DNA of 64,000 nt. Origin: Somniosus microcephalus. Lineage: Eukaryota. Positions within the stretch are counted from its first letter, which is position 1; each line of letters starts with the position of its first letter. Under the pieces are notes generated by a model. The model worked only from the letters and a program-made list of their open reading frames with translations. It was not told the DNA's origin and did not search any database. Below, in pieces: positions 1-64,000 of the stretch. The stretch covers positions 18,910,001 through 18,974,000 of the forward strand of contig CM126223.1 in assembly GCA_052327205.1 (NCBI GenBank), given 5' to 3'. A program made the translations under genes and the position numbers.

Positions 1-109
1 CGAGTGGATGGACCAATCGATGGGCCGCATTAGTGTTGAGGGATGTGATGGTTGACCAATCCTACGGGGGAACCACGGTATGATGCGTCACGGGGGGCGT
101 TTCATGGCG

Positions 110-253
110 NNNNNNNNNNNNNNNNNNNNNNNNNNNNNNNNNNNNNNNNNNNNNNNNNNNNNNNNNNNNNNNNNNNNNNNNNNNNNNNNNNNNNNNNNNN
201 NNNNNNNNNNNNNNNNNNNNNNNNNNNNNNNNNNNNNNNNNNNNNNNNNNNNN
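110..253. other. Assembly gap (144 N)
   Basis: Run of N. Confidence 1.
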
Positions 254-423
254 AAGAGAGGAAGACACCCCGGGGAAGGGGTTGGACTCAGAGCCCGGCC
301 GCGGTGACCCGGAGCCCCCGTGCGCGGCCTAGCGCCTCAGGCCTGGCCCGACTCACCTCAACTCAGCTCCCGCTCCGGCCCGCCGCCGCCGCTCCCCCGC
401 TCGCTGTCTCTCGGGAGCTGAGC

Positions 424-610
424 ATATCCCTTAATACTCTTGCCTAAAAAAAAAATCTATTAATCTCAGTTGTGAAATTTTCAAATTGCCCCCCCCGCCG
501 CCTTAATAGCATTTTGTGGGGGAAGAGTTCCAGATTTCCACTACCCTTTGTGTGAAGAAGTGCTTCCTGGCATCACCCCTGAAAGATGTAACTCTAATTT
601 TAAGGTTATT
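424..610 (-). mobile_element. Old CR1 3' fragment
   Basis: gagttccagatttccactaccctttgtgtgaagaagtgcttcc is the reverse complement of the CR1 C-terminal FFTQRVV..WNS region. Confidence 0.6.
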
Positions 611-629
611 CACTTATGCATCCTAACGT

Positions 630-635
630 TTTATT
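630..635 (-). terminator. Candidate polyadenylation signal of GAS2L2 (3'UTR about 0.77 kb)
   Basis: TTTATT on + is AATAAA on -. It lies at the end of the AT-rich unique sequence after the stop codon, just before repeat-derived DNA. Confidence 0.4.
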
Positions 636-1394
636 TGCCCTGGTCTACACTTAGTGACACGTTAGGGCTGGACTAGAGATCAAGGTATCAGACAAAGAAC
701 CAGTAGACCCACTGGGCCCAGCAGATTCTTATTGAGATATGAAAACAGGTGCTAAATGAGGATTTAATATTCAACAGAACAAAGTGGGAATAAAAAAAAA
801 ATCAGAAATAGTCTACTGAGGCAAGGCTTAAAAACTGAGCAAATTCCAGCCATTCCTAAAAAGCAAGTGACGTCGTTTTAAGCTCATAATCATTTGTGAA
901 ATGATTTGTAAACAAATAAAAAGCAATCAAAATTTGTAAACAATTATTCTTGGAATGCAACACAATAATTGAGTCTCTCTAAACTGATCGTGTTACAAAA
1001 TAAAGATGAATAAATACATCAATTTATGACCCACAAAATGTCTCTCACTGGCTGTGTGTCAAATGTTTTACCTTATTCTGGTTGAGATCTGTGCCATCTC
1101 CCAGATCTATTAGGTATAATTAGCATTAAACAGTGCAATTCTTATGCAAATGTTTTGGTTCTTGTTTTCTTGTACCTTTGCTTTATGCAATTATCACCAC
1201 ATTTAACTTAATTAGAAAACTCGTTTGCTTTCAAAGTGACAAGTGGGTTTTGCAGTATTGTTCTTCTGTCGTGTAGTCAAGTACTGGGATTTGAAATGTT
1301 GGTGTTAAACTAAAGAGCAACCCATAGAAAAATATTGATGGCCAGTGAAGAGTTGCTTGAGGTTGAGATGTTATAGAGATTTTATTTTAAGCTT

Positions 1395-3207
1395 TTAAAC
1401 CCAGGACTCTTCCTCTTCTTTTCTTTGCTCAGTGTCCTCTGTGATGGATTGTTGAACTGCTATTCTGCCTCTTGATGAGACACTGTGCCGAGGAGGCCAA
1501 AGGTTTTCTCCTGATCCAAGATCTTCCTCAGGTTTTGTGAAGTACAAAGTTGGGAGCTGTTTTCCCTGAGCTTTAGATTTTACAATCTTGCTGTTGGCTT
1601 TGAGAGATTTGTGGGCGCTTCCAGATTTTGTCGTGCCTTTTAATGTTTTATCCGCCTGTCTGTAGGATAATGGAGTTGGGATTTTCGATGGCTTCTTCTC
1701 AGGTCTGTTGTCCTGCCTGGGACGTATTTTGGGCCGAAGCTTCAACTTGTAGATGGAAGGAACTCTCTCTGGCTTTTTCAGTGACCTCTTTTGCCTTCCC
1801 TGTTGAACTCTGGGCTTCTGGAGAGTGCAGGGTGGATCTGGCCATTCAAAGGATGAATTGGTATCAGATCCTTCATTTGTGGATATGGAATTCAACTCAA
1901 GAGCATTTATATCATTCTGAGCTGTCGTTGTATGACTCTTCACACTGCCCGGATCTGTGCCCTTAAAATCATTGTTCTGTTGGTTGCATTGAACAGATGT
2001 TGATCCAATCTTCGTAGATCTTGCGCTTTGTTCTTCAGTTCTGCTGGGGAACGGCCTGCTGGTTTCCATGGAGCTCAAAACTGCTGGCTGTAGATTAGCA
2101 CTAGAATCAGGTGACACCATTTCTGGAGGGCTCTTTGCTATCCAGTTCTCAATGTCCACGCGATTGAGCTTCTGTGTTCCGCTAACAATCTCAGCAAGAA
2201 CAGTGATGAAACTGTTGCCATTCTGAGTCACTTTTATTGAATGGGGTGAAGCCACATTACTACAACTGTAAGGTCTATTAATGTTATCAAAATGACTGGC
2301 TCCACCTGGGAAAGAGGAAACCGAATACCTTGAAGAACTCGTAGGGTCAAATCTTTTAAATTCCTTCTGTTTTGAAGAACCGGGCAAACTGGACACTGAA
2401 GACAATGTATGGAGCCCACTGTCCTCCAAATTGTCCTCATCTAAATCCACCGCCAGAGCTTTCATATTGGACACAATTTCATCTTCAAGGCTTTTGTATA
2501 GTTCTGACTCCTGTGTAGGATCAATGGGTGGGGGTGTGAATAAACACGCCTCATTCCTGCCATTATTAACCCCTTTATTGTTGTTGTTATTTATGCTGTA
2601 AGGGTCTGGGGTTCGTGATCGATTCTGACTTTTTTGTTGAGTCGATTTCTTTGCTCCATCAGTTAATGGTTTTCTGATACATTTCGATTCTTGCCAACAG
2701 CCTTCTTGCCAGGTACCGGCTGGGGTGAGAGGTCGCTGAGTTACTTGACCCCTCTCGCATTTCTTACCAGCATCTTGAACGTCTGAGACCTTACACAGTC
2801 GGCCAGGTGCAGGCGAATGACTCCTTGCTGATTCTCCGGAGATTCTGGAGGTCATTTCTGAAGTAGGTTTGTGTGTCTGTGAAAAAGAACTTGTGCTTTG
2901 CTTGTTCGCGTTTGAGTTGCTTTGGTCCACTTTGGACTGAACGAACTGGGCATTAGTCCAAGTCCGGCTCAGCCTGTTATCAGATTGTTGAGGAACAATA
3001 AGATGAATTGGCACTTTCTTGTGGTCCATCATAGGCACAATGCTCTGCTTGTTCTCCTGAACTGCAGAACATGGCTTTGAAAGTACTGGCACAGCCCTGC
3101 TCTTCTGTCTCCCTGTTCTAGCTGCTGTGGTGGTCTTGGAGCTGCCTCTGGCACTGTCAACGTTGGTTGATATTTGGGAAGAAGGAGTAGATGGACGATC
3201 TTTTTGC
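1395..3207 (-). CDS. GAS2L2: GAS2L2 last coding exon (low-complexity tail with EB-binding SxIP motif)
   Basis: Acceptor TTTAG|G completes AGG (phase 2), in frame with ORF 1395..3260. Contains [35 protein letters not shown] and ends EEESWV*, both GAS2L2 hallmarks. Total CDS is 2934 nt (977 aa). Confidence 0.92.
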
Positions 3208-3994
3208 CTAAACAATAAATCAGAAATGTTTCCATTAGTAGGAAATGAAAAAAAACACATGTAATTCTTTCCTAGTGATTACCTGAGAAAATTGTTGAGT
3301 AAGATTGTGTGGTACAAACTGTGCCTGATTTCCGGGTGGAAAACAAGGGGGGGGGGGGGGGCAATCTCACCACACAATGTCCGATGCCCGATCTGGGCCT
3401 GCGTTACGGGTGCCACTATATTGATGAAGGCGGTTTTGCAGGCGTGCTGGGTGGCCGCCTTAAAAAGGCGTTAGCCCTGTTACCATATGTAAATGAGTGG
3501 CCTTACACCTGCTTTAGGCCCCCTCGCCGGAATCGGTTGGTGATCAGCAGAGTAGGCGTTGGGCCTGCTCCACTCGGGATTCTTCAGTGGCCTCTGCGGC
3601 CACCAACAAATTGTAGGTACATTTAAAAAAAAAAAAATAGGTCAGTAATCGTTGCTGTGAAGCCAGGAGGTGCTGGAGTGCCTCCGTTGACTCCACAGCC
3701 TGGCGCTCTACATGCATACAGCATCCGGGCCAGAGATGGTTGTTGTGGAAATGGCAGTTACCAACGTGTGAACCTTTCATGTGTTGGACATCGTGAGAGT
3801 TAACAGTGTAACTGTGGTCAGCTGTGGCTCAGTGGGTAGCACGCTCTAGGTGGGAGGGGCTAGGAGTGAGCCAGGTGTGACTGGTTGCCTAATTGCAGCT
3901 GGGTGTTGGAGGGAGTTTTGTAAAAAGTTGGTGGAGGGTTTTGGGGTGTTGTTTTCAGGTTTTAGGGCCTTTTTGGCCCACAAAAAACAGCCAG

Positions 3995-5676
3995 ATGGCT
4001 GCTGAGGGGTCCGGAGTGCCGGGCCCCTCAGAGGACAATATTCCCGAGAGGAATTTTATTAGGGAAGAAACTGTGGTGGGAAGGGGGAAAAAAAGGCCCA
4101 AAGATTTGGGCCGGGACCTCAGGAGGTTTGGTAAAGAAAATACGGTGGTGGTGCAATGTGAAGATAAGAAGATTCGAGCCTGGGATATAATCCAGGCAGT
4201 TCATGAGGACTGTGGTGAGGGAAGCTGTTTTGCCTGCCGACCAAAACCAAATGTGGGATTTGAGGTGACGGTCAGTGGCCGTGAGGAGGTGGAAAAACTG
4301 CTGCTCAGTCTGAAAGTTGGGGAGCAATTCTTGGAGGTGACTCTGCTATATTCAGAGAGGTGGTGGTTTCATTTTTGAACTTGCCTGTGTACATCGAGGA
4401 CGAAGTGCTGAGCAAAAAGTTGGAGTCGTGGGACATTAAAATCTGTTCCGAAATAAAGAGGAGGTACTATCCGGGAACACGGGTAGCAGGCGGAACCCGT
4501 TATGTAAAGGTGCGGTTCCCAGAGGGGGTGAGGTCTTTGCCGTACAGTATGAAGTTCGAGACACTGGAAGGAGTACAGTACTTTCGTGTGCTGCACGATA
4601 ACCAAGTAAAGGTGTGTTACTATTGTCTGGGACATGACCATCTCGTAAGAAACTGTCCTGATTTGTATTGTTACAATTGCGGTGAGTCGGGACATATCGC
4701 ATGGAGCTGCAAGGCGGAGAGCTGTGGGGTGTGTCGTAAAGGCCCCACCCGCTGTGAGTGTGTGGCAGAAGGGAGCGAAATGAGTGATGAGGAGATGGGA
4801 GAAGGAGCAGGAGAGGAGTGTGGAACGGCCGGAGGTGCGGTGCAGTCGGAGGACACAGCTGGTAAAATGAAGGAAAAAGGAGCACAGGAAAAGGCAGAGG
4901 ATGGCGGAGTGGAGATCGAGATGGAGATGGCGGAAAACACGGTGAGTGCTATGGTGGGGAACAAAGACAGCAGCGGGCAGCGAGGGTCGAGTGCAGACTC
5001 GAGCCTTAGTGCAGTTCGGCTCCCCCTGGGGAGTCTGGTGTCTGCGGGGGGAGAGGAGGCAGGAGCGGGGTGTGTGGTGGAAGTGAGTGCTCCGGGGAGA
5101 GGCGGGGAGTCGGGTATTTTGGTGAGCGGGAGGGGGCAGGGCGGGGAGAGGGTGCAAGAGGCAGGAGCCTTAAAGGGACAGCAGAATGGGATCGGCGAGA
5201 TAGAGACGTCAGAAGGGAACAATTTAGGTGCGTCATTGTCCCATGGAGTGAGGGAACAAGGTGCAAGGGTCAGAGGTGGAGACGTGGTCGAAGGGGGCGG
5301 CACAGTGGGAGAAACTGCGATAGCAGGAAAACTCTCTATGGGAGGTGAAGTATCTGACGGGGAGCAGGATTATGTATCTGACGGGGAGCAGGCACAGGGG
5401 GTTGCAGAAGAGCTTGAGTGTGAGGAATTAGAGGGGGACAGAGACATGGAAGTCGGGGATGGGGTGGCATCATGTGGAAAGGGAAAGGTTAGTGAGGGGC
5501 AGAAGGAGGGAGAAAGGGCAGCTCCTGGGTCCAAACTTAAGGCAAGGAAGAGGCTGAAACAGCAGGGAGGGGTCAAACAGGAGGGGAAAAAGAGCCGGTG
5601 GCTGCAGGAAAAAGCAACAGCTGCCCGAAAAGTTGAGAAGGAGCATGAGAGGAGGGAAGAGCCAGAGATCAAATGA
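3995..5676 (+). pseudogene. Tx1 ORF1 (gag-like zinc-knuckle protein), one frameshift near 4360
   Basis: MAAEGSG... continues after the shift into VVSFLNLPVYIEDE...GTRYVKVRFP. Knuckles CYYCLGHDHLVRNC and CYNCGESGHIAWSC. The stop overlaps the ORF2 ATG (ATGA). Confidence 0.85.
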
Positions 5677-8600
5677 TGGGGAGATTATTGGGCATACTTC
5701 CCTTCTTTGGAGCCATGATTACATTGGTCTCGATCAATGTGAACGGACTGAGGGGTGAGAAGAAATTGCAACAGTTGTTGCAGGGTTTTAAAGGCACGGA
5801 CTTGTTGTGTCTGCAAGAAACCTTTTGGGATGAGGATATTCTAGAAAGAGTTCAGAAGGTTTAGAAGGGAGGGGTGTTTGCAAGTTGTGCAAACAATAAC
5901 CGTAGAGGGGTGGCTGTTTTGGTGAGTCCGTCCATAGAAGAGAACGTTGCCTTGGTGGACAAGGACACTGAGGGGAGATTTTTACGGCTAAGGGTAAAAT
6001 TGGAGGGATTTAATTGTGATCTTTTTAATATCTATGCACCGAACGACCATTGCAAGCGTCGCGAGTTTTTTCGGGGGTTATTCACTGAAGTGGCAGAGGT
6101 GGAAAATCCTTGTATAGTGGGGGATTTCAATGTATTGTTATCTTGGATGGACATTTCAGCCCAGATGACCTTTAAAGATGATAACTCCAGAGGGATGATT
6201 ATAAAAATGATGGCAAATTTAAATTTGAGAGACTTATGGAAGGACCGGAACCCCATAAAAAGGGAGTTCTCCAGAGCAGGTTGGGTGGGTGATGTTTTAA
6301 AATAGAGCTGAATAGATTTTGTGTTAATGCGGGAAGGGTTAAGTTCGGAGGTGATGGAGATTTATTATAAAAAAGTATTTTTTAGTGATCACTCGGCTTT
6401 GGTTCTTAGAATTAGGAACAGCAGAGTTAAGATTGGTTCAGGAGTGTGGATTTTAAACAATCAATACCTGAAGGAAAGTGCTTATAAAGAAGGGATTATA
6501 AACATAATAAAGAATGCTCGGAAGGAACTTTTGTTCTTGAAAGAAAGAAGAGTTTGGTGGGACAATTTCAAATATGAGGTAAAAGTTTTTTCGGTACGTT
6601 ATGGGAAAAAGAGGGTGACAGCTAACCGGCATCGAGAAGAGAATATAAACAAAAGTTTTACAGATGTCTGTAAAGCAGTTGACGGAGGGGATAAGGGAGC
6701 TGAGACTAAGTTCTGGGTGCTGAAGGAAGAGTGGGAATTATTGCAAGCCGAAAAATGCAAGGGGGCCACTCTCCGTGCAAAGGCTAGAGATGCATTGGAG
6801 GGCGAAAGATGCACTAGATATTTTCTAGAGCAAGAGAAGCTGCGACAGAGATTATCGTTAATTGAGGAGTTGAAGGTTGGGGAGAAGATCATTCATGAAA
6901 GTGAGGAGATTTTGGAGGCGGCTAGCAGCTTTTATCAAGAGCTATATACAAAAGAAGACATTTCCAATTTGGAGATGGAGAAGGTTACTGCTTTTATTGA
7001 AAAGGGTTTAAAGGAGGATGAGAGAAGCATGTGTGATAAAGAAGTAGGATTAGCAGAAATAAAAATAGCAATAAGTGGAATGAAGGGGGGGGGAAAGCCC
7101 AGGGTCCGATGGACTAAGTGCAGAATTTTATAAGGAATTTTTTGAGATTTTAAGTCCATTGCTCTTAGAAGTTTTTAAGGAAATTAAAATTGAGGGAAGC
7201 CTGGCCCCATCTATGAGGAGAGGTATCATAAGCTTAGCTTATATAAAAATAAAGGGGATAGACGGGATCTGAAGAATTGGAGGCCCATCACACTATTAAA
7301 TGTGGATTATAAGATCTTGGCGAGGGTTATGGCAAATCGTTTGAAGGAGGTGTTACCGGAGATAGTTTGGCCCTCTCAGTCCTATGGAGTCATAGGCCGG
7401 GACATCGCAGACTCTGTGGTCTCAATCCGAGATGCGATAGAGCTCATGGAAGAGAGTGGGAGGGAGGCTTATGTATTAAAGAAAGATCAAGAGAAAGCCT
7501 TTGATAGGGTCGCTCATGAGTTTTTATTGAAGGTTTTGGAAGCATTTGGTTTCAAGGAAAATTTTATTCAGTGGATAAGGATTTTTTATTCAAACATATT
7601 TAGCTGTGTTAAATGTAATGGTTTTTTATCTAAGTATTTTCCGATACAGAGATCAGTGAGACAGGGTTGTCCCCTGTGCCCATTGCTGTACACATTGGTA
7701 GCAGAACCATTAGGTTACATGATGCGAAAGAAACAAGGTGTAGTTGGGATTGTGGTACCCAGTTCTGGGCTGGTGTCGGTGATACACCAATATGCAGATG
7801 ACACAACCTTAACATTGAGAAATGTGGAGTCAGTGAGGAAAGCTATGGAGGTAGTGGAGGAATATTGTAGAGCTTCAGGTGCCAGAGTGAATTATAGTAA
7901 GTCCCAATGCCTGGTTGCAGGGAGGGGTAGAGGGGAATGGTTGGGGGTATGTCCCTTTAAGGTGGTGGAGGTTTTGGAAGTTCTGGGGGTGCATATGGGA
8001 TGCAAGAATGACAGGGAAGAAGTGGATCGATTAAATTGGGAACCGAAGGTTATGAAAATTAAAAAGATTTTGGGAAGATGGGAAAGAAGGTGGTTGAAAG
8101 TGCAAGGAAGAGCAACAGTGGTGTCTGCTCTCCTGCTATCTAAGCTATGGTACTTATTGACGGTGGAGGATATTCCTGAGTGGGCAGAAAAGTCCATCCG
8201 AGAGGCTTGTGTGAGGTTTTTATGGGAAGGGAAACCAGCCTTGGTGGCTTACAATACCATCATTGGACGGAGTAATCAGGGAGGACTCAATTTCCCAGAT
8301 ATTGATTTGAAGAAAAAATCCTTTAGAATCAAATGGGTGAAGAGATTTGTTCAGAAGTCAAATTCAAGTTTTTGGAAGAGTTGTTTTGAACATTTTTTAA
8401 AACGAAGTGGGATAGGAGGGCAGGGGATATTATATATGGAATACAATAATATGTTTTTGAAATCGATTAAGCTTCTCCCTAGGTTTTATAAGGGGGTTGT
8501 AGAGACTTGGGCTCAATTTTTAAAAAGTGTGCAGTTTATGCCCAAGGGGGCTGAGGAATTTTTAGAACAGCCCTTATTTTTGAATAGGTGGGTCAACATC

Positions 8601-9554
8601 GAAGGAGAGGTTTTATTTAATCAAGCTTTTATAAAAGCTGGGATTATATCTGTGAAAGATGTATTATACGAGGTGATTCCAGGTTGGTTGCCGGAAGCGA
8701 TAGTGAGGGACATGGTGTGGGAGGAGGATCAGGAGGTAGAAGGAAAAGCAATAGGAATCATGTATGAGAAGATTGTGAGGGCAATGCCACAGGATTGGAT
8801 GGAAGAAATAAATGCGGAAATCTCCAAAGGAAGTAAAATGCGTCCTGCTTTTCCAAGCTTTGTACTGGAGAAAGGGGGAGAGTTGGTCCAATTTGACAAC
8901 TGTAATACTCGAGATTTCTATGAGGTATTCAGAGAATGGAGATTCAAGACACCTGCTGGTCAGGAGTTTTGGCAGAGTATATACCCACAGCTGGACTTCA
9001 ACAAGATTTGGAAGGGAGTGTGGGCGAATTTTAAATGCCCAGAATGGATTGAACTGGATTTCAAATTGGCTCATAACCGGATTTTTACCATGACAGTCTT
9101 GTGCAAGATTGGACGAGTGGAGGCGGCAACTTGCCCAATGTGTGGGACACAGGATGAGACTCTGTCCCATTTACTGGTGTTATGTCCGCAGTTAAATGAC
9201 TTTAAGTACTATGTTCGACAGTTGTATGAAGCTTTTTTGCTGGGTGGGGACCGAACAGCGAGAATGGGAATCCCGTGGGACTCAATTTTGAGATGGGGAT
9301 TGCAGGAGAGTCTGCCAGAGTCTAGCGGAGCGGCAATTAATTTAATGTTCAGTTTGGCTAGATTCGTGATTGTGCAAAGAAGGAATGCTCTGTTTTTTAA
9401 GGGGAGGAGAATCAATCTAAAAGACTATTTTAAATATAAGCTAAAAGATCATTATAAGGCTCTGTGGATGTTTTATTCAGAAAGAAAGGAATTTAATGAC
9501 AGTATTTTACAACCAATTTTTAAAATACAATCGATTAATATATGCTACAGGTGA
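5673..9554 (+). pseudogene. Tx1 ORF2 (AP endonuclease, reverse transcriptase, C-terminal zinc finger), disrupted
   Basis: EN motifs SINVNGL, LQET, NIYAPN, GDFN, SDH. RT motifs RQGCPL and YADD. C-terminal CPMC..ETLSHLLVLC. Stops at about 5862, 6303 and 6309; frameshifts at about 7090 and 7240. Confidence 0.9.
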
Positions 9555-9701
9555 GAAATTAAACTTCAGGTTTTGATGTTAAAATGTGGTGGCGGAATGG
9601 CTGTGCAGGGCAGTGGAATTGATTTGTATCATACAATGTAATGATCACGATGTTGTCAATGTTCTTAATGTTCAATAAAGTATAATAAATTTTTTTTTTA
9701 A

Positions 9702-10145
9702 AGTGGGTAGCACACTCGCCTCTGTAGTCGGAAGGTTATGGGTTCAAGTCCCACCCCAGGGACTTGAGCATATAAAGCTAGGCTGACAGTCCAGAGCAGT
9801 GCTGAGGGAGTGCTGCACTGTCAGCGGTGCCATCGTCAGATGAGACATTAAACCGAGGCCCCGTCTGCTCTCTCTAGGTGGACGTAAAAAATCCCATGGC
9901 ACTATTTCGAAGAGGAGTAGGGGAGGTGTCCTGGCCAACATTTATTCCTCAATCAACATAACAAAAACAGATTAACTGGTCATGATCACATTGTTGTTTG
10001 TGGGAGCTTGCTGTGCGCAAATTGGCTGCCGCGTTTCCCACATTACAACAGTGACTCCACTTCAAAAAGTACTTCATTGGCTGTAAAGCGCTTTGAGACG
10101 TCCGGTGGTCATGAAAGGCGCTATAGAAATGTAAGTCTTTCTTTG
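9702..10145 (+). mobile_element. tRNA-derived Deu-domain SINE (SacSINE1/AmnSINE1-like); its first ~30 nt lie at 3815-3846, split off by the Tx1 insertion
   Basis: A-box TGGCTCAGTGG (3825-3835) and B-box GGTTCAAGTCC (9741-9751). Deu core ...gatgagacattaaaccgaggccccgtctg...; L2-like tail gaaaggcgctatagaaatgtaagtctttcttt. Confidence 0.85.
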
Positions 10146-10514
10146 TTTTAACAGTCGAACTTCTTTGTATCATGAAGCAATAAACTTTCCAATATAAACA
10201 GGATGACTGTAAAGAGTTGTGAAAGGAATGCATCGCTTGCCTTCTGATACGTAGAGTGCTTGTGTAAGGAAATAACTGTCAGTCACCCATGAGTGGTTAT
10301 GGTTTTGTTTTAAGGTAATAAAATGTAACTTTAGTTTTAGGGTAATAAAAGATGGGTAGAGAATCCATTAGCTGCAGATAACAGTTGGTAAAGCTTTTTC
10401 TTCAAAGGGTTTAGGGACCGTTACATCAGGAAGTCTTATTTAGGGGAAGTAGCTTTGAAATAAACAACTGCAAGTGTTTACGTGAATAGTCTGTTTTCAA
10501 AGGATCTGGAAATA

Positions 10515-10880
10515 GATACGGCACACAGTCGGACCGAGGGCGGGAAAAGCAGGCCCTGGAAGGTCGCACACCACGGGAGGCTCGGAGGTCAGACCGGGTG
10601 GAAGGAGAGCCAGGGAGAAGCAGGCCCCGGGACGTCGGTACCACGGCGGCTGAAGATTGTCGGGCAGGAGTGCGGGAAAGGCAGAGCGAGGCGAGAGCGG
10701 ACCCTATTGTGATGGCGCCGATGAAGATGGCTGCCGTCCTTGCGGGCTCCGTGCGTACCAGGCAGCTAAGTGTCCTTTGCTGCTTGGTGCGCTCGGCTCG
10801 TTAAGAAAAAAGCATTTCACTGACTGGATTTCACTTGTTGTATTTGGTTATGTGACAAATAAAATTGAAATTGAAATTGA
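10515..10880 (+). mobile_element. 5'-truncated LINE 3' end (Rex1/Babar-like tail)
   Basis: Ends gcatttcactg...tatgtgacaaataaaattgaaattgaaattga. An almost identical copy lies at 38850-39152. Confidence 0.6.
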
Positions 10881-11453
10881 TGTAGTCAAAATATGCTGTA
10901 CAAAGGAGTCTGGTTTTCAATAGCAATTCAGAGGGCTTGAAAGATGAACTTTTAACCGAAAAGCCACTCTCTCATATCCAGTAAGGCTGATCACCTTTAC
11001 TGTGCATTAATGAAGTCTGTTCCGTGTACTCCACTGCGAAGTGTCTCGTGCTCACTCAAAATGTGTTGTTGTAAACTAGAGGAGGAAGGAAGTTGACTGC
11101 TAACGTCATGCCACCACATCCATCTGCAACCGCCCTCCAGTGCCCACCCACCCATTGCCGCTCCATCACCCCCCCTCCAGCACTTACCTTTGGGCCACTG
11201 CCGGTGAGGTAAGCAGTCCGATAATAATTTCTTCAAATGGGCGAGCTGCCTGTGAAGGTGAGTCGGGCACTGGCAGCTCGCCTAAATCATTGAAATGATG
11301 GCCCTTGGCTCAGTCTCGATTAGGCCTCAGACCTCCCGGTTGGGCTGTGCAGTGCCGATTCTGGGCCTGAAAGCGGGCCCAGGCAAATTTCTACCCCTGT
11401 AAATGCCAAGAGATGACATGAAGATGGCAGGGGTTTCCACACTACATTTCCTG

Positions 11454-11549
11454 ACTGCTTAGGTACATGTGAACTGTTGCAGCTCAGAGCAAACAGAATT
11501 CCAATATCATCACGCTGGCTGTTAAACAGTTCACATGTACCTAAGCAGT
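11454..11549. repeat. Perfect 25-bp inverted repeat with a 46-nt spacer
   Basis: ACTGCTTAGGTACATGTGAACTGTT (11454-11478) and AACAGTTCACATGTACCTAAGCAGT (11525-11549). Confidence 0.95.
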
Positions 11550-12496
11550 GACCCTACTATCTACAATTCCAGTTAAGGTGTATTACAACTGCTACCAATG
11601 ATAATGATAACAATGACAACAATGACAGCCGAGTGTCAGTGTTGCTCAGCTGGTAGCATCTAAGCCCCAAGTCAGAAAGCTGTGGTTCAAGCTCCCTTCC
11701 AAACCTTGAGGTTGGCAGGTCTGGAGGAGCGCCTCCGCCCCCTTACAACCAGATATCGCAAATGGAAGCGGGACTAGCGGGTTGATAGTACCCGCTGGTG
11801 GAAGTACCGCCTCCGGTGCTGCCCCTCTGCCCCTCCCCAGGGTGGTAATGGGACCCACAGAACTTTTTCAGGCTGGTTTGAGGGTCCGGGACAATAAAGC
11901 CAAGGAGATTCAGGCAATTGGTAAACTGGCTTCCTAGCTTATTTCAATCTTTAACCAGACCTGCCTGTTCTGTTCCCAACAGCTGGCCAGTGGCGCATCT
12001 TCCTACCTCTCCCCCTCACTATATAATGGTGTCCCATTGGTGCCAATATGGTGCAGGCGACGAGCACCAATATGCAAAAACCCGGAGCCCGGGAAGTCCC
12101 GGCGCTGCAGATCTCTCACTCCACCATTGTTTCAGTGGTGAGGAGGGACCACAGGTGCTCAGGCCCCGTAAACCAAAAGTAAACGCAATCCAACACTTTT
12201 ATTTCAAGTGCGTGTGATTGCAGAGACAGGTGGGCGACGAGTGCAATGACATCATCACGCTACCCATCTCATCTGCTGCTTATTAGTCAAAGCAATGTTT
12301 TAATTGTTGGAAAGCTACAGGGGTTGCACTCTCGCTGCAGGAACAAGAGCAGAGTTTTTAGAAATTTGTCGCTCTAGTTCAGAGCTTCTTAAACTGTTTT
12401 GGTTGAAGGACCCCTTTTCAAATCGATTCGTAAACATGGGCCCATCATCTAAATTATAATACTATATAATACTCATAATATGAAAGTGCTGCATGT

Positions 12497-13090
12497 CATA
12501 GGCATAGAGTCATAACGGCACAGAAGGAGGCCATTCGGACCATCGAGTCGGTGCCGGCTCTCTGTGGAACAATCCAGTCAGTCCCATTCCCCCGCTCTAT
12601 CCCCGGAGCCCTGCAAGTTTATTTCCCTCAAGTGCCTATCCAGTCTCCCCTTGAAAACATTGACTGTCTCCGCTTCCACCACTTCCGTCGGCAGCGAGTT
12701 CCAGGTCCTCACCACTCGCTGCGTAAAAAAGTTCTTCCTCACTTTCCCCCTGTATCTCTTGCCCAAAATCTTAAATCTGTGTCCCCTAGTCCTTGTACCA
12801 TCAACTAGTGGGAACAGCCTTTCCCTGTCTAGCCTATCCAAACCCGTCATAATCTTGTACACCTCTATTAAATCACCCCGCAACCTCCTTTGCTCTAATG
12901 AAAACAAATCCAGCTTCTCCAACCTGTCCTTGTAGCTGAGATCCCCCATCCCCGGAACCATTCTGGTAAATCTCCTCTGCACCCTCTCAAGGGCTTTTAC
13001 ATCCTTCCTAATGTGTGGTGACCAGAACTGGACGCAATACTCCAGTGTGGCCTAACCAGCGCTGTACAAACGTTCAGCATAACTTCTCTA
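12497..13090 (-). mobile_element. CR1 LINE 3' fragment
   Basis: ORF 12578..12982 encodes QRRFTRMVPG...RRLRGDLIEVYKI...FFTQRVVRTWNSLP, followed by the CR1 tail. Confidence 0.9.
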
Positions 13091-13452
13091 CTTTTGTAAA
13101 GAATGTTTTAATAATGCTTTTAAGAAAACAGGTATTTACTTACAGGTATCAGGGAGATGGGTGCGCCTGCTTCTCACTGCCCTGTCTGTCTACCCTTGGT
13201 GTGATGTTTGACACTCTTCACAGACCAGGAAGGTCTCAGTTTAGATCCCTGGTCTCCAATGACTTGGCTGGTGTCAGAGAGTGCAGAGGATCACTACAGT
13301 TGGTGCCAGCACCCCACCCTAAGAAGAAAAAACTAAAAGGGGACACATTTCCCAATCCTGATTACTATCCAAACACTCCTGTGGGAAGTGTACGTGTGTG
13401 GGCACTGACGAGGACAAGGTCAGCTCAGCTGTCATAGCATGCCAATACTTAT

Positions 13453-13753
13453 TGATATACCTATCAATTCGTCCAATAAAAAGCGATGAGTTAGGAACGT
13501 AACTAAAGGTTTTTATTGACTAAATAACAGAGCCCACCCTCGTGGGTGATCGGGTCCAACAAGGAGGAATACCAGCCAGTCGACTACCTTTATACCTGGG
13601 CAGGTAGGTGGAGCCATGGGCGGAGTCGGAGGTGGTCAGCCCAGGTATAACAGCGCGACAAGAGGCGACCTCGTATCGTGATACAACAGTGATAACGGTG
13701 ATAACAATACAACAGTGATAACTATAGTGTAACGATAAAAGTGGTTTACCACA
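13453..13753 (-). mobile_element. Solo LTR (Gypsy type) inserted in an old SINE spanning about 13215-13815
   Basis: TG...CA ends; TATA-like and AATAAA motifs on -. Flanks CTTAT and CTTAG form a 5-bp TSD with 1 mismatch. The host SINE resumes across the insertion and resembles the copy at 56150-56520. Confidence 0.65.
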
Positions 13754-13977
13754 CTTAGTATGTAGGTTAACACGAAGAATGGACACATGAACAAGGTACC
13801 ATTGGGCAGCCACCATCTATACCAAGACTTGGTGAAAATTAGGTGAAAAACTAAATCCATCATTCATAGAATGTTTCCTTTCATAACATGGCTTAACAGG
13901 GCTATGGAGCAAATTGCTGCAGGTTTCTCTTTCTCTCTTACACCTCCCAATGGCAAACTCCCAATTGCTAGCAGGAA

Positions 13978-14793
13978 CAGGGTTGACCTTACGGTTAGGC
14001 GACATGGGCAACCGCCCAGGGCGCCGTGGGCAATAGGGTCTGACATTAACGACGTCGACCTCTGCGAAGGACTTGGCTATCTCCAAAGTCTGCTTCCCTC
14101 GGACTGTGGTGCTCCTCAAGAAGAGCAAACTTCACGTTTAAAGAGCAAGTCCCCGAACACACGGATAGCACTCCGGATCCTGTTAACCATGCCGTGTCGG
14201 TGGCGAGCAGCGAACGGAGCTTCTCGAAGTTGAAGTTCATAAAAACATATTTGCGATAGACCATGGGAGACGACTGGCCATCCTGTCTATCAAGAATGAT
14301 GTGGCTCAAAATATCTTGGCGAACAAAGTTTTTTAATTGTTATTGTTATATAGGTTGAACATCCTGAATCCAGCAACCTCGAGACCGAGGCCGAGCCGGT
14401 TTTCCCGAACTTCGGAACGCGTTTCTGATGTCCGAAGTCTGGAAATATCGCAACCTGGGCTCGGGCGTTTCCGGACTTCGGAAATCAGAAACACGTTCCG
14501 CGTCCGGAAATGCCTGGGCCCAGGTTGCGGTTTGACAGGGCGTCCGGATTCCGGAACATTTTACGGACGACCCTGCCACCAATCGTCCTGGAGTCCGGGT
14601 TCCAGAACATTCCGGATTCCGAAACCCCGGATTTTGGATGCTCAAACTGTATATTAGTTTAGTGTTTAATTTATTTAAATTATAAAAACTTTTGCGATTA
14701 CAGTTCTATTTTTGAAACTTTCGCTAATTTTAAATTCAAATGAAAGACGCCAAAATTTGGCCCAGGGCGCCATTTTCCCCGAGGCTGGCCCTC
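13978..14793 (+). mobile_element. Non-autonomous hAT transposon with transposase C-terminal remnant
   Basis: Perfect 8-bp TSD AGCAGGAA (13970-13977 and 14794-14801). Degenerate TIRs CAGGGTTGACC...GGCTGGCCCTC. Remnant IALRILLTMP-SVASSERSFSKLKFIKTYLR*TM is the hAT dimerisation domain. Confidence 0.85.
14351..14649. mobile_element. Tigger/pogo-like MITE nested in the hAT element
   Basis: TA flanks; TIRs TAGGTTGAACATCC and GGATGCTCAAACTG; many internal TCCGGA/TCCGAA motifs. Confidence 0.75.
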
Positions 14794-14999
14794 AGCAGGA
14801 AGCCCTCAAAAGCTTACTGGGATCATCGTCTAGTTAGTCGAGTGGGTGGAAAACCCATCCCACCACACTTCCTGTGGTGTTGCCGTCACAGTGGGAAATG
14901 TTGGTTACCATGTAGAAGTCTCATTGATAGTGGACCCGTTATCTTTATATACTACCTACAATCAACATTAACATACAGTCCCATCATCATTACATTCTC

Positions 15000-15545
15000 T
15001 GCGGCACTATTCGAAGAAGGAAAGGAGAATTCTCCTGGTGTCCTCGCCAAAATCTATCCCTCAGCAAGCACCTAAAACAGATGATCTGTTGTTTCAGTCT
15101 AGTTTCAGGGAGTTTGCTATGAGTAATTGGCCTCTACATTTCCTACATTACAATAGTGATTACATTTCAAAAGTACTTCATTGGTTGTAAAGCGCTTTGG
15201 GACGACCGGGGAGTCCAGAACCAGGGCTCACAGTCTAAAGATAAGGGGTGAGCCATTTAGGACAGAGATGAGGAGGAATTTCTTCACCCAGAGAGTGGCG
15301 AACCTGTGGAATTCTCTACCACAGAAGGCAGTAGAGGCCAATTCATTAAATATATTCAAGAAGGAGTTAGATATATTTCTTAAGGCTAAAGGGATATGGG
15401 GAGAAGGCAGGGACAGGGTACTGAATTTGGATGATCAGCCATGATCTCATTGAATGGCGGAGCAGGCTCGAGGGGCCGAATGGCCTACTCCTGCTCCTAT
15501 CTTCTATGTTTCTATGTTTCTATGTCCTGAGGTCGTGAAAGTTCT
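15000..15545 (+). mobile_element. Deu-SINE 3' half interrupted by a CR1 3' fragment (15203-15525)
   Basis: The SINE segment aagcgctttgggac|...|cctgaggtcgtgaaag is split by a CR1 end (GESRTRAHSLKIRG..., tail (TTCTATGT)n) of the same family as 53700-54039. Confidence 0.8.
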
Positions 15546-15680
15546 AACAAATAGAGCATTAAATAAATCGATATGTACGAAAATATGTCAAGATAGGAAG
15601 CAGTAGAGTGCCATGGCTATTTAATAAAGCTTTCTCAGTAGAACAGTGCTATGTTAAAGTGCGCGATATTATTCCCCTAC

Positions 15681-15987
15681 CTGGTTTGAAAGAGTTGCCG
15701 TGGCTCTGACTTATCCCGAGGATTCCTCGTGGTCGAGCTACCTCCAGAGGTGGTGGAAACATCTGGTGAGGGGGGTCGAACAGCAGCACTGCGACTCCAC
15801 AGAGAAAGAACGGATGGTGTGGATAGTCTCCACTCCACTGGAGGCATGGGACTTTGGGATCTTGACAGAATGAGTGTGGTCTGCGGCTTGTTTGTCTGGT
15901 CTGTCCTTGATGGCAGGCGAGCCTTGATCTCGTGGACAGGGGTGGCGGACCTGTGTGGGCTGCCGAATCTGGACACCTGCTTGTGAG
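15681..15987 (-). CDS. GAS2L2: GAS2L2 coding exon 5
   Basis: Acceptor TTTTTGACAG|CT, phase 1. Encodes HKQVSRF...PVHEIK...TLILSRSQSPMPPVEW, resembling mammalian GAS2L2 ISRSQSPPPPVDW. Donor AG|GTAGGG, phase 2. Confidence 0.88.
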
Positions 15988-16389
15988 CTGTCAAAAATTC
16001 AACGGATGACGTGATTAGTCGATTATTGCAAATCTATCGGCGTTTGTGTGACTCAATAGCCGATCGACAGGAATTTCGTCGGGGATTCTCCCGTCGGGTG
16101 AACCGGCCTAAATCTTGTTCGCGCGGTTTGCACGCAGTTTCCACCGATCTTCCGCCAAGGTTACAGCAGCTGATCAGGGAGCTCTCCCCCTCCCTGAGGG
16201 AATCCTTGGCAATAGCGTCTGTGCTCATGTTTGTGTGTACTCTGTGTCTTCGAGTGACCGGGTGTGTGCCAGAGTTCCTGAAATTGTTGGGTATGCGTGG
16301 GCGGAATGTGACCGGGTCTGCTGTGGAACCAAATCATTGCGCTTAAATTATCTTAAATTTGTGCCCTTACATTACTGTCTCACTGATTA

Positions 16390-17084
16390 GAGGAAACAAT
16401 CTATTGTTATTTACCCCATCGTAACCCTTCATAATCTTGAAGACCTACATCAGCTCGTCCCTCAATCCTCTCAGCTCTGGTTTAAAAAAAAGTCCTAACT
16501 TTTCAAGTCTTTCTTCATAACTGTAATCCTTCATCCCTGGTAACATCCCACGTTCCCATTGCTTTTATATCCTTGCTACAATGGGGTTCCCAAAACTTCA
16601 CACAATACTCCAACTGCAGCCTAATTAAGTTCCTGTACAAGTTCAATATTATCTCCTTCCCTTTGCATTCAGTGCCTATAGATATCAAACCAATCTGTGC
16701 GTCTACACTCCAGAGTTCCTCTGGCCCTCTGCTCCTTTTAAAATCTCACCATTTAAGCTGCACTTCCTTCCCCTCTTCTTACTTCCACATTTCTCTGCAT
16801 TGGACTGTGTCTGCCAACTCTCTCTCCATCCTGCCAACCTATGCCCTCCTACACCCTTTCACAGTCTTGTTCACAATTTGTCATACCCAGAATTTAGTGT
16901 TATCACCAAATTTCAGCATTGTTCCCAATTGCCATCTCCAGATTACTGATATGTATATGTATATAAATAAAATCAATAACAGTGGCTCAACACAGGCCCC
17001 TGTAGAACACCAAGCACAGTATCTATCCAGTCTGAGAAACTTGCCTTCAACCCAAATCCTTTGCTCTCTACTCTCTAACCCATC
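16390..17084 (-). mobile_element. Old degraded CR1 RT remnant, continuing at 22121-22320 after the younger CR1 insertion
   Basis: Reverse-complement CR1 motifs such as cacacaatactccaactg (LEYCV) and aatcttgaagacctac. Confidence 0.55.
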
Positions 17085-20000
17085 TTTAAACTAATTAGTG
17101 GGGGGGAGGTTTCTAGAGAGCAAATAATAGAAATGACAACAGAGAAGGTCATAGACTTAGGTAGCAGTGGGGGAATTAAAAAACAGAATGTGTCAGGAAG
17201 GGACAGAAGGTATGGAGTAAAAAGTAAAGTACTAAAAAGGGAAAAAACAGGAACTAAGTGTTACAAAACATATTTGAAAGTTCTTTATCTGAATGCACGT
17301 AGCATTCGTAACAAAATGAATGAGTTAACGGCACAAATAATGACATATGGGTATGATCTTGTGGCCATTACAGAAACATGGCTGCAGGGTGACCATGACT
17401 GGGAATTAAACATACCAGGTTATTTAACAATCAGGAAGGACAGGCAGGAAGGGAGAGGAGGTGGGGTGGCTATGTTAATAAAGGAAGGAATCACTATAAT
17501 ACAGAGAAATGATATTGGGTCAAAGGAGCAGGATAGTGAAACAGTTTGGGTGGAGGTAAGGAATAATAAGGGGAAAAAAACACTAGTGGGTGTAGTCTAT
17601 AGGCCTCCAAACAGTTGCAACTCTGTTGGACGGAGTATTAATCAGGAAATAGTTGAGGCTTGTAATAAGGGAACAGCTATAATTATGGGGGATTTTAATT
17701 ATCATATTAACTGGACAAATCAAATTGGGCAGAGCAGCCTTGAGGAAGAGTTCATTGACATTCATTAACATACAGGGTGGATAAAGGGGAACCAGTGGAC
17801 GTAGTGTATTTAGACTTCCAAAAGGCATTTGACAAGGTGCCACACAAAAGATTATTGCTCAAGATAAAAAATCACGGGATTGGGGGTAATATTCTGGCGT
17901 GGGTGGAGGATTGGCTCTCTAACAGAAAGCAGAGAGTTGGGATAAATGGTTCGTTCTCAGATTGGCAACCAATAACTAGTGGTGTTCCGCAGGGGTCAGT
18001 GCTGGGTCCCCAACTCTTTACAATCTATATTAACGATTTAGAGGAGGGGACCGAGTGTAACATATCAAAGTTTGCAGATGATACAAAGATGGGAGGGAAT
18101 GTAGTGAGTGAGGAGGACATAAAAAACCTGCAAAGGGACATAGACAGGCTAAGTAAGTGGGCAGAGATTTGGCAGATGGAATACAATACTGGAAAGTGTG
18201 AGGTTATGCACTTTGGCAGGAAAAATCATAGAGCAAGTTATTATCTTAATGGCAAGAAACTGGAAAGTACTGTAGTACAAAGGGATCTGGGGGTCCTGGT
18301 GCACGAAACACAAAAAGTTAGTATGCAGGTACAGCAAGTGATTAAGAAGGCCAATGGAATGTTGGCTTTTATTGCTAGGGGGTTGGAATATAAAAACAGG
18401 GAGGTATTACTGCAGTTGTACAAGGTATTGGTGAGGCCGCACCTGGAATACTGCATACAGTTTTGGTGTCCATACTTAAGAAAAGACATACTTGCTCTCG
18501 AGTCAGTACAAAGAAGGTTCACTCGGTTAATCCCGGGGATGAGGGGGTGGTCATATGAGGAGAGGTTGAGTAGATTGGGACTCTACTCATTGGAGTTCAG
18601 AAGAATGAGAGGCGATCTTATTGAAACATATAAGATTGTGAAGGGGCTTGATCGGGTGGATGCGGTGAGGATGTTCCCAATGATGGGTGAAACTAGAACT
18701 AGGGGGCATAATCTTAAAATAAGGGGCTGCTCATTCAAAACTGAGATGAGGAGAAACTTCTTCACTCAGAGGGTGGTAGGTTTGTGGAATTTGCTGCCCC
18801 AGAAAGCTGTGGAAGCTACATCATTAAATAAATTTAAAACAAAAATAGATAGTTTCCTAGAAGTAAAGGGAATAAAGGGTTACGGGGAGCGGGCAGGAAA
18901 TTGGACATGAGTCTGGGTTCGGAATGGTCATGGCCCTGTGGGTAGTGGAGCGGGCCCAGGGGCCGTGTAGCCTTGTTCTGCTCCTACTGTGTTCTAATTC
19001 TGTTAGATTTCAGGAGATGGTTTTATTCCTGTTCCTGGCTGGGGTGGAGATCGCCTTTACAGAAGGTAAGTACTGTAGAAAATATAGGGACAGAGTGATC
19101 TCCTGGAAGAATTTCGATCGCCTAGATGGGTCGGAGAGGAATTTCCCAGATTTTTTTCTCCCAAATTGGCCATTGGGTCTTTATCTGGTTTTTCGCCTCT
19201 CCCGGGAGATCACATGGGTTCGGGTGGATGCAGAGTGATAGAAGATTTGAGGTTAGGATCAGATCAGCCATGATCTTATTGAATGGTGGAGCAGGCTCGA
19301 GGGGCCGATTGGCCTACTCTTGCTCCTATTTCTTATGTTCTTATGTTCTTATGAGTGTATTAGGGATGGGTTTCTTGAGCAGTATGTAACTGAACCGACC
19401 AGGGGGCAAGCAACCTTAGATTTGGTCCTGTGTAATGAGACAGGATTAATTAAAAATGTCCTAGTAAAGGATCCCCTTGGAATGAGTGACCATAACATGG
19501 TTGAGTTCCATATTCAATTAGAGGGTGAGAAGGTTGGATCTCAAACAAGCGTGCTGAGCTTGAATAAAGGAGACTATGAAGGTATGAGAGCGGAATTAAT
19601 TAGAGTGGACTGGGAAAATAGATTAAAGGGTAAGACGGTACATGACCAGTGGTGTACATTTAAGGAGTTATTTTACAACTTCCAAAAAAAATATATTCCA
19701 CTGAGGAAAAAAGGGTGTAAAAGAAAAGATAGCCATCCGTGGCTAAGTAAAGTAATTAAGGATAGTATCCGACTAAAAACAAGGGCATATAAGGTAGCCA
19801 AATCTAGTGGGAGGATGGAAGATTGGGAAGTCTTTAAAAGACAGCAAAAAATAACAAAAAGATTGATTAAGAAAGGGAAGGTAGATTATGAAAGTAAATT
19901 AGCAAAAAATATAAAAACAGACAGTAAAAGTTTCTATAGTTATATAAAAAGAAAAAGGGTGGCTAAAGTAAATGTTGGTCCCTTAGAGGATGAGACCGGG

Positions 20001-22120
20001 AAATTAATGGTGGGAAACATGGAGATGGCAAAAACACTGAACAATTATTTTGTATCAGTCTTTACAGTAGAGGACACTAAGAATATCCCAACACTGGACA
20101 AACAGGGGGCTCTAGGGGGGGAGGAACTAAATACAATTAAAATCACTAAGGAAGTGGTACTTGGTAAAATAATGGGACTCAAGGCGGATAAATCCCCTGG
20201 ACCTGATGGCTTGCATCCCAGGGTCTTGAGGGAAGTAGCGGTAGGGATTGTGGATGCATTGGTAATAATTTTCCAAAACTCACTGGACTCAGCAAAGGTC
20301 CCGGCAGATTGGAAAACTGCTAATGTAACACCCTTATTTAAAAAGGGTAGTAGGCAGAAGGCTGGAAACTATAGACCTGTTAGCCTAACATCTGTGGTTG
20401 GTAAAATGTTAGAGTCCATTATTAAGGAGACAGTAACGGGACATTTGGATAAACATAATTTAATAGGGCAAACTCAGCATGGTTTCATGAAGGGGAAGTC
20501 ATGTTTAACAAATTTGCTTGAGTTTTTTGAGGAAGTAACATACAGGGTGGATAAAGGGGAACCAGTGGACGTAGTGTATTTAGACTTCCAAAAGGCATTT
20601 GACAAGGTGCCACACAAAAGATTATTGCTCAAGATAAAAAATCACGGGATTGGGGGTAATATTCTGGCGTGGGTGGAGGATTGGCTCTCTAACAGAAAGC
20701 AGAGAGTTGGGATAAATGGTTCGTTCTCAGATTGGCAACCAGTAACTAGTGGTGTTCCGCAGGGGTCAGTGCTGGGTCCCCAACTCTTTACAATCTATAT
20801 TAACGATTTGGAGGAGGGGACCGAGTGTAACATATCAAAGTTTGCAGATGATACAAAGATGGGAGGGAAAGTAGTGAGTGAGGAGGACATAAAAAACCTG
20901 CAAAGGGACATAGACAGGCTAAGTAAGTGGGCAGAGATTTGGCAGATGGAATACAATACTGGAAAGTGTGAGGTTATGCACTTTGGCAGGAAAAATCATA
21001 GAGCAAGTTATTATCTTAATGGCAAGAAACTGGAAAGTACTGTAGTACAAAGGGATCTGGGGGTCCTGGTGCACGAAACTCAAAAAGTTAGTATGCAGGT
21101 GCAGCAAGTGATTAAGAAGGCCAATGGAATGTTGGCTTTTATTGCTAGGGGGTTGGAATATAAAAACAGGGAGGTATTGCTGCAGTTGTACAAGGTATTG
21201 GTGAGGCCGCACCTGGAATACTGCATACAGTTTTGGTGTCCATACTTAAGAAAAGACATACTTGCTCTCGAGTCAGTACAAAGAAGGTTCACTCGGTTAA
21301 TCCCGGGGATGAGGGGGTGGTCATATGAGGAGAGGTTGAGTAGATTGGGACTCTACTCATTGGAGTTCAGAAGAATGAGAGGCGATCTTATTGAAACATA
21401 TAAGATTGTGAAGGGGCTTGATCGGGTGGATGCGGTGAGGATGTTCCCAATGATGGGTGAAACTAGAACTAGGGGGCATAATCTTAAAATAAGGGGCTGC
21501 TCATTCAAAACTGAGATGAGGAGAAACTTCTTCACTCAGAGGGTGGTAGGTTTGTGGAATTTGCTGCCCCAGAAAGCTGTGGAAGCTACATCATTAAATA
21601 AATTTAAAACAGAAATAGATAGTTTCCTAGAAGTAAAGGGAATAAAGGGTTACAGGGAGCGGGCAGGAAATTGGACATGAGTCTGGGTTCGGAATGGTCA
21701 TGGCCCTGTGGGTAGTGGAGCGGGCCCAGGGGCCGTGTAGCCTTGTTCTGCTCCTACTGTGTTCTAATTCTGTTAGATTTCAGGAGATGGTTTTATTCCT
21801 GTTCCTGGCTGGGGTGGAGATCGCCTTTACAGAAGGTAAGTACTGTAGAAAATATAGGGACAGAGTGATCTCCTGGAAGAATTTCGATCGCCTAGATGGG
21901 TCGGAGAGGAATTTCCCAGATTTTTTTCTCCCAAATTGGCCATTGGGTCTTTATCTGGTTTTTCGCCTCTCCCGGGAGATCACATGGGTTCGGGTGGATG
22001 CAGAGTGATAGAAGATTTGAGGTTAGGATCAGATCAGCCATGATCTTATTGAATGGTGGAGCAGGCTCGAGGGGCCGATTGGCCTACTCTTGCTCCTATT
22101 TCTTATGTTCTTATGTTCTT
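17085..22120 (+). mobile_element. Young CR1 LINE (whole ORF2, truncated at the ORF1 stop), antisense to the gene and interrupted by a nested copy
   Basis: EN part 17133-17756 (YLNARS, ITETWL, YRPP, GDFN) joins ECIRDGF... from 19353 to 21680 (PQGSVLGP, FADD). The joined ORF is 983 aa with no stops. Tail (ATGTTCTT)n. Confidence 0.92.
17766..19352 (+). mobile_element. 5'-truncated CR1 nested in the endonuclease region of the same family
   Basis: About 1.6 kb nearly identical to 20537-22120 (4 amino-acid differences visible), with its own tail. Confidence 0.9.
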
Positions 22121-22639
22121 ATCTCCCTATCCTCCTTAATTCCATGTTCCATTATCTTTGTAATAAATCTCTTAAGTAGTAACATATCAAATGCTTTTTT
22201 GTAAATTAATATAAACCACATCCAATGCATTGCCCTTATCTGTTATTTAGAGAGTTCTAGAAGGCTGGTTCAGCGCAGCCTGCCTTTTAGAAATCCATGC
22301 TGACTAGATCTGATTAGCGGGTGGTAAAATTCAATTATGCCGGGGCACAAAACAGGCAGTAGCGGATTGACCCCCCCCCCCCCCCCCATTATACACCCCA
22401 CCTGATCTCCCTTTCTATTGGCTGTTTAACAGGCTGAACTGCTACTGGCCCAATATTGAATATTATCTGCCCCCACACCCCTCATTCAGTCTGATGCTGG
22501 CTGTAAGAGGGCTAATGCCTGAAGAAGGGTGAAAGGTGAAGTGTGAAAGGTGATAGGGTTACTGAACAAAGTATTTACAGGTCACAACTAGACCAAATAA
22601 GATGGATCTTTCAATTATCTCCCTTAGACTAGTCTTTTT

Positions 22640-22840
22640 TCTAAATTCATTCTCGGGCTGTGGGCGTCGTTGGCAAGTCCGGCATTTATTGCCCATCCCT
22701 AATTGCCCTTGAGAAGGTGGTGGTGAGCCGCCTTCTTGAACCGCTGCAGTCCGTGTGGTGAAGGTACTCCCACAGTGCGGTTAGGGAGGGAGATCCAGGA
22801 TTTTGACCCAGCGACGATGAAGGATCGGCCGATATATGTC
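22640..22840 (-). mobile_element. 3' fragment of the CR1-clade family seen at 26465-29305
   Basis: ggcatttattgcccatccctaattgcccttgagaaggtggtggtgagccgccttcttgaaccgctgcag matches 26515-26590. Confidence 0.8.
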
Positions 22841-23013
22841 TCTGGGCAGTTTTTTGAGTGGACTGACTAAGAATTTCTAAAGTGTCGACTGCTCACCAAA
22901 ACGATTGGATTTTGAAATAGAAGACGGTTTTATGCATTTATTGCTGCATCTCAGTCCTCCCTTCCCCCTACCCCTTATCTTTAGTCAGCAGCTCCTGACC
23001 GACTGGCACTTAC

Positions 23014-23110
23014 TGAGCGAGGTGCAGCGGCAGGGGTCGTGTTTGTCGAGGTAATGCTCCAGGGTGTCCCATCCCCCACCCACTCGCACCATCACATGAT
23101 TCCGCAAAAT
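23014..23110 (-). CDS. GAS2L2: GAS2L2 coding exon 4 (second half of GAR domain)
   Basis: Not in the ORF track; translated by hand. Acceptor TTTGTAG|ATT. Encodes [32 protein letters not shown], which contains the GAR signature VMVRVGGGW. Donor A|GTAAGT, phase 1, 97 nt. Confidence 0.95.
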
Positions 23111-23595
23111 CTACAAAACAAAAAGGCAGAAAGAAAATCAGGAGTGAGGCCTGAGGATAATTATTGCTCGTCTTTAATAATAAGCAAAAAAATATTTTAG
23201 ATTTTTAACTTCATCATTTCTAGAACAAAACATTTTTAGTGCCTGATATCAATTTGTGTCAAACTCTCCATCGGAGTCGGACACAGAATTTCAGCATCAA
23301 AATATGGAACCGTTTTGGATATACAAATAAAATCTGTCACTCACTTTGATGGCGATAACTGCGACTGTGTTAAAGGAGTGATCCTGTGATCTAGCCCTTG
23401 TACTCTCCACGGAGGCACATTAACCCTAACCAAAGCCTTCCTGCAACAGTGAGGCTGGGGCATAGGATTGACAATGGTAAAGTCCCATCTGCAGATGTAT
23501 GTCACAGCGTGTGTGTAAATGGTTCACACAAAGGCGGTTCGCTATCCTTTAACATCTACCTCACCCAGTCCTTACAGTTCCTCAGCACCAAGAAT

Positions 23596-23795
23596 GTAGG
23601 GCTGGAGAAGGTTACAGAGATAGGGAGAGGCAAGGCCATGGAGGGATTCGAAAACAAAGATCAGATTTTTAAAGTGGAGGTGGTTTTCGGACCGGGAGCC
23701 AATGTAGGTCAGCGAGCACAGGGGGTGATGGTTAAAGGGGACTTGGTGCGAGTCAGGATATGAACAGCAAAGTTTTGGATGAGATCAAGTTCAAG
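23596..23795 (-). mobile_element. L2 LINE fragment
   Basis: ggttacagagatagggag is the reverse complement of the PPYL motif at 59190; followed by an upstream L2 coding remnant. Confidence 0.6.
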
Positions 23796-23869
23796 TACGG
23801 AGGGTAAATTATATGAAGAAACCAGCACTCCATATAAAGACCATCGTGATTCGATGCATGTCAAGAGTT

Positions 23870-24680
23870 CGGTAGCGTCGTGGTTATTTTACTGGACTAA
23901 GTAATTCAGAGAAAGTCAGTTCAAATCCAACCATGGCAGTTTGAGAATTTGAATTCATAAGAACATAAGAACATAAGAAATAGGAGCAGGAGTAGGCCAA
24001 TCGGCCCCTCGAGCCTGCTCCGCCATTCAATAAGATCATGGCTGATCTGATCCTAACCGCCAATCTACTATCACAGAACCATCTCCTGAATCTAACAGAA
24101 TTAGACACACGAAATAGGAGCAGGATCAGGCTACACGGCCCCTGGGCCCGCTCCGCTACCCACAGGGCCATGTCCGATCCGAACCTAGACTCATGTCCAA
24201 ATTCCTGCCCGCTCCCCGTAACCCTTAATTCCCTTTACTTCTAGGAAACTGTCTATTTCTGTTTTAAATTTATGTAATGATGTAGCTTCTACAGCTTTTT
24301 GGGGCAGCATATTCCATGGACCTACCACCCTCTGAGTGAAGTAGTTCCTCCTCATCTCAGTTTTTAAATATTTGGAAATAAAAAGCTGGAATCAGTAAAA
24401 GTGACAATGAACTTGTTGGATTGTCATAAAAGCCCATCTGGTTCATTAATGTTCTTTAGGGAAGGAAACTTGTCCTTACCCGGTCTGGCCTATATGTGAC
24501 TCCAGTCCCACTAAACGTGGTTGACGCTTAACTGCCCTCTGAATTGGCCTGACAAGCCACTCAGTTGTATCAAAAAGAAATGCTACCCAGAAGCAAGCCC
24601 ACCACCACCTGCTCAGGACAATCAGGGATGGGCAATGAATGCCGGCTTTTGCCAGCGACGCCCACATCCCGAGAATTAAA
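23870..24680 (+). mobile_element. tRNA-derived SINE with a CR1-type tail, split by a CR1 3' fragment on - (23957-24365)
   Basis: Head with B-box-like gttcaaatcc; body ...cccatctggttcattaatgttctttagggaaggaa...; tail gggatgggcaatgaatgccggctttgccagcgacgcccacatccc is shared with the LINE at 26465. The insert has a (CATAAGAA)n tail and matches the family at 17085-22120. Confidence 0.7.
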
Positions 24681-24801
24681 TTGGGATCTTCCACCAATCC
24701 CAATGGATCTTTCTCCAAACAGATGCACAGAAAACACAAGAGTTATAAAGCATGAACTAGCCTCTACTCCAGGGATGCCAATGCATTCCTCAAATAGTTT
24801 A

Positions 24802-25136
24802 CAGGAAACTCTCGATTTACCGACACCTAAATAACCGGAAATCTCGGTTAACCGGCAAAATTCAGGAGTAGGTTCAGGTAAGTTTTACTTCATATTAGTG
24901 GCCGTTCCTCGATCTGTGGCTGTGCAATCGGGGTTCCTGCACATGTTGCTAAGCAACAGGGATGCTTGGTCTGTGGCTGGGGTCCCTGCACATGTTGCTA
25001 AGCAACAGGGAAGCCTGGATTTGTTGCTGTGTATGGAGCTCTCGTACCTTTTAACTATAACTCTCTGTAATCCGGACTTTTTGATAAACCGGCACCACGC
25101 CGGTCCCGTCAGTGCCAGATAAAAAAGAGTTTCTTG
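24802..25136. mobile_element. Tigger/pogo-like MITE
   Basis: TA|CAGGAAACTCTC...GAGTTTCTTG|TA. Same family as 62917-63210, in the opposite orientation. Confidence 0.8.
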
Positions 25137-26079
25137 TATTTAGATTTAAAACTGTTTTTGATCGACATAATGCAATTTGTTAGCTGCTTAAAGGTGTCCC
25201 ATCCCCCATCCACTAGTGTGTGTGTGAAGGAATGGTAGGCTTGACAGAGGCTTGGTATTTGTAAATTCCTCTCTACTGATGGGAAGAGCGGGTAGAGCTG
25301 AAATACTGGGGCAAAATGAGTTTGTAGGGATGAGCTAAGTGGCCTTTAACTGGATGGTGTCACCTTGCTAAAGTGGCTCACACAACGGTTTATCTAGTCC
25401 TAATAACAACTAGCATCTAACAGAGGCGGGTATGTTGGCAGTACTTTTGTGCAATATTATTTTCCCCCTTACTTTCCTCCCTTCTTTTCCTGAAGGTGCT
25501 GACTTACATTGAGGTACAGTTCTATGCATGGTGACACCCCTCTGATACTTTATCTAAGGCTCCATTCTTCACAGGTGAGGCTACTCAGTATTGAAAGGCT
25601 CCCTCATTTGTCAAAGTCCAGAGGTTGTTGAAGCCTGAACTCGAGAGCTCCCTTGCCTCAATCACTCGTTATTACATCATTTAGCTAATAACTGATCCAC
25701 AAATAGATCATCTACATGTACAATATTGGTTATCTGACAGTGATCGGTGAAGGAGAAGGGACTGAGCGCCAACAAACAAGCACAAAGGGAGAATTATTAC
25801 GCCACTGTGCAATGAAGGCAGCAATGGGCAGTTCTACCATCTGGTCTTATGTGGGAATTTTGTATATTGTAGCAAGTAAATCACATGTCTGCTGTAACTT
25901 CTTTAAAAGAGACCTTCAGAAAATCTTCCAGTAGAATAATCCTTCCTTCAAATCTCTCCCTTGATTTGAATTCCAACAATTCTTTAAGATGCTTCTATAC
26001 TGTGCTACTGCAGCCAGCTTGCAAGCAAAATGTAAACCTGTCAGGAATCACTAAGACAGACAGCCTGGAATAAACACTA

Positions 26080-26455
26080 AAAAACACACATGCCTACACA
26101 GCCCAACACACCCAAACACACACGCACACGCACACACACGTGCATACCCACACATCCCAACACACACAGGTGTGCCTATACACACACCCGCGTGTGCCGA
26201 CACATCTAATACACATGCATGTCCACAAACAATACACACACACCTGCGCGCACAACCACACATTCACATTCACACACCCCAACACATGCGTATGCCTGCA
26301 CACAACACACCCACATACCGATCCACACCCCAACACACCCCCACACCCCCCCACGTGTATACACACAGGCATATTCACACGCACACACAATGTGCATGGC
26401 TCCACAGGCACATGTGCATACTCACATGCCCCTTACACAGACCCACTCATACATG
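26080..26455. repeat. Degenerate (CA)n-rich simple repeat
   Basis: Visible CA/CG/CAT low-complexity tract. Confidence 0.85.
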
Positions 26456-26464
26456 TTATCAGCA

Positions 26465-29305
26465 ATCTTTTTTTAAATTATTCGTTCATGGGATGTGGGT
26501 GTCATTGGCAAGGCCAGCATTTATTGCCCATCCCTAATTGCTCTCGAGAAGGTGGTGGTGAGCTGCCTTCTTGAACCGCTGCAGTCCGTGTGGTGAAGGT
26601 ACTCCCACAGTGCTGTTAGGGAGGGAGTTCCAGGATTTTAACCCAGTAACTATGAAGGAACAGCGATATATTTCCAAGTCAGGATGGTGTGTGACTTGGA
26701 GGGGAACTTGGAGGTGGTGGTGTTCCCATGCGCCTGCTGCCCTTGTCCTTCTAGGTGGAGGAGGTCGCGGGTTTGGGAGGTGCTGCCGAAGAAGCCTTGG
26801 CGAGTTGCTGCAGTGCATCTTGTAGATGGTAAACACTGCAGCCATGGTGCCCCGGTGGTGGAGGGAGTGAAAGTTTAAGGTGGTGGATGGGGTGCCAATC
26901 AAGCGGCTGCTTTGTCCTGGATGCTGTCAAGCTTCTAGAGTGTTGTTGGAGCTGCACTCATCCAGGCAAGTGGAGAGTATTCCATCACACTCCTGACTTG
27001 TGCCTTGTAGATGGTGGAAAGGCTTTGGGGAGTCAGGAGGAGAGACACTCGCCACAGGATGCCTAGCCTCTCACCTGCTATTGTAGCCACAGGATTTGTG
27101 TGGCTAGTCCAGTTAAGTTTCTGGTCAATGATGACCCCCAGGATGTTGATGGTAGAAGATTCAGCGATGGTAATGCCATTGAATCTCAAGGGGAGGTGGC
27201 TAGACTCTCTCTTGTTGGAGATAGTCATTGCCTGGCACTTGTGTGGCATGAATGTAACTTGTCATTTATCAGCCCAAACCTGAGTGTCATCCAGGCCTTG
27301 CTGCATGCGGGCATGGACTGCTTCATTATCTGAGGAGTTGTGAATAGAACTGAACACTGTGCGATCATCAGCGAACATCCCCACTTCTGACCTTATAAAG
27401 GAGGGAAGGTCATTGATGAAGCAGCTGAAGATGGTTGGGCCTAGGACACTGCCCTGAGGAACTCCTGCAGCGATGTCCTGGGGCTGTGATGATTGGCCTC
27501 CAACAACCACAACCATCTTCCTTTGTGCTAGGTATGACTCCAGCCAGTGGAGCGTTTTCCCCCCCCGATTCCCATTGACTTCAGTTTTACTCAGGCTCCT
27601 TGATGCCACACTCGGTCAAATGCTGCCTTGATGTCAAGGGCAGTCACTCTCACCTCACCTCTGGAATTCAGCTCCTTTGTCCATGCTTGGACCAAGGCTG
27701 TAATGAGGTCTGGAGCCGAGTGGTCTTGGCAGAACCCAAACTGAGCATCGGTGAGCAGGTTATTGGTGAGTAAGTGCAGCTTGATAGCACTGTCGAAGAC
27801 ACCTTCCATCACTTTGCTGATGATTGAGAGTAGCCTGATGGGGCGATAATTGGCCGGGTTGGATTTGTCCTGTTTTCTTGTGGACAGGACATACCTGGGC
27901 AGTTTTCCACACTGTTGGATAGATGCCGGTGTTATAGCTGTACTGGAACAGCTTGGCTAGAGGCGCAGCTAGTTCTGGAACACAAGTTTTCAGCATGACA
28001 GCCAGGATATTGTCAGGGCCCACAGCCTTTGCTGTATCCAGTGCGCTCAGCCATTTCTTGATATTACTTGGAGTGAATTGAATTGGCTGAAGACTAGGTT
28101 TTGTGATGGTGGAAACCTCAGGAGGAGACTGATATGGATCATCCACTCGGCTCTTCTGGTCGAAGATGGTTGCAAACGCTTCATTCTTGTCTTTTGCACT
28201 CGCGTGCTGGGCTCAGTCATCATTGAGGATGGGGATATTCATGGAGCCTCCTCCTCCCATTAGTTGTTTAATGGTCCACCACCATTCACGACTGGATGTG
28301 GCAGGACTGCAGAGCTTTGATCTGATCTGTTGGTTGTGGGATTGCTTAGCTCAGTCTATAGCATGCTGCTTCCACTGTTTAGCATACATGTAGTCCAGTG
28401 TTGCAGCTTCCCCAGGTTGACACCTCATTTTTGGTATGCCTGGTGCTGCTCCTGGCAGGCTCTTCTACACTCCTTATTGAACCAGGTTTGGTCACCTGGC
28501 TTGATGTTAATGGTAGAGTGAGGGATATGCCGGGCCATGAGGTTACAGATTGTGGTGGAATACAATTCTGCTGCTGCTGATGGCCCACAGTGCCTTATGG
28601 ATGCCCAGTTTTGAGCTGCTAGATCTGTTCTGAATCTATCCCATTTAGCACGGTGGTAGTGCCACACAACACGATGGAGGGTGTCCTCAGTAGAAAGACA
28701 GGACTTCGTCTCCACAATGACTGTGCGGTGGTCAGCGCTACCAATACTGTCATGGACAGATGCATCTGCGACAGTTAAATTGGTGAGGACGAGGTCAAGT
28801 AGGTTTTTCCCTCGTGTTGGTTCTCTCACCACCTGCTGCAGACCCAGTCTGGCAGCTATGTCCTTCAGGACTCAGCCAGTTCAGTCAGTAGTGGTGCTAC
28901 CAAGCCACTCTTGGTGATGGACAATGAAGTCCCCCACCCAAGAGTACATTCTTGATACCCTCAGTGCTTCTTTCAAGTGGTGTTCAGCATGAAGGAGTAC
29001 TGATTCATCAGCTGAGGGAGGGCGGTAGGTGGTAATCAGCAGGAGGTTTCCTTGTCCATGTTTGACTGTATACCACTGTGCCACCACCTCTGGTGGGTCT
29101 GTCCTGCTGGTGGGATAGTACATACCCAAGGATGGTGATGGAGGAGTTTGGGGCATTGGCTGAAAGGTATGATTCTGTGAGTATGACTATGTCAGGCTGG
29201 TGCTTGACTAGTCTGCGGGACAGCTCTCCCAATTTTGGCACAAGTCCCCAGATGTTGGTGAGGAGGACTTTGCAGGGTCGACTGGGCTGGATGTGCCGAT
29301 GCAGC
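26465..29305 (-). mobile_element. Degraded CR1-clade LINE (ORF2 EN+RT) of a distinct family
   Basis: Fragments VLLTNIWGL..QPDIVILTESYL, TYRPPS, GDF, LDIKAAFDRVWH, GVPQGSVLGP, MFADD, with many frameshifts. Confidence 0.88.
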
Positions 29306-29702
29306 AATCTAAATAACCTGGGTTTGTTCCAGAACCATTGCATTAGATGCTGGTTAATGATGGCAATGAGGCTAAATATCAAATTGTCTTTACTTCTTTT
29401 CATTTCATCCTGCAAATCAGTTGTAAACATGAAGAATAAATATCGAATCACGGGCTGATCTAATCGCGGGGGTTCCAATTACTTGATGGTTCAGCTTGAG
29501 GTTTAACTGTGAGCTGATCTCTGAGATTAGGCTTCTGGCTTCAGCTCAGTCGGAATATTAAAGAGTGCATCTGCACTACAACAGTACTGTCAGTGTGATT
29601 TTGCTTCTCACAGATGTGGCAGCTAGAGTGTAAATCCAGTGTGAATCCAGAGTCAGAGCTCACTTTGCTTTGGAGTCAGTTCAGGATTTCATGCCTGATT
29701 TA

Positions 29703-30020
29703 GAACTTAAGAACATAAGACGTAGGAGCAGGAGTAGGCCATTCGGCCCCTCGAGCCTGCTCCACCATTCAATAAGATCATGACTGATCTGATCTTGGCC
29801 TCAGCTCCACTTCCCTGCCCGCTCCCCATAACCCTCGACTCCCTTACCATTCAAAAATCTGTCTATCTCCACCTTAAATATATTCAATGACCCAGCCTCC
29901 ACAGCTCTCTGGGGAAGAGAATTCCAAAGATTCACGACCCTCTGAGAGAAGAAATTCCTCCTCATTTCCGATTTAAATGGGTGCCCCCTTATTCTGAAAT
30001 TATGCTGCCTAATTCTAGAT
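29703..30020 (-). mobile_element. CR1 3' fragment
   Basis: RIRGHPFKSEMRRNFFSQRVVNLWNSLP plus the tail stem-loop. Confidence 0.85.
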
Positions 30021-31274
30021 TTACACCCCAATATTCATGTTGGTGCCCAGTGGTGGAGTGTGTTAGCGTTGTGCCAAAAGTGAAACTGGGCACCAAATGC
30101 CAGTGTGCTCGGAAACTGAAAAATTAATGATTGCAACATAACTATGAAAATAGAGAGTGAGGTGAAGCAAGGTGGGAGGAGGCTCGTGGGGAGCATAAAC
30201 ACCGGCATGGACCCGTTGGGCCGAATAGCCTGTTTCTATGCTGCACATTCCATGTAATTTTATGTAATGCAGTTAATCATATTCCATTGATTAGCAGGAT
30301 ATTCTGAGATCCATATACATGATGAATCGTTACACATTTAGCTGAACTAATTACAATTCACTAATTACAATCCGCATAAACAAGACAGTAAAAAAACCAC
30401 AAGGTCAAACCTTCTCAGTCATCTCATTGCAGAGCAGCAGGTCAAAACATGGACTTGAATCTGATCGCAATGCTTGGAATTCCCTGAAAACCTGAGCTGA
30501 AACAATTGCGTAAGTATGGCGTAACGCCAGCTTTCAACACCCAAAAAAAAAATCGAGGAAGTTTGCACGTAAGTGACTTACGGTGGATTTTATGCTATGC
30601 CCGAGTTTCCTCAACCTTTTTCGCCAACTCAACAAAATCTCCGTCGGAACCCTCTGCTGCTCATTAACATAGCCCCGCCTCCATGTAGGAGACCAGCGAG
30701 CGCAAGTTTCCTGCATTTCCACCATTTCCAAACGGGCCGTAAACTTACGCCCAAAATTTTAGGTGCAGAAGGGACCCAAAGTCATATTCCTGCTGCTGTA
30801 TGGTGATTTTTTAGAAGTGATTTTCTTTTAAATTTCTCTTCAGTGAGATCTACACTGTATTTTCTTTGAATGCATTTTTATGGAATCAGAATGAATTACA
30901 TAAAAAATTGAAATGCTTTCGCGATTACATTTTCTGTAATGTGCATAAATCTTGGTGCGATGGCTTCAAGCATTAATCTTCATACATAAAAAGGGACATG
31001 AAGACGGAGTATGGCGTACATTCCGCCTTTTCCTCAGGTCCTGATCAGTTACATCAGCAAAAGTACTGGTTGGCAAGATCGGCGTAGAAATTGGTGTAAA
31101 TTCTGGCGCAACTTGTCGTTTGAGGAAATTCCAGGCCTATATCTTAAAGCATTCAAAATGAAAAATAACTGAGGTAGTCTATTCATTGTAATATTGTAGG
31201 ATGGACAATGCAGGCATATCCGTGGAGAGGTGCGCCGTTAATAATGAGGAACTTGAATATCTGTTGCCACTCAC

Positions 31275-31382
31275 CCTCACGAAAATCAAGGTGTTGGAGT
31301 CTCCCACTTTGTATTTCCCTTCAGAGACTTTGACCATGGGAAACTGGTCAGGACAGGTACAGCGACTCACCAGGTGACGTAC
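31275..31382 (-). CDS. GAS2L2: GAS2L2 coding exon 3 (first half of GAR domain)
   Basis: Acceptor GGCAG|GTA. Encodes [36 protein letters not shown] (108 nt). Donor AGG|GTGAGT. Confidence 0.95.
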
Positions 31383-31394
31383 CTGCCGGGTTTT

Positions 31395-31780
31395 TAAAAA
31401 AGAACTTGCATATAAATAGCGCCTTTCACAACCTCAGGATGTCCCAAAACACTTTACAACCAATGAAGTACTTTTTTGAAGTGTGGTCACTGTTGTAGTG
31501 TAGGCACCCAATATGTACACAGCAAGGTCCCACAAACAGCAATAAATGACCAGTTAATCTGTTTCAGTGATGTTGGCCAGGACTCCCCTGCTCCTCTTCA
31601 AATAGTGCCATGGGATCTTCCACATCCAGAGGGCAGACGGAGCCTCGGTTTAACATCCCATCCGAGAGAAGGCACCTCCGACAGTGCAACACTGGAGTAT
31701 CAGACTGGATTTTGTGCTCAAGTCTCTGGGGTGGGGCTTGAGCAAAGGCAAGGTAGCTACCACTAAGCCACAGCTGACAA
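31395..31780 (-). mobile_element. Deu-SINE abutting the exon 3 splice acceptor
   Basis: Reverse-complement SINE tail aagaacttgcatataaatagcgcctttcacaacc and the Deu core. Confidence 0.85.
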
Positions 31781-32836
31781 AAAGATTGCTTAGAGCTCGG
31801 GTGTAATAGAAACGGCACTGCTATGTAACTGGAGCGGAACAAAATCAATAAATTATAACTGTGTTAGCATTTCTGTCCTTGGAATTCTCAATCTTATTGT
31901 TATTTATACCCTGGGTACAGAGAAAAATGTTCTATACAGACATCTCACGACAAGCACAGGATCAATTCATCAAAAGATGACTCTGAAAAATGATATAACT
32001 GGCACTCATGGAGTTTAATTTTCTACTGGGCCCCCGTTTGTTGCAATATGGTACTGTGTTCAGAGTCGATTCAGCAGCCTTGATTGACATGGAAACGAAT
32101 ATGTGGAGCAGTATTGGGTTTATTCAGTTTTATTAATGCTGTCAGCACCCTGACATTGACAGCATCGAACTGTCGTACTGAACCTGACTGGATTGACCCT
32201 GATCGAGTAGGCTACAGCTGGCTGGTGGAAGGGAAGGGACTGATGGGCTCAATGGCCTTTCCACCCTCCATTCTTGCATCCTTTCTGTTTCACGAGAACG
32301 CTCCATGGCCCATGTTCAGAAAGAAGAGAAACACATTCGCTTGAGGTAAAAAATCCGCTCGCTGCTCCTTCCACTCACGCAAAGAAGAAAACATGAAATT
32401 TAGACTCCCACTCACGATTCTTTTCTCCTGAATGCACGGCCTCACATTTCTCTACATTAAACTGCACCTGCCACCTATCTGCCCACTCCGATGACCTGGC
32501 TATATCCTCCTGCATTCTTTCTCACTGTTTGCCCTGCTCACAGTCTGATATCATCAGTGGACTTCAGTAACATTCCTCATGCCTATGTTCAAGTAATTTA
32601 TATGAATGGAAAACAAGAAAGGTCCTAGCACAGATCCACGGGGCACACCACTACCCACAACTTCCAACTGCCCCCTTCCCCCAACCACGTTAAGGCTAGT
32701 ATCGGAGGGAGTTCCTGAGAATTTGACCCAATATGTCTTTATAAGCCCTCAGCTGAGCCTGTTGAAGGCTTCTAAGAGAATCCCAAATCTAAATGAACAC
32801 AGAGGGGACCTTCAATTTCTTCCCTTAAGACTGTAG

Positions 32837-33015
32837 TCTCATGTTGGGGTACAGTTCCACAGGTACTGGCTCATGTTGGGGTACAGTTCCACAGGCACTA
32901 GCTCATGTTGGGGTACAGTTCCTCAGATGTTGGCGCATGTTGGGGTACAGTTCCACAGGCGCTAGCTCATGTTGGGGTACAGTTGCACGTGCACTGGGTT
33001 ATGTTTGGGTACAGT
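32837..33015. repeat. Minisatellite, unit about 32 bp (CTCATGTTGGGGTACAGTTCCACAGG...), 5-6 copies
   Basis: Tandem units visible in the sequence. Confidence 0.85.
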
Positions 33016-33189
33016 CCGACATTCATTATCTATCCTCCAGTACTTCACCCAAGGGGCCTTTTTGTACCTCTATCTCTGGACAGTAAGCGATGGCCAGCTA
33101 TTCAAAGAACGATCACACTCAAATCTCATCCTATCCTCAAGCATCCTTGCCCAATGTTGACACAGGTTAATTTTCTTCAGGATAGTCTC

Positions 33190-33645
33190 CTGCCAATGGA
33201 TTGGTACCAGGAATGAGAGACTTCAATTACGTAGAGAGCCTGGAGAAGCTGGGATCGTTCTCCTTCGAACAGAGAAGGTTAAGGGGAGATTTAATAGAGG
33301 TGTTTTGATTAGGAAAAATTAGGAGAAACTGTTTCCACTGGCTGGAGGGTCGGTAACCAGAGGACACCGATTTAAAGTAATTGGCAAAAGAACCAGAGGG
33401 GGCGATGAAGAGATTTCTTTCTTATGCAGAGAGTTGTTGTGATCTGGAATGCACGGCCTGGAAGGGCGGTGGAAGCAGATTCAATAGTAACTTTCAAAAG
33501 GGAAATGGAAACTTACTTGAAAAGAAAACATTTGCAGGGCTGTTGGGAAAGAGCAGGGGGGAGTGGGACTAATTAGAGAGCTCTTTCAAAGAGCCGGCAC
33601 AGGCAAGATGGGCCGAATGGCCTCCTTCTGTGCGGAAGGATTCTA
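33190..33645 (+). mobile_element. CR1 3' fragment
   Basis: gagaaggttaaggggagatttaatagagg...tggaatgcac..., followed by the tail ggccgaatggcctccttctgtg. Confidence 0.8.
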
Positions 33646-33709
33646 TGAAGAACACGTGTTGCTCAGTGCTCTTTGTGCAGCACTGTTTGAGAGCCAGAGG
33701 CATACTCAC

Positions 33710-33951
33710 CATTTCATCCAAGTTTTTGAAGTCACACAGCTGCTTCTGTGGTTTGGGTTTTGGAGGGATGACCTCCGGTGGTAAATCCATCTCCTCGCGG
33801 ATCTCTTCCTCAATCTCTTCCTCCATCTGAATGAGGACCGGGGCCAACATTCCGAACTTGGAGGCTCTCCTTGCCACCTCCAGCAGACACAGCACAAAGT
33901 TCTTCTCGTTTTTCCTCAGGACCAGGTCCTCTGTCTCAAACATCAGCACAT
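33710..33951 (-). CDS. GAS2L2: GAS2L2 coding exon 2 (end of CH domain)
   Basis: Acceptor TTGCAG|AT completes the GAT codon begun in exon 1. Encodes [29 protein letters not shown]...CDFKNLDEM. Donor ATG|GTGAGT, phase 0. Confidence 0.95.
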
Positions 33952-34037
33952 CTGCAATGGGAACAGGCCCTACCATCACACCTATCCAGCAAAATAACTT
34001 GGAAAAAAGAAATGGAACAAGCAAGATATGAAAAAAA

Positions 34038-34470
34038 ATGACTTGCATTTATATCGCTACTTTCATGACCCCAGGGTGTCCCAAAGCGCTTTACAGCCAA
34101 TTAAGTGCTTTTTGAAGTGTAGGCACTGTTGTAATGTAGGAAACGGGGCAGTCAATTTGCGCACAGCAAGCTCCCACAAACAGTAATGAGATAATTGACC
34201 AGATAATCTGTTTTTGTGATGTTGGTTGAGGGATAAATATTGTCCATGACACCGAGGAGAACTCCCCTGCTCTTCTTTAAAATAGTTCCGTGGGATCTGT
34301 TACGTCTACCTGAGAGAGCAGGCAGGGCCTCGGTTTAAAATCTCATCCGAAAGATGTCACCTCCGACTGTGCAGCACTCCCTCAGTAATGCACTGAAGTG
34401 TCAGATTTTGTGCTCAAGTCTCTGGATTGGGACTTGGACTCACAACCTTCTGACTCAGAGGTGAGAGTGT
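34038..34470 (-). mobile_element. Near full-length Deu-SINE
   Basis: Tail, Deu core and B-box region on -. Confidence 0.85.
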
Positions 34471-36496
34471 AGATGATAAACATACTGCAAAACCTTTACT
34501 CGGGCCTGGACAATCCAGATCTTTTGGAAACTGCAAAGGAAGATCAGTGCACTAAGGGTTAGTTCCTCATTGCCCAAGCTATGGGGTGATGTTGCAGTGC
34601 CCCCCTGTGTTGGCCTGTAGAACTATAGTCTATGGTGTGACTGGTTTTCTGGATGATTGAAATATGAAAATAAGGGGGGTGAATCAGTTACCAAGAGAGG
34701 TTCAAGAAGCTAAGACTCTACACCTTAGAAAAGCGTAGACTTGGGGGTGATTTAATTGAGATTTATAAGATGATGAAGGGAATAGATTGTGTTTGTGTGC
34801 GCTGCAGATCGGGGCTTGGGGAGGGGGCAAGGGGCGTAAGAGCGAGAGGCCAGGATTGGCAGACAAGAGGCCGAAGGCTTCCTTGAGGGGCCAGGAGGAG
34901 GGGGGGGCTGGAGGAGGGGGGGTGCGCTCCTGCTCCTCCTGGCCCACAAGGAATGCAATAAAATACACATACTTTCTAGAGCCGGCAGCTCCTGCCTCCA
35001 TTTCACTGCCGGGTTTCCCGAGCCCTGGGAAACCAGGCCGGCAGCTGTTAAATTGAAATCAGGCTCCCAATTGCACAGTGGGAGCCTGATTTAAATATGA
35101 TAATGAAGTGTCCCGCCTCTCCAAAACGGGACGCTCACATTCCCAGCTACCCGGTGCCATAAATATGGCAGCAGGTGTGAACGTGTCAGGTTAGGGTCAC
35201 CTTTTACGTTTTTTAGGGTTTAACCCCCTCCCTCCCCCCAACCTCCTACTGCCTATTGAGGGGGGGGGGGGTTAATATCAAGGTCAAAGAGTCTGTTTGC
35301 TTTCCAATTGGTGTGGGAAGGCAGAGTCTGGACAGGTCGGGCAACCAATGGCGGGTGTGTGGGGGCGGGCCGGTTGGAGGAGGAGGTTATGTGACGACAC
35401 CACCAGGAATATATCCAACCAGAGCTGGCGACCCTAAGGCAGGGAAGAAAACAAACACAAGGGAGGAAAAAAATCCAGGGGAGCGCTAAACTTTAAAGTT
35501 TCTCCCTAATTTCCCGGCGTCTATTCCCCAAGGCAGTGGATCCTTATACTATGACCCAGCAGCCATTTGCAACCTGTTCAAATTATTCGACGGTGGCCAT
35601 GGTCAGGTTTTCTGCTCCAAGTGACTCTGGGCTTTCACTGAACGGCTTTCCTGGCTGTGGGTTTCTCACCAAGTTACAATTCAGTGACATTCCCCTGCCC
35701 TCCACCAGCAAAAGAAAGACAAGGGAATGCTATTCAATGTCAGGGTTATATCCCAGCCTACCCGTAGGCAGTCAAAGGGCCTTATTAAAATGGAACTATT
35801 TCATGGAACTTCTGGTTATACATTTTCCCCCCTTCCTGTGGGGTAGAATGTGGTTTCGACTTGGCAAATGCCCACTGCGTTCCGATTGAAATCAGGAGCT
35901 CACTGTGTGGAACTGGGGAACTGCTGGTACAGAGCCACCTCCCGTCACTCTCCGGTGTAGCATTCCCGAGAGTGGGCCTTCGAGCAAGACTCTAGCTGGA
36001 TTGCGACAACAACAAAAGATGAGTGCCTCAGGACAATCTAGTGAAACTACAGGATATCAATCTAATATTACAGTCTCCATTCTTCAATCCTGACCCATTA
36101 CATTGCAAGACAACCTTGCCCAGAAGAGTGGAGCCACAGGGGTAGAATGTCCGCTGGGGAGGGCGGAGGGTGGTGTCCTGCTGTAACTTTGGAGAAGGAT
36201 TGGCGGGAACCCCGGAGAATGGCCATTGGTGCCGGTGTTCCCGGGGCTTCTGCCAATCTTCCAGCCAAACTTATGGTGGGACATTTGAGAACTCGTATGG
36301 AATTTTTACTTTGCTGTGTTCTAAAGAAAGACTTGAATTTCTATAGTGCCTTTCACAACCTCAGGATGTCCCAAAGCGCTTTACAGCCAATAAAGTACTC
36401 TTGAAGTGTAGTCACTGCTGTGATGTAGGAAACGCTGCTGCCAATTGCTCACTGCAAAGTCCCACAAACAGCAATGAAATAAATGACCAGTCATTT

Positions 36497-37258
36497 GGCC
36501 CAGAAATTCGGCTCTCCATGGGTGAGTACGCACGGGGTACTCACCCGTAGGCCCAATGGAAGTGCCGGTTTCGTGTATGCACTGCGCATGCGCGGGAAAC
36601 CGGCACTTCCGTTCCCCTGAAAGAAGGGGTTCAGAGTTCGAACGCTGCGCGGGAGAGGCAGCGTGTGCGCATCGAACTTACGGTTTTTTTGCAGGTTTTC
36701 CCGGGAAGGTAAGTCTCCAGAAGTTAGACATGTAAAAAGCAGTCGTAAGGCCTGCTTTTTACAAGGTAAGTGGTGAATTAATTAAAATTAAAACATTTTT
36801 TCCACAGGTTTATTATTTTTAAATACTTTAAAGAAAGGTAAGTTTATTGTTAGCCCTGTTAGAAAATAAAATCATTTTTTCAAAAATTTAAATTATTGTT
36901 TAAAATAGTTATTTCATGTAATTTATAGTTTATTTTAAAAATGTGATTTTTTAAAAATGTATTTGAAGATTTAGTGATGTTTTGGGGCTTATAGTATTTA
37001 TAGGTTTGACAGGTCTTCCTGTCAAACTTATGAATGAAACATTTCCCTGCTACCATTGGCTCTCCATGGCCCACGTGATCCCAGGGGACGCATCGAACTA
37101 ACTGCGCCCCTGGGATACGCAAGCACTGCGCGCCGGCAGTTGGAGGAGGCCCAGGATCGGAATCCCACGCGGGCCCACAGCTCAACAGCCGGCGCGCTAG
37201 GTAAGTGCAGGTCGGGGGCTTGCACCCGCGGGAAGCCCCCGACCCAAATTTCTGGGCG
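36497..37258. mobile_element. TIR-bounded non-autonomous DNA transposon inserted in a Deu-SINE (36325-37336)
   Basis: TIRs GGCCCAGAAATT and AATTTCTGGGCG. The SINE sequence gaccag...aatctgtttt resumes after it. GC-rich ends and AT-rich core; superfamily uncertain. Confidence 0.7.
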
Positions 37259-37613
37259 AATCTGTTTTATTGATATTGGTTGAGGGATAAATATTGGCCA
37301 AGACACTGGGGAGAACTCCCCTGCTCTTCTTCGAAATGGTATTCTGTACAGTGTTTGATTGCTACTGGTGTCACTGGTTCTTGCTGTGTATACTTATCCC
37401 AGTAACAAGCAATCCCTTTCACTACCATCTAGATTATCTTAAATGACTTTATCAGTGAGCATTAATTCCTTTTCTTGAGAGTCCATCTCTGTTACCTACT
37501 GGTGTCTGACAAATGAGTAGTTGTCTAATCCCTGGTATCACAGAAGCACCAAATACTAAAAGTGCTGTTGGAGGAACGAGGTCTTTCAAAAGAAACAGAA
37601 TATTATAAGCTTT

Positions 37614-37922
37614 TGTAGGAACGGAGGTTCCTATCAAAAAGACTGAGTTCGACTCAGGTAATTAAATTAATGAACTTTAATGAAAACAAACGAGTTTAAA
37701 CTGGAAACTGCTGGAACACATCAATAACAGGTCTATTCTCCTAGAGGGCTCCACGAGGACTGATCCCCTGATCAGGAGAGTGACGTCATGACGTCATCAC
37801 GTCCTTCCCGCCGTTGGGGCATCACGTGACTAACGGCATGACGTCATCACGTGCTGTAAAGGTAACTGGCATTGTACAGTCAAACAGTGTAATTAAAGGT
37901 ACAGGCACAGACAGTAACTACA
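37614..37922 (-). mobile_element. Probable solo LTR rich in CRE and E-box motifs
   Basis: TGTAG...CTACA termini, LTR-like size, ATTAAA on -. No clear TSD. Confidence 0.4.
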
Positions 37923-38849
37923 TTGCTGTTAAAGGAATTATGTACAACCGCTCTGAGTCCTTTGGTGGCTCCGCCACACTTTATTAATTAAACTACATTT
38001 AAGAATTGTGTTCACACATTGCAGTGTTTAAGCCTATATACTGACGCAAAAACATCTTTCACTCCCCCCGCCCCCACTCCCTTCCTTTGATCTTCCTGGG
38101 ACCGCTCCATGGGGCTGATTACTGACTTCAGCACCTGGGCGGAGCAGAGAGTGGAGAATTAGGCGGGGCGGGGGAGGGGGCATCACACTCTACGTACCGA
38201 GGCCACTCCATTTTCCTCCGCATTAAATCAATGGAAGGAAAATCGGGGTGGGGGGGGGGGGGGGAGGGTCTCGCAAACCAGCTGCTCCCCTCTTGATCGT
38301 CCTCTCTGCGCTCTGCCCAGGCGATGCTCAATGCCCAGGCGGTAAATGATGAGATTGCACCCCATCCCTGGTCTTGCCCACTGTTTGGCTCACCACGAGT
38401 GTCAGAGGGAAGCTTCAGGGTGACCAAGTCGCTCTGCTTGTCTCTCATTTGATGGCTTGACAGCGATCAGGAAGCGAGCGAGTGTGGAGAGTTACTGAAG
38501 AATACCTGTGCCCAGATGATTTTGGAATACTAAAGGATTTGAAGGGATCTAAACATAGGAACTTTTCAAAGTAGATTTTATTTTAATTCATTATTTTCAA
38601 CAACAGACCTCGAGATATAAGAAACACCTGTCACAAATATTCAATCCACCAGTACTACTTCTTTAAAGGGGTGATGTTAATCGAGAGTATTCAGGTAGTG
38701 CGAACACCTGCAATAACTGGGAGCCACTCAGCTCTGATAACCCAACCACTCGACCACCACATTGGGCACAGCGGCAAGCTTGTGCCAGAGCAGAAATTAA
38801 ATGGTCTGACTCCAAAGTTATCGTATTTATTTTCTTGGTAACAATACCC

Positions 38850-39152
38850 GCGGGAGGCTCGGAGGTCAGACCGGGTGGAAGGAGAGCCAGGGAGAAGCAG
38901 GCCCCGGGACGTCGGTACCATGGCGGCTGAAGATTGTCGGGCAGGAGTGCGGGAAAGGCGGAGCGAGGCGAGAGCAGACCCTATTGTGATGGCGCCGATG
39001 AAGTTGGCTGCCGTCCTTGCGGGCTCCGTGCGTACCAGGCAGCTAAGTGTCCTTTGCTGCTTGGTGCGCTCGGCTCGTTAAGAAAAAAGCATTTCACTGA
39101 CTGGAATTCACTTGTTGTATTTGGTTATGTGACAAATTAAAATAAAAATTGA
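38850..39152 (+). mobile_element. Second, shorter copy of the same Rex1/Babar-like 3' end
   Basis: Near-identical to 10574-10870. Confidence 0.6.
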
Positions 39153-39240
39153 AAAACATGAAAGGAAAAGAAACACTTACACCAATGTGTACTTTGTCTG
39201 ACACTCTTAATTCACCCCCTCAGACTGTTCCCAGTCCTAA

Positions 39241-40554
39241 TGACAGACCTGTACCCACCAGTACTGTACCCCAGTGTTATACAGTGACAGGCCTGTACCC
39301 ACCAGTACTGTACCCCAGTGTTATACAGTGACAGACCTGTACCCACCAGTACTGTACCCCAGTGTTATACAGTGACAGGCCTGTACCCACCAGTACTGTA
39401 CCCCAGTGTTATACAGTGACAGACCTGTACCCACCAGTACTGTACCCCAGTGTTATACAGTGACAGACTTGTACCCACCAGTACAGTACCCCAGTGTTAT
39501 ACAGTGACAGGCCTGTACCCACCAGTACTGTACCCCAGCGTTATACAGTGACAGACCTATACCCACCAGTACTGTACCCCAGTGTTACACAGTGACAGGC
39601 CTGTACCCACCAGTACTGTACCCCAGTGTTATACAGTGACAGACCTGTACCCACCAGTACTGTAACTGTGTAATACAGTGACAGACCTGTACCCACCAGT
39701 ACTGTACCCCAGTGTTATACAGTGACAGACCTATACCCACCAGTACTGTACCCCAGTGTTATACAGTGACAGACCTGTACCCACCAGTACTGTACCCCAG
39801 TGTTATACAGTGACAGGCCTGTACCCACCAGTACTGTACCCCAGTGTTATACAGTGACAGGCCTGTACCCACCAGTACTGTACCCCAGTGTTATACAGTG
39901 ACAGACATGTACCCACCAGTACTGTACCCCAGTGTTACAGTGCCAGACCTGTACCCACCAGTACTGTACCCAGTGTTACAGTGACAGACCTGTACCCACT
40001 AGTACTGTACCCCATTATAATACAGTGACAGACCTGTACCCACCGGTACTGTACCCCAGTGTTATACAGTGACAGACTTGTACCCACCAGGACTGTACCC
40101 CAGTGTTATACAGTGACAGACCTGTATCCACCAGGACTGTACCCCAGTGTTATACAGTGGCAGACCTGTACCGACCAGGACTGTACCCCAGTGTTACACA
40201 GTGACAGACCTGTACCCACCAGGACTGTACCCCAGTGTTATACAGTGACAGACCTGTACCCACCAGTACTGTACCCCAGTGTTATACAGTGACAGACCTG
40301 TACCCACCAGTACTGTATCCCAGTGTTATACAATGACAGACCTGTACCCACCAGGACTGTACCCCAGTGCTATACAGTGACAAACCTGTACCCACCATGA
40401 CTGTACCCCAGTGTTATACAGTGACAAACCTGTACCCACCAGGACTGTACCCCAATATTCTACAGTGACAGACCTGAAACCACCAGTACCATACCCCAGT
40501 GTTACACAGTGACAGACCTGTACCCATCAGTACTGTACCCCAGTGTTATACAGT
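39241..40554. repeat. 44-bp minisatellite (GACAGACCTGTACCCACCAGTACTGTACCCCAGTGTTATACAGT)n, continuing at 44346-44653, 44847-44929 and 54040-54243
   Basis: Period 44 (39241 to 39285); about 30 units in the first block. Confidence 0.97.
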
Positions 40555-43500
40555 CATTGGGTGATAGAGTTATACAGCACAGAAAGAGGCCCTTCGGCCC
40601 ATCGTGTCTGCGCTGGCCATCAAGCCCTATCTATTCTAATTCCATTTTCCAGCACTTGGTCCGTAGCCTTGTATGCTTTGGCATTTCAAGTGCTCATCTA
40701 AATGCTTCTTGAATGTTGTGAGAGTTCCTGCCTCTACCGCCCTTTCAGGCAGTGAGTTCCAGATTCCAACCACCCTCTGGGTGAAATTTTATTCCTCAAA
40801 TCCCCTCTAAACCTCCTGCACCTTACCTTGAAACTATGCCCTCTGGTTATTGACCCCTCTACTGAGGGGAAAAGTTCCTTTCTATCTACCCTATCTATGC
40901 CCGTCATAATTTTGTACACCTCAATCAGGTCCCCCCTCAGCCTTCTCTGCTCCAAGGAAAACAACCCCAGCCTGTCCAGTCTCTCTTCATAACTGAAACG
41001 CTCCAGCCCAGGTAACATCCTGGTGAATCTCCTCTGTACCCTCTCCAATGCAATCACATCCTTCCTATAGTGTGGTGACCAGAACTGCACACAGTATTCC
41101 AGCTGTGGCCTAACTAGCGTTTTGTACAGCTCCATCATAACCTCCCTGCTTTTATATTCTATGCCTCGGCTAATGAAGGCAAGTATCCCATATGCCTTTT
41201 TAACCACCTTATCTACCTGTCCTGCTGCCTTCAGGGATCTATGTACATGTACACCAAGGTCCCTCTGATCCTCTGTCCTTCCTAGGGTCCTACCATTCAT
41301 TGTGTATTCCGTTGCCTTGTTAGTCCTCCCAAAATGCATCACCTCACACTTTTCAGGGTTAAATTCCATTTGCCACTGTTCCGCCCATCTGACCAACCTG
41401 TCTATATCGTCCTGAAGCCTGAGGTTTCCCTCCTCGCTATTTACCACTCCACCAATTTTCATGTCATCTGCGAACTTACTGATCGTACCTCCTACATTCA
41501 TATCTAAATCATTAATGTACACTACAAACAGCAAAGGACCCAGTGCCAATCCCTGTGGTACACCACTGGACACAGGCTTCCAGTCACAAAAACAACCTTC
41601 GACCATCACCCTCTGCCTCCTGCCACTAAGCCAATTTTGGATCCAATGTGCCAAATTGTCCTGGATCCCATCGGCTCTTACCTTCTTGACCAGTCTCCCA
41701 TGCGGGACTTTGTCAAAAGCCTTACTGAAGTCCATGTAGACCACATCAACTGCACTACCCTCATCCACACACCTAGTCACCCCCTCGAAAAATTCAATCA
41801 AATTGGTTAGACATGATCTCCCCTGACAAAGCCATGCTGACTATCCTTGATTAATCCTTGCCTCTCCAAGTGGAGACTAATTTTGTCCCTCAGAATTTTT
41901 TCCAATAATTTCCCTACCACTGATGTTAGGCTCACTGGCCTGTAATTCCCTGGTTTATCCCTACTACCCTTCTTGAATAATGGTACTACATTAGCTGTCC
42001 TCCAGTCCTCTGGCACCTCCCCTGTGGCCAGAGAGGTTCTGAAAATTTGTGTCAGAGCCCCTGCAATCTCCTCCCTTGCCTCACACAGCAGCCTGGGATA
42101 CATCTCGTCTGGGACTGGGGATTTATCCACTTTTAAGCCTGCTAAAACCGCTAGTACCTCCTCCCTCTCAATACTAATTTGTTCAAGTATATCACAATCC
42201 CCCTGCCTGATTTCTATGCCTACATCGTCCTGCTCCATAGTGAACACAGATGCAAAATATTCATTTGAAACCTCACCTACATCTTCTGGCTCTACACACA
42301 GATTGCCACTTTGGTCCCTATTGGGCCCTACTCTTTCCCTGGTTATCCTCTTGCCCTTAATATACTTATAAAACACCTTGGGAGTTTCCTTTATTTTGCC
42401 CGCCAGTGTTTTTTCATGCCCCTACTTCGCTCTCCTAATTTCTTTTTTAAGTACCCCCTTGCACTTTCTATACTCCTCTAGGGCTTCCACTGTTTTTAGT
42501 CCTTTGTATCTGCCAAAAGCCTCCCTTTTTTTCCCGAATCCATTCTTGTATATCCCTTGACATCCAGGGTTCCCTGGACTTGTTGGTCCCACACTTGACC
42601 TTTACGGGAACATGTTGGCATTGTACTCTTTCTATTTCCTTTCTGAAAGACTCCCACTGCTCTGATGTGGATTTTCCCGCAAGTAGCTGATCCCAGTCCA
42701 CTTTGGCCAGATCCTGCCTTATCGTATTAAAATCGGCCTTCCCCCAATTTAGAACCTTTATTTCCGGTCCATCTTTGCCCTTTTCCATGACTACCTTAAA
42801 TCTCATTGAATTATGGTCACTGTCACTAAAATGCTCTCCTACTGACACTTCTACCACTTGCCCCGCTACATTCCCTAGAATTAGGTCCAGTACCGCCCCC
42901 TCTCTTGTAGGACTTTCTGCATGCTGGCTCAAAAAGCTCTCCTGGACGCCTTTAAGAATTCCGCACCTTCTAAGCCTTTCACACTCTGCCTATCCCAGTT
43001 AATATTGGGAAAGTTGAAATCCCCTACTATTATTACCCTATTATTTCTACGCTTCTCTGAAATTTGCCTACATATCTGTCCCTCTATCTCCCCCTGACTG
43101 TTTGGGGGCCTATAGTACACTCCCAGCAAAGTGCTTGCCCCCTTTTTGTTTTTAAGTTCAACCCATATGGCCTCATTAGAGGAACCTGCTAAGATATCAT
43201 CCCTCCTTAATGCAGTAATTGACTCCTTGATTAATATTGCGACACCCCCTCCTCTTTTACACCCCCCTCTGTCTCGCCTGAAGATTCTATACTCCGGAAT
43301 ATTGAGCTGCCAGTCCTGCCCCTCCTTCAACCATGTCTCTGTGATAGCAACAATATCAAACTCCCATGTGTTCATCAACACCTTCAATTCATCTGCCTTA
43401 CTCGCAAGACTCCTTGCATTAAAATAAATGCCATCCAGCCTTGCCATACTTCCCTGTGCCATTACATATTTGCACTGCCTTCCAGGCTGACTTGTTTTTT

Positions 43501-44345
43501 CCTCTATATTTGGCTGTGCATCACCCCCTACTATAGCTCCACTCCATATCCCATCCCCCTGCCAAGTTAGTTTAAACCCCCACCAACAGCACTAGCAAAC
43601 CTCCCCGCAAGGGTGTTGGTCCCGTTCCGGTTCAGGTGCAACCTGTCTGACTTGTACAGGTCCCACCTTCCCCAGAAACAGACCCAGTGATCCAGGAAAC
43701 TAAAGCCCTCCTTCCTGCACCAACTCTTTAGCCACACATTCATCTGCTCTATCCTCCTATTTCTATACTCACTAGCACATGGCATCGGGAGTAATCCAGA
43801 GATTACAACCTTTCAGATCCTGTTTTTTAATCTGCTACCTAGCTCCCTAAATTCTTGTTGCAGGACCTCATCCCTCTTTCTACCTATGTCGTTGGTACCA
43901 ATGTGATCCATGACCTCTGACTGTTCGCCCTCCCCCTTCAGAATGCCCTGCAGCCGTTCAGTGACATCTTTGACCCTGGCACCAGGGAGGCAACATACCA
44001 TCCTGGAGTCACGTCTGCGGCCGCAGAAACGCCTGTCTGCACCCCTCACTATTGAGTCTCCTGCCACTATTGCCCTTCCACTCTTACTCCTCCCCCCTTG
44101 TGCAGCTGAGCCACCCACAATGCTGTGAACTTGGCTCTGGCTGCACTCCCTAGAGGAACCAGCACTTTCACCGTTTTCCAACACAGAAAAACGGTTGTCA
44201 AGTGGGATGCACTCTGGGGCTTTCCTGACTGCCTGCCCCCCTTCTTCTGACTGGTGGTCTCGCATTCCATCTCTGACTGCACGTTCTTAAGCTGCGGGGT
44301 GACCACATCTAAAAACGTGCTATCCACGTAACTCTCAGTCTCAGG
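40555..44345 (-). mobile_element. CR1 LINE (partial ORF1 esterase-like domain plus ORF2), degraded
   Basis: ORF1 VCCLPGARVKDV..HIGTNDIGRKR; ORF2 FNARS, ITETWL, YRPP, GVPQG, FADD; several frameshifts. Confidence 0.92.
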
Positions 44346-44653
44346 GACAGAACTGTACCCACCAGTACTGTACCCCAGTGATATACAGTGACAGACCTGT
44401 ACCCACCAGTACTGTATCCCAACATTATACAGTGACAGACCTGTACCCACCAGTACTTTATCCCAGTGTTATGCAGTGACAGACCTCTACCCACTGGTAC
44501 TGCACCCCAATATTATACAGTGACAGACCTGTACCCACCGGTACTGTACCCCAGTGTTATAGTGTGACAGACCTGTACCCACCAGTACTGTACCCCAGTG
44601 TTATACAGTGACAGACCTGTACCCACCAGTACTGTACCCCAGTGTTATACAGT

Positions 44654-44846
44654 CATAGAGTCATAGAGTTATACAGCACAGAAAGAGGCCCTTCAGCCCA
44701 TCGTGTCTGCGCCGGCCATCAAGCCCTGTCTATTCTAATTCCATTTACCAGCCCTTGGTCCGTAGCCTTGTATGCTATGGTGTTTCAAGGGCTCATCTAA
44801 ATGGTTCTTGAATGTTGTGAGGGTTCCTGCCTCTATCACCCTTTCA
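44654..44846 (-). mobile_element. Short CR1 3' end of the same family as 40555-44345
   Basis: catagagtcatagagttatacagcacagaaagaggcccttc... is nearly identical to 40563-40750. Confidence 0.88.
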
Positions 44847-44929
44847 CTAGTACTGTACCCCAGTGTTATACAGTGACAGACCTGTACCCACCAGTACTGT
44901 ACCCCAGTGTTATACAGTGACAGACCTGT

Positions 44930-47900
44930 GTCACTGATGACCATGTGTGCAGGAAGTGTATCCAGCTGCAGCTACTGACAGACTGCATTGCGGCGCTGGA
45001 GCTGCAAATGGATACATACTGGAGCATTTGCGATGCTGAGGACGTCGTGGATAGCACATTTAATGAGTTGGTCACCCCGCAGGTAAAGGCTGCACAGGCA
45101 GGAAGGGAATGGGTGACCGCCAGGCAGAGTAGTAGGCGCAGGCAGGTAGTGCAGGGGTCCCCTGTGGCCATCCCCCTCACAAAAATAGCCACTTTGGATA
45201 TTGTTGGGGCAGATGGCTTATCGGGGGAAGGCAGCAGCAGCCAACTTCCTGGCACCATGAGTGGTTCTGCTGCACAGGATGGGAGGAAAACGAGCGGGAG
45301 AGCTATAGTGATAGGGCATTCTATTGTAAGGGGAATAGATATCCGTATCTGCTGCTGCCATCGAGACTCCAGGATGGTATGTTGCCTCCCTGGTGCAAGG
45401 GTCAAGGATGTCTCAGGGCGGCTGCAGGGCATTCTGGAGGGGGAGGGTGAACAGCCAGTTGTCGTGGTGCATATAGGTACCAACGGTATAGGTAAAAAAC
45501 GGGATGAGGTACTAAAAGCTGAATATAGGGAGTTAGGAGGTCAATTAAAAAATAGGACCTCAAAGGTAGTAATCTCAGGATTGCTACCAGTGCCACATGC
45601 TAGTCAGAGTAGAAATAGAAGGATATTTCAGATGAATATGTAGCTAGAGGAATGGTACAAGGGGGAAGGATTCAAATTCCTGGGACATTGGAACTGGTTC
45701 TGGGGGAGTGGGACCAGTAAAAACTGGACGGTTTGCACCTGGGCGGGACTGGGACTGATGTCCTAGGGGGAGTGTTTGCTAGTGCTGTTGGGGAGGGTTC
45801 AAAATAAAATGGCAGGGGGTTGGGAACCTGTGCAGGGAGACAGAGGAAAGGAAAGCAAGGATAGAAACAAAAGACAGGAAGAAAAAAAGCAAAAGTGGAA
45901 GGCAGAGAAATCAAGGGTGTAAATCAAACAGGGCCACAGTAAATAATAATTCTAAGAGTGTTAAAAAAACAAGCCTGAAGGCTTTGTGTCTTAATGCAAG
46001 GAGCATTCATAATAAAGTGGATGAATTAGCTGCGCAAATAGATGTAAACAGATATAATATAATTGGGATTACGGAGACATGGCTCCAGGGTGGCCAAGGC
46101 TGGGAATTCAACATCCACAGGTATTCAATTTTCAGGAAGGACAGGCGAAAAGGAAAAGGAGGTGGGGTATCATTGCTGGTTAAAGAGGAGATTAACACAA
46201 TAGTAAGGAAGAATATTAGCTCTGATGATGTGGAATCAGTATGGGTAGAGCTGAGAAATACCAAGGGGCAGAAAACGTTAGTGGGAGTTGTATACAGACC
46301 CCCAAACAGTAATGCTGAGGTTGGGGATGGCATTAAATGGGAAATTAGAGACGCGTGCAATAAGGGCACAGCAGCTATCATGGGTGACTTTAATCTACAT
46401 ATAGATTGGGCTAACCAAATTTGTAACAATACTGTGGAGGAGGAATTCCTAGAGTGTGTACGGGATGGTTTCCTGGACGAATATGTTGAGGAACCAACTA
46501 GAGATCAGGCCATCTTAGACTAGGTATTATGTAATGAGAAAGGATTCATTAGCAATCTTGTTGTGCGAGGTCCCTTGGGGAGGAGCGATCATAATATGAT
46601 AGAATTCTTCATTAAGATGGAGAGTGAAGTAGTTGACTCAGAGACTAGGATCCTCAATTCAAATAGAGGAAACTATGATGGTATGAGGCGCGAGTTGGCT
46701 AGGATGGATTGGGGAGTGTTACTTAAAGGGTTGACGGTGGATAGGCAATGGCAAACATTTAAAGGTTGCATGGATGAACTACAGAATTTGTTCATCCCAG
46801 TTTGGCATAAAAATAAAACAAAAAAGGTGACTCAACTGTGGCTAACAAGGGAAAGTAGGGATAGCAAAAAAAAGCAGCAAACCTGAGGATTGGGAGCAGT
46901 TTAGGATTCAGCAAAGGAGGACAAAGGGATTAATTAAGAGGGGGGGAAATAGAATATGAGAGTAAGCTTGCAGGGAATATAAAAACTGACTGTAAAAGCT
47001 TCTATAGATATGTGAAGAGAAAAAGATTGGTGAAGTCAAGCGTAGGTCCCTTGCAGTTAGAATCAGGGGAATTTATAATGGGGAACAAAGAAAGGGCTGA
47101 CCAATTAAATACATACTTTGGTTCTGTCTTCACAAAGGAGGACACAAATAACCTCCCAGAGATGTCGGGGCATATAGGGTCTACTGAGAGGGAGGAATTG
47201 AATGAAATCAGTAGTTGTAGGGAAATGGTGTTAGGGAAATTGACGGGATTGAAGGCCGATAAATCCCCAGGGCCTGATAATCTACATCCTAGGGTACTTA
47301 AGGAAGTGGCCCTAGAAATAGTAGATGCATTGCTGGTCATCTTCAAAAATTTTATAGACTCTGGAACAGTACCCATGGATTGGAGGGTAGCTAATGTAAC
47401 CCCACTATTTAAAAAAGGTGGTAGAGAGAAAATGGGGCATTATAAACCAGTAAGCCTGACATTGGTAGTGGGGAAAATGCTAGAGTCCATTATATAAGAT
47501 GTAATAGCAGAGCACTTGGAAAACAGTGACAGGATCGGACAAAGTCAACATAGATTTACAAAAGGTAAATCATGCTTGAGTAAGCTACTGGAATTTTTTG
47601 AGGATGTAACTGGTAGAATAGAGAAGGGAGAACCAGTGGATGTGGTGTATTTGGACTTTCAGAAGACTTTCAATAAGGTCCCGCATAAGAGATTAGCGTG
47701 CAAAGTTAAAGCGCACCGGATTGGAGGTAAGGTACTGACTTGGATAGGGAACTGGTTGGCAGACAGGAAGCAAAGAGTTGGAATAAATGGGTCTTTATCC
47801 GAGTGGTAGGCAGTGACTAGTGGGGTACTGCAGGGATCAGTCCTAGGACCCCAGCTATTCACAATATATATTAATGATCTAGACGAGGGAACTAGATGTA

Positions 47901-50900
47901 ATGTCTCCAAGTTTGCAGACGACACAAAGCTGGGTGGACGTGTGTGCTGTGAGGAGGATGCCGAGAAACTCCAGTATGATTTGGTCAGGTTGGGTGATCG
48001 GGTAGTGTTGCGTCCGTGTATAATAAGACACAGACTGCGGAGAATGGTACAACAGGTGTTTACTCAACGTGGCTCACACTGCAACTGATCTGTACAGATT
48101 ACTACTCAGGGTTTATATACAGGTGTGGTCACTGCCGGTACTGCAGTATACATGAGCTGTAAAACATAGTTCCCCCCCTTAAAAGGTATAGACATTACAA
48201 TTCCTCCCCTTTTAGGTTAACAGTACCATAACACTCATTTAACAATTAAATATCAAACTAATTACAATTAACACTTTTAACATGCAACATTAGCTGAAAA
48301 TAGTCTATTTATATATTCAGTCTTTGGGGAGGCTTCCTGATCCTTTCTGGATAGTGCCTTTCCCGAGTGTCTTGCTCTTGGTGCGGAGGCGATTCTGGCC
48401 CCCTGTCATCGGTTGGTTCATCAGATTCCGATGCTACTGTTTCTGGGGTAGATGCGACCTGTACGTCAGGTTCATCACCAGGTACGTATGGGCGAGGCAT
48501 GGGGTTGACTTGTTCCTGTGACTGTAGGATCTGGTCAGCATGGCATCTCACGATGCTCTCCCCAACGTCCACTGTGTACATTAGTGGGCCCTGCTGTGTG
48601 CATATCGTCCTGGCTGCCATTTTTCTGTTCGGTAGTCGCGGGCCAAGACTGGTTGCCCTACATTGAAGCTCCTTGTTGGCTTCTCATGGATGTGCTGGAA
48701 TTGCTTACTCTCAACATCTCTTTGTACGTTTGGTCTGAGCAAATCCAGGCGAGATCTTAACCTTCGGTTAAAGAACATCATGGCTGGGGCCTGGTTGGTG
48801 ACTGCATGTGTCGCATTCCGGTTGGCGAACAGGAAATTGTCCACCTTGTGCTACAGCGGAATGTTGTCATCGTACATAGCCTTTATTGCCTTCTTAAAGG
48901 TTTGTACGAACCTCTCAGCCAATCCATTTGTGGCTGGATGATACGGGGCGGATGTGTGATGCCTTACCCCATTCTTTTTCAAGAACCTCCGGAACTCTTC
49001 GGACACAAACTGTGGTCCGTTGTCGGAGCAAATCTGTTCTGGCAAGCCATTCCTGGCAAAAATGGTCCGTAGGACTGCAACAGTTTTCTCCGTGGTGGTG
49101 GAGGACATTTTGATGACCTCAGACCATTTCGAGTGCGCATCCACGGCTATTAAAAACATTGAGTCCATGAATGGACCAGCAAAATCAATATGCACCCATT
49201 GCCATGGAGATGAGGGCAACTCCCATGGGTGTAGAGGGGCATGTGGTGGTGCATTTTGGACTCTCTGGCATCCTGAGCAGCTCTTGGTCAGGTCCTCGAT
49301 TTGTTTATCGATTCCCGGCCACCACACAAGTCCTGGCTAGGCTTTTCATTTTTACCCCTCCCAGATGACCCTCATGAAGCTCATTGAGCACTCTATCCCT
49401 TAACTTGGGTGGAATTACCACTCAGGATCCACACATCAAGGTCCCCCGGCACACTGACAGCTGTTCTCTCCTTGTCGAGAATGCTGGCAACAGTGAGTCG
49501 CCATGTGCTGGCCATCCCTTCACCGTCAAATCATATACCCGAGACAGTGTCGGGTCATTTCGGGTTTCCTTTTCGATACAAGCGTTAGTTACCGGTAGGT
49601 ATTCAACTATAGTCGAATGGAATATTTCGACAGGATCCACTGCTGGTGCTTCCTCCGCAGTAGGCAGTGGCAGGCGTGATAGCCCATCAGCATTTCCATG
49701 CTGTTTTGTGCCCTTATATTCAATCTCATAGTGGTGCACCCCTAGAAAAAGTGACCATCTTTGTAGTCGTTGCGCAGTCATCACCGGAACGCCCTTCTTT
49801 GGATTAAAAATGGAGACAAGAGGCTGGTGATCAGTCAGCAAGGTGAATTTCTGCCTGTGCAGATAGTGATTGAACTTTTTCACTCCCCACACTAGGCTGA
49901 GGTCCTCCCTGTCAATCTGGGCGTAGTTACGCTCAGCTGAGGTTAGTGATCGTGACACAAAGGCTATTGGCCTCTCTGAGCCGTCCGAGAATTTGTGCGA
50001 CAGCACCGCTCCAATGCCGTAGGGTGACGCATCACATGCCAACCGAATTGGTAATGCTGGGTTGTAATGGGCCAATACCTCTTTCGATGTGATTAGTGTT
50101 TTGCTCTTCTGGAAAGCTCATCTACATTCGTCACTCCACTTCCATGGCACTCCAGTTTGCAGTAGGGTGTTCAGTGGGTGTAGTATTGTAGACAAATTTG
50201 GCAAGAACTTATGGTAGTAGTTTACCAACCTGAGGAACGACCTCAGTTGTGACACATTTTCCGGTGCTGGAGCCTTGACTACTGCCTCAATCTTCTCTGG
50301 GGACTTATGTAACCCCTCTTTATCGATAACGTGGCCACAATACGAGATCTGTTTTCTAAAAAACTCGCATTTGGGGCGGTTAGCTTGGAGCCCATATTCC
50401 TGCAATCTAGTGAGCACCTGCTCCAGGTTGGCAAGGTGATCACTGTCATTTTCGCCCGTGACCAGGATGTCGTCAACACTGGGTCCCTGGGATCCCTTGC
50501 AGGACTTGTTCCATTGCCCTCTGCCAAATAGCCGGAGCTGATGCTACCCCGAATACCAGCCGGTTGTATTGGTGTTTATGGGTGTTGATTGCGAGGTATT
50601 TTTTTGATGCTTCTTCTACCTCCATTTGCAGATACGCCTGGGCCAGATCAATCTTAGTGAAGCGTTTCCCTCCAGATAGCGAGGCAAAAATATCTTCAAT
50701 CCGCGGAAGTGGATATTGTACGGTGTGAAGGACCGGGTTCACTGTTACCTTAAAGTCCCCACAGATGCGAACCTTCCTTGGTTCCCCAGGCGTGCTGCTC
50801 AATGACTTTTTCATCACAGGGATGATGGGTGTAGCCCACTCGCTCCAGTTTACCTTGGACAGTACACCCGAACGTTCCAGACTCTCCAGCTCTGCTTCGA

Positions 50901-53900
50901 CGGCTGGGCGGATCATTATTTAGTTTCAGACAACTCAGTTCCCTGCTTTCGGAGTCGTTATCACTCTTTTGTTCATCTGAACTATTCTCCGTCATCTTAT
51001 GTACCTTCTTGTACTTTCCTTTGGTAGGTTTCTTATTGCTGGTTTTCTTTCCCGACCTGCAGACTCGTGCTATGTGTCTTACTTTTCCACACTGTCTGCA
51101 CACTTTTGGGCTTGCGTTTTCTTCAATTTTAATCGTCGCTGTCATGCCTTTTAGTGTTCCGAGTCCTTGCTGGAACATTTCTTTTGCGTCAGTTAGGATC
51201 TTTGACAGTCGCCCAGGTGTGACGTCGTCATCCTTTTTGTCAGCCACAGTCAGTGCCTGTATGGAATGCCAATCCAGTTGTATTTTCCGGATCCATTCAC
51301 GTCCCAGTAATGGTGGTCCTCCATCTTGCAATACATACAGGTCTAGTTTTGGTGTTTCCTTACCGTTATATATAACGGTCAGCCTTATTTTTCCTTTGGG
51401 ATAGACTTTTTGCCCCGTGTACATCTTCAAAATAATTTTTGTGTCTCTCAAGGGTATGTGTGAGAATAGCCGCTCGTAGTCCCGTCGGTTTATGACTGTT
51501 AGGGCTGATCCTGTGTCCAATTCCATCTTTACCTGGACTCCTGCTAACTTGAGAGTGACCCAAATGGTTCGGTGATCCTCCGTTGTGATCACATTATGTA
51601 GTTTCAGACAACTCAGTTCCCTGCTTTCGGAGTCGTTATCACTCTTTTGTTCGTCTGAACTATTCTCCGTCATCTTATGTACCTTCTTGTACTTTCCTTT
51701 GGTAGGTTTCTTATTGCTGGTTTTCTTTCCCGACCTGCAGACTCGTGCTATGTGTCCTACTTTTCCACACTGTCTGCACACTTTGTCTTTGAACCAGCAA
51801 TCATTCTGGTCGTGTGTTGTTCTGCCGCAGTGATAGCACTTCTCTGTTCCATATGACATTTTGTTTGTGCCATATTCTTGCGGTCTCTGTTGTATCTCTG
51901 CAGCGCCCCGTGCTGCTGCTTCATATGATACCGCAATGCTGAAAGCCTTTTCCAGCGTAAGGTCCTTTTCAGATAAAAGCCGTTTCTGGGTTCCTTCACT
52001 TTGAAGCCCACACACAAACTTGTCCCTTAAGGTATCTGCCAGTCCCGCTCCAAACTGGCAGTGTTTCGATAGTTTGCGCAGTTCTGTTAAATAATCAGCA
52101 TTGCTTTCATCCTTATGCTGGTTCCGTTTGTGAAACTTGAATCTTTCTGCTATCAGCAGCAGTGTGGGGTTTAAATGTTCCTTTAGTATCGTTACTATGT
52201 CTTCAAAACTCTTTTCCATTGGCTTCGTTGGGGTAACTAGATTTCATAATAAACCATACATCTTTGCACCCATTAAATTTAACAATACCGACGCTTTCTT
52301 GTCATCTGACACCTCATTTGCCTTGCAGTACACCTCTATTCGTTTGACATATGTAGTCCAATCTTCGACTTCATTGTCAAATACGGTGATACTGCCACTC
52401 TTCGGCATTTTGGGTGTGGTTTAAAATGGCATCGCCCAATGGCTTAAAATGGCATCTCCCGTGCTTTCCTTCCTCCCCCGCTGCTGCCAACGCCGCTCCC
52501 GGCGGTTCTCGTGGCAATGGCGGCGCCCTGTAGGTTTCACGCGCTTCTCCTGCGCTGCTGCCAACGCCGCTCTCGGCGGTCCTCGTGGCAATGGCGACGC
52601 CTCGCGGGTTTCTGCGCATCTCTCTCTCCCTCTCTCCGACGCTGCTCGGCCCCTGAACACCGGCTGCGCCCTGTGCGCTCTGCCCTCTCTCTCTCTCTCC
52701 CCCGTCGACGCTGCTCGGCCCTTTGCTGTGCCGCTCGGTCGGGCTCTAGCCCGCCGCTGTCCGGGAAGGGTCTGCGCACTACCTGTTGCCAGCCCATTTT
52801 GCTGGACCACCTCAACTGGAAAGCCAAGCCTGGCTCTCGACAGCCTCCCCCGCAATTCTCGAGTCTCTGCTGGATGACTGGGCGGTTGCCCGTGGTCGAC
52901 GCCCGAATCTCTGGCCTTGACCTCCAATCCACTGATCTCCAGGAACGAATCCCCGGGAGGTGATGCAGAGTTGCAGGTAGGTTCGAACCTGCCTTGTCGC
53001 CAATGTTGCGTCCGTGTATAATAAGACACAGACTGCGGAGAACGGTACAACAGGTGTTTACTCAACGTGGCTCACACTGCAACTGATCTGTACAGATTAC
53101 TACTCAGTGCTATATACAGGTGTGGTCACTGCTGATACTGCAGTATACATGAGCTGTAAAACATAGTTCCCCCCTTAAAAGTATATACATTACAGGTAGA
53201 TGCACGGCAAATGCAGTATAATGTGGATAAATGCGAGGTTATCCACTTTGGTAGCAAAAACAGGAAGACAGATTATTATCTGAATGGCACTAGATTGGGA
53301 AAAGGGGAAGTGCAATGAGACCTGGGTGTCCTTGTGCACCAGTCGCTGAAGGTAAGCATGCAGGTGCAGCAGGCGGTTAAGAAGGCAAATGGTATGTTGG
53401 CCTTCGTAGCGAGAGGGTTCGAGTACAGGAACAAGGATGTCTTGCTACAGTTGTACAGGGCCTTGGTGAGACTACACCTTGAGTATTGTGTGCAGTTTTG
53501 GTCGCCTTATCTGAGGAAGGATGTTCTTGCCATGGAGGGAGTGCAGCGAAGATTCACCAGACTGATACCTGGGATGGCAAGAATGATGTATGAAGAGAGA
53601 TTGGGTCGATTAGGCTTATATTCACTAGAGTTTAGAAGAATGAGAGGGTATCTCATTGAAACTTATAAAATTCTAACAGGACTACACAGGCTAAATGCAG
53701 GAAGGATATTCCTGATGGCGGGGGAGTCCAGAACCAGGGGTCACAGTCTAAGGATAAAGGGTAAGCCATTTAGGACTGAGATGAGGAGGAATTTCTTCAC
53801 CCAGAGTGTGGTGAACCTGTGGAATTCTCTACCACAGAAGGCAGTTGAGGCCAATTCATTAAATATATTCAAGAAGGAGTTAGATATATTTCTTAAGGCT

Positions 53901-54039
53901 AAAGGGATCAAGGGATATGGGGAGAAAGCAGGGACAGGGTACTGAATTTGGATGATCAGCCATGATCTCATTAAATGGCGGAACAGGCTCGAGGGGCCAA
54001 ATGGCCTACTCCTGCTCCTATCTTCTATGTTTCTATGTT
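44930..54039 (+). mobile_element. CR1 LINE (ORF1 plus ORF2, degraded) interrupted by a Gypsy element
   Basis: ORF1 44945-45800 (CRKCIQLQ..., VCCLPGARV). ORF2 45984-48005 resumes at 53195 (QMQYNVDKCEVIHFG). Tail (TTCTATGT)n. Confidence 0.92.
48006..53194 (-). mobile_element. Full-length Gypsy (Mag-like) LTR retrotransposon, defective
   Basis: LTRs 48006-48199 and 53004-53194 (TG..CA); TSD GGTAG on both sides. PBS-like TGGCGACAAGG and PPT AAAAGGGGAGGA on -. gag with two CCHC motifs, protease LDTGS, RT, RNase H (ACDASPYG), integrase (HIDFAGP, SDNGPQF, NGLAERFV). Confidence 0.95.
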
Positions 54040-56689
54040 ACCCACCAGTACTGTACCCCAGTGTTATACAGTAACAGACCTGTATCCACCAGTACTGTAC
54101 CCCATTGTTATACAGTGACAGACCTGTACCCACCAGTACTGTACCCGTGTTATACAGTGACAGACCTATACCCACTAGTACTGTACCCCAGTGTTATACA
54201 GTGACAGACTTGTACCCACCAGGACTGTACCCCAATGTTATACTATATATATTCGTGACAGTATTAAAATATTTGTAAAACCAACAACCCTTTCCCCAGG
54301 ATTTTAACCCTTGTGCTAGCAAAATATTTGCCTAAAGAGCTAAACATAAATAGAAAATTGTCCTGTGTTACTGCTCGGGATTCAGTACTCACTGCTCTCC
54401 CAGACACTCTAAACAGGAAAGTACATAGAGAACTTTCTAAGTTACTGTTTCAAGTTTCCCCAGGTCATAATTATTCTTTTCATGCCAGCTCTCTTTCCAT
54501 GATTGTTTTCCTGTGTGCCCACATAACATGCAATGAGACGCTGAGGATATTTTGCTGAATGATAACTGAAGTTGCTACTGTTGGCCGAGATTGACCTGTG
54601 GCGTTAACACAAAGGGCCATGAACTGTGGACCCCGTCACTTTAATAGAAACATGGGAATTGTGAGATGAAAGAAGACCACGGTCCATTCTAATTCACCTT
54701 CCACCGTCCTGGGCGTCACAACGATAATGGAGTTGTTGACTAATCACAGCGATCAATCCCAATCAATGAGTCTACAACAGACCCAGACATGACACGAGGG
54801 AAACCCCAGTGGTGGAGAGCTTCGGGAACCAGAGGTCCAGAGTCCCCTGTTCCTCCCAAGCCTGCTACACTTACCATGTCTCAAATTACTCACACACTGT
54901 ATCCAAAAATGTTATTTTCTGAAAGAAATCTATCTAATTTGCATTTGAATAAATCAACACTTTCTCCTTCCACTGTTTTCCTAGGAAGCCTGAGCGATTG
55001 ACCACTCACTCACCGAAATATTGGGGGGGTTATTTTAACGCCAAAAAACATGTGGGTTGGGGTCGAGTGGGAGGTTAAACAGTTAAAAATATAAATCCCA
55101 ACCCCAACCCACCTCCAATCCGCCCCCTTCCAGTTTTAATGGAGGTGGGACGGTGGGGGGGGGGGGGCAGTGCGGGCAGCCAACCCACTCCCAGGAGGTG
55201 GATCGTCCACTTATAAATATTATAATGGGGCTGGTGTGCCACCATTTCAAATTTAATTCTGGCTGGTTGGGTTGTACAGGCCTCGGGAAACCCCTCAGCT
55301 AAAAGGAGGCGAGGACTGCTGGATCCAGGAGGTAAGTGCCTTTCTACTTAGCTGCTGGATCCAGTGTCCCTGCCTCGCCAACCCCCCCCCTCCTCTGACT
55401 CATCCGATCTCCCCCCATGGGGTCTCCCCTCACGAGTCCTCCTACCCACCCCCCAAACCCTGACCTCCCGACCTCCGCCCCGCTCCTGCCAACGACCTCC
55501 CACCTCCGATTGCCTTCCTGGCCTCCTCCCTCCGGCCCTGATTCACCACTCCCCCTCCCCGATTCTCCTCCGGCCCTGACCAGAAGCCCCCCCCTCCCCA
55601 ATCCTCCTTCCCCGATTCACCCACACCCCGATCCCCCCCTCCCTCCCTCCTCTCTGCGGCCTAGTGCCGCAGGCCTACCTGCCTGTCAGCCAGCCAGCCT
55701 CTCCATCTGGCTGGGTGCGGGTGGGAAACAGAGCTATCAAAAGTTAATCAGGCCCTGCCGTTAAATTCGGCTGGCCTGCAGGAAACCCGTTCTCCCAGGT
55801 TACCCGACCGCTTTCTAGTCTCCTCCGCCCCCTACCCACCTCCAGATTAAAATTCCTGCCATTGTTTCCGCAGATTATTCTTGAATTTTCCCCCCTTCAA
55901 GCATACGCCATGTGCTCTGGCTCTACTGTTCTGTACAAGCTGAAACAGCTTCTCATGGTCTACATTATCTAGTCCTTTTAAGATCCTTAAAACAGCAATT
56001 ATATCACCTCTCAAACTTCTCTTTTCCAGTGAGATCCTGCCCAATTTACATAATCGCTCTTCATAATCCAATCCCTCCATCATTCTGATTGCTCTCTTTA
56101 ACATTGTTGTTCATGCCAATAACTCAGGTAATAAAGGCACTGTCTAGCATAGAACCCAGCTGTACAGACCAGGACGATCCCAAGCTCAGTCCAAGGTCAA
56201 GTAAGCTGATCTCAGGTTGGGAGGCAGATGGGGTACTACAATTGGCCTCAGTGCCCCTGAGCCAGTGAGGTGGGGGGTGGGGGACGCGAGTGGAGGCAGC
56301 GGTGGGAGGATAATAAACAGAAATCAACCAGGGTGCTTGCTCGAGATAACCATCTAGTGAGCCCTGCTGGAATATTCGCACATTTTGATGTAGATGAGGA
56401 CAGGAATTGCCTGCGCTGTGATGCACCCTATTGTCGAACAGCCTGTTGGCATCACCGTCCAGTCTCACACATGATAAGGGGCCACTTGGGTGGGGACACC
56501 AGTGGAACCAGATTTTCCCAGTGGAGGAAGGGAGAAAATCAGCATGTGGTCAAGTGCTGCCTCGTGAAGGGTGGATCATATCGCCCGAACTTTCCCTGCC
56601 TCCATCTCACGCCACCTGCAGCTCTTCAGTGAATCTCTACAGTCTGTAAACGAGCCACATTCACGGCGCAGTAGAGGCCATTTCTATCA

Positions 56690-56910
56690 CCAATACAAAA
56701 AGAAAATACTGCAGATGCTGGAAATCTGAAACAAAAACAGAAAATGCTGGAGACACTCAGCAGGCCAGGCAGCATCTGTGAAGAGAGAATCAGAGTTAAC
56801 GTTTCAGGTCGAGGACCTTTCATCAGAACTGAGAGAAACGTTAACTCTGTTTCTCTCTTCACAGATGCTGCCTGACCTGCCGAGTGTCTCCAGCATTTTC
56901 TGTTTTTGTT
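56690..56910. mobile_element. Fold-back Penelope-derived pseudo-LTR element
   Basis: Inverted arms 56730-56805 and 56835-56910; sequence matches the 3' end of the Penelope at 63740-63990. Confidence 0.8.
56794..56830 (-). ncRNA. Minimal hammerhead ribozyme motif
   Basis: On -: AGUU-CUGAUGA-A-AGGUC-CUC-GACCU-GAAA-CG-UU-AACU. Stem I AGUU/AACU, intact core, stem II and a palindromic ACGU stem III. Confidence 0.75.
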
Positions 56911-57229
56911 CCATTTCTATCACTGCCTGCCTCTTCATTTCCCCATTTTACAATATACGATATCCACATTATCGATCGCCCGTTACACACCCCTGACCGA
57001 TATTCAGCTCCATCAACTTCAATAGAACTGAATATCGAACGTCTGGCATAACGGGCGATAAATACAATCCTGCCTGTTACACTTTCCCGTCCAAGTCCAA
57101 TTCCACCCCAGTACCTTATCCAATCTGATCTTTCCAACTTGTTCCTTGAGCACAATATACGTGAGGCACAGACACAGCGGCAACGTGGGGTCAGCATCAA
57201 TGGTCAGGGCATTTATTAATAAATAAAAT

Positions 57230-57460
57230 AAAAGATAAATACTGCGGATGCTGGAAATCTGAAATAAAAACAAAAAATGCTGGAAATAATCAGCAGGTGT
57301 GGAGAGAGAAACAGAGTTAACGTTTCAGGTCGATGACCTTTCATCGAAACTGGAAGATGTTAGAGATGAACATCCTCCAATCCTCCATCGACCTGAAACG
57401 TTAATTCTGTTTCTCTCTCTCCACAGATGCTGCCTGACCTGCTGAGTGTTCCCAGCATTT
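57230..57460. mobile_element. Second fold-back Penelope-derived element (hammerhead core mutated)
   Basis: Same pLTR sequence in inverted arrangement; the core reads UCGAUGA. Confidence 0.75.
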
Positions 57461-58059
57461 GGGGCTTTTATTTAGTTTATTAATAAAGTTTAGTTGGTGG
57501 CATTGCAGTCAAGAGATGACGAAGACCAGCTGCGGAAAGCTCGGTGTGACCAGGGATCAAACCTCTCTGGCCTCTCTGGCCATTGAGTTAAGGAGGACGT
57601 CTCCTTGTTGTGAGTCTCAGGCACAGACCTGCCGCTCCATGTGTAGGTGCAGTGATTTATAGCCGGCACCGTAGCCCCCTGCGGAAGACCCAGGACAACC
57701 TAATTGTGTGAGAAATTATCTAGATGTAACAGAGGTTAATGGTCCCCATTATTCTGCTTGATGAACAGAGCCAGGCACCTGTTGACCAGTTCAATCAGTC
57801 ATAAACTCCTGCACACAGCTTGTGGCTTCAATAACGGCTTCATGCAGTGACAGGAATTGCTCAACTGCAATGGTATCCGGAATTTCTTCCTCACAAACCA
57901 GAAAGCTGCTGCTCGTGGACAGCAACCTGTCAAGATAGCAGCAAACTATCTTTACTAAAACCCTGAGGGGCCTTCACGGTGCAATAACTGAGTGGAGATC
58001 CTTTAGAACGTAAGGGGTGATGTGAATTCTAATCGCTGTGGGGACAGAGAGCCACATGT

Positions 58060-58790
58060 AATAGGGACATTAGGAACTGGAGTGCGCCATTCATCTCCTC
58101 AAGCCATTCAATTGGGTCATTGCGGATCTGTAGCTCAACTCCAGTTGCTCACCTTTGCTCCCTATCCCCGATACCTTTATCCAACAAAAACCTGCCAACC
58201 TCAGTCCTGAAAGCTTCAAATGTCCTCGCATCGACAGCCTTTTGGGGGGAAGAGAATTCCAGATTTCTATTGCTATGTGGGTGGAAAAAGTATTTCCTGA
58301 TTTCACTCCTGAACGGTCTGGCTCTCGTTTTAACATTAACTCGGTTTCTCTCTCCACACCTGCTGAGTATTTCCAGCATTTTTTGTTTTTATTTCAGATT
58401 TCCAGCATCCGCAGTATTTAGCTTTTATTTTATTTATTAAGATTCTGTCCCCTCGTTCTGGATTCCCCCGCCAGTGCAAATAGTTTCTCTGTATCTACCC
58501 TATTTTAACATTTTAAACACTTTGATCAGATCACCCCTCACTCTTATATACTCGAGAAAATACAAGCCAAGTTTATGCAAACTGTCCTGATAACAGAAGT
58601 CTCTAAGCCCCGGTATCGTTCTGGTGAATCTGTGATGCACCCACTCCAAGGCAACTATATCCTTCCTGAGGTGAATGAAGGCAGCACTCTGGGTGGGGTC
58701 TGATCAAGGCCCCATACAACTGAAATATAACTTCTTCCCCTTTGTACTCCAGCCCCATTGAGATAAAGGAAAACATTCCATGAACCTTTT
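58060..58790 (-). mobile_element. Old CR1 3' remnant containing a Penelope pLTR fragment (about 58335-58430)
   Basis: RPFRSEIRKYFF..NLEFS; ttaactcggtttctctctccacacctgctgagtatttccagcattt. Confidence 0.6.
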
Positions 58791-59116
58791 TGAATCTGTT
58801 CCACTAACTTTAAATGAGTTGTGTACATGGACTCCCAAATATCTTCGCACTTGCGATGACATATGTTGATGTGAGAGCCGAGGTTAAATTGTGTTTGCAA
58901 ACAGAAGAAGAGCTTAGAAAAATCCCCTTTCATAAAGAGGGTGTCACTTTAAAAACAGAATTATTATTTTTTAAACTTCTGTCCTTTCAACTGCGACACT
59001 GAATGCCAGGAAGGGAGGTGTCCCCCCCACAGTGTACTGTGCTGAGTGAGTGCTCCTTATTGGCCTGGGTTTTGCGGTAGAAATAATGGTGAGGCTATCA
59101 GCGCTCACCGTTATTA

Positions 59117-59524
59117 ACAACAATAACGACTTGCATTTATATAGCGCCTTAAACGTAGTAAAACGTCCCAAGGCTCTTCACAGGTGCGTCCCTCCCTATC
59201 TCTGTAACTACCTCCACCCCTACAACCCTCTGAGATCTCAGCGCTCCTCCAATTCTGGCCTCTTGCATATCCCCAATTTTAATCGCTCCACCATTGGCGG
59301 CCGTGCCTTCAGCTGCCTGGGCCCTAAGCTCTGGAATTCCCTCCCTAAACCTCTCCGCCTCTCTCTCTCCTCCTTTAAGACGCTCCTTAAAACCTACCTC
59401 CCTCACCTGTCCTAATATCTCCATATGTGGCTCGGTGTCAAATTTTGTTTAATAATGCTCCTGTGAATCGCATCGGGATGTTTTACTCCATTAAAGACGC
59501 TATAGAAATGAAGGTTGCTGTTGT
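59117..59524 (+). mobile_element. L2 LINE 3' end with an inverted L2 tail at its 5' side
   Basis: PPYL..RSTIGGRAFSCLGPKLWNSLP..FKTLLKTYL plus tail; 59117-59185 is a reverse-complement tail. Confidence 0.8.
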
Positions 59525-59964
59525 GGGCTTGACATCATCAACTAACAGTAGATCTTATATAACTAGGGCCCACTGTGGTTATCTGTGACTCAACCATCCT
59601 CCATAACTGTGCTGATCTTTATAAGATGTTGTTTCACTTTCTACCAATCAGAGATCCTTGTGTACCCGCACAAGATAATACCGAGAACAGAAGTGCCTCT
59701 GCTACATACCCTTCTCTGCCACCAGGGCAGTTTACAGGCTAAAAGGACAGGTAAACAAAAGTTACAAAGCACTGACAAACATCAACAATAAGAAACCAGC
59801 ATTTGTTGCTTTATTTGCCCGCTACTTTTCTCCTTTACTCTATCCCAGGCCTCCATCAATGATGCTAACTGACCAAAAGGGCAGTTACTTTTTTTACATT
59901 TTCTAATTTATGATGTGCGCTTGCAGTACTGCACTGTGCTCTCTGACTAGTTCAGAGCAGGCTG

Positions 59965-60305
59965 ATACTGAGGGAGAGCTGCACTGTCGGAGGTGCCGTC
60001 TTTCGGATGAGAGGTTAAACCGAGGCCCCATCTGCCCCTTCAGGTGGATGCAAAAGATCTATTCGAAGAAGAACCGGGGGGAGTTCTCCCTGGTGTCCTG
60101 GCCAAGATTTATCCCTCAGCCTACATCAAAAAACAGATTATCTGGTCATTATCACATTGCTGTTTGTGGGAGCTTGCTGTGCGCAGATTGGCTACCACGG
60201 TTCCCACAGTGCAACAGTGACGCCACCTCAAAAAAGTACCTCATTGGCTGTAACGCGCTTTGGGATGTCCTGAGGTCCTGAAAGGTGCTATAGAAATTCT
60301 TTTTT
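59965..60305 (+). mobile_element. Deu-SINE (5'-truncated)
   Basis: Core ggaggtgccgtctttcggatgagaggttaaaccgaggcccc and tail. Confidence 0.85.
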
Positions 60306-60329
60306 CATATACACTAAAATTAAATACAC

Positions 60330-60440
60330 ATAATGCTGGAAACACTCAGCATGTCAGGCAGCATCTGTGGAGAGAGGAAGGTCGGGTTAACGTTTCGGGT
60401 CGATGACCTTTCATCAGAAGCTGGGGATGTTACAGATGAA
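60330..60440 (-). mobile_element. Penelope pLTR fragment with hammerhead core
   Basis: On -: cttCTGATGAaaggtcatcgacccGAAAcgttaac. Confidence 0.7.
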
Positions 60441-60748
60441 CTGCTTAAAAAGGGGGAACAGAGCCAGGGAAAAGGAACATAACAGTCGTGGTGCCTCCCA
60501 CAGTCAAATAGCCTACCAACACTCATTGTCTTGACTCACCGCTGAGGAACGGCGACTCGGGCACGGCACGGTACCTTGGGCATGGAACTGTACCCCAGCA
60601 AGATAGTAGGGAGAGAACTGGGAAGAAAGTTACCCACAGACCAGGCACAACCCCCCACTACCCACCAACCCAGGTCACTTTACTTCGATCGGAAGCAACA
60701 GATTCAAGTCAATTCAAATATAAAATCAGCGAGTGTTGATGCAGCTAC

Positions 60749-61115
60749 CTTTGATCTCTAGTTCCTTTCGGCACCATTGGATAAAGTTGGACACGTTGTC
60801 CCGGGCCAGGAAGGTGCCAGGCTGGGCAGTGGTGGTGTAGGTGACCCCGGCGTGGGGCAGCTTCAGTCTGGAAAGCAGCTCGGGGTAGTCCCGGGAGAAT
60901 TCCTGCGCCACCCTGGTCACATTGTTGGCGTGTTGACACAGCAGCCAGCCGGTCTCCAAGCCCTCCATGAAGCCCTCCAGGGCCATCTCCAGGCCGTACA
61001 GCTCCTTCAGCCACTCGGCCAGGTCCTCCTTCATGGCGCACAGGTACTGCTCGCTGGATTTAAAGGGGCGGATGCTCCTGGAGGTGGCCGACTGGATATT
61101 GTGAGTGTTGGCCAT
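60749..61115 (-). CDS. GAS2L2: GAS2L2 coding exon 1 (start codon, N-terminal CH domain)
   Basis: ATG at 61115 gives [36 protein letters not shown]...[26 protein letters not shown]. The motifs [12 protein letters not shown] and [21 protein letters not shown] are those of GAS2L2. Donor AAG|GTAGCT, phase 1. Confidence 0.93.
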
Positions 61116-61514
61116 GACCGTGCGACTGGGTCTAATCAGACTCACAGCATAATCGATCTGAGGATGTCAATGTCCTTGATCTAACTCACACTGAACGGTG
61201 CCTCACTTGGCTGCTCCGAGACCTTTCCCTTGGCCCCCTTTAATCGCAAACTTGTCCAAAGTGTTTCCTTGGGGTGCAGGGCGGAGGCTGTTGGGTTTGT
61301 CCACCTGGGCCGGGTCGGGGAGAGGTGTTTCACGGGGCCTCACGCCCTCCTGGACACGGTGTTTACAGTCACATACTTGTGTTTCCTACCGATCCCTCTC
61401 CCTAGCGACGGAAAGGCGTCCTCCTCCTACCTTAACCCCTGCCTGCCCGGGCTGGCTGCAAATAACACAAGGCTTCCCCTTGATAAACCGGCTCACTTTC
61501 TCTCTCTTTCTGCC

Positions 61515-61915
61515 TGGTCTCTAGTCAGTTTCTCTCTCCCCCGCCCCCTCCCCCGGTATGGTCAGTTTCTCTCCCCCTGTCTCTGGTCAGTTTCTCTCCC
61601 CCTGTCTCTGGTCAGTTTCTCTCCCCCTGTCTCTGGTCAGTTTCGCTCCCCCTGTCTCTGGTCAGTCCCCCCCCCCCCCCCCGCCCCCATGGTCAGTTTC
61701 TCCCTCCCCTGTCTCTGGTCAGTTTCTCCCTCCCCTGTCTCTGGTCAGTTTCTCTCTCCCCCCTCCCCCCCTTATGGTCAGTTTCTCTCCCTCCCCCATT
61801 CTCTGGTCAGGTGCCCTCTCTTTTCCACAGTCTCTAGTTATATTCGCTCTCCCTCCATCCCTAGATCTCTGATCACTTTCTCTGTCTCCCCCTGTCTGGT
61901 CAGTTTCTCTGTCCC
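61515..61915. repeat. Pyrimidine-rich ~25-bp minisatellite (CTCTGGTCAGTTTCTCTCCCCCTGT)n upstream of GAS2L2
   Basis: Tandem units visible in the sequence. Confidence 0.85.
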
Positions 61916-62429
61916 CAGGCCTCTACTACAGAGCTGTGAGTGCTTTAAAAATGAAAGTCAACATCTTTGATGTAAATAGTTTCTATTAATGTATTTATTT
62001 TTTTTGCTCAGTTTTAATGTATTCACTTCCCTGATACCAATCCCGATCGGAAAGGCTGGGCAGGCGAAGGGCTCCCAGTCTCCAACCTCTCTGTGCCCAG
62101 CTGCTGGGGGATGTACCTGATGCTTTAGTCGACTCATCACACCACCAAATGCTTTGTCCCCTTGCCCCCCTCCCCCCTCAGTACCTTGACTGGAAACAAG
62201 ATCGACAGTTGGGGGATGCTCGGTTCCCCTCGCGCTTCCATCGCCATTATTAAAGAACAAGAATTAAATTGCCTGAAATCATCCTGCAAGTGGATTCAGG
62301 TTTCTAAACTCCCCAGACTCACATTTTAAAAGCCTTGGTTATCACGTTGCTGTTTGTGAGATCTTGCTGTGCACAAACTGGCTGCCGCGCTACCTACATT
62401 ACAACAGTGACTACGCTTCAAAAGTATTT

Positions 62430-63800
62430 CAATCTCACCTTCCATACCAGTGCTTCCGACATGTCTTCCTTTTTCCTCAACTGTGGATCCCCCATTACTG
62501 TGGTTGACACAGCCCTCGACCGTGTCCGTTCCATTTCCCGCACTTCTGCTCTCACCTCTTCCCCTCCCTCCCAGAACCACGATAGAGTTCCCCTTGTCCT
62601 CACCTTTCACCCCACCAGCCCCCACATTCAACGGATCATCCTCCGCCATTTCCACCACCTCCAGCGTGATCCCACCACCAAACACATCTTCCCCTCTCCC
62701 CTCCTTTCAGTATTCCGAAGGGACCGCTCCCTCCGCGACACCCTCGTCCACTCTTCAATCACCCCCAGCACCCCCTCCTAATCCCACGGCACCTTCCCGT
62801 GCAAGCACAGGAGATGTAACACCTACCCTTTTACCTCCTCCCTTCCCACTGTCCAGGGCCCCAAACACCCCTTCCAGGTGAAACAGCGATTTACTTCTAC
62901 TTCTTGCAATCTAGTACAGGAAACTCTCTTTTATCCGGCACCGACGGGACCAGCGTGGTGCCGGTTGATCAAAAAGTCCGGATTACAGAGAGGTATACTT
63001 ACCAAGGTACGAGAGCCCCGTACACGGCCACAGGTGCCGGAGCCCCGGTTACACGGCACTTGTGCAGGAGTCCCGGTTACACGGCCACAGATCCAGGAGT
63101 CCCTGTTGCACGGCCACAGGTGCAGGAACCCCGGTTACATGGCCACTAATATATAGTAAAACTTACCTGAACCTACTCCTGAATTTTGCCGGTTAAAAGA
63201 GAGTTTCCTGTACTGTATTCGCTGCTCACGATGTGGCCTCCTCTACATTGGGGAGACCAAACGCAGATTGGGTGATCGCTTTGCGGAACACCTCCGTTCA
63301 GTCCGTAAAGGTGACCCTGAGCTTCCGGTCGCCTGTCACTTTAGTTCTCTGTCCCACTCCCACTCTGACCTCACTGTCCTCAGCCTCTTACATTGTTCTA
63401 ATGAAGCTAAACATAAGCTCGAGGAACAGCACCTCATCTTTCGATTAGCGCTTTACAGCCTTGCGGACTCAACATTGAGTTCGACAATTTCAGTCCATAA
63501 CCACTGCCCCCATTTCTACGGACAGCAGGTGTTGGTAATGATTCTGCTTTTGTCATTTACACCTCCTCTAGACCCATCTTTTGTTTCTTTTATTGCCCCA
63601 TTACCACCCCCTCTTGTTTTGCTCCATCATCCCTTTTGTCATTTAATCTCCCCTGCCTTCCACCCTGTCACAGACCTTCCCTTTTGTTCTTTCCTCCCCT
63701 CCCCCCTTTCCCTGCCTCTGTACTTGCTTAAAACCTGTTACATCTCTAACTTTTGCCAGTTCTGATGAAAGGTCATTGAACTGAAACGTTAACTCTGTTT
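62430..63800 (+). mobile_element. 5'-truncated Penelope-like element (RT C-terminus, GIY-YIG endonuclease, 3' pLTR); an inverted pLTR follows at 63805-63990
   Basis: DRVPLVLTFHP..., then LV|YCIRCSRCGLLYIGETKRRLGDRFAEHL..PVACHF (YIG motif), then the pLTR with a hammerhead at 63758-63794. Confidence 0.88.
62917..63210. mobile_element. Tigger/pogo-like MITE inside the Penelope GIY-YIG coding region
   Basis: TA|CAGGAAACTCTCTTTTA...TAAAAGAGAGTTTCCTG|TA; internal ~28-bp tandem repeat. Confidence 0.88.
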
Positions 63801-63899
63801 CGATAGCAAAATACTGCGGATGCTGGAAATCCGAAATAACAACAGAAAATGCTGGAAAAACTCAGCAGGCCAGGGCAGCATCCGTGGAGAGAGAAATAG

Positions 63900-63936
63900 A
63901 GTTAACGTTTCAGGTCGATGACCCTTCGTCAGAACT
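63900..63936 (-). ncRNA. Minimal hammerhead ribozyme motif
   Basis: On -: AGUU-CUGACGA-A-GGGUC-AUC-GACCU-GAAA-CG-UU-AACU. Confidence 0.75.
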
Positions 63937-64000
63937 GAGAAAAAAAAGCAGGAATTGAAACAGATTAAGAAGCAGGTTAGGGGGCTGGGAAATGGGGAGC

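Follow-up and report, generated by a model that had tools for sequence, protein, structure and literature searches.

A Tx1-like LINE family inserts at one base of a SINE promoter, and the apparent target-site duplication of its full-length copies is false

A LINE that interrupts the promoter of a SINE raises the question of whether it arrived there by chance or whether one mobile element uses another as its landing site. Such a locus is present in the window analyzed here, a stretch of 64,000 nucleotides in which, according to an earlier note, an APE-RT element of about 5.85 kb lies between 16-bp repeats with one mismatch. That note read the repeat as a target-site duplication (TSD) that overlaps a SINE A-box, placed the B-box and body of this SINE directly past the 3' end of the LINE, and proposed a tRNA/SINE-targeting retrotransposon, in effect a LINE parasitising a SINE. 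The described anatomy is confirmed. The LINE is of the APE-RT type and 5,855 bp long (3847-9701), the enclosing repeats at 3831-3846 and 9702-9717 are identical at 15 of 16 bases, and the repeat does overlap the A-box of a SINE that continues to 10145. The features of the locus, in window coordinates, are as follows.

3800..3813, + strand: likely left TSD of the host SINE, which would predate the LINE insertion; 12 of 14 bases match 10148-10161
3815..3830, + strand: 5' portion of the tRNA-derived SINE head, upstream of the nick; probably mostly target DNA
3825..3835, + strand: A-box TGGCTCAGTGG, overlapping the 16-bp repeat
between 3830 and 3831: putative bottom-strand nick site of the empty target, placed from 3' junctions
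3831..3846, + strand: 5' copy of the apparent 16-bp duplication; family-wide mostly element-type, not a copy of the local target
3847..3994, + strand: LINE 5' UTR, containing TGAGCCA at 3867-3873
3995..5676, + strand: ORF1 with a CCHC zinc knuckle; frameshift near 4375 in the window copy
5673..9554, + strand: ORF2 with APE endonuclease, reverse transcriptase and zf-RVT; two stops and frameshifts in the window copy
9555..9701, + strand: LINE 3' UTR, with AATAAA at 9674-9679 followed by an A/T-rich tail
9702..9717, + strand: 3' copy of the apparent duplication; target DNA from the SINE that was hit
9718..10145, + strand: remainder of the SINE: body, tail and B-box (9741-9751), separated by 5.9 kb from the SINE 5' end
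10148..10161, + strand: likely right TSD of the host SINE, pairing with 3800-3813

Pfam matches identify a zf-CCHC domain in ORF1 (E 5e-7 to 8e-7) and Exo_endo_phos, RVT_1 and zf-RVT in the ORF2 pieces of the window copy, and the same three ORF2 domains occur in the naturally open 1,297-aa ORF2 of another locus (L209:2121-6011). An open ORF2 of at least 1,200 aa is retained in two of 54 paired copies, L209 and L092, and the window copy is one dead member of its family. In a tree of 42 reverse transcriptases (RTs) the LINE falls into a 20-row clade (SH-aLRT 99) together with the zebrafish protein BAC82613.1 and other fish and mussel proteins; this clade lies apart from plant and fungal L1s, and proteins automatically named "Transposon TX1" are found in a neighbouring group. 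BAC82613.1 is also the best named relative in a near-length search (37% over 769 aa), the match to human L1 ORF2p being far weaker (E 4e-40), and a homologue search for longer proteins added automatically named matches only. As the tree holds no labelled rows for Keno, Mutsu, Kibi, Dewa or Tx1L, membership of the Tx1 clade rests on structure and on the neighbouring BAC82613.1, and we describe the family as Tx1-like. A set of 60 loci (L091-L150) contains 45 nested insertions of many repeat types, several with TG...CA ends; a hotspot for nested insertions near element base 4860 was considered and rejected, the inserts there being different elements.

Rejoined across the LINE, the host SINE measures 460 bp and possesses a head with A and B boxes that aligns with a tRNA-Lys gene of the same genome. 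SINEs are common in the window, as the earlier note had said in counting at least seven, with BLAST recovering eight further pieces, none of which includes a full head; genome-wide, 12,199 empty heads were counted. This SINE may be SacSINE1 or a Deu-SINE, in which case the host would be a cartilaginous fish. The likeness to SacSINE1 is one of description rather than of reference sequence: SacSINE1 of cartilaginous fishes has a tRNA head, is about 460 bp long and is very abundant (PMC5499810), and the host SINE shares all three traits. No LINE targeting SacSINE1 is mentioned in the available passages of that study (PMC5499810). Each LINE insertion puts about 5.8 kb between the SINE start and the B-box, which would leave that SINE copy silent. 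The empty heads themselves vary by region. On contig C1 the variant with C at target position 7 is strongly clustered near both contig ends, with 59 such heads below 60 Mb and 2 in 60-188 Mb versus 65 heads with T at position 4, the latter variant occupying the interior. Position-7 C is found in empty heads on all position-13 backgrounds, and the distribution of head variants resembles the outcome of substitution or conversion that acts regionally and is possibly GC-biased. Position-7 C is rarer at hit sites (5 of 126) than among empty heads (30.6%), but given the clustering of C heads towards the ends of C1, avoidance of this variant by the endonuclease is not established.

The LINE family is large, with at least 1,301 copies counted as exact genome matches to a 21-mer at the 3' end, and the exact target 11-mer occurs within 8-36 nt after 891 of these 1,301 ends with none in reversed controls. 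All 30 of the best LINE 3' matches run into the SINE A-box, 29 of them at one base and one 10 nt upstream. An unbiased sample, composed of the first copies in order along contig C1, yielded 63 distinct 3' ends that are all located at the same A-box base in one orientation; 61 of these continue into the SINE body, and two are interrupted by a later insertion after 7-9 target bases. At the opposite end of the element the A-box motif precedes 79 of 81 LINE 5' ends and 78 of the 81 end at +16, many of these ends having been selected by 5' similarity or by the head pattern, while 30 5' ends picked by LINE sequence alone are all preceded by a SINE head. The converse search gives the same picture, as loci with poly(A) plus the target carry the 3' UTR of the LINE family in 30 of 30 cases. 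AATAAA and an A-rich tail are present at all 3' ends shown, and the target tolerates variants at positions 4, 10-13 and 16. Published work calls a family target-specific from 20% of its flanks, with Tx1-Mar using two regions (PMC4494074); against this criterion of >20%, one target accounts for 63 of 63 flanks here. Additionally, contigs from four runs with four organism labels cover both the LINE end and the SINE; among the pieces listed, none spans the junction with 31 bases to either side. The LINE family does target a SINE promoter, and does so near-absolutely. The earlier note had named heterogeneous flanks among other copies as the result that would speak against its proposal; the aligned 3' flanks are not mixed but all SINE A-box, and its description of a LINE parasitising a SINE is well supported by both the best and the unbiased 3' ends.

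Such targeting could be real and yet depend not on sequence reading but on factors of the Pol III machinery (TFIIIC/TFIIIB) that tether the LINE to SINE promoters, as holds for the tRNA-gene-targeting elements of Dictyostelium and yeast. The insertion site lies inside a Pol III promoter box, the 10-nt shift of the exceptional copy L322 corresponds to about one helical turn, and the tolerance of target variants would also be expected of tethering. However, tethering does not readily account for single-base precision in one orientation at all 63 ends, no tRNA gene hit was found in two pattern searches though tRNA genes bind the same factors, and specificity in the Tx1 clade has been attributed to the endonuclease (PMC4494074). 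We regard tethering as unlikely and favor sequence reading by the endonuclease.

The 16-bp repeat looks like an ordinary TSD at the window locus, and it is real as sequence. Because the target varies from copy to copy, the origin of each base can be read, and this can be used on 53 of 54 paired copies that have a 16-nt left copy (16 further 5' matches that lack a usable 3' end in the fetched region lie outside this paired test). At the variable positions 4, 7 and 13 the left and right copies agree in 34, 35 and 17 of the 53 pairs, versus 34.2, 35.2 and 16.9 expected under independence, and the discordance is total even in the youngest LINE copies. The 3' copy behaves as a sample of the SINE population, with T at position 4 in 35 of 126 cases versus 27.4% of the 12,199 empty heads. 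The 5' copy is uniform, having G at position 4 and T at position 13 each in 69 of 74 cases (T13 in 48 of the 53 pairs), and it is too uniform at these two positions for tree signal. Consequently, the claim of a 16-bp TSD does not hold for the full-length copies of the family: there the repeat is no true duplication, the 3' copy being target DNA and the 5' copy mostly element-type. Position 4 varies without regard to the LINE tree (28 versus 28.9 changes), and the frequency of its variant matches that of the genome; on these grounds a model in which RNA read-through supplies the first 7 bases of the 3' copy was rejected.

Truncated copies provide the counterpart. Of 62 copies, at least 45 are full-length, 30 of them by direct observation and 15 because a 5' junction lies no more than 20 kb away; 1 is truncated and 16 are left unassigned. 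A preponderance of full-length copies is unusual for L1-like elements. Three truncated copies were found in all (L032, L321 and L348), each in a SINE head. L032 and L321 have private target variants common to both sides over 16 bp (15/16 and 14/16) and, judged by these variants, carry a true 16-bp TSD, with L321 residing in a SINE whose tRNA-like variant at positions 10-12 is tolerated; L348 retains about 1 bp of duplication rather than 16. Truncated copies, which are unable to bring a head, thereby differ in behavior from full-length ones. Conversely, L322, which is nicked 10 nt upstream, has on its left a whole element-type head that differs from the right side at three bases. A search among head junctions that lack the usual start gave no further truncated copies in 27 rows, which proved to be SINE variants, other inserts or full-length elements. 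The same SINE site is also used by a 2-kb ORF1-only derivative found at L347:141-1955 and L357:145-4338 (C1 near 260.96 and 237.99 Mb), both with the identical deletion that joins element base 1876 to 5668-5670 and with 74-85% identity to the window copy. This derivative is a passenger at the target site of the LINE. A 300-bp internally deleted derivative, in which element bases 1-171 are joined to 5710-5833, is present at the same site in L236:1186-1530.

The reading that we consider probable is that the Tx1-like LINE inserts independently at one A-box base, likely through sequence reading by its endonuclease, and that an RNA led by SINE-head sequence likely anneals with the target and overwrites it. 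The APE domain would nick the bottom strand at GGCTC/AGT, the slash marking the putative nick, and reverse transcription would begin on the poly(A) tail. The top strand would be cut 16 nt further on, as indicated by the two truncated copies with true TSDs. The LINE RNA would start with SINE-head sequence from the donor locus, such that a full-length cDNA ends in head sequence that can pair with the 16-nt overhang, with mismatches resolved towards the cDNA. Annealing and overwriting of this kind would account for 5' junctions that are uniform, for the rarity of truncations and for a TSD that is false, and head annealing would explain the large proportion of full-length copies. Overwriting is not always complete, as full-length L184 and L121 each have a private indel common to both sides.

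Several observations touch on the RNA that this mechanism presumes. TGAGCCA in the 5' UTR is complementary to A-box bases 3825-3831 and closes a predicted hairpin, which gives z-scores of -3.5 (window copy) and -2.4 (another copy) on a 52-nt stretch chosen after the match was seen, and of -2.2 and -1.3 on 86 nt; we treat this hairpin as a lead only. No Rfam ribozyme match of HDV-like type occurs in 3750-4150 at E up to 5, a search that divergent ribozymes can escape. In one study, two runs contain RNA reads along the entire element, which passive read-through could produce, and among the rows listed none shows an RNA start at the SINE head. The insertion displaces the B-box from the 5' end. 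A bolder proposal, which we put forward tentatively and with somewhat less than even confidence, is that this vertebrate LINE lineage may have become an obligate hyperparasite of the SINE promoter that reads the A-box, starts its RNA in the captured head, folds the head against the 5' UTR and uses it as a target-rewriting homology arm, and so makes almost only full-length insertions.

A different history would give the same discordant repeats if the TSD was true at insertion and gene conversion among LINEs then made the 5' copies alike, or if a template jump onto SINE RNA occurred each time. At 5' position 7 the variant has only a weak association with the LINE tree (17 versus 21.8 changes, p 0.022) and shows some clustering along C1 (p 0.03, post hoc), just as position-7 C clusters near the contig ends in empty heads. 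This regional clustering counts against a purely donor-borne base, which would not cluster, and indicates that regional change after insertion exists; the indels shared by both sides of L184 and L121 could likewise be remnants of original duplications. Nevertheless, homogenisation must contend with left/right discordance that is total even among the youngest copies and with adjoining 5' UTRs that keep subfamily differences of up to about 20%, and free SINE RNA in a template jump would not stop at +16 in 78 of 81 junctions. We consider this history quite improbable and retain overwriting by a head-led cDNA as the preferred reading.

It is also conceivable that the true or ancestral target is the D-arm of tRNA genes, with SINE heads being a decoy that now absorbs the insertions. 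The SINE head does align with tRNA-Lys, the tRNA-like variant of L321 is tolerated, and selection could purge insertions from tRNA genes. Against this, the 5' piece borne by the element is of SINE type, and two pattern searches (3' end followed by a tRNA-type D-arm motif), whose patterns cover only part of the tRNA types, returned one match, a SINE. The tRNA gene set came from a family search that scored 63 of 453,990 candidates, mainly one Cys array. The SINE half of the earlier tRNA/SINE-targeting proposal therefore stands while targeting of tRNA genes is not shown, because no insertion into a tRNA gene was found, and we judge a tRNA D-arm target to be very unlikely.

Finally, the insertions are independent of one another, as near-identical LINEs sit in strongly diverged SINEs. 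Among 113 copies the median divergence is 3.4% for LINE 3' ends and 20.7% for the SINE bodies that follow. Among the 25 LINE pairs of lowest divergence (under 1%), 24 have SINE bodies that are 13-26% apart, and the remaining pair is a segmental duplicate. Tree-signal tests on 112 rows, with duplicates dropped, show that SINE position 13 in the 3' copy follows the body subtype and not the LINE tree (58 changes versus 54 when shuffled), while the LINE tail variant does follow the LINE tree (20 versus 44.9 shuffled). LINE and SINE-body distances are weakly correlated (Mantel r 0.18, p 0.007, duplicates left in), which may reflect shared age or local rate. A single ancestral insertion that yielded a SINE-LINE-SINE composite copied as a unit, or a chance insertion, is thus extremely improbable: despite the SINE on both flanks of every copy, the SINE's own TSD around the whole and the weak Mantel correlation, SINE bodies six times more diverged than the LINEs they enclose, mixed subtypes unlinked to the LINE tree and truncated copies that also sit in SINE heads exclude the composite, and chance would give about 1e-4 per insertion on a generous head count. 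Near-identical insertion pairs about 1 Mb apart on C1 (65-68 Mb; L049/L051, L050/L052 and L053/L054) are segmental duplications.

The known targets of Tx1 LINEs include U2, 5S, tRNA spacers, microsatellites, piggyBac, Mariner, Harbinger and LTR elements (PMC4494074, PMC5340908, PMC3706591). Those aimed at other transposons include Tx1L in Tx1D, crocodilian Tx1-Mar in Mariner-N4_AMi, Tx1-8_Crp and Tx1-4_AMi in LTR elements and Tx1-9_AMi in Harbinger (PMC4494074). They share with the present family two ORFs, the APE-RT organization, a poly(A) tail, a preference for interspersed repeats and non-autonomous passengers at the site (PMC4494074), but here the target is a SINE promoter and one base is used in essentially all copies. 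Additionally, the available passages of PMC4494074 describe no RNA-borne target sequence for Tx1 LINEs, whereas one is inferred here. Mutsu inserts into 5S rRNA genes, Keno into U2 and Dewa into a tRNA-Leu spacer (PMC5340908, PMC3706591), and these resemble the present LINE in sequence-specific insertion into multicopy small-RNA sequences with many full-length copies; they occupy tandemly arrayed host genes or spacers, while the present target is a dispersed, polymorphic parasite. Dada DNA transposons insert into the A-box region of tRNA genes (tRNA positions 8-13; PMC8869645), which is the region used here, but they are DNA transposons in real tRNA genes, and the word SINE is absent from the available text of that paper (PMC8869645). 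Dewa, Dada-t and TRE5 all insert in or beside real tRNA genes, of which the present LINE gave none under partial motif coverage. No SINE-targeting Tx1 family was found in a literature search, outside of which Repbase and Dfam entries lay.

The closest parallels to the 5' junction come from R1 and R2. There are R2 elements whose RNA carries upstream 28S sequence, and the uniform 5' junctions of R2 and R1 are attributed to annealing of cDNA with the target; earwig R2 has propagated a 22-bp false duplication of downstream target with substitutions, and melanogaster-type R1 has TSDs on truncated copies and other junctions on full-length ones (PMC3774820, PMC2718515). Target-derived sequence at a uniform 5' junction is common to these elements and the present LINE, for which it is a genomic signature only. 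R1 and R2 belong to other clades and have rDNA targets, and the RNA end of R2 is set by a ribozyme of a kind not found in the present LINE. Their targets are also near-uniform, so that donor and target bases are rarely separable and overwriting is hard to see, whereas the present LINE shows it copy by copy. For the R2 model, how a LINE joins its 5' end and primes the second strand is described as the largest uncertainty (PMC3774820). The false TSD is most likely the part of greatest interest to specialists. Apparent TSDs can be false, and the polymorphic SINE targets suggest that the donor overwrites the target. The SINE promoter joins the list of Tx1 targets; as a landing site it is safe and renews itself, and its use would silence a rival parasite. 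If the hyperparasite proposal is true, more than a thousand loci would preserve, for each base, a trace of how the second strand was primed and how mismatches were resolved, and the endonuclease could become a new tool for site-specific insertion into a dispensable repeat.

Beyond the LINE, the window contains other long open frames:

17759-21680, + strand: long open frame
40734-41840, - strand: long open frame
50750-52243, - strand: long open frame
61185-61970, + strand: long open frame

An open frame of 627 aa at 1395-3278 on the minus strand has no Pfam match and is probably a large last exon, in which case the LINE would lie antisense in an intron. We presume a resemblance of this frame to GAS2-like genes, the Atlas match to GA2L1 having scored only 0.78.
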